Assembly (NCBI GenBank): GCA_902552755.1
Contig: CACDHV010000003.1
Coordinates: 921 to 64,920 of the forward strand
Direction of reading: 5' to 3'
Source: an uncultured Pelagibacteraceae bacterium
Lineage (GTDB): Bacteria > Pseudomonadota > Alphaproteobacteria > Pelagibacterales > Pelagibacteraceae
Length of the DNA: 64,000 nucleotides
A model generated the notes under the pieces. The model ran no database searches. It was given only the letters and a program-made list of their open reading frames with translations, and was not told the origin of the DNA. A program made the position numbers and the translations under genes. This document shows, one piece after another, positions 1 to 64,000 of this stretch (the first letter of the stretch is position 1; every line of letters begins with the position of its first letter).

Positions 1-1
1 G

Positions 2-1297
2 CTTGATGAAAAGCAAGTAGATGAGGGTTTAAGAGAGATTAGGCTTGCTCTTTTAGAAGCGGATGTATCTTTAGAAGTTGTAAAAGAATTTATAAATAGA
101 GTGAAACCCAAAGCTCTTGGTCAAGAGATCATTAGGTCTACTTCACCAGGACAGATGGTAGTTAAAGTTGTTAACGATGAGTTAATTTCTTTCTTAGGGG
201 ATAAAAATTCTGATATTGAATTAAATGCAGTACCTCCTGTTCCAGTGATGTTAGTTGGGTTACAGGGTTCTGGAAAAACTACAACTACAGCTAAGTTAGC
301 AAGATTTTTAGAGGCTAACAAAAAGAAAAAAGTTATGATGGCTAGTCTAGACGTTTACAGACCTGCTGCACAAGAGCAACTAAGACTTTTGGGTGAGCAA
401 AATAATATATTAACGCTTCCAGTCATCAAAGATCAACTTCCTGCAGATATTTGTAGAAGAGCGATTAGTGCTGCTAATCTTAATGGAGCAGATGTAATTC
501 TATTTGATACAGCCGGAAGAACTCAGATTGATTTACAAATGATGAGTGAGATTAAACAAATTGAAAGTATTATAAATCCTTCAGAAACAATTCTTGTCGC
601 AGATTCTTTGACTGGCCAAGTAGCAGCTAATGTTGCTAAAGAATTTAAAAGTACTGTTAATCTGACAGGTATTATTCTTACAAGATCAGATGGCGATGGA
701 AGAGGTGGAGCAGCATTAAGTATGAAATATGTTGCAGATGTTCCAATTAAATTTTTAGGAGTTGGTGAAAAGATAGAAAATTTTGAAGTTTTTCACCCAG
801 ACAGAATTGCCAATAGAATTTTAGGTATGGGAGATATTGTTTCCCTTGTTGAAAAGGCTGCAGAAGATCTAGATGAAGAAAAATTAAAAAAAACAGAGGA
901 AAAATTAAAAAAAGGTCAGTTCTCGTTAGAGGATTATCTTACTCAGCTAAGACAAATGAAAAAAATGGGTGGTATTGAAGGTATAATGTCTTTTTTGCCT
1001 GGTGTTTCAAAAGTTAAATCTCAAATGGATCAAGCTGGAGTGGATGAAAAAATAATTACTCAAAACGAGGCGGTAATATTATCTATGACTAAAAAAGAGC
1101 GTGAAAACCCTAAGATTATAGATGGTTCTAGAAAAAAAAGAATTGCTAATGGCTCAGGAACAGACGTAGCCACTATCAATAAATTGCTTAAGCAATTTAA
1201 GATGATGTCAGAAATGATGAAAAAAATGTCCAAAGGAAATACAAAAGGGATGATGGATAAAGGCATACCACCAGAACTTTTTAATCAATTAAAATAA
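2..1297 (+). CDS. ffh: Signal recognition particle protein Ffh, 5'-truncated by the window edge
   Basis: Frame is open from base 2 (LDEKQVDEGLREIRLALLEADV). GLQGSGKTTT P-loop, DTAGR, DGDGRGGAALS, Met-rich M domain. Confidence 0.98.
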   Translation, partial: LDEKQVDEGLREIRLALLEADVSLEVVKEFINRVKPKALGQEIIRSTSPGQMVVKVVNDELISFLGDKNSDIELNAVPPVPVMLVGLQGSGKTTTTAKLARFLEANKKKKVMMASLDVYRPAAQEQLRLLGEQNNILTLPVIKDQLPADICRRAISAANLNGADVILFDTAGRTQIDLQMMSEIKQIESIINPSETILVADSLTGQVAANVAKEFKSTVNLTGIILTRSDGDGRGGAALSMKYVADVPIKFLGVGEKIENFEVFHPDRIANRILGMGDIVSLVEKAAEDLDEEKLKKTEEKLKKGQFSLEDYLTQLRQMKKMGGIEGIMSFLPGVSKVKSQMDQAGVDEKIITQNEAVILSMTKKERENPKIIDGSRKKRIANGSGTDVATINKLLKQFKMMSEMMKKMSKGNTKGMMDKGIPPELFNQLK

Positions 1298-1309
1298 ATA
1301 GGAGAACAA

Positions 1310-1807
1310 ATGTTAAAAATGCGTTTATCAATGGGAGGAACTAAGAAGAGACCAGTTTATAAGATAGTGGTTGCTGATAGTAGATTTCCAAGAGATGGAA
1401 GATTTATAGAAAAATTAGGTTTTTTTAATCCTCTAATTCCGAGAGAAAAAAAAGAAAGAATGGGATTAGATGTTGAGAGAGTTAAGTATTGGCTGGGTCA
1501 AGGGGCACAACCAACAACTAGAGTTGCAAGATTATTAGGAGAAAATGAGATTATGCCTATGCCAGCAAAAGGTAATAATCCTCAAAAAGCAATTCCAAAA
1601 AAAGATAGAAAGAAAACTGATGAGGGTGGCGAAGCTAAAGCAGATGCTCCTAAAACAGAAGCTCCGAAGGAAGAAGCTAAAACAGAAGCTCCAAAAGCAG
1701 AGGCACCAAAAGAAGAAGCTAAAACAGAAGCTCCAAAAGAAGAAGCTAAAACAGAAGCTTCGAAGGAAGAAGCTAAAACAGAAGCTTCGAAGGAAGAAGC
1801 TAAATAG
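1310..1807 (+). CDS. rpsP: 30S ribosomal protein S16 with a long Glu/Ala/Lys/Pro repeat tail
   Basis: [26 protein letters not shown] motif; GGAG RBS upstream; follows ffh. Confidence 0.97.
1631..1804 (+). repeat. Degenerate 27-nt coding tandem repeat ([10 protein letters not shown]) in the S16 tail
   Basis: Repeated GAAGAAGCTAAAACAGAAGCT(CCA/TCG)AA units. Confidence 0.9.
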
Positions 1808-1811
1808 AATA

Positions 1812-2495
1812 ATGTTTTTGTCTAGAGTATTTACGTTGTATCCTGAATATTTTCCTGGTTATTTGAGTAAAGGCCTTTTTGGAAAGTCAAAAGGAAAAGA
1901 ATGGGATTTAGAAACAGTAAACATAAGAGATTATGCTTTAGATAAACATAAAACCGTTGACGATACTCCTTATGGTGGAGGGAATGGAATGATTATGAAA
2001 GCAGATGTTTTGGCAAATTCATTAGATGCAAATATCAAGGCTAAAGAAAAGACCCTTTATTTAAGTCCAAGAGGAAAAGTTTTTAATTCTAAACTTGCAA
2101 GAGAGTTTTCGAGTGAAAAAACAATCAATTTAATTTGTGGACACTTTGAAGGAGTAGATGAGAGAATACTAGAAAGTAGAGATATTGAAGAGATTAGCAT
2201 TGGTGACTTTATATTGTCAGGGGGTGAGGTTGCTGCATTTGTTGTAACAGACTCTATTTTAAGATTTATTCCAGGAATTCTAGGTAATATTAATTCCTCA
2301 AGAGATGAGAGTTTTGAGAATGGTCTTCTTGAATATCCACAATTCACAAAACCTCAAGTTTGGGAGGAAAAAAAGGTCCCAAATGTGCTAATTTCAGGTG
2401 ATCACGCCAAAATTAAAGACTGGCGTTTATCCCAATCTGAGGCTATAACACGCGACCGAAGACCAGACTTGTGGCAAAAATATAAGAAAAATTAA
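1812..2495 (+). CDS. trmD: tRNA (guanine-N1)-methyltransferase TrmD
   Basis: Real start is the ATG at 1812 ([15 protein letters not shown]). [44 protein letters not shown] motifs. Confidence 0.96.
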
Positions 2496-2496
2496 A

Positions 2497-3102
2497 ATGA
2501 AAAATATTGAAGAAATAAACAGATCAAATTTAAACAAGATTATTTCTGAGAGAAAACATCCTGATTTTTTCCCTGGAGACATCGTTAAAGTTGGGGTTAG
2601 GATAACAGAGGGTAAAAGAGACAGAATTCAATATTTTGAAGGAGTATGTATCGCAAAAAAGAGTAGAGATATCAATTCATCTTTTACTGTTAGAAAAATT
2701 TCTTTTGGTGAGGGAGTAGAAAGAACTTTTGCATTATATAGCCCAATTGTTGATACAATAAAAGTTGTAAGATCAGGAAAAGTAAGAAGAGCAAAATTAT
2801 ACTATCTAAGAGATAGAACTGGTAAATCTGCTAGAATAGCTGAAAAAATTAAGAAGACGATTGGTATTGATTTAGAAACTAAAATTAATGAGGTTACTGA
2901 GGAAAACGTAATGCCATCAACTGATCCTCAAACAGAGGCTCCTAAAGAAGAAGTTAAAGCAGAAGCTCCTAAAGAAGAAGTTAAAGCAGAAGCTCCTAAA
3001 GAAGAAGTTAAAGCAGAGCCTGTAAAAAAAAGAAGAACCGAAAGAAAATCAAGAACAGAAAAAATAATTTTTTTTCTAAATGCCTTTTACAACTTACGAT
3101 AA
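2497..3102 (+). CDS. rplS: 50S ribosomal protein L19 with repeat tail; true stop probably at 3067 (extra A in the A8 run at 3024-3031)
   Basis: [16 protein letters not shown] and [12 protein letters not shown] motifs. Removing one A gives ...[14 protein letters not shown] and removes the overlap with leuC. Confidence 0.95.
2938..3018 (+). repeat. Three near-perfect 27-nt tandem repeats (APKEEVKAE) in the L19 tail
   Basis: GCTCCTAAAGAAGAAGTTAAAGCAGAA x3. Confidence 0.93.
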
Positions 3103-4483
3103 AATTTGGAACGATCATCTAGTTGATGAACAACCTGATGGTACATCACTTTTGTTTGTAGATAGACATTTGATTCATGAAGTTACAAGCCCTCAAGCAT
3201 TTGAAGGCTTAAGAAATTCAAACAGAAAAGTAAGACACCCTAAACTAACTCTTGCTGTTGCAGATCATAACGTTCCAACAACTGACAGGTCAAAAGGTAT
3301 CGCAGATGAAGACTCGAGAATTCAAGTTGAAACTTTGAACAAAAACTGTAAGGAATTTGGAGTAGAGATTTTTGGAATGGATGATAAAAGACAAGGCATT
3401 GTCCATATCATAGGGCCTGAACAAGGTTTTACACAGCCTGGAAATATTATTGTTTGTGGTGATAGTCATACTGCAACTCATGGAGCATTTGGAGCTTTAG
3501 CTTTTGGTATTGGAACTTCAGAAGTAGAACACGTTTTAGCAACACAAACTTTAGTTCAAAAAAAATCAAAAAACTTTAGAATTAGCGTAAATGGTTCATT
3601 ACCTATTGGCGTAACATCAAAGGATGTCATCTTGCAGATAATTGGAAAAATAGGAACTGCTGGTGGTACTGGTTATGTGATTGAGTATGCCGGTAACCTT
3701 ATATCTAATCTAAGTGTTGAACAAAGAATGACGATTTGCAACATGACGATTGAAGGTGGGGCAAGAGCAGGATTAATTCAACCAGATGAAAAGATTTTCC
3801 AATATTTAAAAGGTAAACCAATGTCACCAAAAGGAGAAAACTGGGAAAAAGCTTTAGAATATTGGCATACATTAAAATCTGATAAGGATGCAAACTTTGA
3901 TAAAGAATTAACGTTAGATGGATCTCAAATTAAGCCAATGGTAACTTGGGGAACATCTCCCCAGGATGTGGTTGAAATAGACGGTAAAGTTCCCAATCCT
4001 GAAAGTGAAACTGATCCAGATAGAAAAAATTCAATTAACAGATCATTAAATTATATGGGATTAAAACCAAATACGAATATTCAAGATATTAAGATTGATA
4101 AAGTTTTTATAGGAAGCTGCACTAACGGGAGAATAGAAGATATAAGAGAGGCAGCTAAAATATTAAAAGATAAAAAAGTTGCATCACATGTACATGCAAT
4201 GATTGTTCCAGGTTCTGGTTTAGTTAAAGAACAAGCAGAGCAAGAGGGTCTGGATAAAATATTTTTAGAATCAGGCTTTGAATGGAGAGAGCCAGGCTGT
4301 TCAATGTGTCTAGCAATGAATGCGGATAAGCTTAAACCTGAAGAAAGATGTGCATCTACCTCTAATAGAAATTTTGAGGGTAGACAGGGAAGAGGTGGTA
4401 GAACACATTTAGTTAGTCCAGCAATGGCTGCAGCAGCTGCAATTTCTGGAAACTTAGATGATGTTAGAAAATACCAAAATTAA
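3080..4483 (+). CDS. leuC: 3-isopropylmalate dehydratase large subunit
   Basis: [42 protein letters not shown]. Confidence 0.98.
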
Positions 4484-5089
4484 ATGAATAAATTTATCTC
4501 AATAAAAAGTATTCCAGCTTATCTACCTATCGTCAATATAGATACAGACATGATAATTCCTAAACAGTTTTTAAAAACCATAAAAAGAACTGGACTAGGA
4601 AAAAATTTATTTTTTGAAATGAGATATGATCAAAGTGGTAAAGAGATAGATGACTTTATTTTAAATAATAGTCCGTATAATAATTCTAAAATTTTAATTG
4701 CAGGAAAGAATTTTGGATGTGGCTCTTCTAGAGAACATGCTCCTTGGGCTTTAATGGATTTTGGAATAACTTGTGTAATTAGTTCAAGTTATGCAGATAT
4801 ATTTTATAATAACTGTTTTAAGAATGGGATTCTCCCAATTACAATTTCAGAGGATCAAATCAAAGAAATTTCAGAGTACTCGAATAGAAAAGAGGAAATT
4901 TCTGTAAATTTGCCTGAGCAAACAATAAGTTTTGGTAATAAAGAAATAAAATTTGAAATAGATCAATTTAAGAAAAAATGTCTAATAGAGGGATTAGATG
5001 ATATTGCGTTATCTCTAGAAAAATCTGAAAAAATAGTTTCATACGAAAATAAAATTAAAGAGGCAAAACCTTGGATATTTAATGATTAA
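4484..5089 (+). CDS. leuD: 3-isopropylmalate dehydratase small subunit
   Basis: [29 protein letters not shown]. Confidence 0.98.
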
Positions 5090-6188
5090 AATTAAAAAAA
5101 GAAAAATTTTATTATTACCAGGAGATGGTATCGGACCAGAGGTAATTGCTGAGGTCAAAAAAATAATTGAGTGGTTTAACTCAAATAAATCCTTGGATTT
5201 TGAAATTGACCAAGATTTGGTTGGTGGTGCTGCTTATGACAAACATGGAACCCCAATAACTGATGAAGCATTTTATAAGGCACAAGAAAGTGCTGCAGTA
5301 ATACTAGGTGCTGTTGGTGGACCAAAATGGGATAATATTGATTTTTCAAAAAAACCAGAGAGAGCTCTTTTAAAATTAAGAAAAGAATTAAAATTATTTG
5401 CAAATTTGAGACCTGCGATTTGTTTTAAACAACTCGTTGATGCCTCAAGTTTAAAGCCTGAATTTGTTTCTAATTTAGATATTCTTTTTGTTAGGGAATT
5501 AACGGGTGGGATTTACTTTGGTGAACCTAGAGGGATAAAACCAATTGATAATGGTGAAAGAAAAGGAATTAATACTCATGTCTATACTACTAGTGAAATC
5601 GAGAGAGTAGCCCGTGTTGCATTTGATCTAGCCAGAAAAAGGAATAATAAAGTTACTTCCTGTGAAAAGTCGAATGTCATGGAGGCAGGTCAATTATGGA
5701 AAGAAGAAGTGCAAGCAATTCATGAAAAAGAATATAGTGATGTAGAATTAAAACATATGCTAGCAGATAACTGTGCGATGCAGTTAGTTAGAAATCCTAA
5801 ACAATTTGATGTGATAGTAACAGATAATCTTTTTGGCGACATGTTATCAGATGAAGCTGCAATGTTGACTGGTTCTCTAGGGCTCTTGCCATCTGCGTCC
5901 CTTGGAGCCAAAGATAAAAACGGTAATATGAGATCTTTATATGAGCCAGTTCATGGATCAGCACCCGATATAGCAGGTCAAGGTATTGCTAATCCAATAG
6001 CAACAATACTGAGTTTTGCAATGGCTTTAAGATATTCTTTAGATCTAGATAAAGAGGCAGATAGTTTAGAAACTGCTGTTCAAGGTGTACTTGATGAGGG
6101 TCTTAGAACTAAAGACATTATTTCTAAGGGAATGAAAGAAGTATCAACATCAGTGATGGGAGATGCGATAATTTCAAAATTGCAATAA
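5082..6188 (+). CDS. leuB: 3-isopropylmalate dehydrogenase
   Basis: [42 protein letters not shown]. Confidence 0.98.
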
Positions 6189-6208
6189 TTAAACATTTAT
6201 TCTAAAGT
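6180..6208 (+). promoter_or_regulatory. Putative sigma70 promoter for dmdC, probably giving a leaderless mRNA
   Basis: TTGCAA-N17-TAAAGT, then 6 nt to the ATG at 6215; no SD. Confidence 0.5.
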
Positions 6209-6214
6209 ATACTT

Positions 6215-7978
6215 ATGCCAACTTACAACGCACCAGTAGATGATATGATGTTTCTCTTTGATAAATTGAGGAACAATAAAAAATATAATGAAATTGAAAA
6301 ATATAAAGAAGTTAATACAGAATTAGTTAAAGATATTTTAGAAGAAGCAGCAAAAATTACTCAAAACTTAATCTTACCTCTTGCAAAAAGTGGAGATGAA
6401 ACTCCAGCTGTTTTAGAAAATGGCGTGGTTAGAACACCGCCAGGATATAAGGAAGCTTATCAAAAATTTATAGAAGATGGATGGATTTCCTTATCTTGTG
6501 ATCCGAAATATGGTGGTCAAGGAATGCCTAAAACAGTAAGCACTTTCTTTGATGAGATGTTATCATCTGCAAGTTTATCTTTTAAACTTTACAGTGAATT
6601 GACTATAGGAGCATATAACTGTTTGTTAAGGCATGCTGATGATGAAATAAAAAATACTTATTTACCTAAAATGGTTGAGGGTAAATGGAGCGGCACAATG
6701 TGTTTAACAGAACCAGTATGCGGAACAGACTTAGGTCTTCTAAAAACTAAAGCAGTAGATCAAAATGATGGAACTTACAAAATTAGTGGTCAAAAAATTT
6801 TTATTACTTCAGGTGATCAAGATTTAACAGAAAATATTATTCATTTAGTATTAGCTCGATCAACAGACTCACCAGCAGGAACAAAAGGTATCAGTTTATT
6901 TTTAGTTCCAAAATTCGTTTTAAATAAAGATGGATCAGTTGGGCCAAGAAACGGAGTTTCAACAGGATCAATAGAAAACAAAATGGGCATTAAGGGATCT
7001 GCAACATGTGTATTAAATTTTGATGATGCTGTTGGTTATATGATTGGACCAAAAAACAAAGGCCTTAACTCTATGTTCACAATGATGAATTTGGAGAGAA
7101 TTATTGTTGGGATTCAAGGGTTAGGTATTTCTGAAATTGCATACCAAAATTCCCTTACTTACGCCAAAGAAAGAAAACAAGGTAAGGCATTTAATTCAAA
7201 ATCAAATAATGGTGCAGATTTTATTATTGATCACGTTGATATTAGACGGTCACTTTTGAGTATGAAGTCTATGATAGAGGGACAAAGAGCCTTGAGTTTC
7301 TGGCTGTCTCAACAAATTGAAGTTAGCTTAAATCATTCTGATGAAAAAATAAAACAAGAAGCATCAGATCTTGTTTCATTAATGACTCCAGTTGTTAAAT
7401 CGCTTTTCACCGATAATGCAATGGAAATTACAAGTGAAGCAATGCAAATTCATGGAGGATACGGATTTACTAAAGATCAAGGTATTGAACAATTCTACAG
7501 AGACAATAGAATTACACCTATTTATGAGGGAACAAATTCAGTTCAGGCTGCTGACTTAGTCTTCAGAAAATTAATCAATAAAAATGGTGATATTATTGAA
7601 AACTATCTAAATTTGGTTAAAGACGAGATTAAAATTACTGACAAAAGAGCCGAGCCTTTTGTAAAACAACTTAACTATCATCTTGATATTTTGTCAAAAT
7701 TTACTGATTGGATGAAGGAAAAAATAAAAAATTCTCCAGAAGATGCAAGTGGAGCATGTAACGATTATTTAAAAGTTCTTGGTTTAGTTGCAACCGGACA
7801 TGCTTGGTTAAAAGTTCTAGAAGTTTCCTTCAAAGAATATGAGAGTAATAAAGATTTTTATGATGACAAAATCCAAACTGCCAACTTTTTCTTTAATAGA
7901 GTACTTCCTAGGATAGAAAGCAGTTATATTACTGCAACTACTGGAAGTAATTATATTATGAATTACAAATTTAATTAG
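6215..7978 (+). CDS. dmdC: Acyl-CoA dehydrogenase, likely methylmercaptopropionyl-CoA dehydrogenase DmdC
   Basis: TMCLTEP..GTDLG, KIFITSG, KMGIKGSATC, QIHGGYG, IYEGTN; long 587-aa type; adjacent to dmdB and dmdA. Confidence 0.85.
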   Translation: MPTYNAPVDDMMFLFDKLRNNKKYNEIEKYKEVNTELVKDILEEAAKITQNLILPLAKSGDETPAVLENGVVRTPPGYKEAYQKFIEDGWISLSCDPKYGGQGMPKTVSTFFDEMLSSASLSFKLYSELTIGAYNCLLRHADDEIKNTYLPKMVEGKWSGTMCLTEPVCGTDLGLLKTKAVDQNDGTYKISGQKIFITSGDQDLTENIIHLVLARSTDSPAGTKGISLFLVPKFVLNKDGSVGPRNGVSTGSIENKMGIKGSATCVLNFDDAVGYMIGPKNKGLNSMFTMMNLERIIVGIQGLGISEIAYQNSLTYAKERKQGKAFNSKSNNGADFIIDHVDIRRSLLSMKSMIEGQRALSFWLSQQIEVSLNHSDEKIKQEASDLVSLMTPVVKSLFTDNAMEITSEAMQIHGGYGFTKDQGIEQFYRDNRITPIYEGTNSVQAADLVFRKLINKNGDIIENYLNLVKDEIKITDKRAEPFVKQLNYHLDILSKFTDWMKEKIKNSPEDASGACNDYLKVLGLVATGHAWLKVLEVSFKEYESNKDFYDDKIQTANFFFNRVLPRIESSYITATTGSNYIMNYKFN

Positions 7979-7979
7979 A

Positions 7980-9609
7980 ATGAACCCTTATGAAACAAAT
8001 TTGGATAAAAACGAAGCCAATTATGTTCCATTAACCCCTTTATCATTTCTAGAAAGAGCAAAAGATATTTATCCAAACTACGAAGCAGTAGTTTATGAAA
8101 GTAGGAAATACACTTGGAGTGAAGTTTACAAAAGATGTATTAAGTTTGCTAGTGCATTAGATAAATTGGGAATTAAAACAGGTGATACGGTATCTGTCTT
8201 GGCTTTTAACACACCTGAAATATTTGAAGCGCATTATTCCATTCCTATGGTTGGAGCAGTTATAAATGCCATTAATACAAGACTAGACTCAAAAACAATT
8301 AGTTATATTTTAAATCACAGTGAAGCGAAGGTGCTAATTGTAGATAGACAATTTCATGATGTAGTAAAAAAAGCTTTAGAAGAAGTTAATTCAAAAATTA
8401 CTATAATTGATATAGATGATAAAGATGCAAAGCTAACCGACTCAAAAAAATATAGGATCTTTGGAATATGAGGAGTTTTTAAATTCTGGAGATGAAAATT
8501 TTAAATGGAAAATGCCAAAAGATGAGTGGCAAGCTATAGCATTAGGTTATACTTCTGGAACAACTGGTAATCCAAAAGGAGTTGTTTATCATCATAGAGG
8601 ATCATATTTAATGGCAACAGGAAGTGCAGTTGCATGGAATATGCCTAATCAGTTAAATTTTTTATACACAGTACCAATGTTTCATTGTAATGGCTGGTGT
8701 TATCCTTGGACAATGTCAATGATTCATGGTCGAGTAATTTGTCTGAGAAATATTGATGTAAAAAAGATATTTGAATTAATTGATAAATATGAAGTTACTC
8801 ATTTTGGTGGAGCACCAATAGTTTTAAACATGTTAGCTAATGCACCTGAGGATCAGCAAAAGGAATTAAAAAGGAAGGTATATGTATTAACAGCAGGTGC
8901 TCCTCCTCCTAGTATAATTTTTGAAAAAATGCAAAAGTTAGGCTTTGAAGTAATGCATGTATATGGTCTTACAGAAACCTATGGTCATATCTTGCAGTGT
9001 GCATGGAATCAAGAATGGGATGAATTAGATCAAAATAACCAAAACGAAATAAGAGCAAGACAAGGCGTAAGGTATCCCAATACAGAAGGCGTCATTGTAA
9101 TGGACCCTGAAACCATGAAGCCAGTTCCTCATGATGGAAAAACAATGGGTGAAATTATGATTAGAGGAAATGTGGTGATGAAAGGTTATTTTAAAGATAA
9201 AGAAGCGACAGAAAAATCAATGGATGGAGGATGGTTTCATTCTGGCGACTTAGCTGTAACTCATCCAAGTGGTTACATAAAAATACAAGACCGATCAAAA
9301 GATATCATAATTTCAGGAGGAGAAAATATTTCATCTATCGAAATTGAAAATACGATTTCAAAACATCCTGCTGTATCACTGGCAGCTGTTGTAGCAAAAC
9401 CAGATGAAAAATGGGGTGAAACACCTTGTGCTTTTGTTGAATTAATCGAAGGAAAATCAAGTTCAGAGGAAGAAATTATTAAATTTTGTCGAGAAACTCT
9501 TGCTGGATTTAAACTTCCTAAGAAGGTTGTGTTTACTCCGCTACCAAAGACATCCACTGGAAAGATTCAAAAGTTTGAACTGAGAAAACAAGCTAAGGAA
9601 TTAAACTAA
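7980..9609 (+). CDS. dmdB: Acyl-CoA synthetase, likely MMPA-CoA ligase DmdB; split by an extra A in the A7 run at 8444-8450
   Basis: The two ORFs (7980-8471, 8461-9609) join as ...DSKNIGSLEYEEFL when one A is removed. YTSGTTGNPKG, YGLTET, GWFHSGD, LPKTSTGKIQK. Confidence 0.85.
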
Positions 9610-9660
9610 TATAGTTTCTTTACAAAAATCAAATAAGATGGCAGTAATGCTCAAAAAAAA

Positions 9661-10770
9661 ATGAAAACTTTTTTAATAGCAAAATCAAGAAGGCTTAGAG
9701 GTACACCGTACACCTCTAGAATTGAAAAACAAGGTGTAACTGCTTATACTATATATAATCATATGTTGCTGCCAGCAGCATTTGGTTCTGTAGAAGATGC
9801 TTATCATCACTTGAAAGAGCATGTTCAGATTTGGGATGTTGCCGCTGAAAGACAAGTTGAAATTTCTGGAAAAGACTCAGCAAAATTGGTTCAATTGATG
9901 ACTTGCAGAGATTTATCAAAATCCAAAGATGGAAGATGTTATTACTGCCCAATCATTGATGACAATGCAGGTTTAATTAATGATCCTGTAGTTCTAAGAT
10001 TAAATGAAAATAGGTGGTGGGTCTCTTTAGCTGACTCAGATGTAATTCTATTTGCCAAAGGATTAGCGATTGGAAACAAATTTGATGTAAAAATTTCTGA
10101 ACCTGATGTTGATATAATGGCAGTTCAAGGACCAAAATCATTTCAATTAATGGAAAAAGTTTTTGGAGAAAAAATTGTAAATTTAAAATTTTTTGGTTTT
10201 GATTATTTTGAATTTGGTGGCGATAAACACCTTATTGCAAAGTCTGGATGGTCAAAACAGGGTGGCTATGAAATTTATATGGAACACAACGAGTCAGGTT
10301 TAAAACTATACGATCATCTTTTTGAAATTGGAAAGGAATTCAATATTAGACCAGGTGGACCAAACCTTATCGAACGTATTGAGAGTGGTTTACTTTCCCA
10401 TGGTAACGATATGGACAATGGAGATAATCCATATGAGTGTGGTTTTGACAAGTATGTAAATATAGATAGTGATGTTGATTTCTTAGGTAAAGAAAAATTG
10501 AAAAAAATTAAAGCTGAAGGAATTAAAAAAAAACTTATGGGAGTGAAAATTGATGCCAAGGAAATAAGTGTTAATGGCTCAATGGATCTAGTAGATGAAG
10601 ATAATAATGTAATTGGAGAATTAAGATCTGGTTGTTACAATCCAACTTTTAAACAAGTCATTGGGATTGCAATGATTAACAAACCACACTTTGAGACTTC
10701 GAAATCCTTTAAAATCAATATAAATGGCTCTGATTTTCATGGAAAAGTTTGTGATTTACCTTTCATTTAG
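9661..10770 (+). CDS. dmdA: Dimethylsulfoniopropionate demethylase DmdA (GcvT family)
   Basis: 369 aa; [50 protein letters not shown] match the Pelagibacter DmdA sequence as I recall it. Confidence 0.93.
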
Positions 10771-10789
10771 TATAAAACTTTAAAATATC

Positions 10790-11800
10790 ATGAATATAGC
10801 AATAGTAGGAGCGACAGGAAACGTAGGTCGAAAATTAATAGAAGTTTTGGAAAAAAAAAACTTTCCAATAACAGAGGCGTACTTAGTTGCGTCTCCAAAT
10901 AGTGAAGGAAAAAAAATTAATTTTTTAGGAAAAGAGCATACTGTTAGTAATTTAGAACAATTTGATTTCTCAAAAGTAAAAATTGCTTTTTTTGCAGCTG
11001 GTTCTTCAATTGCTGAAAAATGGGCACCGATCGCAGCAGAAAAAACAATTGTAATAGATAATTCAAAATTCTTTAGAAAAGATCCAGAAATTCCTTTAAT
11101 TGTTCCAGAGGTAAATTCCAAAGAATTACCTAAATTTAAAAATAAGAATATTATAGCAAATGCCAATTGTTCAGTAATACCAATAGTTGTAGCTCTCAAA
11201 CCATTACATGATTTGTATAATGTAAAAAGAATAGTTGCATCAACTTATCAATCTGTATCAGGAGCAGGCAAGGCAGGAATGGATGAACTTATATCCCAAA
11301 CTAAAGAAGTCTTGGAAAATAAAGATGTTGAGTCAAAAAATTTTACTAAGCAAATTGCTTTTAATGCTATACCACATATCGATAGTTTTCTTGAAAATGG
11401 AAGCACAAAAGAAGAACAAAAAAATCATGATGAGGTAAAAAAAATTTTAGATAGTAAAATTAATATAACATCTACTTGTGTAAGAATCCCTGTTCTTGTT
11501 TCTCACTCCATAAGTGTGAATGTTGAATTTAACAAAAAACATGACTTAGAAGAAATAAGAAATGTCTTATCATCATCACCAGGATGCAAGGTAGTTGATG
11601 AGCAAAAAGATGGAGGATACATTACGCCTGTTGAAGCTGAAGACAAATTTGAAACATTCATATCAAGAATTCGTGAGGACTCTTCTCAACCAAATTCAAT
11701 TAATTTGTGGGTTGTGTCTGATAACTTATTAAAAGGTGCTGCACTTAATGCAGTTGAAATTGCTGAGGCTTTAGTAGAAAAAGATTTTTATGGAAAATAA
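10790..11800 (+). CDS. asd: Aspartate-semialdehyde dehydrogenase
   Basis: VGATGNVG, NANCS, STYQSVSGAG, TCVRIPV, DNLLKGAALNAV. Confidence 0.97.
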   Translation: MNIAIVGATGNVGRKLIEVLEKKNFPITEAYLVASPNSEGKKINFLGKEHTVSNLEQFDFSKVKIAFFAAGSSIAEKWAPIAAEKTIVIDNSKFFRKDPEIPLIVPEVNSKELPKFKNKNIIANANCSVIPIVVALKPLHDLYNVKRIVASTYQSVSGAGKAGMDELISQTKEVLENKDVESKNFTKQIAFNAIPHIDSFLENGSTKEEQKNHDEVKKILDSKINITSTCVRIPVLVSHSISVNVEFNKKHDLEEIRNVLSSSPGCKVVDEQKDGGYITPVEAEDKFETFISRIREDSSQPNSINLWVVSDNLLKGAALNAVEIAEALVEKDFYGK

Positions 11801-12173
11801 AAATCCAATATCGCCACATATACAAATTTATAATTGGCACATTTCCTCACTGGTTTCAATTTCACACAGAATAACTGGTATAATAAACTTTTTCACTATA
11901 ACTTTAATAGGTATATGGATAGCCTCTTTATTATTGGGTGAACAGAGTTATCAGAATATTAATTTGTTCTTATCATCTTTTATAGGCAAATTTTTTTGTC
12001 TTGGAATTATTTGGTCTTTTTCATTTCAAATGCTTAGTGAAATAAGACATTTGTTTATGGATTTAGGTTATGGTTTTGAGCAAAAAACTACAAAAATAAC
12101 AGGATTAATTGTGCTAATCGGATCATTTCCACTTACTGTAATAATCTTTATTATTGGAAGAGTTTTAATTTAA
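11790..12173 (+). CDS. sdhC: Succinate dehydrogenase membrane anchor SdhC (heme-ligand His replaced by Gln)
   Basis: PISPHIQIY, SISHRITG, IRHLFMDLGYG; three hydrophobic helices. Confidence 0.95.
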   Translation: MENKNPISPHIQIYNWHISSLVSISHRITGIINFFTITLIGIWIASLLLGEQSYQNINLFLSSFIGKFFCLGIIWSFSFQMLSEIRHLFMDLGYGFEQKTTKITGLIVLIGSFPLTVIIFIIGRVLI

Positions 12174-12496
12174 TGGGATCAGTTACAAAAAAATGGTTAT
12201 TCTTAAAAGTAAGTTCAGCAATATTAGTGCCATTAATGCTATGGTTTGCGATTAATCTAGCTTCTATTTACGACAAAGGCTTTGAACAGGTATTACTGTT
12301 TGTGTCTTCTCAACCTTCAAAGTTTTTGTTAAGTCTTTTTTTGATTTTTGCATATTTTTTCTCTGCACTAAGTATTAGTGAGGTTTTTGAGGACTATATC
12401 GAAGATCAAAAAATCAAAAATGCCGCAAATAAATCTTTAAATATCTTTGCTATAGTATTTCCATTATTAATCATTATCTTAATATTTAGTTTATAG
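12173..12496 (+). CDS. sdhD: Succinate dehydrogenase membrane anchor SdhD (contains no histidine)
   Basis: Three hydrophobic helices, VFEDY motif, lies between sdhC and sdhA. Confidence 0.9.
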
Positions 12497-12498
12497 TT

Positions 12499-14274
12499 AT
12501 GAGTGCATACAAAATTATTGATCATGAATATGATGTTGTTGTTCTAGGTGCAGGTGGTTCTGGGCTAAGAGCAGCTGTAGGATTAAGTGAAGCGGGATTA
12601 AAAACTGCATGTGTCTCTAAAGTGTTCCCAACCAGAAGCCACACCTCCGCAGCACAAGGTGGTATTTCAGCAGCACTTGGAAATATGGGTGAAGATGATT
12701 GGAGATGGCATATGTACGACACTGTTAAAGGTGCTGATTGGTTAGGAGACCAGGACTCTATAGAATATTTATGTAAGGAAGCGCCAGCTGCTGTTCTAGA
12801 ATTAGAAAAGTATGGAGTTCCATTTAGCAGAACAGATGATGGCAAAATTTATCAAAGACCTTTTGGTGGCATGACAAAAAACTATGGAAATGAGACTGTG
12901 CAAAGAACTTGTGCAGCAGCAGATAGAACTGGACATGCAATACTTCACACATTGTATGGACAAGCTTTAAAACATAATACCGAATTTTTTATAGAATACT
13001 TCGCACTAGATTTAATAATGAAAGATGGAGCATGCAAAGGTATAATTGCTTGGAACCTTAATGACGGAACAATTCACAGATTTAAGTCCCATACAACAAT
13101 TATAGCAACAGGTGGTTATGGAAAAGTGTATTACTCAGCTACTTCAGCTCATACGTGCACTGGAGATGGAAATGCTATGGCTTTAAGAGCTGGATTACCA
13201 TTACAAGATATGGAATTTGTACAATTTCATCCAACAGGTATTTATGGTCATGGAACATTAATTTCAGAGGGTGTAAGAGGAGAAGGTGGTTATCTAGTAA
13301 ATTCAAAAGGAGAAAGATTTATGGAGCGTTACGCTCCTAAAGCAAAAGATTTAGCATCTAGAGATGTTGTGAGTAGATCAATTGCAGTAGAAATTAACGA
13401 AGGCAGAGGTATAGGAAAAGAACAAGATCACGTTCATCTTCATATTGATCATTTGGACCCAAAAGTTATAGATGAGAGGCTTCCAGGAATATCAGAAGCA
13501 TCTAAATTATTTGCAAACGTTGATGTAACCAAGGAGCCTATACCAGTAGTACCCACAGTGCATTATAATATGGGTGGAATACCAACAAATTATAAAGCAG
13601 AGGTTCTTACATTAAATGGATCTGAAAAAACTGTACCCGGGTTAATGGCTATTGGCGAAGCAGCATGTGTTTCTGTTCACGGTGCAAATAGATTAGGTTC
13701 AAATTCATTAATAGATTTAGTAGTTTTTGGAAGAGCTGCAGCGAAAAGAGCAGCAGAGTTAGTAAAACCCGGAATGAAGCATGAAGAAATTGATAAAAAT
13801 GAAACGGATAGATGTATAGATAGATTTGATAAATTAAGAAACTCAGAAGGTTCAAATCCAACATCTGAACTAAGACTTTCAATGCAAAAAACGATGCAAT
13901 CAAAATGTGCTGTATTTAGAACTGAGAAAACATTAAAGGAGGGTGTTGATGAAATTAGAAAACCTTATGATGGAATGGACTCTCTTTCTGTAAAAGATAA
14001 GTCATTAATCTTTAATACTGATTTAGTTGAAACACTAGAATTTGACAACTTAATAAGACAAGCAATAACTACAATGGACTCTGCGTATCATAGAAAAGAA
14101 AGCAGAGGAGCTCATGCTAGAGAAGATTTTCCAAAAAGAGATGATGAGAATTATATGCAACACACTCTGTCTTGGTGTAATGGTTCAAAAACTAAAATTA
14201 ATTATAGACCTGTTCATAGATCAACACTTACAAATGATGTGCAATATTTTCCTCCACAGGAAAGAGTGTATTAA
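12499..14274 (+). CDS. sdhA: Succinate dehydrogenase flavoprotein
   Basis: [47 protein letters not shown]. Confidence 0.98.
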
Positions 14275-15045
14275 TGGTTCAATTAAATTTACCTGCAAAC
14301 TCAAAGGTAGAAAAAGGTCAATATTATAAAGATAAAACAGGTTCAAAAAATATTAGAAAAATAAATATTTATAGATGGGATCCATCTAAAAATGAAAATC
14401 CAAGACTTGATACTTATGAAGTTGATATGGATAATTGTTCATCTAAAGTCCTTGATGTTTTAAACAAAATAAAAAATGAAATAGATCCTTCTATAGCTTA
14501 CAGAAGATCTTGTGCTCATGGAGTTTGTGGATCTTGTGCGATGAATATGAATGGAAAAAAATGGTTTAGCATGCACGAAGTCCCATTCTGAACTGGATGG
14601 AGATATTGATATTTATCCTTTACCACATCTAAAAGTCTTAAAAGATTTAATCGGTGATTTAAGCACATTATATAAACAATATGAGTCTGTTGAACCTTGG
14701 TTAAAAACCTCAAAAGTAAATGATAAAGAGAATATCCAATCTAAAGACGACAGAGCAAAATTAGATGGATTATATGAATGTATTATGTGTGCATGTTGTT
14801 CAACGTCTTGTCCAAGTTATTGGTGGAACGGTGAAAAATATTTAGGTCCTGCAGTTTTACTTCAAGCTTACAGATGGATAATTGATAGTAGAGACGAGGA
14901 CAGAAAAGAAAGACTAAAAAAGGTTGCTGACGAACTTAAGCTTTATAGATGTCATACTATCTTGAATTGCACAAATGCTTGTCCCAAGGGCTTAAATCCT
15001 GCAAAAGCTATTGCAGAGATAAAGAAAATGCTTGCAACAGCTTAA
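14274..15045 (+). CDS. sdhB: Succinate dehydrogenase iron-sulfur subunit; split by an extra A in the A7 run at 14555-14561
   Basis: [10 protein letters not shown] then NGKNGLAC after removing one A; [17 protein letters not shown]; [17 protein letters not shown]. Confidence 0.95.
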
Positions 15046-15069
15046 TTACTTAATTAAATAATTTCAATC

Positions 15070-17530
<2,461 letters not shown>

Positions 17531-18691
17531 ATGAATATCCACGAGCACCAGGCAAAAGAAATACTTAAAAAGTATGGCGCGGTTGTACCCGAAGGCGTTT
17601 ATGCTTTTAATGTAAATGAATTAATTGAAAAAGTAAAAAATCTCAAAGCCGATAAGTATGTATTAAAAGCTCAAATTCATGCAGGAGGTAGAGGAAAGGC
17701 TGGAGGAGTTAAAATTGTTGATAATATTGCTCTTTTGGAAGAGGAAGCGAAAAAATTGTTTGGTAAAACATTAGTTACTCATCAAACTGGACCCTCAGGA
17801 AGAGAAGTGAAAAGATTGTATGTTGAAAATGCATCAGAAATAGAAAAAGAATTCTATCTGTCTTGTCTTGTTGACAGGGCATCTGCGAAAATTGCATTTA
17901 TTTCCAGTGATCAGGGCGGAATGAATATTGAGGAAGTTGCTGTAAAATCACCAGAGAAAATAATCACTACTAAAGTAGATTTTAATGAAAGTATTTCAGA
18001 GGAAGACTGTAACAAAATTATTAAAATTTTTGATTTAGACAAAGATGCAAGTAAACAAGCAATCAATTTAATAAAATCAATTTACAAAATGTTCATTGAT
18101 ACAGATGCAAATTTAGTAGAGATAAATCCTCTCATTTTAACCAAAAAAAACAAAATTGTATGTTTGGATGCAAAGATGACTTTTGACGAAAATGCATTAT
18201 TTAAACATCCAGAAATTCAAAAACTTAGAGACTTAAATGAAGAAGAAGAAACTGAAATTGAAGCAAGCAAATATGATCTTGCATACATTAAATTGGATGG
18301 AAATATAGGATGTATGGTAAACGGTGCTGGATTAGCAATGGCTACTATGGATATTATTAAATTATATGGAGAAGAGCCTGCAAATTTTTTAGATGTAGGT
18401 GGTGGTGCTTCTAAAGAAAAAGTTTCAGCAGCATTTAAAATTATCTTATCTGACAAAAATGTAAAAGGAATACTAATAAATATTTTTGGAGGAATAATGA
18501 GATGTGACGTACTCGCACAAGGTGTTGTAGATGCAGCAAAAGAAATTAAAATTAAAGTTCCTTTAGTAGTGAGACTAGCAGGTACAAATTTCAAAGAGGG
18601 AAAAGAAATTTTAGATAATTCAGGATTAGAGATTATTTCTGCAAATGATTTATCCGATGCAGCAAAAAAAATTGTTGAGGCAATTAAATAA
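17531..18691 (+). CDS. sucC: Succinyl-CoA synthetase beta subunit
   Basis: [45 protein letters not shown]. Confidence 0.98.
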
Positions 18692-19566
18692 TGTCAGTTT
18701 TAATTAACAAGGATACAAAAGTAATTTGTCAAGGTTTCACTGGAGCTCATGGAACTTTTCATTCTGAACAATCTATTAAGTATGGAACTAACTTGGTTGG
18801 TGGAGTTACTCCTAAAAAAGGAGGTCAAATTCATTTGGAAAGACCAGTATTTAATACTGTTAAAGAAGCTAAAGATCAGACAGGTGCAAATGCAACAATG
18901 ATTTATGTTCCTGCAAAGTTTGCAGCTTCAGCAATCATAGAGGCAATTGATTCATCTATAGAATTGATTGTATGTATAAGTGAGGGAATTCCAGTTTTAG
19001 ACATGCTTAAAGTAAAAAGAAGACTTTTTAACTCTAAATCGAGACTTATTGGTCCCAACTGTCCAGGTATAATAACTCCTGATGAATGTAAAATTGGAAT
19101 AATGCCTGGAAATATTCATAAAAAAGGAACAGTAGGAATTGTTTCTAGGTCAGGAACATTAACTTACGAGGCTGTAGCCCAAACCTCAGAAAATGGCCTT
19201 GGTCAATCTACATGTATAGGAATAGGTGGAGATCCAATAAATGGTACAAATTTTATTGATTGCCTAGATCTGTTTTTAAATGATGAAAAAACTGAGTCTA
19301 TAGTCATGATTGGTGAGATCGGAGGTACTGCTGAGGAAGAAGCTGCTGAATTTATAAAAAATCATAAGATAAAAAAACCAATGGTTGGATTTGTAGCTGG
19401 AATTACAGCACCACCTGGTAGACGAATGGGTCATGCTGGTGCAATAATATCAGGGGGAAAAGGTAACGCTGATGAAAAAATTAAAATTATGGAAAAATCT
19501 GGTATTACAATGGCAAAATCACCATCTGAAATTGGAATAACTCTATTGAATAAATTGTCTAATTGA
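18691..19566 (+). CDS. sucD: Succinyl-CoA synthetase alpha subunit
   Basis: [27 protein letters not shown]. Confidence 0.98.
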
Positions 19567-19598
19567 TAACACCTTATTCGTGTATAATTATATCTAAA

Positions 19599-22500
19599 AT
19601 GTCATCATCTAAAAAATTTAGAATACAAAAAAACTTCATTTCTTAATAAATCTAATAGTGCATTTATAGAACAAATGTATGTGAAGTATGTAAATAATGA
19701 TCCAAATTTACCTGAGAGTTGGAAAAAATATTTTATTGATATTGGTGATGATATTAATTCAATTGTTAAAGAGGTTAATGGACCATCTTGGAGTCCAAGA
19801 AAAAATAAAATTGATGAGAGTAAAATACTTGAAAATGAAATTGAGATTCTAGAAAATCAAAATAAAGAAATAGATCAAAACGATGAAGTTGCAAGTAACA
19901 GTAATTCTATTAAAGCAGTCTCTTTGATTAGAGCTTATAGACAGCGTGGTCATTTATTATCAAAAGTTGATCCATTAGAAATGAGAGAAAGTGATTATCT
20001 TGACGAACTACATCCTGAAAATTATGGATTTAAAAAAGATGATTATAGTAAAAAAATTTACTTAGATGGTGTCTTAAATAAAGAATATTCTAACATAAAA
20101 GAAATTCTCTATGTATTAAGAAAAATTTATTGTGGAAATATTGGTTATGAATATATGCATATTTCAAATCCAACAGAGAGAAAATGGTTTCGTGATAGAG
20201 TTGAAAAAGATGAAAATGCATTGAAATTTACAGTAAATGGAAAAAATGCAATCTTAAACAAATTAATACAAGCTGAGTGTTTTGAAAAATTTTTACACAC
20301 AAAATATGTGGGATCAAAAAGATTTGGTCTTGATGGTGGTGAAAGCTTGATACCTGCATTAGAGCAAATAATTAAAATTGGTGGTCAGTCAAACATAAAA
20401 GAAGTTAAAATTGGGATGTCTCACAGAGGAAGACTAAATGTTTTAGCTAACGTTTTACAAAAATCATACAAAAGAATATTTAACGAGTTTGCTGGTGAAA
20501 TTAATAATACAGATGAAGATAGTGCTGGCGATGTAAAATATCATTTGGGAGCATCCTCTGATAGAGAATTTGATGGGAATGTTGTTCATGTAAGTCTAAC
20601 TGATAATCCTTCACATTTAGAAGCAGTCAATCCAGTAGTCTTAGGTCAAACTAGAGCAAAGCAATTTTTTCACAAAGATGCAAAAAGAAATAAGGTTATT
20701 CCAATTTTAATTCATGGAGATGCTGCTTTTGCTGGACAAGGTGTAGTAGCTGAATGTTTTGCAATGTCTGGTCTGCCAGGTCATAATACAGGTGGAACTA
20801 TTCACATAATTGTAAATAATCAAATTGGGTTTACAACTAGCCCAAGATTTGCAAGATCCTCTCCTCACCCTTCAGATATTGCCAAAATGGTTGAGGCTCC
20901 AATAATACACGTTAATGGAGATGATCCAGAGGCTGTAGTTTATGGATCAAGAATTGCAACAGAGTTCAGGCTTAAATTCAATCGAGATGTGGTCTTAGAT
21001 TTAGTTTGTTATAGAAGATTTGGACATAATGAGGGAGATGAGCCCTCTTTCACCCAACCTCTTATGTACAAAAAAATAAGATCACATCCCTCTGCTGCAA
21101 AAATTTATGGATCAAAACTTGTAGATGAGGATTTACTTTCAGAAAATGATTTAAATAATCAAATTAAAAAATTTAAAACTTTATTAGATGATCAATTTAA
21201 AACTGCAAAAGATTACAAACCAAAAATAGAATGGTTTGAAGGGGCTTGGTCGAGTTACAAGCCTAAAAAAGGAAAAGATAAAAAGGGGATCACAGGTGCA
21301 GATCCTGACTTCTTGAGAAATATATCAGATAAAATAAATATAATTCCTAATGAGATTAATGTTCATAAGACAATTAATAAAATATTTCAAAACAGGAAAA
21401 AAACAATTGATCAAGGTTCTAATATTGATTGGTCATCAGCAGAAGCACTTGCTTTCGGATCATTGTTAGATGAAGGTTTTCCAGTAAGATTTGTAGGTCA
21501 AGACTCTGGAAGAGGAACTTTTAGCCAAAGGCACTCAGTTTTACGAAATCAAGAAGATAATTCTAGATATATACCATTGAATAGTATCTCAAAAACACAA
21601 AAAAAATTTGAGATTGTTGATAGTTTTCTTTCAGAGTTAGCAGTTCTTGGTTTTGAATATGGATACAGTTTAGTTGAGCCAAATACATTAACAATTTGGG
21701 AAGCACAATTTGGTGATTTTGCGAATGGAGCACAAGTCATAATCGATCAATTTATATCTTCGGGTGAAAGAAAATGGCAAAGAGCTTCTGGATTAGTAAT
21801 GTTATTGCCTCACGGATATGAAGGCCAAGGACCTGAGCATTCATCTGCAAGATTAGAGAGATTTTTGCAGTTGTGTGCTAATGATAATCTTCAAGTGATG
21901 AACTGTACTACGCCAGCAAATTATTTTCATGCACTTAGAAGGCAAATTCATCGCGACTTCAGAAAACCTTTAGTTTTAATGACACCAAAGTCACTTTTAA
22001 GAAATAAATATTGTGTTTCAGATATAAAGGATTTTAATAAGCAAACATCATTTCATCGTATTTTATGGGATCACGCATTAAATAATGATAACGAAAATTT
22101 TATAAAATTAAAAAATCCTGACGAAATTGAAAAAGTTATTCTTTGTTCTGGAAAAGTTTATTTTGACTTATTGGTTGCTAGAGAAAAAATTAAAAGAGAC
22201 GATGTGATCTTGTTTAGAATAGAACAATTATATCCTTTTCCTGTAAAAAGCTTAGTCAAGGAACTTAAGCCTTATGCAAACAATGCTAAATTTTATTGGT
22301 GTCAAGAAGAACCAAAAAATATGGGAGCATGGTTTTCAGTGAGAGATTATATTCAATGGACATTAGAAACTATTAAAGCTAAAAATAATAATATTTCTTA
22401 TATTGGAAGAAATCCTGATGCATCTCCTGCAACTGGCTATGCAAAAAGGCATATGGTAGAACAAGAAGAGATTATAAAAAAAGTTTTTGATAATGAGTGA
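19599..22500 (+). CDS. sucA: 2-oxoglutarate dehydrogenase E1; true start probably 19599, with an extra A in the A6 run at 19611-19616
   Basis: Removing one A joins [25 protein letters not shown] to the 19675 [51 protein letters not shown]. Confidence 0.95.
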
Positions 22501-23833
22501 AAAAATATTGGTTCCCACATTAGGTGAAAGCATTACAGAAGCAACTGTTTCAAAATGGCTAAAAAAAGTTGGAGATCCAGTTGAAATAGATGAAGCTATT
22601 GTTGAACTTGAGACTGATAAAGTAAATTTAGAAGTTCCTTCACCAATAAGTGGGGTTTTATCAGAAATGAATTCAAAAGATGGAGATACTGTTGAAGTTG
22701 GTGCAGTGCTAGGTTCTATTTCTGAAGGAAAATCAAATGTAGAAAAAAAAACACCCTTAAAGCAAGAAAAAGAAGTTGAAACTGTTGATGATGATAAAAT
22801 AAAAGAGAAAAATACTAACGTCATAAATTTAGATATAGAAAAAAAACTTACTCCAAAATTTGATAAAATTTCTGCAACTAGTAAAGATGAACCAATGGAA
22901 CTTTTAGATGAGGTAAATGAAGAACCTCTACTATTAACTGACGAAGTTCAAATAACTCAGACTACAAAAGTTAATCCTATTATTCTTTCACCAGCGGTGA
23001 GAAAAATTGCAGCTGAAAATAATATTGATGTTGAAAACGTTAAAGGTACAGGAAGAGATGGTAGAGTATTAAAAGGTGACCTTTTAAGCTTGATGGGTAC
23101 AAATCCACAACCTAATCAAAGAAGAATTCAATATGGTGAGGAAGAGAGAATTAAAATGACAAGGTTAAGACAGACTATAGCAAAAAGACTCAAACAAGCA
23201 CAAGAAAATGCAGCAATGTTAACAACTTTTAATGAAGTTGATATGTCTGGAATAATGTCGATGAGAAAGGACAATCAAGAGGATTTCAAAAATAGATATG
23301 GCATAAAGTTGGGACTGATGTCTTTCTTTGTAAAAGCGTGTGTTGTTGGGCTAAAATTATTTCCAGCAATAAATGCTGAAATTGAAGGTAATGATATTAT
23401 TTATAAGAATTATTATAACATAAGTTTTGCAGTCGGTACCGATAAAGGTCTGGTTGTGCCAGTTTTGAGAAATGCAGATGAAATGTCATTTGCTGATATA
23501 GAAAAAGAAATTAAAAGACTATCTGAAAAAGCTAACAGTGGAAATTTATCAATTGATGATCTTCAGGGAGGAACATTTACAATTAGTAATGGAGGAGTTT
23601 ACGGCTCTATGTTATCAACTCCTATTTTGAACCCTCCTCAATCCGGAGTATTAGGAATGCACAACATTGTAGAAAGACCAGTTAATGTTGATGGTGAAAT
23701 AAAAATTAAACCTATAATGTATTTAGCATTATCCTATGATCACAGAATAATAGATGGAAAAGAATCTGTCACTTTTTTAAAAACTGTTAAGGAGAATCTT
23801 GAAGATCCAAGGAGATTATTTTTAAATATATAA
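22493..23833 (+). CDS. sucB: Dihydrolipoamide succinyltransferase E2
   Basis: ETDKV lipoyl motif, [14 protein letters not shown] binding domain, SYDHRIIDG catalytic motif; ATG at 22493. Confidence 0.97.
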
Positions 23834-25227
23834 TGACTGATAAATTTGATGTTACGGTAATTGGTGGAGGTCCTGCAGGATATGTTTGTGCTATAAGATT
23901 GGCGCAATTAGGATTAAATACTGCATGTATTGAATCAAGAGGTTCCCTAGGGGGAACTTGCTTAAATATTGGATGTATACCATCAAAAAGTTTATTAAAT
24001 CTGTCTGAGAATTTTCACAAAGCTAAAAACTTTGCAGACATTGGTATTGAGACAGGCGAGGTAAAACTTAATTTAAAAAAAATGATGGAAAATAAAGAAA
24101 AATCAGTATCCACCTTGACAAAAGGTGTGGAATTTTTGTTTAAAAAAAATAAGGTCACATACATTAAGGGGATTGGAACATTAAAAACAAAAGATGAAAT
24201 ATTAGTAAAAAATAATAATCAAGAGACAAAAATAAAATCGAATAAAATAATCATTAGTACTGGCTCTGCACCTCTGCCTCTGCCTGGAGTAGAGTTCGAT
24301 GAAAAGCAAATACTATCCTCAACGGGGGCATTATCTATCTCTAAACTCCCAAAAAAAATGATTGTTGTAGGTGGTGGATATATTGGTTTAGAAATGGGAT
24401 CTGTTTGGTCACGATTGGGAACCGAAGTACAAGTTGTAGAATATCTAGATCATATTACCCCTGGTTTGGATAAAGAAATTTCGAGTGAATTTATGAAAAT
24501 TTTAAAAAAACAAAATATTAAATTTGATTTAAATACTAAGGTCGAAAAAATTTCTAAAAGTGGTGAAGGAGTTATAGTTGAAATTTCTAATAATGGAAAA
24601 AAAAGCAAACTAGAAGCTGATGTAGTTCTTATTTCAGTAGGTCGAAAACCTTATACTGATAATTTAAATTTAGATAATATTGGTATTAATCTTGACAAAA
24701 AAGGAAGAATTAAAGTTGATAAAAATTTTGAGACAAATATAAAAAATATTTATGCAATAGGCGATGTAATAGATGGTCCTATGCTTGCTCACAAGGCAGA
24801 GGAAGAGGGTATTGCAGTTGCAGAACTCATTGCAGGTCAATCTGGACATGTAAATTATAACTTGATACCAGGAGTAATATATACATCCCCAGAAGTTGCT
24901 TATGTAGGTGAAAATGAAGAACAGCTTAAAGAAAAAAACATCAGTTTTAAAATTGGAAAATTTCCTTTTATGGCTAATTCAAGAGCTAAAGCAATAAATG
25001 AACCAGAGGGATTCGTAAAAATATTAGCTGAAAGTACAACAGATAGAGTATTGGGTGTACATATAATCGGACCTCATGCTGGAGAAATGATTGCAGAAAT
25101 GTCTGTTGCAATGGAATTTGGCGCTAGTTCTGAAGATATTGCAAGAACATGTCATGCCCATCCTACTTTTTCAGAAGCGATAAAAGAAGCTGCTTTATCT
25201 GTAGATAAAAGACAAATTCACTCTTAG
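23833..25227 (+). CDS. lpdA: Dihydrolipoamide dehydrogenase
   Basis: GGGPAGY, GGTCLNIGCIPSK, HAHPTFSE. Confidence 0.97.
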   Translation: MTDKFDVTVIGGGPAGYVCAIRLAQLGLNTACIESRGSLGGTCLNIGCIPSKSLLNLSENFHKAKNFADIGIETGEVKLNLKKMMENKEKSVSTLTKGVEFLFKKNKVTYIKGIGTLKTKDEILVKNNNQETKIKSNKIIISTGSAPLPLPGVEFDEKQILSSTGALSISKLPKKMIVVGGGYIGLEMGSVWSRLGTEVQVVEYLDHITPGLDKEISSEFMKILKKQNIKFDLNTKVEKISKSGEGVIVEISNNGKKSKLEADVVLISVGRKPYTDNLNLDNIGINLDKKGRIKVDKNFETNIKNIYAIGDVIDGPMLAHKAEEEGIAVAELIAGQSGHVNYNLIPGVIYTSPEVAYVGENEEQLKEKNISFKIGKFPFMANSRAKAINEPEGFVKILAESTTDRVLGVHIIGPHAGEMIAEMSVAMEFGASSEDIARTCHAHPTFSEAIKEAALSVDKRQIHS

Positions 25228-25246
25228 TATATTTCATAATTTATTT

Positions 25247-27202
25247 ATGAAATATCCCGTCCTAATACCTAATATATTCAACTTCCCTTTTACATATGAA
25301 AGTGACTTAGATCTTAAAGTTGGAGATTATGTCTATGTTCCCTTTGGAAAATCAAAAATAACAGGAGTTGTATGGAATGAATTTGAAAAAAAAAATAACA
25401 AAAATTTTCAGATAAAAAAAATTCTAAAAAAAATAGAAATTGAACCACTTAAAAAAGAAATTATATCCTTTTTGAATTGGTTTTCTGAATACAACTTAGT
25501 GCCAAAAGGAATGTGTTTAAAACTACATTTACTTAGTGGAGAAGCAATCACTAATTATGATGATAAAAATTATCTATCCTATAATAAACAAAAGTTTGTA
25601 AATAAGTTTACCCTGTCCTCAGATCAAAGAGAAATATTTGAAGAAATGTCAAAAAAAAATAATAAATTTAGGGTCCATCTTTTACAAGGAACTACAGGTT
25701 CTGGAAAAACAATTGTTTATTTTAAGCATATAAAACAATTGTTAGAAATAGGCTATCAAGCAATGATTCTACTACCTGAAATTGGTTTAACTGCAGAATT
25801 TGAAAATAAATTTGAAGAATTTTTTGGTTTTAGTGCTGCAGTGTGGCACTCAGGAATAACACGTAAAAAAAAGAAAATAATCTGGAGTGGAGTATCATCA
25901 GGAAAAATTAATGTAATTATTGGAGCTCGTTCCTCATTATTTTTACCGTTTAAAAATCTTGGAATTATAGTTGTAGACGAAGAGCACGATCAATCATTCA
26001 AACAAGACGAAGGCGTAATTTACAATGCAAGAGACATGGCAATTGCTAGAGCTAATTTTGAAAATATCCCTATCAATCTTGTTACTGCTGTACCCTCAAT
26101 AGAAACATATGCAAATATTAAGAAAAAAAAATACTCTGTATCACGTTTAACTAAAAGATATAAAGATGCAAATTTACCTTCATATGAAATAATAGACTTA
26201 AACAAATATAAGTTAAATAAACAATCATGGATTGCTAATAAAACTTTAGAAAAGGTAAATAATCACTTAAAAAAAAATGACCAAGTATTATTTTTTATTA
26301 ATAGAAGGGGTTTTGCTCCATATGCTCTTTGTAAGAAATGTTTAAATGTTTATTCTTGTCCTAATTGTTCAATAAATTTAGTATATCACAAACATAAAAA
26401 TAAATTACTTTGTCATTATTGTGGTTTTCAATCTCAGTTAAGTAGGGATTGTAAGAAAGGTGAATTATGTGATTTTGTTTTTAGTGGCCCTGGTGTAGAG
26501 AGAATTTCTGAAGAGGTTAAACTTAAATTCCCAAATAATAAAATATCAATTTTCTCAAGTGATACCATTAATAAAAAATCTTCTAAAAAAAAATTAGAAG
26601 ATATAGTTAAAGGAAAAATTGATATACTTATAGGAACACAATTAATTTCTAAAGGTTTTCATTTTCCAAAATTAAACTGCATTGTTATTCTAGATATTGA
26701 TCTTAATTCAAATGGACATGATTTAAGAACTGCAGAAAAAAACTTACAACTCTATCATCAATTATCTGGACGCGCTGGCAGAACTGGTAAACCAGCTACA
26801 GTATATTTTCAAACATACAACTCAAACCAAAGTATTATAAATCAAATAACAAATCCTGATCCTTTTATTTTTTTAGAAAATGAATTGAAATTACGAGAAA
26901 AGAACAATTTACCACCTTATGAAAGATTTATTTCGTTAATACTAACCTCTTCAAATGAAAAAAGTTTAGAAAAAGCGTCAATGGACATAAAAAAAATGTT
27001 ATTAAAATCCTTAAACGAAAAAATATTGGGACCTGTTAATGCACCTATATATAGAGTTAGACGAAAGTATAGGCAGAGACTTTTGATAAGATCTAAAAAG
27101 GGTTCTAATATTCAAAAAAGATTGAGTGAAATCTTAATTACATACAAATTACCTAAAGAAATAAAACTAACAGTTGATGTTGACCCAATAACCTTTAATT
27201 AA
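25247..27202 (+). CDS. priA: Primosomal protein N' (replication restart helicase)
   Basis: GTTGSGKT, DEEHD.SFKQ, Cys-rich region, QLSGRAGR, VDVDP C-terminus. Confidence 0.96.
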   Translation: MKYPVLIPNIFNFPFTYESDLDLKVGDYVYVPFGKSKITGVVWNEFEKKNNKNFQIKKILKKIEIEPLKKEIISFLNWFSEYNLVPKGMCLKLHLLSGEAITNYDDKNYLSYNKQKFVNKFTLSSDQREIFEEMSKKNNKFRVHLLQGTTGSGKTIVYFKHIKQLLEIGYQAMILLPEIGLTAEFENKFEEFFGFSAAVWHSGITRKKKKIIWSGVSSGKINVIIGARSSLFLPFKNLGIIVVDEEHDQSFKQDEGVIYNARDMAIARANFENIPINLVTAVPSIETYANIKKKKYSVSRLTKRYKDANLPSYEIIDLNKYKLNKQSWIANKTLEKVNNHLKKNDQVLFFINRRGFAPYALCKKCLNVYSCPNCSINLVYHKHKNKLLCHYCGFQSQLSRDCKKGELCDFVFSGPGVERISEEVKLKFPNNKISIFSSDTINKKSSKKKLEDIVKGKIDILIGTQLISKGFHFPKLNCIVILDIDLNSNGHDLRTAEKNLQLYHQLSGRAGRTGKPATVYFQTYNSNQSIINQITNPDPFIFLENELKLREKNNLPPYERFISLILTSSNEKSLEKASMDIKKMLLKSLNEKILGPVNAPIYRVRRKYRQRLLIRSKKGSNIQKRLSEILITYKLPKEIKLTVDVDPITFN

Positions 27203-27237
27203 TGGGCAAATTTTGCACTATTTAGTCAATCTGTTAC

Positions 27238-27266
27238 TTGAAGACACTAAACTCATATGCTACTTA
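27238..27266 (+). promoter_or_regulatory. Putative sigma70 promoter of atpHAGDC
   Basis: TTGAAG-N17-TACTTA with an extended TGn. Confidence 0.45.
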
Positions 27267-27300
27267 ATCCAAAAAAATCTTCTAAAATAAAGAGTTAAAA

Positions 27301-27858
27301 TTGAGCAAAAATAACAGTTTTTCAGCAACTACAGCAAGCAGGTATTCTTTGGCACTATATGAACTGGCTAATGAAAATAATTCAATAGATGAGGTTGAAA
27401 AACAATCAATATCTTTTTTAAGATTAATAGATGAAAGCAAAGATTTTAGCTCATTAATAAAAGATCCAACTAACTCTGTAAATGAACTAAAGGATGTAAT
27501 CAACAAAATTGCTGAAAATTATAAATTAAACTCTTTAATGTCAAAATTTTTAGGTTTTCTAATATCTAAAAGAAGATTTTTTTATGTAAGAACAATTCTT
27601 CAGGATTTTGTAGATACTTGTTCGAAAAAAAGAGGAGAAGTAAAAGCTGAACTAATTTCCTCTAAAGAATTATCAGGAGAACAAGTAACTAAAATAAAAG
27701 ACGAACTATCGCAAAATTTTAAAGCAAAAATAAAATTAGACTACAAATATGACACAAGTTTAATTGGAGGTTTAGTAATACAAGTTGGTAGTATTATGGT
27801 AGACACCTCTATTAAAAATAAATTACAACAAATCGAAAATACAATGATAGAGGCTTAA
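27301..27858 (+). CDS. atpH: ATP synthase F1 delta subunit
   Basis: TTG start; ASRYSLALYELA, LIGGLVIQVGS..VDTS. Confidence 0.95.
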   Translation: MSKNNSFSATTASRYSLALYELANENNSIDEVEKQSISFLRLIDESKDFSSLIKDPTNSVNELKDVINKIAENYKLNSLMSKFLGFLISKRRFFYVRTILQDFVDTCSKKRGEVKAELISSKELSGEQVTKIKDELSQNFKAKIKLDYKYDTSLIGGLVIQVGSIMVDTSIKNKLQQIENTMIEA

Positions 27859-29394
27859 ATGGAAATAAATCCTTCAGAAGTAACAAAAATATTAAAAGAA
27901 CAAATTAAAAAGTTTGGAGATAAAGCTGAGGTTACAGAGGTTGGTCAAGTTTTATCAGTAGGTGATGGTATAGCAAGAATTTATGGATTAGATAATGTTC
28001 AAGCTGGAGAAATGGTAGAATTTTCTGACGGTTCGAAAGGAATGGCATTAAACTTAGAAAGTGAAAATGTAGGTGTAGTAATTTTTGGTGATGATAAAGC
28101 GGTTAAAGAGGGTGATACTGTAAAAAGAACTGGTGCAATTGTTGATACACCAGTTGGGAAAGAATTGCTTGGCAGAGTAGTTGATGGTTTAGGAAACCCA
28201 ATTGATGGAAAAGGTGCGTTAGATAAAAGTTTAAAAAGAAGTAGGGTTGAGGTTAAAGCTCCTGGCATAATTCCACGTAAATCTGTAAGTGAACCAATGC
28301 AGACTGGTCTTAAATCAATTGATAGTCTAGTTCCAATTGGAAGAGGACAAAGAGAATTAATTATTGGTGACAGACAAACTGGTAAAACAGCAGTTGCAAT
28401 TGATGCTATAATAAACCAAAAAAAAATTAACGAGTCAGGTGATGAGAAGAAAAAATTATATTGTATTTATGTAGCTGTAGGACAAAAGAGATCTACAGTT
28501 AGACAGATTGAAAAAACACTAGAAGAAGCTGGTGCGATGGAATATACAACAATAGTTGCAGCAACGGCATCAGATGCAGCACCTTTGCAATTTTTAGCCC
28601 CTTATACTGGATGTACTATGGGCGAGTATTTTAGAGATAATGGGATGCATGCTTTGATTATATATGATGATTTATCAAAACAAGCTGTTGCATATAGACA
28701 AATGTCACTTCTATTAAGAAGACCTCCTGGAAGAGAAGCATATCCTGGAGATGTGTTTTATTTACATAGTAGATTACTTGAAAGAGCTGCAAAATTAAGT
28801 GATGAGCATGGTGGAGGATCATTAACCGCACTTCCAATAATTGAAACCCAGGGTGGTGATGTTTCTGCATTTATACCAACAAATGTTATTTCAATCACTG
28901 ATGGTCAAATATTTCTTGAAACTGAACTTTTTAACCAAGGAATAAGACCTGCCATAAATGTTGGATTATCCGTATCAAGAGTTGGATCATCTGCTCAAAC
29001 TAAAGCTATGAAGAAAGTTTCAGGGTCCATGAAATTGGAGCTCGCGCAATATCGAGAAATGGCTGCGTTTGCACAATTTGGTTCAGACCTCGATGCGTCT
29101 ACTCAAAAATTACTTAACAGAGGATCAAAGTTAACTGAACTTTTAAAGCAAAATCAATATTCTCCCATGACAGTTGCAGAACAAGTCATTTCTGTATTTT
29201 GTGGAGTTAGAGGACATCTTGATGATATTGAACAAAAGGATATTTCAAGTTTTGAGAGTAAAATTATTGAAAAATGTAAATCTGAAAAGCCAGATATTAT
29301 TGAGTCAATAACATTATCAGGAAAACTTGAAGATGATAAAGAAAAAGAATTGAATGAAATTATTTTACAACTTAAGAAAGATTTCAACTCATAA
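27859..29394 (+). CDS. atpA: ATP synthase F1 alpha subunit
   Basis: [31 protein letters not shown]. Confidence 0.99.
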
Positions 29395-29400
29395 AAAATA

Positions 29401-31696
<2,296 letters not shown>

Positions 31697-31697
<1 letters not shown>

Positions 31698-32089
31698 TGA
31701 GTGAAGAATATTCTGTAGAAATAGTAAATCCTGAAAAATCATTTTTGTCAAAAAATGATGTCACTGAAGTAGTCGTTCCTGCATTTGAGGGTGAGATAGG
31801 CATTTTAAAAGACCATATTTCTATAATTTCTTTTTTAAAACCAGGAATAATTAAAATATTTTCAAAGTCTGGCCAGGAAAGTTTTTATGTAAATGATGGA
31901 ATAATTGAATTTAAAGATAATAATCTTTCTATACTTACAAGTCTTATTTTAAATTTAAAAGACATTGATAAACAAAAAATTTCAGAAATCCAAAAATCTG
32001 CTGAAGAAGAATTGAATAAGTCTGATATTAATGATCAGGAAAAATATTTGCTAGATCAAAAGCTTGAGGTATTAAAATCAATTAACTAA
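31697..32089 (+). CDS. atpC: ATP synthase F1 epsilon subunit
   Basis: VEIVNPE, GEIGILKDH, LKPG; follows atpD. Confidence 0.93.
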
Positions 32090-32557
32090 AATTTTTTTAA
32101 CTTCTTCTTGAATCTTCTCATAAACGTGTAGTTTAAATTTTACCACAAGTTCAGTAATTTTATCTGGATCCACCCATTTCCATTCAAGAAATTCTGGATA
32201 TTTTGTTTTAATATTAATTTCTTTTTCATCACCATTAAATCTCATTACATACCATTGTTGTTTTTGACCTTTAAATTTACCTTTCCAAATAATTCCTAAT
32301 AATTCATTTGGTAAATGGTAAGTAAGTAAGCCATCAATTTTTTTTATTAAACTTACTGATTTAATACTAGTTTCTTCTTTTAATTCTCTTATTGCAGCTT
32401 CATAAAAGTCTTCACCCTTGTCAACCCCACCTTGTGGCATTTGCCAAAAGTTTTTTTTATTATCTATTCTTTTTGCAACAAAAATTTTATTTTCTTTATT
32501 TAAAACAACTATTCCAACACCACATCTAAGTGGTAAATTTTTATATTTCTCTTTCAT
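32078..32557 (-). CDS. rppH: RNA pyrophosphohydrolase (Nudix)
   Basis: WQMPQGGVDKGE....AIRELKEETS Nudix box, GQKQQW, EF.EWKW, FK..VY. Confidence 0.93.
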   Translation of the reverse strand: MKEKYKNLPLRCGVGIVVLNKENKIFVAKRIDNKKNFWQMPQGGVDKGEDFYEAAIRELKEETSIKSVSLIKKIDGLLTYHLPNELLGIIWKGKFKGQKQQWYVMRFNGDEKEINIKTKYPEFLEWKWVDPDKITELVVKFKLHVYEKIQEEVKKILVN

Positions 32558-32558
32558 T

Positions 32559-33704
32559 TTAGCCGTTTAAAAGCTCTAGAGCAAATTGAAGTTGATTGTC
32601 TGTATCAGTGTTAAATCTGAAGTCATCAGATCCTTCAGCTATTTCAATATCGGGAGAGACACCTATTTCTGAAATAGATTTCCCTGATGGGAGATAATAT
32701 TTAGATACAGTCAATCTTATTGCACCTTTATTTTTAAGAGGAATGATTGATTGCACAGAACCTTTGCCATAGCTATTTTCTCCAATTATTATTGCTCTTT
32801 TGTGATCCTTAAGTGCGCCTGCTACAATTTCAGATGCAGATGCTGAACCATAATTTATTAGGACAACAATTGTATTTCCATCTAATATATCACCCTTTTT
32901 AGCAAAGAATTTTCTACTTTCATATTTTCTTTTACTTTTTGTTGAAACAATTTCTCCACTATCTATAAAAAAATCTGTAATTTTAATTGCCTGAGAAAGT
33001 AGTCCACCAGGATTATTTCTTAAATCTAAAATATAATTTTTAACATTTTCATTTTTTTTAAACTCTCTAATTTTATCTTTAATTTGATCACTACTGTTTT
33101 CATTAAAAGAGGTAAGTCTTAAATAACCAGTTTGGTTATCTAATATCTCAGATTTTACTGATGAAACTCTAATTTTTTCTCTAGTAATATTAAAAACTAA
33201 TGCCTTTCGTTCACCCCTTCTTCTAACTGTTATTTCAATATCTGATCCAACAGGACCCCTCATTATGTCAACTGCTTCACTTAAAGATTTGCCTTGAACC
33301 TGAATATCATTAATTCTTACAATGTAATCACCAGCTTTTACTCCTGCTTCAGCCGCAGGAGAATCGTCCATAGGTGTTATTACCTTTATTACTCCAGCTT
33401 CCATGCTAACTTCAATTCCCAGTCCTCCGAATTCTCCACTCGTTTCTGTTTGCATGCTTTGATAAGAAGCCGGTGACATATAAGCAGAATAAGGATCTAA
33501 GGATTGAAGAACACCATTGATTGCAGCATCCATAGCATCACTTTGGTTTACCTCATCAACAAATTCTTTATTAATTTTATCTAAGACTTCTGAAAAAACG
33601 TCTATTTTTTTATAAATATCATTTTCTTCTGATGAACTAACATTACTAATTACAAAAAAAAAAATAAATAATGATAAAAAATATGTTTTAAGTTTTTTCA
33701 TCAT
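32559..33704 (-). CDS. ctpA: S41 carboxyl-terminal processing protease
   Basis: Signal peptide, LDPYS, GEFGGLG PDZ domain, DLRNNPGGLL, SASASEIVAGAL, GKGSVQ. Confidence 0.93.
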   Translation of the reverse strand: MMKKLKTYFLSLFIFFFVISNVSSSEENDIYKKIDVFSEVLDKINKEFVDEVNQSDAMDAAINGVLQSLDPYSAYMSPASYQSMQTETSGEFGGLGIEVSMEAGVIKVITPMDDSPAAEAGVKAGDYIVRINDIQVQGKSLSEAVDIMRGPVGSDIEITVRRRGERKALVFNITREKIRVSSVKSEILDNQTGYLRLTSFNENSSDQIKDKIREFKKNENVKNYILDLRNNPGGLLSQAIKITDFFIDSGEIVSTKSKRKYESRKFFAKKGDILDGNTIVVLINYGSASASEIVAGALKDHKRAIIIGENSYGKGSVQSIIPLKNKGAIRLTVSKYYLPSGKSISEIGVSPDIEIAEGSDDFRFNTDTDNQLQFALELLNG

Positions 33705-34051
33705 ATAATTACTTTTTCTTTTGGAATTAATTCAGACCAAATTTTTTCTAATTCATAAAATTTTCTTTTTTCAGGATTGAAAATATGAATAATAAGATCT
33801 ATTCCATCTACAAGTTTCCAGTCGCTACTTTCTCTTCCTTCAATTTTACAATTGTTTACACCATTTTTTTTTAAATATTCATATACTTGTTCTGATAAAG
33901 CTTGTATGTGTCTTGAAGATGTTCCACTAGCGATTATCATTTGATCTGCTATTGATGATTTTCCATCTAAATCTATTGTAACAATATCTAATGCTTTATT
34001 GGAGTCTAAAAGATTTATTACATCTTTGTGAAGAGAAGAGATTTTGTACAT
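33701..34051 (-). CDS. rsfS: Ribosome silencing factor
   Basis: KALDI..ID, IASGTSSRH, W.LVD, R.FYELEKIW. Confidence 0.94.
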   Translation of the reverse strand: MYKISSLHKDVINLLDSNKALDIVTIDLDGKSSIADQMIIASGTSSRHIQALSEQVYEYLKKNGVNNCKIEGRESSDWKLVDGIDLIIHIFNPEKRKFYELEKIWSELIPKEKVII

Positions 34052-34068
34052 TAATTAAATTAAGATTA

Positions 34069-34605
34069 TCAAATTTTTCTTAATTTAGAAGATGAAATAT
34101 TGACCTTATTAAATTTTACAAATTTAAGGCTTTTTTTACTATATTTTTTAAAGCTTCTAGAACTCAGTGATTTCGCCCTATATCTGTCTCTATCAAATAC
34201 CAGAATGTTACAAATAGATGAAATTAAATCAGAATTCTTCCATTTATGAAAATTAATTAAACTATCTGCTCCCATAATGAAATAAATATCAGTATTTTTA
34301 TTATTTTTTTTTATATACTTTATCAGGTCAACTGTTCTATTTGATTTAATTTTATCTTCAAAATATTTTACTTTTATAAACGGATTTTTTTGAGAAATTT
34401 TTTTTGCAAAATTAATTCTTTTATCTAAACTTAAACTACTTTTGTCTTTAAATGGATTTTTTTTGGTCACTGCCCAAATAATCTTATCAATATCGTATCT
34501 TTTTTTTGCTTCTTTAGAGATACTTAAATGTCCTTTATGTGCTGGATCAAAGGTGCCTCCAAGAATACCGATTTTTTTTTTATTTCCTTGTTTGTCCAGA
34601 TCCAT
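34069..34605 (-). CDS. nadD: Nicotinate-nucleotide adenylyltransferase
   Basis: GGTFDPAHKGH, FIMGADSL..FHKW, ISSSKLR. Start at the ATG at 34605 (alternative 34614). Confidence 0.94.
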   Translation of the reverse strand: MDLDKQGNKKKIGILGGTFDPAHKGHLSISKEAKKRYDIDKIIWAVTKKNPFKDKSSLSLDKRINFAKKISQKNPFIKVKYFEDKIKSNRTVDLIKYIKKNNKNTDIYFIMGADSLINFHKWKNSDLISSICNILVFDRDRYRAKSLSSRSFKKYSKKSLKFVKFNKVNISSSKLRKI

Positions 34606-35827
34606 ATATCTCATATTTGTAACTAACCAGCTGGTTTAGTCCAACAGGACCTCTTGGTGGAAGTTTATTTGTTGAAATTCCAACCTCCCCTCCAAAACCA
34701 AATTCACCTCCATCAGCATATTGTGTTGAAGAATTGTGAATAGCGATGGAACTTTTTATGTTTTTTATGAAAAATTTAGCAGAAATTTTATTATTTGTAA
34801 TTATAGCATCTGTATGCATTGTTCCATACCTATTAATATGATTTACTGCGTCATTAATATTATTTACTAATTTCACAGATATTTTTGCGGATAAATGTTC
34901 CTTCGACCAAGTTTTATTATTTGCTAATTTTGAATTTCCATTAAATAATTTAGAAATTTTTCTATCAGCATAAATAAAACAACCTCTTTTAGAGAGTTCA
35001 TTTAATATTTCATCTACATTTTTAGATTTATTTTTATGTATTAAAAGTGTTTCAGTAGCTCCACAAATGCTAGTATTACGCAACTTAGCATTGATTAGTA
35101 TTTTTTTTGCCATTGAAAGGTTTGCATCTTTATCAATATAAGTATGACACATACCCTCAAGGTGACCAATTACAGGAACAGAGGACAAATCCTGAACTTT
35201 TTTTACAAGATTTTTTCCACCTCTTGGAATTATAACATCTATATATTTTGACATTTTTGACAGCATGTAGTCGACCAGTTTTCTATTTTTATTCTCTATA
35301 AATTGAACAAAATTCTTATTTATTTTGTTTTTTTCCAGAGATTTTCTAAAAAGATAAGCCAAAATTTTATTACTAAAGTAAGCTTCAGATCCCCCTCTTA
35401 ATATTACACAGTTTCCAGATTTAAAACAAAGTGTGGACACATCTGAAGTAACATTAGGTCTACTTTCATAAATTACACCAATAATACCGATTGGAATTGA
35501 TACTTTCTTTAGTTTTAAGCCGTTTGGTCTTTTCCAGGTTTCTATATTAACATCCACCGGATCCTTAAATTTTGCAATAGTTTTAATTGATTTAATAATT
35601 GAGCTTATTTTATCATTATTAAGAGTAAGTCTATTAATCAAATTCTCTTTAAGTTTTTTAGATTTGGCAATTTTTATATCTTTTGCGTTTTCGGCCAAAA
35701 TTTTATTTTGGTTTTTTAAAATAAGTTTAATGTAATAATTTAATACTTTGTTTTTTCTTTTATTACTTATTTTGTTTTGAAAAGCAATTTTTGCATTTGA
35801 ACCAATTTTTTCTAAAGCTTTACTCAT
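34580..35827 (-). CDS. proA: Glutamate-5-semialdehyde dehydrogenase
   Basis: IYESRPNVT, PRGG, ICGATETLL, ADGGEFGFGGEVGIST..L..RGPVGL. Confidence 0.96.
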   Translation of the reverse strand: MSKALEKIGSNAKIAFQNKISNKRKNKVLNYYIKLILKNQNKILAENAKDIKIAKSKKLKENLINRLTLNNDKISSIIKSIKTIAKFKDPVDVNIETWKRPNGLKLKKVSIPIGIIGVIYESRPNVTSDVSTLCFKSGNCVILRGGSEAYFSNKILAYLFRKSLEKNKINKNFVQFIENKNRKLVDYMLSKMSKYIDVIIPRGGKNLVKKVQDLSSVPVIGHLEGMCHTYIDKDANLSMAKKILINAKLRNTSICGATETLLIHKNKSKNVDEILNELSKRGCFIYADRKISKLFNGNSKLANNKTWSKEHLSAKISVKLVNNINDAVNHINRYGTMHTDAIITNNKISAKFFIKNIKSSIAIHNSSTQYADGGEFGFGGEVGISTNKLPPRGPVGLNQLVSYKYEIYGSGQTRK

Positions 35828-36933
35828 TTGATTAATACCATATCATCTTTATGAATAACTTCTGACTTTGAAACATAACCTAAAATATCATTTATTTTAT
35901 TAGAGTGCTTACCTTTAATTTTCAAAATTTCTTCTGAAGAGAAACTACTTAATCCTCTAGCAAATTCGGTCATATTATTATTTAGGATTTTGATATGATC
36001 GCCTTTGCTAAAACTACCTTGAACATCCTTTATCCCTGCAGCTAGTAAACTTTTCCCATTATTCAAAGCTGATAATGCACCTTCATCAATAACTATTTTT
36101 CCCTTTGGAGAAACTGAGCTTATGATCCACTTTTTTCTAGCATCTAATTTTGAAATTTTAGGCAAAAACCAAGTACATATATTTTTAGTTAAAATTTTTT
36201 GAACTGGTCTATTTATTAAGCCATTAGCAATCGCCATATGACACCCTGAGAATTGACAAATTTTAGCAGCATAAATCTTTGTTTTCATTCCACCAGATCC
36301 AAATTCTCCAGTTTTATTTGTTGCTAACTTTTCTATATTTTGATCAATATTTTTAATTTCACGAATTAATTTAGCTTTTTTATCTAATTTTGGATCTTTA
36401 GAGTAAAGACCATTTACGTCAGATAATAAAATTAAACAATCTGCACTTGATATTTGTGCAACTCTTGAAGCCAGTCTATCATTATCTCCATACTTAATTT
36501 CAGAAGTAGCTATACTATCATTTTCATTTACTACTGGAATAAAACCAAGACTAAATAAATTGTCAAAAGTCCTTTTTGCATTAATAGCTCTTCTTCTTTT
36601 TTCCGTATCTTCAAGAGTTAACAAAATTTGAGAAAGATTGATTTTCGATTTATTAAAAGTTTTTTTAAAAAGATTCATTAATTCAATTTGGCCAATTGAA
36701 GCTACTGCTTGACTTTTATCAAGTTTCAATTTTTTTTTACTTAATTTTAATTTTTTACATCCTAAAGCAATTGCTCCCGAACTAACCAAAATAATATTTT
36801 TTTTTAATTTTTGCAGATGTTGAATATCTTTCGCAAATTCTGACAGCCATTTTTCTCTGACAATTTTTTGATCGTTAATCAGTAAAGATGATCCAATTTT
36901 GATAACAACCGTCTTAGAATCTTTAAGATACAT
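35824..36933 (-). CDS. proB: Glutamate 5-kinase with PUA domain
   Basis: KIGSS, VSSGAI, NEND, GDND, GSGGMKTK, IHKDD. Confidence 0.96.
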   Translation of the reverse strand: MYLKDSKTVVIKIGSSLLINDQKIVREKWLSEFAKDIQHLQKLKKNIILVSSGAIALGCKKLKLSKKKLKLDKSQAVASIGQIELMNLFKKTFNKSKINLSQILLTLEDTEKRRRAINAKRTFDNLFSLGFIPVVNENDSIATSEIKYGDNDRLASRVAQISSADCLILLSDVNGLYSKDPKLDKKAKLIREIKNIDQNIEKLATNKTGEFGSGGMKTKIYAAKICQFSGCHMAIANGLINRPVQKILTKNICTWFLPKISKLDARKKWIISSVSPKGKIVIDEGALSALNNGKSLLAAGIKDVQGSFSKGDHIKILNNNMTEFARGLSSFSSEEILKIKGKHSNKINDILGYVSKSEVIHKDDMVLIK

Positions 36934-37906
36934 AATTAAGCAATTTTGATTTAATATCAGATACAGATTTTTTATCGAGTGTTGATGTTGTTAAAGTAGA
37001 TTTCTTGATAATTTTTTCAAAATCTTTAATTTTTTCTTTTATTTCAGCCTTATCAATTAGGTCCATTTTGTTAAATACTATTATTTCATGCTTTTTTAAA
37101 AGCTCAGAACTATATTTGCCCATTTCATCTCTCACTTGAAGATATGAGTTCACTAAATCATTTTCTGATATATCAATTAGATGCAAAAGCGCTTTACATC
37201 TCTCAATATGCTTTAAAAATTTAATCCCTAATCCTGTTCCTTGATGAGCTCCTTCAATTAATCCCGGAATATCTGCTAAAGTTATTTCCTTATCGTCATA
37301 CATTGCAACTCCAAGATTTGGATTTAAAGTTGTAAATTTATAATTTGCTATTTTAGGGGTTGCACCAGTTAATGATGCTAATAGGCTCGATTTACCTGCA
37401 TTTGGTAATCCAATAATTCCTATATCTGCAATTGTTTTAAGTTGAAGCCATATCCAAAATTCTTCACCAATTGTTCCTTTAGTAAATTTTTTTGGAGCTC
37501 TATTTGTTGAAGACTTAAATCTTGTATTTCCAAATCCTCCTTTGCCACCAATTGCTGCAACAAATTCCTCATTCTCTTTTTTAAAATCATAAATTAAAGT
37601 TTTATTATCTTCTTCAAATACTTGAGTCCCAATTGGTACTTTTAAATATAAATCTTCTCCACCTCTTCCAGTCATGTTTTTTCCACTTCCATCTCTACCT
37701 TTTTCAGCTTTAAAATGTTGTTGATATCTAAAATCAATTAGCGTGTTTAAATTTCTTTCTGATATTAGAATTACTGAACCACCTTTTCCTCCATCACCTC
37801 CATCAGGTCCTCCAAACTCAATAAATTTTTCTCTTCTAAAGCTAGGTGATCCAGACCCACCGTCTCCAGCCTTTAAATATATCTTTACTTGATCAAGAAA
37901 TTTCAT
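36923..37906 (-). CDS. obgE: GTPase ObgE/CgtA
   Basis: FRREK..GGPDGGDGG, GLPNAGKS, DIPGLIEGA, NKMD. Confidence 0.98.
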   Translation of the reverse strand: MKFLDQVKIYLKAGDGGSGSPSFRREKFIEFGGPDGGDGGKGGSVILISERNLNTLIDFRYQQHFKAEKGRDGSGKNMTGRGGEDLYLKVPIGTQVFEEDNKTLIYDFKKENEEFVAAIGGKGGFGNTRFKSSTNRAPKKFTKGTIGEEFWIWLQLKTIADIGIIGLPNAGKSSLLASLTGATPKIANYKFTTLNPNLGVAMYDDKEITLADIPGLIEGAHQGTGLGIKFLKHIERCKALLHLIDISENDLVNSYLQVRDEMGKYSSELLKKHEIIVFNKMDLIDKAEIKEKIKDFEKIIKKSTLTTSTLDKKSVSDIKSKLLNYVS

Positions 37907-37934
37907 GATTTTACAGATGTTAATTATCTGTTTA

Positions 37935-38189
37935 TTAGTTAGGCTTTACTGAAACGTAAGTTCTGTCTGACTTGCTTTTTTTAAAAATTACTATTCCTTT
38001 AACAACAGAAAAAATTGAATGGTCTTTACCCATTCCAACATTTTCTCCAGGAAATATTTTAGTACCTCTTTGTCTAACAATTATATTTCCAGGTACTACC
38101 AATTGACCACCATATTTTTTTACTCCCAGTCTACGACCAGCACTATCTCTTCCGTTCCTTGATGATCCACCTGCTTTTTTTGTTGCCAT
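37935..38189 (-). CDS. rpmA: 50S ribosomal protein L27
   Basis: [31 protein letters not shown]. Confidence 0.98.
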
Positions 38190-38200
38190 AATTTACCTAT

Positions 38201-38611
38201 TTATTTTGAAGCCTCAATTTTTTCTTCTTTAGCCTCTTTAACTGCAGTTTCTTTTTTTTTCATTTTTTCGGCCTCTGATAGCACTTTACCATCTTTTGAA
38301 AAAATTTTACTAATTCTTATTAACGAGAATTGCTGTCTATGTCCATTTTTTCGTCTTGAATTTTTTCTTCTTCTTTTTTTAAAAATTAAAACTGTTCTTT
38401 CTTTGGCATTTTTTAACAATTCTGCTTCAACTTTAGCTCCACTTACCGTTGGTTCCCCCAACTCAATACTTTTATCATCTCCATAAGCTAAAATTTCTTT
38501 GAATTCTACTTTAGTATCAGAATTAGAATCAGGTAACTTTTCAACTTTAATAATCTCTCCAGCTGATACTTTATACTGCTTTCCACCTGTTTGTATTACT
38601 GCGTATGACAT
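38201..38611 (-). CDS. rplU: 50S ribosomal protein L21 with a short Lys/Glu tail
   Basis: YAVIQTGGKQYKV, FKKRRRKNSRRKNGHRQ. Confidence 0.98.
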   Translation of the reverse strand: MSYAVIQTGGKQYKVSAGEIIKVEKLPDSNSDTKVEFKEILAYGDDKSIELGEPTVSGAKVEAELLKNAKERTVLIFKKRRRKNSRRKNGHRQQFSLIRISKIFSKDGKVLSEAEKMKKKETAVKEAKEEKIEASK

Positions 38612-38637
38612 AATGATACTAATTTTTAATTATCAGC

Positions 38638-38665
38638 AATATAGTCAGGGCCTTATTTTAGTCAA
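38638..38665 (-). promoter_or_regulatory. Putative sigma70 promoter of rplU-rpmA-obgE
   Basis: TTGACT-N16-TATATT on the minus strand. Confidence 0.5.
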
Positions 38666-38675
38666 GCTGAATAAG

Positions 38676-39395
38676 CTAGAAATTATCCTTTAAATCTCTC
38701 AATTTTGAAAAGTTTTCAACATTTTTTGATCTTAAAAAAATATTAGTTTTCAGCTCATCCTCAAGTGTTGATGGAATGCTTGGCTGACCTTTGGCCAGTT
38801 GATTTTTAATAAATTCAATTTTCGAAATTAAAGCTTTATTTTCCGGATCGTGTTTTAAACAAAAATCTGAATTTTTTAATGTATATTCATGCCCACAATA
38901 AATTTCTGTCTCAATTGGTAAACTCTTTAATAACTGCAAAGAATTAAACATTTGTTCATGAGTGCCCTCAAACACTCTTCCGCAACCTAATGAAAATAAT
39001 GTATCTCCAGAAAATAATGCTCTTTCATTAAAAAAATAGAAACATATATGGCCCAAAGTATGTCCTGGAATATGAAAAACTTTTGCTTCAAATATACCGT
39101 CTTTCCAAGTTTCATCATTTTTTAATGATATATCTATTTCAGGTATCCTATGTTTATCTTCATGAAAACCTATAACCTTAGCATTGTATAATTTCTTGAG
39201 CTCTTTATTACCTCCTACATGATCATAATGATGGTGAGTATTCATTATGAATTTTAATTTTAGATTAAGACTTTCAATTTTATTTATTACAGGCTTTGCT
39301 TCACTAGGATCTATTACAATAGTAGATTTTGTTAATTGATCAATTAATAAATAGGAAAAATTATCTTCTAAACATTTTATAATTTCTATTTTCAT
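38676..39395 (-). CDS. gloB: Hydroxyacylglutathione hydrolase (glyoxalase II)
   Basis: THHHYDHVGG, PGHTLGH, GDTLFSLGCGR, YCGHEYT, LR..KDNF. Confidence 0.95.
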   Translation of the reverse strand: MKIEIIKCLEDNFSYLLIDQLTKSTIVIDPSEAKPVINKIESLNLKLKFIMNTHHHYDHVGGNKELKKLYNAKVIGFHEDKHRIPEIDISLKNDETWKDGIFEAKVFHIPGHTLGHICFYFFNERALFSGDTLFSLGCGRVFEGTHEQMFNSLQLLKSLPIETEIYCGHEYTLKNSDFCLKHDPENKALISKIEFIKNQLAKGQPSIPSTLEDELKTNIFLRSKNVENFSKLRDLKDNF

Positions 39396-39396
39396 T

Positions 39397-39993
39397 TTAT
39401 TTTTCTAATAAAAAAATACCTAACTCAGATATTAGGTTTTTATATTTTAAATTTGAAGTTGTAATATTTGAAATTTTCTCTCCATTTAAAGAAATTGATT
39501 TATAAATATTAACTCTTTTGTTGTTACAAAAATTATAAAAGTCTTGAATTGTACACATATGTAGGTTGGGTGTATTATACCATTGATAAGGTAAATTTTT
39601 TGTAACTGGCATTTCTCCTTTTAATAGCAAATCTAATCTAACTTTCCAATGTCCAAAATTTGGAATTGTAACAATTACCTTTTTTCCTACTCGTAATAAA
39701 TTTTCAATAACATTTTCTGGGCTCATAAATGCTTGAAGAGTTTGACTTAATATTACGTAATCAAATGATAAATCTGGAAATTGCTTTAAATCACTCTCTG
39801 CGTCACCTTCAATAACAGCTAAACCTTTTGATAAACATTTTTTTACTTTTTCTTTAGAAATTTCAAGTCCTCTAACATCTACCACTTTATTTTTTAATAG
39901 ATATTCCATCAAAATTCCATCACCACATCCAACGTCCAAGACTCTTGATTTTTCCTCAATAAACTTAGAAATAACTTTAAATTCTTCTTTCAT
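39397..39993 (-). CDS. metW: Methionine biosynthesis protein MetW
   Basis: VLDVGCGDG, VILSQTLQ, PNFGHW, LPYQWYNTPNLH; downstream of metX. Confidence 0.95.
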   Translation of the reverse strand: MKEEFKVISKFIEEKSRVLDVGCGDGILMEYLLKNKVVDVRGLEISKEKVKKCLSKGLAVIEGDAESDLKQFPDLSFDYVILSQTLQAFMSPENVIENLLRVGKKVIVTIPNFGHWKVRLDLLLKGEMPVTKNLPYQWYNTPNLHMCTIQDFYNFCNNKRVNIYKSISLNGEKISNITTSNLKYKNLISELGIFLLEK

Positions 39994-41110
39994 TAATATT
40001 AGAATAAGTTGTATTTAAATAATTTTTAATAGTACTTAAAAAATCTGGCACGTCTAATAGAAAGGAATCGTGGCCTTTGTCGGTTTTTATTTCTACAAAA
40101 CCAACATCAGCACCAATTGCATTAAGCGCTATTACAATATCTTTATTCTCAGAGGTTGGGTATAACCAATCAGAAGTAAATGAAATGATGAAAAATTTTG
40201 TCTTGGTATCTTTAAATGCTTTGGAAAGATTTCCTCCATATTGTTTAGTTAAATCAAAATAATCCATCGCTCTAGTGATATACAAATAACTATTTGCGTC
40301 GAATCTATCTACAAATACAGAACCTTGATATCTCAAATAACTCTCAATTTGAAAGTCAGCATCAAATCCAAATTTTAAATCAGATCTTTCTTGAAGATTC
40401 CTTCCAAACTTTTCTTGTAAACCTTGTTTTGATAAATATGTGATATGAGCAGCCATCCTAGCAACAGCCAAACCTTTATCTGGATTTGTTGATTTTTCAT
40501 AATACAATCCCTCTTTCCAATTGCTATCAGACATTATTGCTTGTCTTCCAAGTTCATTAAAAGCAATATTTTGAGCTGAATGACTAGCCGTACAAGCAAT
40601 TGGTAAAGCTACTTTAGCCTTATTGGGAAAGTTTGATACGAATTGTAAAACTTGCATTCCACCCATGGAGCCGCCAGCAACTGCAAATAATTTTTCTATT
40701 TTTAAGTAATCTAATAAATTGTATTGAGCGTTAACCATATCGTTAATTGTAATTACAGGAAAATTTGTACCTATAGGTTTATTGGTCAAAGGATCAATAG
40801 TTCCTGGTCCGTAGGATCCCATACATCCACCAATAACATTTGCACAGATAACAAAAAATTTATCAGTATCGAATGACTTACCTGGACCAACTGCATAGTT
40901 CCACCAACCCTCTTTTTTTGTAATTGGATTGATGCCTGAAGCATACTGGTCGCCAGTTAACGCATGAAAAATTAATATAGCATTGTCTTTCTTCTCATTA
41001 AGATTTCCATAGGTCTCATAAGCTAATGGAAAGTTCGATATTTCTTTACCACAATCAAGCTTAAGAGTTTTCTCAATAATTATATTTTTCATTCTATTTA
41101 AATTGCTCAT
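39977..41110 (-). CDS. metX: Homoserine O-acetyltransferase
   Basis: HALTGD, GGCMGS, GGSMGGMQ nucleophile, RFDANSY, GHDSFLL. Confidence 0.96.
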   Translation of the reverse strand: MSNLNRMKNIIIEKTLKLDCGKEISNFPLAYETYGNLNEKKDNAILIFHALTGDQYASGINPITKKEGWWNYAVGPGKSFDTDKFFVICANVIGGCMGSYGPGTIDPLTNKPIGTNFPVITINDMVNAQYNLLDYLKIEKLFAVAGGSMGGMQVLQFVSNFPNKAKVALPIACTASHSAQNIAFNELGRQAIMSDSNWKEGLYYEKSTNPDKGLAVARMAAHITYLSKQGLQEKFGRNLQERSDLKFGFDADFQIESYLRYQGSVFVDRFDANSYLYITRAMDYFDLTKQYGGNLSKAFKDTKTKFFIISFTSDWLYPTSENKDIVIALNAIGADVGFVEIKTDKGHDSFLLDVPDFLSTIKNYLNTTYSNINERRI

Positions 41111-41145
41111 AAAAATTTCGCTGAAATGAATTGTGAGAAAAAAAA

Positions 41146-41196
41146 CTTATTTAGCAGGTTTTTTAAAGCGCTCGCAATTCAGTTAAATCAGCGCAA
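41146..41196 (-). ncRNA. SAM-II (SAM_alpha) riboswitch upstream of metX
   Basis: Minus strand reads GCGCUGAUUUAACUGAAUUGCGAGCGC-UUUAAAAAACCU-GCUAAAUAAG: GCGC/GCGC P1, UGAUUU, UUGC and GCUAAA hallmarks of SAM-II, in the canonical metX context. Confidence 0.92.
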
Positions 41197-41200
41197 AAAG

Positions 41201-41229
41201 CTTTTATAAGATAGCTTTTTAGATGTCAA
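41201..41229 (-). promoter_or_regulatory. sigma70 promoter of the metX leader
   Basis: Perfect TTGACA-N17-TAAAAG; the predicted start (about 41194) coincides with the first base of riboswitch P1. Confidence 0.65.
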
Positions 41230-41293
41230 TTTTTTTAGAATTATTGATTGTATTATCTAATTATCTGACTATTTATTAATAAAACTAAGCATC

Positions 41294-42379
41294 ATGAATA
41301 CTCCATTATTTAGAAAATTAAACCTAGAGGCCTACAAGCCTGGAAGATCCTTCTTAAATAAAAAAAAAAGTATAATAAAACTATCAGCTAATGAATCAGC
41401 TTTAGGCATGAGCAAAAATGCTAAGAAAGCAATAATAAAATCCAAAAATAATATATCAAAGTATCCAGATGGAAAATTTAAAGAATTAACATCCACAATT
41501 TCAAAAAAATTCAATTGCAAGCAAAATCAGATTATCTGTGGATCTGGATCTGACGAAATTATTCAAATGCTATGTCAGTTATTTTTGAACAAAGGAGATG
41601 AAGTAGTCGTGCCAGAGTACAGTTTTTTAATGTACAGAATTTATGCAAAGATAGTAGGAGCAAAAGTTATATTGTCTAAAGAAAAAAATTTTAAAGTATC
41701 AAATGATGAAATTATAAAAAAAACAACTAAAAGAACAAAAATTGTATTTATAGCTAATCCAAATAATCCTACAGGCACATATATTTCTAAAAACCAACTA
41801 TTAGACCTAAGGAGGCGATTAAATAAAAAAATTTTATTGGTAGTCGATGATGCATATTTTGAATATATGTTAAATAAAGATTATAGATCAGGCCTGGAAC
41901 TTTTTAAAAATCAAAATAATGTATTTATATTAAGAACTTTTTCAAAAATTTATGGTCTTGCATCTCTCAGAGTTGGATGGGGTTATGGAAGTAAAAAAAT
42001 TATAGATGCTTTATATAAAATTAAACCACCGTTTAATGTAAATAAGATAGCACAGGAATGTGCAGTTGAATCTCTTAAAGATAAAAGTTTTATAAAAAAA
42101 TCTGTAAAACATAATTTAGATTGGGCTAGAAAAATAAAAAAAATAATGAATTCTTATAGTATTCAAACAAATGAAATTGGACCAAATTTTTTTCTTTTAG
42201 ATTTTAAACGTTGTAAATTAAATGCAAGCTTTGTTGAGAGAAATCTTGAAAAATCAGGAATTATTCTTAGAGAGATGAATTCGTATGGCATTAAAAATTG
42301 TTTAAGGCTTACAATTGGGAATGTGAAAGAAAATATACTTTTAATTAAACAGATGAAAAAAATTTTTAAAAATGTTTAA
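41294..42379 (+). CDS. hisC: Histidinol-phosphate aminotransferase
   Basis: KLSANES, GSGSDE, NPNNPTG, DDAY, RTFSKIYGLASLRVGW. Confidence 0.95.
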   Translation: MNTPLFRKLNLEAYKPGRSFLNKKKSIIKLSANESALGMSKNAKKAIIKSKNNISKYPDGKFKELTSTISKKFNCKQNQIICGSGSDEIIQMLCQLFLNKGDEVVVPEYSFLMYRIYAKIVGAKVILSKEKNFKVSNDEIIKKTTKRTKIVFIANPNNPTGTYISKNQLLDLRRRLNKKILLVVDDAYFEYMLNKDYRSGLELFKNQNNVFILRTFSKIYGLASLRVGWGYGSKKIIDALYKIKPPFNVNKIAQECAVESLKDKSFIKKSVKHNLDWARKIKKIMNSYSIQTNEIGPNFFLLDFKRCKLNASFVERNLEKSGIILREMNSYGIKNCLRLTIGNVKENILLIKQMKKIFKNV

Positions 42380-43271
42380 AAATATATTAATCGTTGGTTG
42401 TGGATTAATTGGATCTTCAATTTTAAGAGCATCTATAAATAATAAAACTTCTAAAAACTTTTTTGTTTTCGAAAAATCAAAAAAAAATATTAGAGAAATA
42501 AAAAAAATAAATAAAAGAATAATTATTTTAAAGAAACTAGATAATAGAATTTCAGATATTGATCTTGTTATACTTGCAACTCCGATGAGTCAGTATGAAA
42601 GAGTTATCCCCTATTTAAATAAGCATTTAAGTAAAAAATCTTTAATTACCGATGTAGGCTCTACTAAGGAAAATATTAGAAAATTAAAAAATAATAGCCT
42701 ATCAAAGTCACTTCATTGGATTATGAGTCATCCGATATCTGGATCAGAGGTAAGTGGACCAAAGTATGGAAGTAAAAGTCTATTTATTAATAAATGGTGT
42801 ATAGTTTTTAAAGACAAAAACAAAATTAAACTGAAAAAATTGGTTAATTTTTGGAAAAAAATTGGTTCTAAAGTAATAATTATGGATGAGAAAGTTCACG
42901 ATAAGATATTTTCTATTACAAGTCATTTACCCCACTTAATAGCTTACAATTTAATAAAGACTGCTCAAGATTTTCAAAAAACTCAAAAAAAAGATGTCAT
43001 TAAATTTAGTGCGGGAGGGTTAAGAGATTTTTCAAGGATAGCCGCATCAAATGAAATAATGTGGAGAGATATTTTTTTTAATAATAAAAAAAATGTTGTT
43101 AGTGCAATAAACTTATTTATCAAAAATTTAAAATCTTTTAAAAAAAATATTGAAAATTTAGATGACAATACATTGAGAAAAAAATTAGTTAATTCAAAAA
43201 AAGTAAGACAGCAAATATTGAATTTAAAACAAGATATAGCGAAACCAGATTTTGGAAGAGATCAAAACTAA
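42372..43271 (+). CDS. tyrA: Prephenate/cyclohexadienyl dehydrogenase
   Basis: GCGLIGSS, DVGSTK, HPISGSE, SHLPH, GGLRDFSRIA....MWRDIF. Confidence 0.93.
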   Translation: MFKNILIVGCGLIGSSILRASINNKTSKNFFVFEKSKKNIREIKKINKRIIILKKLDNRISDIDLVILATPMSQYERVIPYLNKHLSKKSLITDVGSTKENIRKLKNNSLSKSLHWIMSHPISGSEVSGPKYGSKSLFINKWCIVFKDKNKIKLKKLVNFWKKIGSKVIIMDEKVHDKIFSITSHLPHLIAYNLIKTAQDFQKTQKKDVIKFSAGGLRDFSRIAASNEIMWRDIFFNNKKNVVSAINLFIKNLKSFKKNIENLDDNTLRKKLVNSKKVRQQILNLKQDIAKPDFGRDQN

Positions 43272-44020
43272 ATTGATATAATTTTAATCACTTTTAAATT
43301 TGTAGTTTTTTCAATTAATTTAATGGTTTTTATTATTGGCATTATTATTACTTTTTTTCTTGGTCCATATGCATGAATTAATTCTTTTGTATTTAAACAA
43401 ACTGCAACATGTCCTTTCCAAAAAATAATATCTCCTTTCTTAAAAACTCTTTTATTCCTAACACCTTTTTTGATTTTAACTTGATCTTTTGTATCTCTAG
43501 GAAAGAACTTACGGTTATATTTATAAAAAATTTGGAGTAATGCCGAACAATCAATACCATCAAAAGTTTTGCCACCCCATTTATATTTAATATTCAAAAA
43601 AAGTTTTAATATTTTACTAAAATTATAATTTCTTTTATTTAATCTTTCTAATTCATTTAATTTTATCCATTTATTCTTTTCAAACATTACAAAGTTGTTT
43701 TTTTTATTTAAAATCTGAATTTCAGATGAAAATGGAAGGTATTTTCTTGTTAAAAATTTAATATTGTTTTTTGGTTTGTTATAAATCTTTGATTTTAATA
43801 TACTGACCTTGTGAGTTTTGTTTAAAACTTTATTAAATTTATTGATTTTAATATAACCTAAGTAATTATCAAAATCAGTTCTGATCTTAAAAAAATCTTT
43901 CTTTTTTCCAATTATCCTAAATTTTTCGCCGTAAATTAATTGTGTACTTATATTTGATTTCTTTGAGTCCAGCTCATAAACGTTTAAATAGGAGTCCTTA
44001 CAGAAATAGCTATTTTGCAC
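43268..44020 (-). CDS. NlpC/P60 cysteine peptidase with N-terminal SH3-like region (YkfC-like)
   Basis: TQLIYGE, YKWGG...GIDCSAL, PRD..DQ, GDIIFWKGHVA, LIHA; GTG start; no signal peptide. Confidence 0.88.
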   Translation of the reverse strand: MQNSYFCKDSYLNVYELDSKKSNISTQLIYGEKFRIIGKKKDFFKIRTDFDNYLGYIKINKFNKVLNKTHKVSILKSKIYNKPKNNIKFLTRKYLPFSSEIQILNKKNNFVMFEKNKWIKLNELERLNKRNYNFSKILKLFLNIKYKWGGKTFDGIDCSALLQIFYKYNRKFFPRDTKDQVKIKKGVRNKRVFKKGDIIFWKGHVAVCLNTKELIHAYGPRKKVIIMPIIKTIKLIEKTTNLKVIKIISI

Positions 44021-45383
44021 CAATTTTAACTTTATTCCTTATAAACCAAAGACAAATTAGTGATGGTATCACCATTACTGTTGTTATTATAAAAAATGTA
44101 CCCCAGTCTCCATTTAGCCAATCTACTAGTGCACCTGATGAAGAGGCAAGGGTAGTTCTTCCAGCAGTTCCAATGGATGCTAATAATGCATATTGAGTTG
44201 CCGTATAGGTCCTATCTACTAATAAAGAAATAAAAGCAACAAATGCAACTGTTGCAAATGCAGCTGTTATATCATCAGCTATCACAGCTATTGCAAATAA
44301 TAATTCTGATTTACCTGTCCAGGCCAATAATGCAAAAAGTAAATTAGTTATAGCCATCAAACCTCCAGCAAAAAACATAGTTTTGACTGTTCCGGCTCTC
44401 ATCGCCATTATACCACCTAATAAAGTGAAAACTACGGTTGTTATCCATCCTAATCCTTTAGAATAAATTGCTATTTGTCCTTTTGAAAATCCAATTTCTT
44501 TATAAAAAACAATAGACATACGTCCTAGAAATGCCTCACCTATTTTAAATAAAAACACAAATCCTAATATACCAACTGCAATTGCAAAACCATTTTTCTT
44601 GAAAAAACTTATTATTGGTCCACCAATAGTTCCCGAAATGTAAGCAATAAAATTTGTTAAAACATTATTTGATCCAAGCTTGTTTATAATCATTTGATCT
44701 GTTTCTTTTTGATTATTTTGTCTGCTATTATCAATTGGTTCATGAACAAACATCAAACAAATATTCATTAAAATAATTAAAACACCTAAAACCAAAAAAG
44801 TAGCTTGCCAATAATCTGCTACTCCCATATTTTGAAAAAATTCAGCAGTAAATAATGCTACAACGCCTCCTAATTTATAACCAGTCCACCAACCAACTAC
44901 TGCCATAGCTGCTCCAGCTGCCATGGATTTTCCCTCATTTGCATCAATTTGTTCAATTCTTAACGCATCAACAGTTATATCTTGGGTTGCAGAAGCTATT
45001 GCAATTATTAATCCAACACTAATCAAAAGTGCTAAATTTTGTGTAGGATTTATAAAACTCCAAACTATCAAGCTAAGTAAAATGATTAATTGCATTAAGA
45101 CAATCCAACCTCGTCTATGTCCTAATTTTTTTGTCAAGAGTGGAATTTGTATTCTATCAATTATTGGAGCCCATAAATAATTAAAGGCATACACCCCAAA
45201 TATTAATCCTGCCCAACCAATTGTTGATCTACTTAATCCCTCTTCCTTTAGCCAAAGACTTAAGCTACTTGCAATTAATACCCATGGAAAACCACTTATT
45301 GCTCCTAGAAGCAATATTCTTAACATTCTTATATCTTTATATACAAATAATGAGTCAACCCAGCTCTGTTTTGTTTCAGACAT
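44010..45383 (-). CDS. ampG: AmpG-family muropeptide MFS permease
   Basis: LGAISGFP, LWAPIID, RRGW, SATQDITVDALRIE, ATQYAL; its ATG overlaps the trkH stop (TAATG). Confidence 0.92.
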   Translation of the reverse strand: MSETKQSWVDSLFVYKDIRMLRILLLGAISGFPWVLIASSLSLWLKEEGLSRSTIGWAGLIFGVYAFNYLWAPIIDRIQIPLLTKKLGHRRGWIVLMQLIILLSLIVWSFINPTQNLALLISVGLIIAIASATQDITVDALRIEQIDANEGKSMAAGAAMAVVGWWTGYKLGGVVALFTAEFFQNMGVADYWQATFLVLGVLIILMNICLMFVHEPIDNSRQNNQKETDQMIINKLGSNNVLTNFIAYISGTIGGPIISFFKKNGFAIAVGILGFVFLFKIGEAFLGRMSIVFYKEIGFSKGQIAIYSKGLGWITTVVFTLLGGIMAMRAGTVKTMFFAGGLMAITNLLFALLAWTGKSELLFAIAVIADDITAAFATVAFVAFISLLVDRTYTATQYALLASIGTAGRTTLASSSGALVDWLNGDWGTFFIITTVMVIPSLICLWFIRNKVKIGAK

Positions 45384-46831
45384 TAATATTTTCTCCAAAA
45401 TGATGGAATAAACAATACTAGTACAGCAAACAACTCTAATCTACCTAAAATCATCGCTAAGCTTAAAATCCATTTTGAAAAATCAGATAAATTAGAAAAG
45501 TTACCATTTGGACCAATAATATCACCTAAACCAGGTCCTACATTTGATATCGATGTTGCAGCAGCAGATATTGAGGTTGTCAAATCTAAACCACTAGTTG
45601 ATAAAAGAGCAGTTATAATAAAAAAAATTACGATATATAAAAATATAAAGGAAATAATTGATGCTAAAAACTTTTCATCAATATTATTATTTTCATATTT
45701 TATTTTAAATATACCTCTTGGATAAATTATTTTCTTTAGTTGTACAGAAATAAACTGGAATAAAATTTGGACTCTAAATATTTTAATCCCACAAGCTGTT
45801 GAGCCTGCACATCCACCGATAAACATAAGAATAAGAAAATAGATTAATGGGAATTGACCCCAATCACTAAAGTTTTGAGTTACATAACCAGTTCCAGTTA
45901 AAATTGATATTACATTAAATGCAACTGACCTAATACTTGTATCAAAAAAACTTTGATTTTTTGTAAGTAGATATAGATACATTAAAAGAATTGAAAAAAG
46001 GACAATCTTTATAAAAGTTTTAATTTGTGTATCGTTAAAAAATATTTTTTTGTCTCCATTTAAGTATTTGATATAGGCAATAAATGGAATGCTTCCTAAA
46101 ATTATAAATATAATTGATGTAAATTCAATAAGTGAACTATCAAAATATCCAATAGACTCATTATAATTTGAAAAACCCCCTGTTGCAATTGTTGTCATTG
46201 AGTGAACTGTGCTATCAAAAAAGTTCATTCCAAATATTTTATAAAACAATGCACATATAAAAGTTAATCCTGTGTATACCAAGATTAGTCTCAATGCTAT
46301 TTCTTTTGATCTAGGTAAAATTTTTTCTGGGGTATCGCTTGTGGATATAATAAACAGCTGCATTCCACCAATATTCATAAGCGGCATTAAAGTAATTGCC
46401 ATAACGATAATACCAATTCCACCTAACCATTGAAGCATTCCTCTCCAAAGTAATATACTTTTTGGAGTTTCATTTAAATTGGTGATTATAGTTGATCCAG
46501 TTGTAGTAATACCTGACATGCTCTCAAAAAAAGCGTCTGTAGCACTTAAATTTATCTCAGAAAATATAAATGGAAGTGAACCAAAAATAGCAATACTCAA
46601 CCAAGATAATGCTGTTAAAAGAAATGCTTGTGGTAAGCTAATTTTTTTATCATGATCTAAATTTGATAGTAAAAAGAGAATTCCAAATATAACAGTTATA
46701 ATTCCAGAACTTATAAAACTAGAATCTAATTCATCATAAAAAAACTGCGCTAAAATTGGCGCAATCATCGATAAACCTAAAATAATTTGTAAAATTCCTA
46801 AGGTAAAAAAAACTGTTTTATAATTGGACAT
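45383..46831 (-). CDS. trkH: Trk potassium uptake membrane protein
   Basis: FESMSGITTTG, QWLGGIG, ATGGFS, IGGCAGST..GIK, NVGPG, LGRLE. Confidence 0.95.
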   Translation of the reverse strand: MSNYKTVFFTLGILQIILGLSMIAPILAQFFYDELDSSFISSGIITVIFGILFLLSNLDHDKKISLPQAFLLTALSWLSIAIFGSLPFIFSEINLSATDAFFESMSGITTTGSTIITNLNETPKSILLWRGMLQWLGGIGIIVMAITLMPLMNIGGMQLFIISTSDTPEKILPRSKEIALRLILVYTGLTFICALFYKIFGMNFFDSTVHSMTTIATGGFSNYNESIGYFDSSLIEFTSIIFIILGSIPFIAYIKYLNGDKKIFFNDTQIKTFIKIVLFSILLMYLYLLTKNQSFFDTSIRSVAFNVISILTGTGYVTQNFSDWGQFPLIYFLILMFIGGCAGSTACGIKIFRVQILFQFISVQLKKIIYPRGIFKIKYENNNIDEKFLASIISFIFLYIVIFFIITALLSTSGLDLTTSISAAATSISNVGPGLGDIIGPNGNFSNLSDFSKWILSLAMILGRLELFAVLVLFIPSFWRKY

Positions 46832-46917
46832 TTTGATTGGACATTATTTTATGGTAAATAAATTTCAACTCTATAAGAATTATTAAAAACGTTATTTTAT
46901 AAGCTGTTTAATTAAAA

Positions 46918-48486
46918 GTGATAGATAAAACCAACATAGATAAAACAAACGCTTGGCCCTTTGTTGAAGCTAAAAAGCTTCTAAGAGAGAGAAAAAAAAA
47001 TATAGAAAATAAAGGAAAAATTATTTTACAAACAGGATACGGTCCTAGTGGTTTACCTCACATTGGTACTTTTGGTGAAGTGGCAAGAACTTCAATGATT
47101 GTTAATGCATTAAATCATTTATCAGACCTCCCTAAAGAAATAATTACTTTTTCTGATGATATGGATGGACTTAGAAAAGTTCCAGAAAATATTCCCAATC
47201 CTGAAAAACTTGAAGAAAATCTTCATAAACCTTTAACTCAAGTTCCAGATCCTTTTGGAAAATTTAATAGTTTTGGTGAACACAATAATGAAATGTTAAA
47301 AAATTTTTTAGATAAATTTAAGTTTGAATACAGTTTTAAAAGTTCATCCGTTCTATATAAGTCTGGTTTTTTTAACGATACATTAAAATTAATTTTAGAA
47401 AATTATGAAGGAATAATGAATATAATCATTCCTACTCTTGGTAAAGAGAGACAAAAAACATATTCTCCTTTTTTACCAATATGTCCAGATACAGGGATTG
47501 TATTAGAGATACCAGTCTCAGAGATAGATACTAAAAATTCAAAAATAATTTTTGATAATAACGGCAAAAAACTAGAACAAAGTATTTTAGATGGCAATTG
47601 CAAATTACAATGGAAAGTAGATTGGGCTATGAGATGGTATGCCCTTGATGTAGATTTTGAAATGTATGGAAAAGATTTAATTGAGAGTGCAATTTTATCT
47701 ACTAAAATCATAAAATTATTGGGCAAGTCAAATCCATCTGGCTTTGCATATGAGTTATTTCTAGATGAAAAAGGTGAAAAAATATCTAAGTCCAAAGGAA
47801 ATGGTATAACAATCGATCAATGGTTAGAGTATGCATCACCTGAAAGTCTCTCCTTGTATATGTACCAGAATCCAAAGAGAGCAAAAAAACTTTTTAGAGA
47901 AGTAGTACCAAAGGCTGTCGATGAATATCTTGATTTTATTGAAAAAGGTAAAACTCAAAACGAACTTCAAAAACTAATGAACCCTGTTTGGCATGTTCAT
48001 AATTCAAAAATACCACAAGAAAATTCAATTATGTCCTTCTCAATGCTTTTAAATTTAGTTGAGACCAGCAATGCTGATAATAAAGAATTACTTTGGAAGT
48101 TTGTAAAGAAATATAAGAAAGATATTAATGAGAATATGTATCCAATTTTTGACAAATTAATATCCTATGCAATTAAATATTTTAATGACGCTATAAAATC
48201 TAAAAAGATTTATAAAAAACCAAATGAAAGTGAAAAAATCGCTTTAGATGCTTTAGTAAACTCTTTAGATAACTGCGATGACGCAATGAAACCAGAGGAT
48301 ATTCAGACTACTATTTATACAGTCGGCAAAGAGAATGGTTATAAAGAAAATTTGCGCGATTGGTTCAAGTTAATATATGAGGTAGTTTTTGGGGTAGAAA
48401 ATGGACCACGATTTGGTTTTTTTATAAGCTTTTTTGGAGTTCAAGAAACTAAAGAATTAATAAAAAGTAAATTAGAAAATGTTTAA
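46918..48486 (+). CDS. lysS: Lysine--tRNA ligase, class I
   Basis: GYGPSGLPHIGTFGE (HIGH-like), KISKSKGN (KMSKS-like), GPRFG. Confidence 0.96.
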   Translation: MIDKTNIDKTNAWPFVEAKKLLRERKKNIENKGKIILQTGYGPSGLPHIGTFGEVARTSMIVNALNHLSDLPKEIITFSDDMDGLRKVPENIPNPEKLEENLHKPLTQVPDPFGKFNSFGEHNNEMLKNFLDKFKFEYSFKSSSVLYKSGFFNDTLKLILENYEGIMNIIIPTLGKERQKTYSPFLPICPDTGIVLEIPVSEIDTKNSKIIFDNNGKKLEQSILDGNCKLQWKVDWAMRWYALDVDFEMYGKDLIESAILSTKIIKLLGKSNPSGFAYELFLDEKGEKISKSKGNGITIDQWLEYASPESLSLYMYQNPKRAKKLFREVVPKAVDEYLDFIEKGKTQNELQKLMNPVWHVHNSKIPQENSIMSFSMLLNLVETSNADNKELLWKFVKKYKKDINENMYPIFDKLISYAIKYFNDAIKSKKIYKKPNESEKIALDALVNSLDNCDDAMKPEDIQTTIYTVGKENGYKENLRDWFKLIYEVVFGVENGPRFGFFISFFGVQETKELIKSKLENV

Positions 48487-49519
48487 TATTTTAAGACCAC
48501 TAATTTTTAAATTTAGCCCTGAAGTAGCCCATTCTTTAGCAATAAAAGCACTAAAATTAAATAATATTCCTTACTCAAAACCCAAAGATAATCATATTTT
48601 AGAAACAACTTTTTGTGAAAAAAAATTATCTTCACCAATTGGTGTTGCTGCTGGGTTTGATAAAAATGCTGAAGTATATAATCCTCTGTTTAATCTTGGA
48701 TTTGGTTTTGTCGAAGTAGGGACAATTACTCCAAAACCCCAATTTGGTAACCCCAAACCAAGAGTTTTTAGACTTGAAGAAGATGAAGCTCTTATAAATA
48801 GATTAGGTTTTAATAATTCTGGTTCAGAACGAATTAGTCAGACAATAAAAGAAAATAATAAAAAGGGTTTTTTAGGAATAAATATTGGACCAAATAAAGA
48901 CTCCAAAGACAGAGTTGAGGATTATTTAATTTGTTTTCGTAAATTTTATAATTTAGCTGATTATATAACTATAAACATCTCCTCACCAAATACAGAAAAT
49001 TTAAGAGATTTTCATAACCAAGACGAATTAAATTCATTAATTGATAAGCTAAAAAATGAAAAAAAAGAATTGAACTCAAACATTCCTCTTGCAATCAAAG
49101 TCTCACCTGATCTTAATGATGATCAAATCAATGAAGTATCCAAGATTATTATGGATCAAGAAATAGGAATTATTATTGTTTCCAATACCACAGACAAGAA
49201 TAGAGAAAATTTAAAAAATATAAATAAATTAGAAAAGGGTGGACTGTCAGGTAAACCAATTGAAAAGATTTCAAACGAGGCAATTTCTAAATTTTATAAA
49301 ATACTAAAAGATAAAACAAAAATAATAGGAGTGGGTGGTGTTAGTAATGGACAGGATGCTTTTGAAAAAATCATTTCTGGCGCAACACTCGTTCAATTAT
49401 ATACTGGAATGGTTTACAGAGGTCCTCGTATAGCTTCAAAAATAAGTGCAGAATTAATTGATTTATTAAAAAATAAGGGATTTAAAAATGTTTCAGAGGC
49501 CATTGGAACTAAAAATTAA
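48479..49519 (+). CDS. pyrD: Quinone-dependent dihydroorotate dehydrogenase
   Basis: AAGFDKN, GNPKPRVFRL, NISSPNT, KVSPDL, GGLSG, VQLYT. Confidence 0.97.
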   Translation: MFNILRPLIFKFSPEVAHSLAIKALKLNNIPYSKPKDNHILETTFCEKKLSSPIGVAAGFDKNAEVYNPLFNLGFGFVEVGTITPKPQFGNPKPRVFRLEEDEALINRLGFNNSGSERISQTIKENNKKGFLGINIGPNKDSKDRVEDYLICFRKFYNLADYITINISSPNTENLRDFHNQDELNSLIDKLKNEKKELNSNIPLAIKVSPDLNDDQINEVSKIIMDQEIGIIIVSNTTDKNRENLKNINKLEKGGLSGKPIEKISNEAISKFYKILKDKTKIIGVGGVSNGQDAFEKIISGATLVQLYTGMVYRGPRIASKISAELIDLLKNKGFKNVSEAIGTKN

Positions 49520-49521
49520 TC

Positions 49522-49550
49522 TTGACGCGATAAGATTCAGATCTTATACA
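49522..49550 (+). promoter_or_regulatory. Putative sigma70 promoter of rpmB-yhhQ
   Basis: TTGACG-N17-TATACA, 12 nt before the ATG. Confidence 0.55.
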
Positions 49551-49562
49551 AGCTCATAATTT

Positions 49563-49844
49563 ATGTCTAAAAAATGTGAACTTACTGGAAAGATACCTCT
49601 CAAGGGTCATAACGTTAGTCATGCTAATAATAAGACTAAAAGAAGATTTCTGCCAAATCTAAAAAAAGTTAAGTTTAAAAGTGAACTACTTAAGAGAAGT
49701 TTAAGATTAACAGTCTCAAATGCTGGGGTTAGATCAGTTGATAAAAAAGGTAGTTTTGACCAATTTCTTATTTCAGCGAAGTCTAGAGATTTATCATTGA
49801 GGCTAAAAAAATTAAAAAAATCTTTAGTCAGTAAATCTGCATAA
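49563..49844 (+). CDS. rpmB: 50S ribosomal protein L28
   Basis: [10 protein letters not shown]...[19 protein letters not shown]. Confidence 0.98.
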
Positions 49845-50392
49845 TGAATAAAGTATTTTTAACACTCTCATTTTTAATGGGATTGGTTGTCTTAGCATCT
49901 AATTATTTAGTCCAATTTCCAATTCAATATTACGGTCTTCAAGAAATTCTTACATATGGAGCATTCAGTTATCCAGTAGCCTTTTTAATAACTGATTTGG
50001 CAAATAGATCTTTTGGCAAATTAGTTGCTAGAAAAATTGTATATATAGGATTTACAATAGGTATTTTATTTACATTAATTTTCTCGACAAATTTTGCAGA
50101 TTTAATCTCAGTAAGAATAGCAATTGGTTCAGGAACAGCATTTATTATTGCTCAACTACTGGATGTACAAATATTTGATCAATTAAGACAAAAAAAATGG
50201 TTTATTGCGCCACTTGCCTCTTCATTAATTGGTTCTACCGTTGATACATTTTTATTCTTTTCGATTTCATTTTATGGAACAGGAATACCTTGGGTGACAC
50301 TGTCTTTAGGAGATTTAGCAGTAAAGATTTTTGTAGCTTTAGTAATGTTGATACCTTTTAGATTATTATTAGGTACTTTAAAAGCTGCTTAA
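49844..50392 (+). CDS. yhhQ: VUT-family queuosine precursor transporter
   Basis: SNYLVQ, TYGAFSYP..FLITD, RIAIGS..AF...QLLD, VDT.LFF...FYG, D...K. Confidence 0.88.
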   Translation: MNKVFLTLSFLMGLVVLASNYLVQFPIQYYGLQEILTYGAFSYPVAFLITDLANRSFGKLVARKIVYIGFTIGILFTLIFSTNFADLISVRIAIGSGTAFIIAQLLDVQIFDQLRQKKWFIAPLASSLIGSTVDTFLFFSISFYGTGIPWVTLSLGDLAVKIFVALVMLIPFRLLLGTLKAA

Positions 50393-50393
50393 T

Positions 50394-51458
50394 TCAAATT
50401 TTTGGCTCTTGTTGCGTCATGCAATGAATAGCTCCAAAACCCCAAATTAAATCACTACAATCAATAGCAATAACTTCTCTATTTGTAAAAAATTTTCTAA
50501 AAATTTTTATAACTTTTTTGTCTTCTTTCACATTAAATACTGGAACCAAGACAATTTTATTACTTATGAAAAAATTTAAATAACTTGCTGGGACACGAGT
50601 TTTGTCTATGACAACTGGGCTTGGCATAGGAATCTTTATAATTGTAAATTTTTTCCCATTTTCGTCGTAACTTTTACTTAATATTTTTAAATTTTCTTTA
50701 AGAGCTTTATAATTTTTATCTGATCTATTATTTTCTACAGCTATCATAATCGTACTTTTTGAAACAAATCTTGCAATATCATCAATATGCCCGTGTGTGT
50801 CATCTCCAACAATTCCTCTATTAAGCCAAATAAAATTTTTTGCATTTAAATATTTTGAAAATAGATTTTCATAATCAATTTTTTTGAATCCTTTGTTTCT
50901 TTCTTGTTTTCTACTTAATAAGCACTCCTTTGTAAGCAAGATGGAGCCTGATCCATTGTTGTCAAATGCACCTCCTTCCATCACTACTCTTACAAATTTT
51001 TTTGAATTTACTTTTTTAGGCAGAATACTTTCAATATTTAAGTACCTACTAATATAATTATTGATTTTGTTATCATTTCCGAAATTTTTATATTTTGACC
51101 AGGCATTAAATTTAAAATCAAGCATGGTTTTTTTTCGATTTTTCTTGTTGACTAAAAATATTGGTCCAGAATCTCTTAGCCAAAGTCTGTCTGTCTTAAG
51201 TTTATGAAATTTAATTTTAGAAATATTACAACCTATTTTTTTTAAATATATTCTTGTGGTGTAAATGCTTTTGTTATTATTGACTAATAAATCTATTCTT
51301 TGATCTTTTGTTAAATATTTTATTATTTTTCCAACTACATTTGGAATTTTTTCAAATAATCCAGGCCAATCATTTTTATTATGTGGCCACGCAATCCAAA
51401 CTGATTTTTGAGGCTCCCATTCTGCTGGCATTCTAAATTCATCTATTTTTTTACTCAT
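50394..51458 (-). CDS. aguA: Agmatine deiminase family protein
   Basis: RMPAEWE, WLRDSGP, MEGG, DDTHGHIDD, ASYLNF, GAIHCMTQQ. Confidence 0.92.
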   Translation of the reverse strand: MSKKIDEFRMPAEWEPQKSVWIAWPHNKNDWPGLFEKIPNVVGKIIKYLTKDQRIDLLVNNNKSIYTTRIYLKKIGCNISKIKFHKLKTDRLWLRDSGPIFLVNKKNRKKTMLDFKFNAWSKYKNFGNDNKINNYISRYLNIESILPKKVNSKKFVRVVMEGGAFDNNGSGSILLTKECLLSRKQERNKGFKKIDYENLFSKYLNAKNFIWLNRGIVGDDTHGHIDDIARFVSKSTIMIAVENNRSDKNYKALKENLKILSKSYDENGKKFTIIKIPMPSPVVIDKTRVPASYLNFFISNKIVLVPVFNVKEDKKVIKIFRKFFTNREVIAIDCSDLIWGFGAIHCMTQQEPKI

Positions 51459-52332
51459 CTTCAGGATTTTTGAGAATATCTTTATAAAATTCAGTTCTTC
51501 TATCTCTTAAAAAAGGCCAGTGTTGTCTAGCAGTGTCTATTTTTTTATAATCAACTTCACAAACTAAAATATCTTCTTTCTTATTTCCTGCTTTTGCAAT
51601 TATTTTACCACTAGGGTCTATCACCATTGAATTACCCCAAAATTCAATTTTTTTTTTCCCTTTTTTTTCTACCCCAACTCTATTTATAGCAGCCACATAA
51701 GTTCCATTAGCAATAGCATGAGATTTTTGCATTGTAATCCAAGATTCTAATTGAGATTTTCCAAACTTTCTTTTTTCTTTTGGATGCCATCCAATAGCAG
51801 TAGGATAAAAAATTATTTGAGCTCCTTTTAAAGCTGTTAGTCTAGCGGCTTCGGGGAACCATTGATCCCAACATATAAGAGGACCTATCTTACCAAATTT
51901 TGTCTTAACAGTTTTAAATCCAAGGTCTCCAGGACTGAAATAAAATTTTTCATAATACCCTGGGTCATCAGGTATGTGCATCTTACGATATTTAGACAAA
52001 ATATTTCCATTTTCATTAATAATGATACTAGTGTTATGATAAAACCCAGATGTCTTTTTTTCAAACATCGTAATATTTAATACAACACCAAGCTCTTTTG
52101 CTAGATCGCAAAATATTCTAGAGGCTGTTCCTGGAATTTTTTCTGCTAATTTAAAGTTTGAATGGCTTTCTGTTTGGCAAAAATAATTAGTCAAAAACAG
52201 CTCAGGAAGACAAATTATCTTTGCTTTTTTTTTTGCAGCCTTTTTAATATTTTTTACAGCTAAATCAATATTAGATTGAATACTACCTAATGATTTACTT
52301 TGTATTAAACCAATTTTGATTTTTTTGATCAT
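51451..52332 (-). CDS. aguB: N-carbamoylputrescine amidohydrolase (nitrilase family)
   Basis: LPELF...YFC, YRKMHIPDDPGYYEKFYFSPGD, ICWDQWFPEAAR, YPTAIGW, WPFLRDRR. Confidence 0.9.
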   Translation of the reverse strand: MIKKIKIGLIQSKSLGSIQSNIDLAVKNIKKAAKKKAKIICLPELFLTNYFCQTESHSNFKLAEKIPGTASRIFCDLAKELGVVLNITMFEKKTSGFYHNTSIIINENGNILSKYRKMHIPDDPGYYEKFYFSPGDLGFKTVKTKFGKIGPLICWDQWFPEAARLTALKGAQIIFYPTAIGWHPKEKRKFGKSQLESWITMQKSHAIANGTYVAAINRVGVEKKGKKKIEFWGNSMVIDPSGKIIAKAGNKKEDILVCEVDYKKIDTARQHWPFLRDRRTEFYKDILKNPEDE

Positions 52333-52335
52333 CAA

Positions 52336-53376
52336 TCAAAATATCTTGGAAAAATTTTTTCTATCTCTATTTTTCCATTCACCTTTATGATAGGCGTCAC
52401 TTGCTATTAAGGGTAATACACTTGTTGCTTCTGCAAAAACCATTTGCTCTTTGGTAATATCTACTTTGCCCCATGAGCTTGCTTCTTTTAATGTTGAGCT
52501 ACTGCATGCTCCATCTCTAGAATCAGCAACAGTTATTTGAATAGCATATTTATGCATCTCTACATCTTTACCTAAAAGTTCAGCACATATGACAGTGTCT
52601 TGAATAAAATTTTTAGGTACTCCCCCTCCAATCATAAAAAGACCTGATCCTTTAGATTTAATTTTAATTTCAGTAAGTTCTCTAAACTCTCGTATTGAGT
52701 CGATTGTGATATGCTTTTTTGGATTTCTTTCTTGATGCATTACAAGCCCAAATCCTGCGCTTGAGTCGGTAAAAGCTGGACAGAAAATTGGAACATTGTT
52801 GTCATATGCAACCTCTATTAATGAATCTTTCTTCTTTGCGTTAGTTTTAAGATATTTGCCAATCTCTTTTATAAATTCTCTTGATGTATAACTTTTAGGC
52901 TCTAGTTGATCTGCAATTTCTCCAATAGTTTTATCACACATCTGAAGCTCTTCTTCATCAATATAAGTGTCATATATTCTATCAACGTAGTTATTTCTTA
53001 GCTCTGTATCATCTTGATATTGCGACCCTTGATAATGTTTAAAACCAAGTGCCTCAAAGAAATCCATATCAATAATTGAAGCTCCAGTTGCCACTATTGC
53101 ATCTACCATATTATACTTAACTAAATCTCTGTAAATATGCATACATCCTGCAGCAGACGTTGATCCTGCAAGTGTTAAAAAGATTGTACAATTTTTATCT
53201 TTTATCATTTCATTATAAATATTTGCTGCATTTGCAGTCTCTCTTGAAACGAAAGACATTTTTTCCATTGAAGAGACGATTTTTCTAGCATCAAAAGAAG
53301 TTATATCAATATGCTCTACTTCTTTACTAAGTAAATCACTTTTTCTATTACTTGATTGGTTTTTATTGACTGACAT
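52336..53376 (-). CDS. Deoxyhypusine synthase-like protein (bacterial polyamine-coupling type)
   Basis: RIYD, FCPAFTDSS, GGGVPKNF, DGACSSS, EASSWGK with the catalytic Lys. Confidence 0.92.
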   Translation of the reverse strand: MSVNKNQSSNRKSDLLSKEVEHIDITSFDARKIVSSMEKMSFVSRETANAANIYNEMIKDKNCTIFLTLAGSTSAAGCMHIYRDLVKYNMVDAIVATGASIIDMDFFEALGFKHYQGSQYQDDTELRNNYVDRIYDTYIDEEELQMCDKTIGEIADQLEPKSYTSREFIKEIGKYLKTNAKKKDSLIEVAYDNNVPIFCPAFTDSSAGFGLVMHQERNPKKHITIDSIREFRELTEIKIKSKGSGLFMIGGGVPKNFIQDTVICAELLGKDVEMHKYAIQITVADSRDGACSSSTLKEASSWGKVDITKEQMVFAEATSVLPLIASDAYHKGEWKNRDRKNFSKIF

Positions 53377-54554
53377 TAAGCAACAAGAAACTCTTTATTT
53401 GCTTCTTTGTCATACATCGTCATGATTGGACTATCTTCAACTTCATAAATTTCATCAGAGTAAAATCCATTAAAATTAGTTCTAAAAGTTAATCCATACG
53501 CTCCAAGCTGTCCTAACTCTATATAATCATTTTCTTTTATATTATTTGGTAAAATAAAAGGACCTTTCATATAATCCATGCTATCACAAGTTGGGCCATA
53601 GAAATCAAAAGATGTTAATTTCTTGGAAATTATTCTTCCATCGGTTATCATTTTTGATGGGTAAACTATGTTTGGAACACCTGCGTCAAACAAAGTTCCG
53701 TATGTTCCATCATTTATATAAAGTTTTTGTTTTTTTCTTAAATCAACTCTTACAATTGTTGAACCACTTTCTGCAACAATCGCTCTTCCAGGTTCACAAA
53801 TAATTTCTGGAAGCTTATCCAATTTTAAATTATTTAAACCTTTTTTAATTTCATTAAAGTAAGCATTTAAAGATTGAGGAATAAGATCAGGGTAAATGGT
53901 TGGAAAGCCACCTCCAACATTGATTACATCGGGAATAATTTTTGTTTTTTTAATTATATTACTGATTTCAAATATTCCTTTTGAATAAGATATAGGGTGC
54001 ATACATTGTGAACCAACATGAAAACTAAGTCCAATTTTTTTAGAATACTGTTTTGTTAATCTCAGTAGTCCAGCTGCTTCATTATTAATAGCTCCAAATT
54101 TTTTTGATAAATCAATCTCAGCATGTTCATTAGATACAGAAACTCTAACAAATAATTCTAAGTCTTTAGCGTAATTAGTACTTTCTAAAATTTTTATCAA
54201 TTCATCTTTAGTATCTAAAGAAAAGGCCTTAACATTATATTTAAAATATGCCTCCTTAATACTTTCTCTACTTTTAACTGTATGCATATAAGAACAGTTC
54301 GCATCTGGACTTATTTTTCTTATAGCCTCTATTTCTTTGATAGATGCTACGTCAAAACGATTAATACCACTTTCAACAATAGTTTTAAGAACTACTGGAT
54401 GAGGGTTAGTTTTTAACGCATAAAGTATTTTTCCTGGGAAATTTTTTTGAAAGTATTTAGAAGCCAATTTAATTGACTCTTTTCTAATACAATAAACAGG
54501 TCCTGTTGGTCTCAGTTGATTAACTAATTCCTCAACTGACTTAAATTTTTGCAT
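53376..54554 (-). CDS. Alanine-racemase-fold (group IV) PLP basic amino acid decarboxylase, ODC-like; substrate uncertain
   Basis: YALKTN PLP-Lys, FDVAS, KKFG, SFHVGSQ, NVGGGF, EPGR, GPTCDSMD, GAY. Confidence 0.9.
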   Translation of the reverse strand: MQKFKSVEELVNQLRPTGPVYCIRKESIKLASKYFQKNFPGKILYALKTNPHPVVLKTIVESGINRFDVASIKEIEAIRKISPDANCSYMHTVKSRESIKEAYFKYNVKAFSLDTKDELIKILESTNYAKDLELFVRVSVSNEHAEIDLSKKFGAINNEAAGLLRLTKQYSKKIGLSFHVGSQCMHPISYSKGIFEISNIIKKTKIIPDVINVGGGFPTIYPDLIPQSLNAYFNEIKKGLNNLKLDKLPEIICEPGRAIVAESGSTIVRVDLRKKQKLYINDGTYGTLFDAGVPNIVYPSKMITDGRIISKKLTSFDFYGPTCDSMDYMKGPFILPNNIKENDYIELGQLGAYGLTFRTNFNGFYSDEIYEVEDSPIMTMYDKEANKEFLVA

Positions 54555-54579
54555 ATCTGCACCTCTAAAAAAAATTTAC

Positions 54580-54611
54580 AAAAAAAACCTGCATATCTCT
54601 TATGCAAGTTT
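54580..54611 (-). terminator. Intrinsic-terminator-like hairpin inside the 5' leader of the polyamine operon
   Basis: AAACUUGCAUA-agaga-UAUGCAGGUUU forms an 11-bp stem (1 G-U) that runs into a U8 tract. Confidence 0.6.
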
Positions 54612-54630
54612 CATAAATGCAGCATTTATG
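54612..54630. promoter_or_regulatory. Perfect 19-bp palindrome (operator or leader hairpin)
   Basis: CATAAATGC-A-GCATTTATG between the divergent decarboxylase and regA genes. Confidence 0.5.
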
Positions 54631-54698
54631 GGAAATAATTAATAATGTAAAGTAAATAATGCTATTGAAATATTAAAATTTACATCCATATAAGGGCT

Positions 54699-55262
54699 AT
54701 GATTAACCAACCAACACTCCAAAAATTAAGTGATTTTGAGGATAAATCGCTTTTGATCGTAGACGATGACAATCCATTTAGACAAAGATTGGCTAGAGCT
54801 ATGGAAAAAAAAGGTTTTACAGTTACACAAGCTGAGAGTGTAAAGATTGGCATTGATACCGTAAAATCAAAAAGCCCTGCATTTGCTGTTGTTGATCTTA
54901 GATTGAATGATGGAAATGGACTAGAGGTAGTAAAAGAAATTCAAAAGGGAAACGATAAAAGTAGAATTATTATGTTAACGGGATATGGCAATATCCCAAC
55001 GGCAGTTGCTGCAATTAAAGAAGGAGCAATTGATTATATTGCGAAGCCTGCTGATGCAGATGATGTTGAAAAAGCACTTTTGGCTGATCCAAATCAAAAA
55101 CCAGCTCCACCTGAAAACCCAATGTCAGCGGATAGAGTAAAATGGGAGCACATACATAGAGTATTTGAGTTATGCAATAGAAATGTCTCTGAAACTGCGA
55201 GAAGACTAAAAATGCATAGAAGAACTCTTCAAAGAATACTGTCTAAAAGATCTCCGAGATAA
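54699..55262 (+). CDS. regA: ActR/PrrA/RegA-family redox response regulator
   Basis: VVDLRL.DGNG, LTGYGNIPTAV, WEHIHRV...C.RNVSETARRL.MHRRTLQRIL.KR.PR. Confidence 0.96.
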   Translation: MINQPTLQKLSDFEDKSLLIVDDDNPFRQRLARAMEKKGFTVTQAESVKIGIDTVKSKSPAFAVVDLRLNDGNGLEVVKEIQKGNDKSRIIMLTGYGNIPTAVAAIKEGAIDYIAKPADADDVEKALLADPNQKPAPPENPMSADRVKWEHIHRVFELCNRNVSETARRLKMHRRTLQRILSKRSPR

Positions 55263-55263
55263 T

Positions 55264-56193
55264 TTAATTTTTTGTAAGTCTTAAAAATACATCTTCAAGA
55301 TCTCCATCATCAGTTGAAATATCTTGTATTTTTATATCTTGTTTTTTTATTTCTGAAATTATTGAATCAATGCTGAGCTTACTCTTCTCATATGATAAAA
55401 CTAACTTATTTTCGACATTTGATATAACTTTTAATGACTCAAAAGTGTTGTCGTTAATATTAGTTTTCTTATTTGTGGTGACATACACAATTTTTGTTTG
55501 AATCCTTTCTAAGAGATTTTTAGTAGTATCTAAAGCAACTAATTTTCCTCCACTTAGGATTCCAATCCTATCGCACATTTTTTCTGCTTCCTCAAGATAA
55601 TGAGTTGTTAGTATTGTTGTTACCCCTTGTTTATTCAGAGATTTTACATTTTCCCACAATGTATTTCTTAGCTCCACATCAACTCCTGCGGTAGGCTCGT
55701 CTAAAATAATAATTGGAGGTTGATGCACCATCGCTTTTGCTACAAGCAATCTTCTCTTCATACCACCAGATAGTGCTCTAGCATAACTGTCAGCTTGTTC
55801 TTCTAATGATACCAACTTCAATATAGTATCTGTAATTCTATCTTTTTCTCTAATTCCGTATAGACCTGCTTGAAGCTCTAAAAGTTTTCTGGGACTAAAA
55901 AATGGATCAAAGTTTACTTCTTGTGGAACAATCCCAATAGAGGCTCTAACTTGTCTAGGGTTTTTATCTAAGTTAAAACCCCAAACATTTACTTCACCAC
56001 CAGTTTTTACAACTGATCCACCTAATATGTTTATAAATGTACTCTTTCCAGCCCCATTTGGTCCTAATAAACCAAAAATTTCACCTTCTTTCACCTCTAA
56101 GTTTAAATTATTAAGCGCATGCGTTTGTTTCGAACCATTTTTTGAATAAACTTTATTCAAGTTTTTAACAGTTAAGACGTTTTTTTTATTCAT
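55264..56193 (-). CDS. ABC-2 type transporter ATP-binding protein (YadG-like)
   Basis: GPNGAGKST, VPQE, LSGGMKRR, LDEPTAGVD, TTHYLEEA. Confidence 0.92.
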   Translation of the reverse strand: MNKKNVLTVKNLNKVYSKNGSKQTHALNNLNLEVKEGEIFGLLGPNGAGKSTFINILGGSVVKTGGEVNVWGFNLDKNPRQVRASIGIVPQEVNFDPFFSPRKLLELQAGLYGIREKDRITDTILKLVSLEEQADSYARALSGGMKRRLLVAKAMVHQPPIIILDEPTAGVDVELRNTLWENVKSLNKQGVTTILTTHYLEEAEKMCDRIGILSGGKLVALDTTKNLLERIQTKIVYVTTNKKTNINDNTFESLKVISNVENKLVLSYEKSKLSIDSIISEIKKQDIKIQDISTDDGDLEDVFLRLTKN

Positions 56194-56243
56194 ATGAGGG
56201 CATACATTTATTACATTTATAAAAATTAAGATATCATTACATT

Positions 56244-59018
56244 ATGGAGAAAATTAAAAAAAGTGACCATTTTTACTTAATAGATGGTTCGGGATACATT
56301 TTTAGAGCATATTATGCTCTTCCTCCTCTAACCAGAAAAAGTGATGGATTACCAGTTGGTGCTGTCAGCGGTTTTTGTAACATGCTTTTTAAATTATTAG
56401 AGGACTCTAAATCAGATGATAATTTAGAAAAACCAACACACTTTGCAGTAATATTTGATTCAGCAAGAAAAAATTTTAGAAATGAAATATATTCAGATTA
56501 TAAAGGAAATAGATCTGATGCTCCTGACGATCTAATTCCTCAATTTGAATACATCAGGAAATCTGTAAAAGCCTTTAATTTACCTTCAATTGAGTTAATC
56601 AATTATGAGGCAGATGATTTAATTGCAACATATGTAGAAAAAATTTTAGACCTAGGTGCAAAGGTAACAATTGTTTCCTCAGATAAAGATTTAATGCAGC
56701 TTTATAAAAAAGGAGTAAGAATTTATGACCCGATGAAGAATAAATTTATAAATCAAGATGATGTGCAAAATAAATTTGGAGTTACTCCAGAAAAAGTAAT
56801 AGATGTGCAATCCTTAGCTGGTGATAGTACAGATAATGTACCTGGTGTACCTGGTATAGGAGTTAAAACAGCTGCAGAATTGATAAATGAATATGGAACT
56901 TTAGAAAATTTATTAAAAAATGCATCAAAAATAAAACAGAATAAAAGAAGAGAAACTTTAATAAATAACAAGGAAGATGCAATTATAAGTAAAAAACTAG
57001 TTACATTAAAAAAAGATGTGCCTGTAAAAAATAAAATCGAAGAATTCATGTTAAAAAGTGTTGATCAAGACAAGCTTTATACTTTTCTAAGAGAAATGGA
57101 ATTTAATAGGCTATTGAGTTCTGCAATCTCAAAGTATGGGGGTAAAAACAATCCTGAAAATAAAGATATTGAGAAAAATTCAGAAAAAACATCAGAAATC
57201 AAGAAAAAAAATTATCAATTAATTAATAATGAGAAGGAAATTGAAGATTGGATGAAACAATCTGAGGAAATAGGTGAATTTGCAATAGATACTGAAACAA
57301 CATCATTAGACCCTCATACAGCAAAGTTAGTAGGTATTTCAATCTCTAACAGTATTGGAAATGCATGTTATATTCCATTAAATCACGTTAGTGGAAATAA
57401 TCTTAACGAAAAAAAAGTCTTAAGCGTTCTAAAAAATTATTTAGAAGATAAGAGTATTAAAAAAATAGGACAAAATATTAAGTTTGATTTTATAGTCTTT
57501 TATCACCGTGGAATAACTTTAAATTCTATGGAAGATACTATGCTTATGTCTTACACATTAGATGCTGGTAAAAATAGGCATAATATGGATACTCTTTCAG
57601 AGATCCATCTAGGTCATAAAACTATAAAATTTAAAGATCTAGTAGGTACTGGAAAAAAACAACTAAATTTTTCTGAAGTTAACATATCTGAAGCTAAAGA
57701 TTATGCAGCAGAAGATGCAGATATTACATTTAGATTGTATAAAATTTTTTTAAAATCATTAAAAGCAGAAAAATTATTGAATATTTATGAGTTATTTGAA
57801 AAACCATTAATTAAAATACTAGCAGAGATGGAGATAAAAGGTATTAAACTTGACAAATCTTCACTTAACAAACTGTCTTCAAAATTTTCAACTAAAATCG
57901 AAAAATTAGAAAAATCTATTTTTAAGATTTCAAAGAAAACATTTAACATTGGATCAACGAAGCAACTTGGTGAAATAATGTATAACGATTTAAAAATAGC
58001 AGCTTTAAAAAAAACAAAAAAAGGAAGTTTTGCTACAAGTGCTTCAGTTTTAGAAGACCTAGCTTTTAAGGGTTATGAATTTCCAAAACTCATCTTGGAA
58101 TGGAGGCAAATTAGTAAACTTAAAAATACCTACTCAGATGCATTGCCAGAACATATAAATCAAAACACTAAAAGGGTTCATACATCTTTTTTGTTAGCAG
58201 CTACTACAACAGGTAGACTTGCATCTAGTGATCCAAATCTACAAAATATTCCAATAAAATCAGATGATGGTAAGGATATTAGAAAAGCGTTTGTTTCTGA
58301 AAAAAACAACAAATTAATTTCAGCAGACTACAACCAAGTTGAGATGAGAATTTTGGCTGATCTAGCAGATGTAAAACAGTTAAAAAAGGCATTTTTAAAC
58401 AATGAGGATATTCATACTTTGACAGCCAGTCAGGTTTTTGGAAAAGAAATTAATAAAATTGATTCAGAAACAAGAAGAAAGGCAAAAGCAATAAACTTTG
58501 GAATAATTTATGGTATTTCACAATATGGTTTAGCTAAACAAATCAATGTTTCAAACAATGAAGCAGAAGAATTTTTAAATTCTTATTTTAAAAAATTTCC
58601 AGAAATTAAAGATTATATGAATACAACTGTAAATTTTTGTAGAAAAAGTGGCTATGTAAATAATATATTTGGAAGAAAAACACATCTCACTGGAATTAAC
58701 GATAAAAATTTCAATGTAAGAAATTTTCAGGAGAGGGCAGCAATAAATGCTCCAATTCAAGGGTCAGCATCGGAGATAATGAGATTAGCAATGATCAGAA
58801 TAAATAAAGAAATCTCCAATAATAAAAATAATAGTCTAAAAATGTTGTTACAAATACACGATGAGTTAATTTTCGAAGAAAGCTCAAAAGAAACAAAAAA
58901 AAGTATTAAATTAATTAAGGATTTGATGTTGAGTGTTAAAGATAGTGAACTTCACTCATTTTCAATACCTCTTTTAGTCGATATGAATATTGGAGAAAAT
59001 TGGGGTGAACTTCATTGA
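56244..59018 (+). CDS. polA: DNA polymerase I
   Basis: 5'-3' exonuclease (LIDGS, EADD, GDSTDNVPGV), 3'-5' exonuclease (IDTET, YAAED), polymerase motifs DYNQVE, KAINFGIIYG, QIHDE. Confidence 0.98.
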   Translation: MEKIKKSDHFYLIDGSGYIFRAYYALPPLTRKSDGLPVGAVSGFCNMLFKLLEDSKSDDNLEKPTHFAVIFDSARKNFRNEIYSDYKGNRSDAPDDLIPQFEYIRKSVKAFNLPSIELINYEADDLIATYVEKILDLGAKVTIVSSDKDLMQLYKKGVRIYDPMKNKFINQDDVQNKFGVTPEKVIDVQSLAGDSTDNVPGVPGIGVKTAAELINEYGTLENLLKNASKIKQNKRRETLINNKEDAIISKKLVTLKKDVPVKNKIEEFMLKSVDQDKLYTFLREMEFNRLLSSAISKYGGKNNPENKDIEKNSEKTSEIKKKNYQLINNEKEIEDWMKQSEEIGEFAIDTETTSLDPHTAKLVGISISNSIGNACYIPLNHVSGNNLNEKKVLSVLKNYLEDKSIKKIGQNIKFDFIVFYHRGITLNSMEDTMLMSYTLDAGKNRHNMDTLSEIHLGHKTIKFKDLVGTGKKQLNFSEVNISEAKDYAAEDADITFRLYKIFLKSLKAEKLLNIYELFEKPLIKILAEMEIKGIKLDKSSLNKLSSKFSTKIEKLEKSIFKISKKTFNIGSTKQLGEIMYNDLKIAALKKTKKGSFATSASVLEDLAFKGYEFPKLILEWRQISKLKNTYSDALPEHINQNTKRVHTSFLLAATTTGRLASSDPNLQNIPIKSDDGKDIRKAFVSEKNNKLISADYNQVEMRILADLADVKQLKKAFLNNEDIHTLTASQVFGKEINKIDSETRRKAKAINFGIIYGISQYGLAKQINVSNNEAEEFLNSYFKKFPEIKDYMNTTVNFCRKSGYVNNIFGRKTHLTGINDKNFNVRNFQERAAINAPIQGSASEIMRLAMIRINKEISNNKNNSLKMLLQIHDELIFEESSKETKKSIKLIKDLMLSVKDSELHSFSIPLLVDMNIGENWGELH

Positions 59019-59068
59019 AAACAAACAATTGCCCTAATCTGAACAATTTAGTATTTTTATTCTAATTT

Positions 59069-59773
59069 ATGTCACAAACAATTGCGTTAGTAGATGATGA
59101 TCGAAATTTATTAACATCTGTCCAGATGGCTTTAGAAAAGGAAGGTTTTAAAGTTCAAACCTATATTGATGGTGAAAATGCTCTTGTTGGATTATCAAGA
59201 ACACCACCAGATCTTGCTGTAATTGATATTAAAATGCCAAGAATGGACGGTGAAGAGCTTCTAAGAAAACTTAGAAAAAAAACTTCTATGCCGGTTATTT
59301 TTTTAACTTCTAAAGATGAAGTAACCGACGAGGTTAGTGGTTTAAAACTCGGAGCAGATGATTTTGTTGGTAAAACTGGAGGATTTTCAACCAAAGTTTT
59401 AGTTGAAAGAATTAAAGTGCAATTAAGAAAAAAAGATAAGGACATTAATATAGAAGAAAATAAAAATGTAATTTCTCACGGTAAGTTAAAATTAGATCCT
59501 TCCCAACTCGAATGCGAGTGGGATGGTAAACAATTGCCTGATAAACTTACTACTACAGAATTTAAAATTGTTGAGGAGCTAGCAAAAAGACCAGGAATGA
59601 TTAAAGAGAGAGCTCTACTCATGGATGTGGCTTATCGAGAAGATACAGATATAGAAGATAGGACTATTGATAGTCATGTTAAGAGAATAAGAAAAAAATT
59701 TAAAAAGGTAGATAGTGATTTTTCAGCAATTGAAACAAGATATGGAAGTGGATATAGATGGAATGTTAAATAA
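59069..59773 (+). CDS. chvI: ChvI-type response regulator
   Basis: IALVDDDRN, DIKMPRMDG, FLTSKDE, DRTIDSHVKRIRKKFK.VD..F..IET.YG.GYRW. Confidence 0.92.
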   Translation: MSQTIALVDDDRNLLTSVQMALEKEGFKVQTYIDGENALVGLSRTPPDLAVIDIKMPRMDGEELLRKLRKKTSMPVIFLTSKDEVTDEVSGLKLGADDFVGKTGGFSTKVLVERIKVQLRKKDKDINIEENKNVISHGKLKLDPSQLECEWDGKQLPDKLTTTEFKIVEELAKRPGMIKERALLMDVAYREDTDIEDRTIDSHVKRIRKKFKKVDSDFSAIETRYGSGYRWNVK

Positions 59774-59775
59774 TT

Positions 59776-61278
59776 ATGGGAAAAATACTAAAAAATCTTT
59801 CTATATTACAGAAATTTTTATTTATTAATTTAGTAGTCTTTATATTTATAATAATAATCACGTTTTTTTACTTAGGTGCTATTCAAAAAAATTTGATTAA
59901 TGAAAAACAAAATAATCATACAAATATAATTACTCAAACAATATTAAATCTTGAAAAATCAAATATAAAATTAAATGAATATGGAATAAGCGAATTTTTA
60001 TTTTCCAAAAAATCCCGATTTCCTTATTTTGAAAAACTAGATAGAGTAATATTTTTTGACGATAAATTAAATTGGATTGGAGATACAAGATCCATTCCAT
60101 CATCATTATTACTAATTGAAGAATTAACTGAACAATCAAGTGAGAATAATTTTAATAATCAAGAAAATAAAAATGAAACAATTTTCGATGAAGATCTTAA
60201 TAAATATTATTTATCAGGATCTGAAAAATCTTTAACTAATTTAAAACAAATCCAAGAACAGTTTTTTGTATTTAGTATTAAGAGTATAAATTATTTGAAT
60301 AATAATGGCTATATTCTTATATCTGAAAACGCTGATAACATAATTGCACAAATTGAAGAGAGAGAGAACTTTATTATTAGAACAGCTCTTGTAGTACTTT
60401 TGGTTATCATTATTTTCTCATATGTTTTAAATAGATATTTTTTAAAACCTATTAAAAATTTAGTGACTTATACAAAAATCATAAAAGACAAAAGTAACGA
60501 AAAAACAGATATAGAAAGAGTTAAGACAAGAAATGATGAATTAGGAATATTATCAAAATCACTTGATGAAATGACCAGTGAATTAAATAAAAGAATTACA
60601 ACTGCTGAAAATTATTCAACAGACTTACTTCATGAAATTAGAAATCCTCTTGCCTCATTAAAAAGTGCATCTGAGATTATTTCAGAAACAGAGGATAAAA
60701 CTAAAAGAGAAAAATTAATTAATATAGTATCACATGATGTTGAGAGAATAGAAAGATTGATTACTGATTATTCTCAAATGCTGAAAGATGAGGCAGTAAT
60801 TTCCACAGAAACAATGCAAAAAATTGATATAAAGGATATTGCAAAATCTGTAGTTGATGATTTTAATAATATTTATAATTCAAAAAGAAAAATACAAATT
60901 CGATTAAAGTCTAATGGATCTGAAAATTATTTTATACTTGGTATCAACAATAGGATAGAACAAATTATTGCAAATTTACTTGAAAATTCAATTTCTTTTA
61001 GCGACGAGAATCAAGAAATTATAGTAGAGGTCAGCAAAGACAAAGAAGGCAAGCCTAGACTTATCGTAATTGATGAGGGGACTGGTTTTAGTGAGAAGGA
61101 TACTACTAAAATTTTCAATAGATTTTACAGCAATAGACCTCAAAATTTTGGAGAACACTCTGGTTTGGGCCTAAATATAGTGAAAAACTTAGTTGAATTA
61201 CATAATGGACAAATTAAAGCTGAAAATAATAAAGATAAGGGTGCAAAAGTTGAAATAATTTTCCCGGCGACCCAATGA
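59776..61278 (+). CDS. chvG: ChvG-type sensor histidine kinase
   Basis: Two TM segments, HAMP domain, HEIRNPLASLKSA, RFYSNRP, HSGLGL; follows chvI. Confidence 0.88.
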   Translation: MGKILKNLSILQKFLFINLVVFIFIIIITFFYLGAIQKNLINEKQNNHTNIITQTILNLEKSNIKLNEYGISEFLFSKKSRFPYFEKLDRVIFFDDKLNWIGDTRSIPSSLLLIEELTEQSSENNFNNQENKNETIFDEDLNKYYLSGSEKSLTNLKQIQEQFFVFSIKSINYLNNNGYILISENADNIIAQIEERENFIIRTALVVLLVIIIFSYVLNRYFLKPIKNLVTYTKIIKDKSNEKTDIERVKTRNDELGILSKSLDEMTSELNKRITTAENYSTDLLHEIRNPLASLKSASEIISETEDKTKREKLINIVSHDVERIERLITDYSQMLKDEAVISTETMQKIDIKDIAKSVVDDFNNIYNSKRKIQIRLKSNGSENYFILGINNRIEQIIANLLENSISFSDENQEIIVEVSKDKEGKPRLIVIDEGTGFSEKDTTKIFNRFYSNRPQNFGEHSGLGLNIVKNLVELHNGQIKAENNKDKGAKVEIIFPATQ

Positions 61279-61282
61279 AAAG

Positions 61283-61311
61283 TTGATTAATATAAATAAA
61301 GTTGTTACAAG
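61283..61311 (+). promoter_or_regulatory. Putative sigma70 promoter of ahcY
   Basis: TTGATT-N17-TACAAG with an extended TGn, 9 nt before the ATG. Confidence 0.45.
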
Positions 61312-61320
61312 CCCTACCTT

Positions 61321-62607
61321 ATGACAGATTATAAAGTAAAAGATATTAACGAAGCAGACTTTGGAAGAAAAGAAATCTCTCTAGCTGAGACTGAAATGCC
61401 AGGATTAATGGCAGTAAGAGCTGAATATAAAGGCAAAAATCCACTTAAAGGTGCAAGAATTTTAGGTTGTCTTCACATGACAATTCAAACAGCAGTTTTG
61501 ATTGAAACTTTAGTCGATTTAGGTGCAGAATGTAGATGGTCTTCATGCAATATATTTTCTACACAAGACCACGCAGCGGCAGCAATTGCCAAAGCTGGTA
61601 TTCCAGTGTTTGCTTGGAAGGGTGAGACAGAGGAAGAATACTGGTGGTGCGTTAAGCAAACTATTGAGGGTAAAAAAGATTGGATCCCAAATATGATTTT
61701 AGATGATGGTGGAGATCTTACTGCACTTATGCATAAGGATTATAAAGATTTATTAAAAGGCATAAAAGGTTTAAGTGAAGAAACAACAACAGGTGTTCTA
61801 GCACTTAAAAAAATGGAAGAGCAAGGACAATTGTTAGTGCCAGCAATTAATGTAAACGACTCAGTTACAAAATCAAAATTTGATAACTTATATGGATGTA
61901 GAGAGAGTTTAGTTGATGGAATTAAAAGAGCTACTGATGTAATGATGTCAGGAAAAGTTGCAATCGTTGCAGGCTTTGGTGATGTTGGAAAAGGAAGTGC
62001 TGCATCTTTAAGACAAAGTGGAGCAAGAGTTTTAGTAACTGAAACTGATCCAATTTGTGCATTGCAAGCCGCTATGGAAGGTTACGAAGTGGTTTTAATG
62101 GATGAAATGATAGGTCAAGCAGATATTGTTGTAACTGCAACTGGAAATAAAGATGTAGTAACAGCAGATCATATGAGAGCTATGAAAGATAGATCTATTC
62201 TATGTAATATCGGTCACTTTGACAATGAAATACAAGTTGAGGCATTGAAAAACTATAAATGGGATGAAGTAAAACCCCAAGTTCATGAAATAACATTCCC
62301 AGATGATAAAAGATTAATATTGTTAGCTGAGGGAAGACTAGTAAATTTAGGTTGTGGAACTGGTCACCCAAGTTTTGTTATGAGTGCATCATTTACAAAC
62401 CAGGTTATTGCGCAAATTGAGCTTTGGAACAATTCAGATAACTATGAAAATAAAGTTTATGTGCTTCCTAAACACTTAGATGAAAAAGTGGCAAGACTTC
62501 ATTTAGATAAGGTTGGTGCAAAATTAACACCATTATCGAAAGAGCAAGCTGACTATATAAGTGTAACACCAGAGGGACCATACAAGCCTCATGCTTATCG
62601 CTACTAG
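61321..62607 (+). CDS. ahcY: Adenosylhomocysteinase
   Basis: [45 protein letters not shown]. Confidence 0.98.
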
Positions 62608-63070
62608 AAGTGGCAAAATAAATATTTCTAAAGAAAAAGATACAAAACTTGTAGCTGAACAATTTTGTAAGCTTATCGGTTTAGGAGATTTAATACTTTT
62701 AAGTGGGAATTTAGGGGTAGGAAAAACTACTTTCATCAAATACATTATTAATTGTCTTCAAAGAATAAATAGACAGGCAATGTCGGAAGTCCCTAGTCCT
62801 ACTTTTAATATTACTAATGAGTATCAGATAAAAAAAATTTTAATAAAACACTACGATTTATATAGAGTTAAAAATGAAAAAGAGCTTAATAACTTAGGTA
62901 TCCAAGAAAATTTAAAGAAACAAATAACTCTAATTGAATGGCCCAAAATAGCAAAAAAACTAAAAATTAAAAATAGTATTAGTTTAATATTCAAATATAA
63001 TAAAAACTATACTGAGCGCTATCTTACAATAATTTCGAAAAACAGAAAAATAATTAATGGATTTAAATAA
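62591..63070 (+). CDS. tsaE: tRNA threonylcarbamoyladenosine biosynthesis ATPase
   Basis: [24 protein letters not shown]. Confidence 0.93.
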
Positions 63071-64000
63071 ATTAAGAAAACTAACTGGAGATGCATCATT
63101 TAGAAATTTTTACAGAGGAAATAAAAATATTCTGGTTCATTGTGTAAAAAATAAAAAAAGTAACTTGTTAGAATATGATGCTGTTAACAAAATATTAATT
63201 AAAAAAAATATTTTAGCGCCTAGATTAATATCTCATAATTACAAAAATAATTATATTGAGATTGAGGATTTCGGTGATTTAACAGTTCTTAAAAAATTCA
63301 AAAAAAAATCAACAAATAAAAAAATATATTATAAAAAAATTTTAGAATTATTAATAAAAATCAAAAATATAAAAACTAAACATCAAAAAACATTTTTGAA
63401 AACTAATTATAAAGTGCCAGACTATTCATTAAAAAAATTATTAGATGAAACTAATTTATTCATAGACTGGTATTTACCAAAATATGTTAAAAGAGGAAAA
63501 GATAAAATTTTAAAAATTAAATTTAATAAGATATTTAAAAAATTAATAAATAATATTTATTACAAAAATAAAGTTTTTGTACATCGAGATTTTCATATAT
63601 CTAATTTAATGATAACTAAAAAAGGTTTAGGATTGATAGATAGTCAAGATGCTGTATATGGTAATATTGCATATGATTTAGCCTCTCTTATCGATGATGT
63701 TAGGTTTAAAACAGACTTAAAGACTAAAAAATATATTTTTGATGAATTCATAAAAAAAAATAAACAATTAAATCTTAAAAAGTTCAAAAATGACTTTGAC
63801 ATCTTATCCGTTTTAAGGAATTTAAAAATTATTGGCATATTTACTAGATTATCTGTAAGAGATAACAAAAATAAATATCTTAAACTCATACCCCACGCAT
63901 GGGAGTTAATTGATTATAGAACTTTGAATAATCCAATATTTGAAGACTTAAATTACCTATTAAGTAAAAACTTTGATAGAAAAATTAGAAAATCTTATGA
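63057..64000 (+). CDS. amgK: Aminoglycoside-phosphotransferase-fold anomeric MurNAc/GlcNAc kinase (AmgK-like); runs off the window end
   Basis: Translated by hand (not in the ORF track): [43 protein letters not shown]...YDLASL, RNLKIIGIFTRL..RD.K..YL; follows tsaE. Confidence 0.85.
   Translation, partial: MDLNKLRKLTGDASFRNFYRGNKNILVHCVKNKKSNLLEYDAVNKILIKKNILAPRLISHNYKNNYIEIEDFGDLTVLKKFKKKSTNKKIYYKKILELLIKIKNIKTKHQKTFLKTNYKVPDYSLKKLLDETNLFIDWYLPKYVKRGKDKILKIKFNKIFKKLINNIYYKNKVFVHRDFHISNLMITKKGLGLIDSQDAVYGNIAYDLASLIDDVRFKTDLKTKKYIFDEFIKKNKQLNLKKFKNDFDILSVLRNLKIIGIFTRLSVRDNKNKYLKLIPHAWELIDYRTLNNPIFEDLNYLLSKNFDRKIRKSY

Follow-up and report, generated by a model that had tools for sequence, protein, structure and literature searches.

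Complex II of Escherichia coli (SdhCDAB, PDB 1NEK) binds heme b through one histidine of each membrane anchor, SdhC His84 and SdhD His71, with glycine four residues after each histidine, and heme-free forms of it have been engineered. The distal propionate of the heme is bound by SdhC His91, SdhB His207, and SdhD Arg20, and the proximal propionate by SdhD Gln78 and SdhC Arg31, the two sets being related by a pseudo two-fold axis. Without heme, a variant enzyme is still active and supports growth, and the heme does not curb superoxide (PMC3290573). The role of the complex II heme is a long-open question. In Saccharomyces cerevisiae, the wild-type complex II (Sdh1-4; PDB 9KPS and 9QDL) has no heme by cryo-EM and spectra; Tyr108 replaces the histidine of Sdh4, while Glu112 replaces the glycine and bridges Arg97 as a propionate would (PMC12508127, PMC13066397). 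The complex II of Tetrahymena thermophila and that of Perkinsus marinus, also of type C lineage, show natural loss of the membrane heme (PMC13066397, PMC12508127). Natural heme-free type C enzymes are therefore documented for yeast and two protists; none was found for a free-living bacterium in the searchable literature, and no report of heme-ligand loss in SAR11 complex II was found in the literature searched, most subscription papers lying outside its scope. The initial annotation of the present locus had cited active heme-less mutants of both E. coli and yeast, which is correct for the E. coli variant, but the yeast enzyme is heme-free in the wild type and not merely in mutants.

The stretch of DNA analyzed here (the window, 64,000 nucleotides) belongs to genome G000 of genus g1, Pelagibacter (1.0 Mb, 74% complete, 29% GC), and its sdhCDAB operon is given in Table 1. 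SdhC and SdhD are small anchors of the SdhC and SdhD families with three membrane helices each, as judged from TIGR02970 and TIGR02968, structure models, and a fold search. The single-chain models are confident (pLDDT 88.8 for SdhC and 94.1 for SdhD) and resemble SQR anchors, the top fold matches of SdhC being chain C of E. coli SQR; they are uninformative on heme. No other complex II anchor pair, and so no second, heme-binding one, was found in this 74% complete genome, which also has an SdhE/Sdh5 gene. Median dN/dS, by a rough ungapped estimate, is 0.20 over 345 pairs of sdhC and 0.23 over 355 pairs of sdhD, which indicates that both genes remain under purifying selection.

Table 1. Features of the sdhCDAB operon, with positions in the window
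Feature	Position	Strand	Description
sdhC	11790..12173	+	membrane anchor, 127 aa; TIGR02970 118 bits (cut-off 52.3)
SdhC Ser23-x2-His26-Arg27	11856..11870	+	quinone-site motif, kept; E. coli Ser27, His30, Arg31
SdhC Gln80	12027..12029	+	codon CAA; replaces axial His (E. coli His84)
SdhC Glu84	12039..12041	+	replaces Gly at His+4 (E. coli Gly88)
SdhC His87	12048..12050	+	E. coli His91, propionate contact; main candidate alternative ligand
sdhD	12173..12496	+	membrane anchor, 107 aa, no His or Cys; TIGR02968 45.6 bits (cut-off 41.8)
SdhD Lys12	12206..12208	+	replaces Arg (E. coli Arg20, distal propionate contact)
SdhD Phe63	12359..12361	+	codon TTC; replaces axial His (E. coli His71)
SdhD Ser67	12371..12373	+	replaces Gly at His+4 (E. 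coli Gly75)
SdhD Glu70	12380..12382	+	E. coli Gln78, proximal propionate contact
SdhD Asp74-Tyr75	12392..12397	+	quinone-site pair, kept; E. coli Asp82-Tyr83; invariant in 51 sequences
sdhA	12499..14274	+	flavoprotein, 591 aa, intact; TIGR01816 950 bits (cut-off 727)
sdhB	14274..15045	+	iron-sulfur subunit, two frames; extra A in run 14555-14561; 11 cluster Cys and His207 equivalent present

The axial histidines of a canonical type C SQR, one per anchor, are replaced here by Gln80 and Phe63. SdhC aligns with the E. coli subunit (1NEK_C, E 1e-12), which places Gln80 on His84 and Glu84 on Gly88, and the mutation of the H84M chain 2WU2_C falls in the same column as Gln80. A single-protein PDB search with SdhD gave no match, but a profile of 51 SdhD sequences did match E. 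coli SdhD, without gaps over residues 11-112, and yields the equivalences in Table 1 for Lys12, Phe63, Ser67, Glu70, and Asp74-Tyr75. The codons and these alignments bear out the initial annotation as to both replaced ligands, both replaced glycines, and an SdhD with neither histidine nor cysteine. Its change of SdhD arginine to lysine is likewise found at Lys12, but is not diagnostic alone, since lysine also occurs in 7 of 133 pairs of anchors that keep both histidines (His/His pairs). The quinone-site residues are retained as claimed: equivalents of SdhC Ser27 and Arg31, SdhD Asp82 and Tyr83, and SdhB His207 (E. coli numbering) preserve the proximal site, and SdhC Ser23 and Arg27 are, like the SdhD pair, invariant in the 51 sequences.

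Within the order, the SdhC family was matched in 136 of 151 genomes (a tally including G111), and 71 of these were read: G000, the 30 best scores, and 40 covering all genera and low scores, with G111 left out. All 39 Pelagibacter genomes read, including G000, have Gln/Glu at the SdhC ligand and +4 positions, with SdhD Phe in 36, Tyr in 2, and His in 1. Genus g5 (2 genomes) has SdhC His/Glu and SdhD Phe/Thr, while g2, g3, and g4 keep both histidines and both glycines (10/10). In the second family, g7 has both histidines (4 genomes, plus 1 in which the sequence is cut); in g6 (10) and g8 (4) the SdhC ligand position is Tyr and the +4 position Cys or Ser, and g9 (1) has SdhC Asn/Asp, all three keeping the SdhD histidine. 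Of 401 Pelagibacter genomes scanned by pattern, 279 show the SdhC motif, with His at position 80 in 3 and, judged by eye, Glu at +4 in all 150 matches listed. The 3 genomes with His80 all have Glu84, and their SdhD residues are Phe, Asn, and Phe. The SdhD pattern scan gave 81 genomes, 72 of which were dropped after reading the letters (an unrelated gene or chance); the SdhD histidine is present in 9 other members of the genus, every one with SdhC Gln80/Glu84. A single ligand histidine was seen in 13 members, and both together in no Pelagibacter genome examined. These members do not cluster in the tree, where their placement is weakly supported, and retention and regain of the single histidine are both possible. 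At the +4 positions, SdhD has Ser in 33 and Thr in 18 of 51 Pelagibacter loci, and SdhC has Glu84 in 51/51 of these and in 2/2 from g5. Glycine is found at the SdhC position in 133/133 His/His pairs, a set selected with Gly at this site; no His/His pair with another residue occurs in the tallies. Ligand replacement is a conserved, genus-wide trait of Pelagibacter.

Outside the order, SdhC was matched in 125 of 150 alphaproteobacteria (one per family), and 122 of these were read, the remaining three being the SAR11 genome G001, G182, and a weak match. Both histidines are present in 119 of the 122; the comparison proposed with the initial annotation, across Pelagibacterales and other alphaproteobacteria, sets a genus-wide loss in Pelagibacter against near-universal retention outside the order. 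The three exceptions (G274, G275, and G186) have genomes of 1.1-1.4 Mb. Ferrochelatase and 5-aminolevulinate (ALA) synthase are both missing from G275 and G186, whose genomes are 100% complete, while G274 has lost the SdhC histidine yet has both enzymes. Two small-genome controls, G175 and G231, keep both histidines and have both ferrochelatase and ALA synthase.

The locus very probably encodes a working, heme-free type C enzyme, because both ligands and both +4 glycines are replaced, the histidines are never paired in the genus, and yeast provides a precedent; the ligand-less G275 and G186, both without ferrochelatase, show the same kind of change. The initial annotation's proposal to this effect is well supported at the level of sequence. 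Electrons would pass from succinate through FAD and three iron-sulfur clusters directly to quinone, and the four-helix bundle would be held by side chains in place of the porphyrin, with SdhD Phe62/Phe63 and SdhC Phe79/Gln80 filling its center. SdhC Glu84, which mirrors yeast Sdh4 Glu112 across the two-fold axis, may stand in for the distal propionate among SdhD Lys12, SdhC His87, and the SdhB His207 equivalent; judged by symmetry, it would contact Lys12 and bridge it to His87. SdhD Glu70 is predicted to face SdhC Arg27 and may likewise replace the propionate there. Glu70 is present in 82/82 Pelagibacterales SdhD sequences reaching this column, with ligands or without, and in 5/122 other alphaproteobacteria; it is possibly a pre-adaptation.

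It is improbable that heme b is still bound through a changed or single ligand, such as SdhC His87, His26, Met81, or a glutamine or water. Candidates are at hand: SdhC has His10, His17, His26, and His87, as well as Cys70, Met81, and Met90, and the propionate contacts Arg27, His87, and the SdhB histidine are retained. Some E. coli mutants of a single axial ligand can reportedly retain heme, which is a precedent, but here two ligands are missing and not one. His87 is kept in all Pelagibacter loci read, but its E. coli counterpart contacts a propionate and ordinary enzymes keep it too; His26 is kept in most and is Thr or Asn in some, and position 81 can be Met, Ile, Val, Thr, Ala, or Leu. Both +4 glycines, found in nearly all His/His pairs, are also replaced, and in yeast a single change of His to Tyr with Glu at +4 abolishes heme (PMC12508127, PMC13066397).

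The initial annotation's argument that the substitutions are not sequencing errors holds, with close homologues, contigs of public runs, and the genus survey in agreement. Gln-x3-Glu is present in 118 of the 120 homologues of SdhC listed, the other 2 having no motif match. The Gln80 codon is spanned by contigs of three public runs (2 DNA, 1 RNA), which among the differences listed depart from the window only at 11982 and 12199; for Phe63, whose codon sits at the ends of these contigs, they support the reading less firmly than the genome survey does. The stretch is present in 20 of 24 listed runs (11 studies), 6 of the 20 being RNA, whose contigs carry no information on expression level; the 20 runs have marine or seawater labels, except one coded as an organism. 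The claim that all SdhB iron-sulfur cysteines are retained is correct only after allowing for a one-base frame slip, the 11 cysteines of the three clusters being spread across both pieces in the window. The extra A is missing from the contigs of the three runs and sdhB is in frame at 19/19 relatives' loci; the split is most likely an assembly slip. A second probable homopolymer slip lies nearby, in an acyl-CoA synthetase gene (7980-9609). At least two probable slips near the anchors are what could be said for decaying anchors or erroneous ligand codons, a reading effectively ruled out by identical residues across hundreds of genomes, the independent run contigs, dN/dS of about 0.2, and an invariant quinone site.

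The order and number of the losses can be partly traced. Genus g5 branches outside Pelagibacter in three SdhA trees, by quick IQ-TREE (support 99 for g1 with g5 and 96 for g1) and by FastTree, all being gene trees of about 385 residues. Because g5 combines SdhC His/Glu with SdhD Phe/Thr, this suggests that the SdhD histidine and both glycines changed first, a state kept in g5, and the SdhC histidine later. A sister lineage (L274, L277-L279, L282, and L283), which we take to be deep-water SAR11, although a literature search gave nothing on its habitat, keeps both histidines. L276/L280, nested among His/His genera, have lost both (SdhC Tyr-x3-Glu, SdhD Asn), and their loss appears independent of that in Pelagibacter. 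About four losses would therefore have occurred in Pelagibacterales, in g1/g5, L276/L280, g6/g8, and g9, and the SdhC +4 glycine is replaced in each, by Glu, Glu, Cys or Ser, and Asp, respectively.

As to why the heme was dropped, the tentatively favored explanation, held with somewhat less than even confidence and the least certain part of this account, is that a scarce heme supply, with no recognizable ALA-forming enzyme, made a dispensable cofactor worth dropping. ALA synthase scores over the cut-off in 10/10 genomes of g2-g4, but in 0/16 of g1, 0/3 of g5, and 0/10 of the second family (G677 was left out of these counts). A search of five complete Pelagibacter genomes with a Fonsibacter-type synthase gave no hit at E 1; it had no positive control, although the family model did match g2-g4. 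A switch to the C5 pathway is rejected, with no protein over the cut-off for glutamyl-tRNA reductase in 39/39 genomes or for HemL in 5/5. The next gene, hemB, is present in 38/39 genomes and absent only from the incomplete G000. Every ligand-losing SAR11 genome tested lacks both known ALA routes, including the incomplete G674 and G675, and no ligand is lost in the 11 published ALA-synthase-bearing SAR11 genomes tested. A strict link is weakened because both histidines persist, with no synthase detected, in g7 (2/2), in G678, and in five incomplete sister genomes; G274, outside the order, lost the SdhC histidine despite having synthase and ferrochelatase, and only about four independent events lie behind the counts. 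Heme use in general has not been lost, for G000 has ferrochelatase, a cluster that we presume to be hemE-hemH-hemJ (the hemE and hemJ labels being our assumption), and a cytochrome b with four histidines. SAR11 lacks the heme transporter that AEGEAN-169 has (PMC10308909), and import of ALA by SAR11 is possible. Pelagibacteraceae are said to use only the Shemin pathway (PMC11480375), which the ALA synthase counts contradict for most marine members; no report of missing ALA synthesis in SAR11 was found in the literature searched, most subscription papers lying outside its scope. If the ALA link holds, then either a dominant ocean heterotroph has an unrecognized nutrient need or the first step of its heme synthesis is of an unknown kind.

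Neutral loss in streamlined cells is a slightly less probable cause: the heme would have been dispensable, the SAR11 ancestor would already have had its bundle stabilized by Glu70, and the ligands would have been lost by drift several times, to no advantage. The heme is inessential for activity of the E. coli enzyme and does not curb its superoxide (PMC3290573), SdhD position 63 toggles among Phe, Tyr, His, and Asn, the three exceptions outside the order all have small genomes, and the distribution of Glu70, order-wide and rare elsewhere, agrees with such a history. Against it, the small-genome controls and all of g2-g4 keep both histidines, and the loss is absent from the 11 synthase-bearing genomes.

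Iron sparing, in which the heme was dropped since iron is scarce in the surface ocean, is unlikely. The genus is marine by run labels, the sister lineage taken to be deep-water SAR11 keeps both histidines, and repeated loss suggests selection. Both histidines are also kept in g3, which clusters with the freshwater genus Candidatus Fonsibacter (PMC7527133); iron sparing would allow this retention but is not singled out by it. However, the heme holds only 1 of the 10 iron atoms of the enzyme, the four-histidine cytochrome b and ferrochelatase are retained, and g7 keeps both histidines beside relatives with one lost. The trait is fixed genus-wide and therefore cannot track local iron, and ligand loss tracks ALA synthase absence at least as well. 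The main text of a Pelagibacter iron-limitation study makes no mention of succinate or sdh (PMC2864753). Nickel superoxide dismutase, sought as an iron-sparing marker, had no match in 39 genomes or 14 controls and is thus uninformative, and nothing on SAR11 quinones was found in PMC11707229. The adaptation to iron-poor water proposed in the initial annotation is consequently weak.

A further idea on heme supply concerns what occupies the place of ALA synthase. In the Fonsibacter-type genome G019, the synthase gene lies between rpiB-glyA and a divergent hemB, while in 15/15 Pelagibacter genomes and in G146, G669, G672, and G676 the same slot holds a 196-aa 2-oxoglutarate/Fe(II) oxygenase of PF05118 (P0121). 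This type of oxygenase is present in 28/28 synthase-less genomes other than G000 and in 0/10 with synthase. A copy lies directly behind katG in 8 of 11 synthase-less genomes with katG, where the g2 genome G001 has the synthase, and hemB is on 72 of 80 metagenome loci. It is conceivable, but quite unlikely, that marine SAR11, having lost both known routes to ALA (ALA synthase, and glutamyl-tRNA reductase with GSA aminomutase), uses P0121 in a third one whose low flux favored repeated dropping of heme; for example, the oxygenase might oxidize carbon 4 of 5-aminovalerate to give 5-aminolevulinate. Heme-free complex II would then be one symptom of a rewired heme economy. A one-for-one replacement of synthase by oxygenase across bacteria is not supported, since G676 has both genes, as do 5/5 alphaproteobacteria outside the order in which a full-length homologue occurs. 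Among the viral loci tested, just 1 of 80 places the oxygenase beside a heme gene (hemB, then the oxygenase), and the phage copies lie mostly among baseplate genes. The closest solved relative of the oxygenase is a beta-hydroxylase (PDB 7V4F). The gene context fits a role in glycine supply instead, since a gene of threonine-aldolase type adjoins two outside copies and the SAR11 copy points the same way as glyA.

Whatever the cause, SAR11 offers a natural series with both histidines, one, or none, and repeated losses with what appears to be convergent compensation, so that the structural role of the heme becomes testable by swaps. Among known systems, the locus shares with type C the sdhCDAB operon, an SdhA of the sdhA_forward family, two anchors, the SdhB cluster cysteines, and the proximal quinone site; it is not a canonical type C SQR, though it is predicted to work like one. 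E. coli FrdABCD (type D) also has two small anchors and is heme-free, but its anchor families differ from those of Pelagibacter; a type D assignment is rejected, because SdhC reaches just 22.1 bits for FrdD, short of the cut-off of 25, but 99 for Sdh_cyt, and the fumarate reductase flavoprotein model fum_red_Fp gives 526, below its cut-off of 933. The T. thermophila and P. marinus enzymes, likened here by description only, are divergent, mitochondrial, and found inside supercomplexes (PMC13066397, PMC12508127). The E. coli SdhCDAB enzyme resembles the present one in gene order, subunit families, fold, and quinone-site and cluster ligands, but has the bis-histidine heme. With yeast complex II, the absence of heme from which is measured while that in Pelagibacter is inferred from sequence, the locus shares two type C anchors, an intact proximal quinone site, an aromatic residue for the axial histidine in the D subunit, and an acidic residue in place of a +4 glycine. 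Unlike Pelagibacter, yeast keeps the Sdh3 histidine, which is bonded to Sdh4 Tyr108 (PMC12508127, PMC13066397), and its Glu112 belongs to the D subunit and occupies the site of the proximal propionate, whereas Pelagibacter Glu84 belongs to the C subunit and is placed at the distal site, its mirror image.

Both axial heme histidines are replaced in the complex II anchors of two further loci (L276 and L280, from genomes G674 and G675), where SdhC has Tyr-x3-Glu and SdhD has Asn; here SAR11 lost the two ligands a second time, independently. Glu recurs in these loci at the position four after the SdhC ligand (+4), normally Gly. One ligand is replaced in three small-genome alphaproteobacteria, G275 (L106), G186 (L107), and G274 (L103), and G275 has Glu at +4 in SdhC and SdhD alike. 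Neither ferrochelatase nor 5-aminolevulinate (ALA) synthase was found in G275 or G186, and no SdhD was found next to SdhC in the G274 stretch. SdhC His26 of the HRxTG motif is usually conserved, and is Thr or Asn in some members of the window's genus, g1 (Pelagibacter). In the window, one A too many in a seven-base run splits sdhB; contigs of three runs and relatives lack that base, so the split is probably an assembly slip. An AMP-binding (acyl-CoA synthetase) gene of the window is broken into two ORFs close to a run of A's, probably by another homopolymer slip.

In marine SAR11 genomes (g1, g5, and the second family, g6-g9), no ALA synthase, GluTR, or HemL scored over the cut-off, and hemB is retained. 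The slot of ALA synthase, adjoining hemB, is filled by a 196-aa 2-oxoglutarate/Fe(II) oxygenase (PF05118), often directly behind katG. The oxygenase is a candidate for part of an unknown ALA route, or else for a glycine-supply enzyme. Its second-family neighbours (L379-L383, L344) are polyamine-type transport, glutamine-synthetase-like, and aldehyde dehydrogenase genes; hemB there adjoins two genes, one FAD amine oxidase-like and one for a hydroxyacid dehydrogenase.

The catalase-peroxidase gene katG is patchy in g1 (6/16 genomes) and present in 13/13 genomes of g2-g5, one of them under the cut-off. A g2 locus (L342, G001) has the compact cluster katG-hemA-hemC-hemB-hemE-hemH-hemF-hemJ, with a divergent hemB (34% to the Fonsibacter-type), which suggests that the heme pathway of g2 was replaced via transfer.

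Locations of the features discussed
Feature	Location	Remark
P0121, PF05118 oxygenase	L337:3541-4128	
Second locus for the missing ALA routes and the oxygenase	L336:3535-4752	
SdhC His26 to Thr/Asn	L071 (G069), L143 (G374), L181 (G586)	examples
Viral hemB and oxygenase	L544:4111-5579	
sdhB A run	window 14555-14561	
acyl-CoA synthetase gene	window 7980-9609	A run at ~8444-8450

On one viral contig, hemB is followed directly by a P0121-type oxygenase. Another viral cassette (L550-L552) comprises heme oxygenase, bilin reductase, and ALA synthase, and has already been published (PMC11480375).

What the first reader, a model, noticed from the sequence alone, without database searches (positions are those of the whole stretch)
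50394..54554. Four-gene polyamine operon suggesting an arginine-agmatine-homospermidine route finished by a deiminase plus carbamoylase
Seen: the decarboxylase, DHS-like gene, aguB and aguA are tightly coupled (TAATG overlap, 3-nt gap, 8-nt overlap). Established: bacteria have no eIF5A, and bacterial DHS-like enzymes have been tied to homospermidine synthesis together with arginine decarboxylase and an agmatinase-type ureohydrolase (cyanobacteria, Thermus). ODC-fold enzymes can switch to arginine (chlorovirus PBCV-1). Inference: a true ODC would make AguA/AguB redundant, so the ODC-like protein (specificity segment INDGTYGTLFDAGVP) may be an arginine decarboxylase. The DHS-like enzyme would couple agmatine with agmatine or putrescine, and AguA+AguB would remove the guanidino groups instead of an agmatinase. 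That releases ammonium rather than urea, which would recover nitrogen for an oligotroph. I do not know of this four-enzyme combination being characterised.
Basis: partly seen in the sequence, partly recalled or inferred. Interest (0 to 1): 0.75.

Follow-up and report, generated by a model that had tools for sequence, protein, structure and literature searches.

The report
SAR11 homospermidine operon with swappable ending
Four adjacent genes in a marine SAR11 bacterium likely turn arginine into the polyamine homospermidine by joining two agmatines and stripping the end groups as ammonia, a route already published for a freshwater relative, so it is ordinary except that close relatives replace the last two genes in place with one predicted urea-releasing enzyme.

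Summary
The four genes, their tight junctions and their catalytic residues are real. The genome is Pelagibacteraceae (SAR11). SAR11 ODC-like enzymes are arginine decarboxylases (PMC9992855). The same ADC-SpeY-NCPAH-AIH cluster of Ca. Fonsibacter joins two agmatines to G44G, and its deiminase makes bis-carbamoyl-homospermidine (PMC13625781). Only the AguB step is untested. The DHS-like protein passes the NCBIfam SpeY cut-off and carries the agmatine-coupling signature. This scan reported the same operon earlier in at least six other genomes.

Added here: in 260 family genomes, 84 carry aguA, 163 carry an alternative ureohydrolase, and none carries both. The two fill the same slot after speY and switch at least 16 times on a flanking-gene tree. 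Urease occurs only in ureohydrolase genomes (21 of 163 versus 0 of 84), but all 21 lie in one clade, so nitrogen saving is not shown. A separate agmatinase-family gene co-exists with aguAB. A conserved terminator-like hairpin precedes the operon. Verdict: already known system, low interest, with a modest population-genetic lead.

The parts
53376..54554 (-). Alanine-racemase-fold ODC homologue, predicted arginine decarboxylase (392 aa); PLP Lys48 and Cys323 intact
   Evidence: Pfam PF02784/PF00278; closest solved structures are Lys/Orn decarboxylases, then PBCV-1 ADC; residues; SAR11 orthologues assayed as Arg-only
52336..53376 (-). SpeY / diagmatine (G44G) synthase, DHS homologue (346 aa); Lys304, Trp302, Glu298 kept; human Asp243 and Asp316 replaced by Phe209 and Cys291
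   Evidence: NCBIfam NF002699 578.3 bits, cut-off 500; alignment to human DHS; signature described for Thermus CdmS; invariant in 158 of 158 aligned rows
51451..52332 (-). AguB-like N-carbamoyl amidohydrolase (293 aa), predicted to hydrolyse bis(carbamoyl)homospermidine; Glu44-Lys117-Cys154 intact
   Evidence: PF00795; TIGR03381 297.6 bits, below cut-off 410.25; aligned to NCPAH 5h8i; residues
50394..51458 (-). AguA-like deiminase (354 aa), predicted diagmatine iminohydrolase; Asp96, His224, Asp226, Cys346 intact
   Evidence: PF04371; TIGR03380 236.6 bits, below cut-off 381.8; aligned to 1xkn and 1vkp; residues
50393..52335 (.). Swappable slot between the speY stop and the stop of the convergent queuosine-precursor transporter gene; aguB-aguA here, one ureohydrolase (sometimes after a PhzF-like gene) in relatives
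54555..54653 (-). Conserved 5' region: invariant TTTAC box, hairpin at 54584-54612, two U tracts, ribosome-binding site; terminator-like, function untested
   Evidence: counter-results

Best explanation
The four tightly coupled genes likely form the agmatine-dependent (SpeY, 'diagmatine') homospermidine pathway of a marine SAR11 cell. Step 1: the ODC-fold enzyme would decarboxylate arginine to agmatine (inferred; shown for SAR11 orthologues). [quoted passage not shown] Step 3: AguA would convert both guanidino groups to carbamoyl groups, giving C44C plus 2 NH3 (inferred; shown for Fonsibacter AIH). Step 4: AguB would release 2 NH3 plus 2 CO2 to give homospermidine (inferred; not shown in any organism in the papers read). 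By stoichiometry this ending frees four more N as ammonia per homospermidine than a ureohydrolase, which releases two urea. The aguB-aguA pair is one of two alternative endings that fill the same chromosomal slot in SAR11 (shown by sequence).
For: SpeY equivalog passed. The DHS-to-agmatine signature named for Thermus CdmS (Asp243 to Phe, Asp316 to non-acidic, Glu323 and Lys329 kept) is present and invariant in 158 of 158 rows. Pelagibacter and Fonsibacter ODC homologues decarboxylate Arg only, and Fonsibacter has the same four-gene cluster. Fonsibacter SpeY makes G44G, SpeY+AIH makes C44C, and a SpeY-associated AIH is inactive on agmatine. Proteins of family genus g10 have the lengths published for the Fonsibacter enzymes (396, 348, 356 aa); the three g10-type loci are 65-66%, 79-80%, 61-62% and 55% identical to the window's ADC, SpeY, AguB and AguA. 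aguA and the speY-linked ureohydrolase never co-occur in 260 genomes (84, 163, both 0, neither 13) and occupy the same position in all 160 fetched loci, as expected if they do the same job. No HSS-type domain, eIF5A or AAT-fold decarboxylase was found (assembly 74% complete).
Against: None of the window's own proteins has been assayed. I could not tie them by accession to the assayed sequences, so the g10 = Fonsibacter link rests on protein lengths. The decarboxylase has Pro294 where PBCV-1 ADC has Glu296, so sequence alone does not fix its substrate. The NCPAH step is untested in PMC13625781. Cultured strains HTCC1062 and HTCC7211, which carry the DHS homologue, made little homospermidine and mainly spermidine. 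This genome also has a SpeD-SpeE fusion and an agmatinase-family gene that could compete for agmatine.
Confidence: 0.85

Rival explanations
1. AguA and AguB mainly act as a canonical agmatine-to-putrescine route that feeds the SpeD-SpeE fusion, and SpeY runs in parallel.
For: Database names are agmatine deiminase and N-carbamoylputrescine amidase. The genome has a SpeD-SpeE fusion. Spermidine is the main polyamine of cultured strains. PMC9992855 read the cluster this way in 2023.
Against: Both proteins fall below the canonical equivalog cut-offs. The SpeY-associated R. wittichii AIH has no activity on agmatine. Fonsibacter AIH converts G44G. The pair replaces a speY-linked ureohydrolase one for one.
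Confidence: 0.07
2. The cluster works as stated, but homospermidine is a minor or transient product; G44G, C44C or an aminopropylated homospermidine made by the SpeD-SpeE fusion is the functional end product.
For: Low homospermidine in HTCC1062 and HTCC7211. The AguB step is untested. Bacterial spermine synthases, a class that includes the Pelagibacter fusion, aminopropylate homospermidine.
Against: An intact AguB triad in all 57 aligned AguB rows argues that C44C is processed further. Homospermidine was reported as native in HTCC1062.
Confidence: 0.06
3. The decarboxylase is a true ornithine decarboxylase and the DHS homologue couples putrescine or spermidine.
For: Best solved matches are Lys/Orn decarboxylases, and databases name relatives ornithine decarboxylase.
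Against: Every speY-linked ODC homologue assayed in the papers read is Arg-specific. SpeY-type enzymes use agmatine, not putrescine. The spermidine-anchoring aspartates are lost.
Confidence: 0.02
4. On why this ending exists: the aguAB ending is selected to save nitrogen in cells that lack urease.
For: Urease is found in 21 of 163 ureohydrolase genomes and 0 of 84 aguA genomes (naive Fisher p 1.5e-4). Stoichiometry favours ammonia release.
Against: All 21 urease genomes lie in one 49-row clade that holds only 2 aguA genomes (inside it p = 0.5). Independent pairs give p = 1. 142 of 163 ureohydrolase genomes have no urease match either. aguA genomes of this genus mostly keep another ureohydrolase.
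Confidence: 0.3

Closest known systems
Ca. Fonsibacter ubiquis ODC/ADC-SpeY-NCPAH-AIH cluster (PMC9992855 Fig. 2 legend and text; PMC13625781)
   Same: The same four enzyme types in one cluster, with the decarboxylase directly upstream of speY. ADC, SpeY and AIH activities were shown there.
   Different: The window is a marine Pelagibacteraceae orthologue (55-80% identity to the likely Fonsibacter-genus proteins). It has a separate agmatinase-family gene not found with that query in 4 of 4 g10 genomes, and a leader motif not matched in those loci.
Ca. Pelagibacter ubique ODC/ADC-SpeY-agmatinase/arginase cluster (PMC9992855)
   Same: The same first two genes. The equivalent ureohydrolase-type loci fetched here sit at the same chromosomal site.
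   Different: Ends in one ureohydrolase (urea) instead of AguB plus AguA (ammonia).
Thermus thermophilus CdmS/SpeY caldomycin route (PMC10981699)
   Same: Agmatine homocoupling DHS homologue with the same active-site signature.
   Different: Finished by a ureohydrolase; uses a conventional ADC.
Chlorovirus PBCV-1 ADC-AIH-NCPAH-HSS pathway (as described in PMC9992855)
   Same: ODC-fold ADC plus AIH and NCPAH, ending in homospermidine.
   Different: Goes through putrescine and the unrelated HSS; its Glu296 specificity residue is not shared.

Membership tests
SpeY / G44G (diagmatine) synthase | Scores above the curated cut-off of NCBIfam NF002699 | tested here: met
   578.3 bits vs 500; all DHS models below their cut-offs
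SpeY / G44G (diagmatine) synthase | Catalytic Lys and Glu kept; human Asp243 and Asp316 replaced | tested here: met
   Lys304, Glu298, Phe209, Cys291; signature from PMC10981699
SpeY / G44G (diagmatine) synthase | Makes G44G from two agmatines | not testable with these tools
   Shown for Fonsibacter and other homologues
SpeY pathway | No HSS and no eIF5A in the genome | tested here: inconclusive
   No PF16653 or PF01287 match, but the assembly is 74% complete
ODC-fold neofunctionalised arginine decarboxylase | AR-fold PLP enzyme with intact Lys and Cys, directly upstream of speY | tested here: met
ODC-fold neofunctionalised arginine decarboxylase | Specificity residue that predicts arginine | tested here: inconclusive
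   Pro294 aligns with PBCV-1 Glu296; an NDGTYG(T/S)LFD segment is in the eight commonest variants, 151 of 155 rows
ODC-fold neofunctionalised arginine decarboxylase | Active on Arg, not on Orn or Lys | not testable with these tools
   Shown for two SAR11 orthologues
Canonical agmatine deiminase AguA (TIGR03380) | Score above the equivalog cut-off | tested here: not met
   236.6 vs 381.8 bits; works like one: catalytic columns shared with 1vkp (catalytic roles recalled)
Diagmatine iminohydrolase (DIH) | Encoded with speY and replacing the ureohydrolase | tested here: met
Diagmatine iminohydrolase (DIH) | Active on G44G, inactive on agmatine | not testable with these tools
   Defined kinetically for R. 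wittichii only
Canonical N-carbamoylputrescine amidase AguB (TIGR03381) | Score above the equivalog cut-off | tested here: not met
   297.6 vs 410.25 bits; Glu-Lys-Cys triad present (catalytic roles recalled)
PBCV-1-type putrescine/HSS pathway | HSS rather than a DHS homologue as the synthase in the cluster | tested here: not met
   The synthase is a DHS homologue

The most novel reading that the evidence does not exclude
SAR11 keeps an old, two-state genetic switch at the end of its homospermidine operon. An ammonia-releasing pair (aguB-aguA) and a urea-releasing ureohydrolase replace each other precisely at one slot, both have diverged with the lineages, and near-identical neighbours differ in which one they carry. 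This would be long-term balancing selection on nitrogen economy in the most abundant ocean bacterium, with operon output throttled by an undescribed leader attenuator.
Probability: 0.25. Interest if true: 0.5.

Novelty: already known. Interest (0 to 1): 0.2.

Why it matters
As a pathway it matters little now: the cluster and three of its four reactions were published in 2023-2026. What stays open is small but testable. The AguB step on bis(carbamoyl)homospermidine has not been shown, and this gene is a candidate for it. About a third of sampled Pelagibacteraceae genomes (84 of 260) carry the ammonia-releasing ending and about two thirds (163 of 260) the urea-releasing one. This gives a natural two-allele marker for asking whether nitrogen thrift shapes SAR11 populations and how much urea SAR11 leaks.

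Tried and rejected
Urease link as proof of nitrogen saving: significant in raw counts but rejected after tree control. Genome-wide exclusion of any agmatinase: rejected; the stand-alone enzyme is in 37 of 45 aguA and 40 of 45 ureohydrolase genomes of this genus, and was not found with this query in 16 aguA genomes of other genera. Reading the substrate from the decarboxylase specificity segment: inconclusive. Linking window proteins to the assayed accessions: no such accession among the members read. Expression: 15 metatranscriptome runs of 9 studies hold 23-33% of the words, and contigs of 4 runs cover all 30 bins and bridge the three internal junctions. These are mixed-strain contigs, no silent control was laid, and a contig also spans the convergent aguA/transporter junction, so this is not counted as evidence of transcription or of one transcript. 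Leader: no Rfam match at gathering, only chance-level matches at E up to 10, whole-region fold z = -1.74, and RNAalifold on the plain alignment found no consensus pairs. The promoter scan was at chance level (25 found vs 26.5 expected). No structure or complex prediction was run, because it would not decide substrate.
Full report
Observation. The four ORFs lie on the minus strand at 53376-54554, 52336-53376, 51451-52332 and 50394-51458. The TAATG overlap, 3-nt gap and 8-nt overlap are as reported. Pfam assigns an ODC-fold decarboxylase, a deoxyhypusine-synthase domain, a carbon-nitrogen hydrolase and a Porphyromonas-type deiminase. The 80 closest speY loci in species-representative genomes are all Pelagibacteraceae, at 88-99% identity. 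The assembly is 1.0 Mb and 74% complete.

The proteins. [quoted passage not shown] Against human DHS (residue roles from passages of PMC7226451) it keeps Lys329, Trp327 and Glu323 as Lys304, Trp302 and Glu298. It replaces the spermidine anchors Asp243 and Asp316 by Phe209 and Cys291, and His288 by Asn256. PMC10981699 (passages) names Asp243-to-Phe and Asp316-to-Leu as the differences of the agmatine-only Thermus enzyme. These positions are invariant in 158 of 158 aligned SpeY rows. AguA and AguB keep their catalytic columns (roles recalled) but score below the canonical AguA and AguB equivalog cut-offs.

What is in print. [quoted passage not shown] It places them in clusters with DHS/SpeY plus arginase/agmatinase (Pelagibacter) or AIH and NCPAH (Fonsibacter). 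For PMC13625781 I read parts 1-5 of 7 (abstract, results, discussion, start of methods) and searched the supplement table; figures were not visible. It shows that Fonsibacter SpeY makes G44G, that SpeY plus Fonsibacter AIH makes bis(carbamoyl)homospermidine, and that a SpeY-associated AIH is inactive on agmatine. It states that the NCPAH step could not be tested. PMC8437039 (passages) found homospermidine native in HTCC1062 but low under all conditions in both strains, which tempers the in-vivo claim. PMC11107197 (passages) shows that the Pelagibacter SpeD-SpeE fusion is a spermidine/spermine/thermospermine synthase. I found these papers by search before consulting earlier scan notes, which reach the same verdict on six other genomes.

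Mechanism. Arginine to agmatine (ADC), two agmatines to G44G (SpeY), G44G to C44C (AguA), C44C to homospermidine (AguB). All four steps are inferred for the window's proteins; the first three are shown for orthologues. Three loci from other genera, of the g10 type, encode proteins with the published Fonsibacter lengths (396, 348, 356 aa) and are 65-66%, 79-80%, 61-62% and 55% identical to the window's ADC, SpeY, AguB and AguA. That g10 is Fonsibacter is an inference from lengths; an accession link was not found. No HSS-type domain, eIF5A, urease or AAT-fold decarboxylase was found in this incomplete assembly.

Of the 80 closest loci, 55 have aguB after speY (52 with aguA, 3 cut by contig ends) and 25 have a ureohydrolase; none has both. 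In a sample of 260 family genomes at least 85% complete, 84 have AguA, 163 have the speY-linked ureohydrolase at E 1e-80 or better, none has both and 13 have neither. These tallies include two unpublished genomes, G095 (AguA) and G174 (ureohydrolase), one count each; no claim depends on them. I fetched 160 loci: all 45 AguA genomes of this genus, all 21 urease genomes, 74 of the 108 other ureohydrolase genomes of this genus, and 20 from other genera. The ending follows ADC-speY wherever the contig reaches (56 aguB-aguA, 104 ureohydrolase, 2 of them cut before speY).

The slot switches often. On a FastTree of RegA, ADC, PyrD and LysS (161 rows) the ending changes 19 times, 16 of them forced by strongly supported branches, against a shuffled mean of 47. 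These genes are linked to the slot, so this is not a genome tree. In seven hand-picked close pairs of opposite type the flanks are 90-97% identical in DNA, and similarity stops at about the speY stop and the transporter stop. Distances of AguA, AguB and the ureohydrolase track distances of flanking proteins (Spearman 0.60, 0.65, 0.74; n = 44, 44, 94; SpeY 0.72, n = 135). This suggests that both endings are old and maintained within lineages, with at least one recent transfer (L110 and L113: AguA 97% identical, flanks 22% apart). I found no description of this polymorphism in paper searches or in term searches of PMC12636525, PMC10219603, PMC12379486 and bioRxiv 10.64898/2026.10.07.757358. Their supplements were not seen and could list these genes, and the library lacks most subscription papers.

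Nitrogen economy. Urease occurs in 21 of 260 genomes, all of ureohydrolase type; in 50 of the 80 closest loci tested it was 5 of 25 versus 0 of 25. But the 21 fall in one clade of 49 rows with only 2 aguA genomes, and independent pairs give p = 1. PMC12636525 (passages) ties SAR11 urease to purine degradation. The window's genome also has a stand-alone agmatinase-family gene beside an aldehyde dehydrogenase. It is only 27-32% identical to the speY-linked ureohydrolases, closest to guanidinopropionase and guanidinobutyrase structures, and present in 37 of 45 aguA and 40 of 45 ureohydrolase genomes of the genus. The cell is therefore probably not urea-free, and nitrogen saving stays a hypothesis.

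Upstream element. A hairpin followed by a U tract lies at 54584-54612, just before the ribosome-binding site. The double U-tract motif is in 134 of 135 loci examined. A local hairpin beats mononucleotide shuffles at z below -2 in 75 of 89 distinct versions. The stem occurs in two sequence forms, and a model-fitted alignment gives 91.6% paired cells and covariation 0.47 against 0.22 shuffled and at most 0.14 slid (fitted, so biased upward). It is the only one of 22 such hairpin sites in the assembly followed by a ribosome-binding site and ATG within 45 nt. Against it: no Rfam match, z = -1.74 for the whole region and no unbiased consensus fold. A term search of PMC2704228 found no mention of a decarboxylase or polyamine leader. 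It is a candidate attenuator only.

Verdict. Real, correctly read in its chemistry, and already known. Interest 0.2. The residual value lies in the untested AguB step, the two-state slot and the leader.

Noticed in passing
window 54555-54653 (-): Conserved leader with an invariant TTTAC box, a hairpin in two alternative sequence forms, two U tracts and the ribosome-binding site; matched in the window and 53 of 53 near-relative loci tested but in 1 of 17 loci of more distant genera. Candidate attenuator.
   Followed up: partly
L026:8054-8836, L049:8064-8846 (also L032, L053, L055, L143, L218): A PhzF-like gene (PF02567, 260 aa) is inserted between speY and the ureohydrolase in some ureohydrolase-type loci; role unknown.
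   Followed up: partly
L001:1477-2433 (G000 contig C21): Stand-alone agmatinase-family enzyme directly upstream of an aldehyde dehydrogenase, closest to guanidinopropionase/guanidinobutyrase structures; possibly a catabolic guanidino-acid route.
   Followed up: partly
L002:1489-2529 (G000 contig C4): SpeD-SpeE fusion next to a polar amino-acid ABC transporter-like binding protein and permease.
   Followed up: partly
L110 and L113: AguA is 97% identical while flanking proteins are 22% apart, suggesting a recent transfer of the aguB-aguA pair between lineages.
   Followed up: partly
window 54699-55262: In many relatives a 183-188 aa gene sits next to regA where this lineage has an ABC transporter ATPase gene; not identified.
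   Followed up: no
PMC13625781 text versus Table 2: The text lists a Fonsibacter speB among the genes tested, but the table pairs Fonsibacter SpeY with Anabaena SpeB; 0 of 12 g10 genomes matched the speY-linked ureohydrolase.
   Followed up: no
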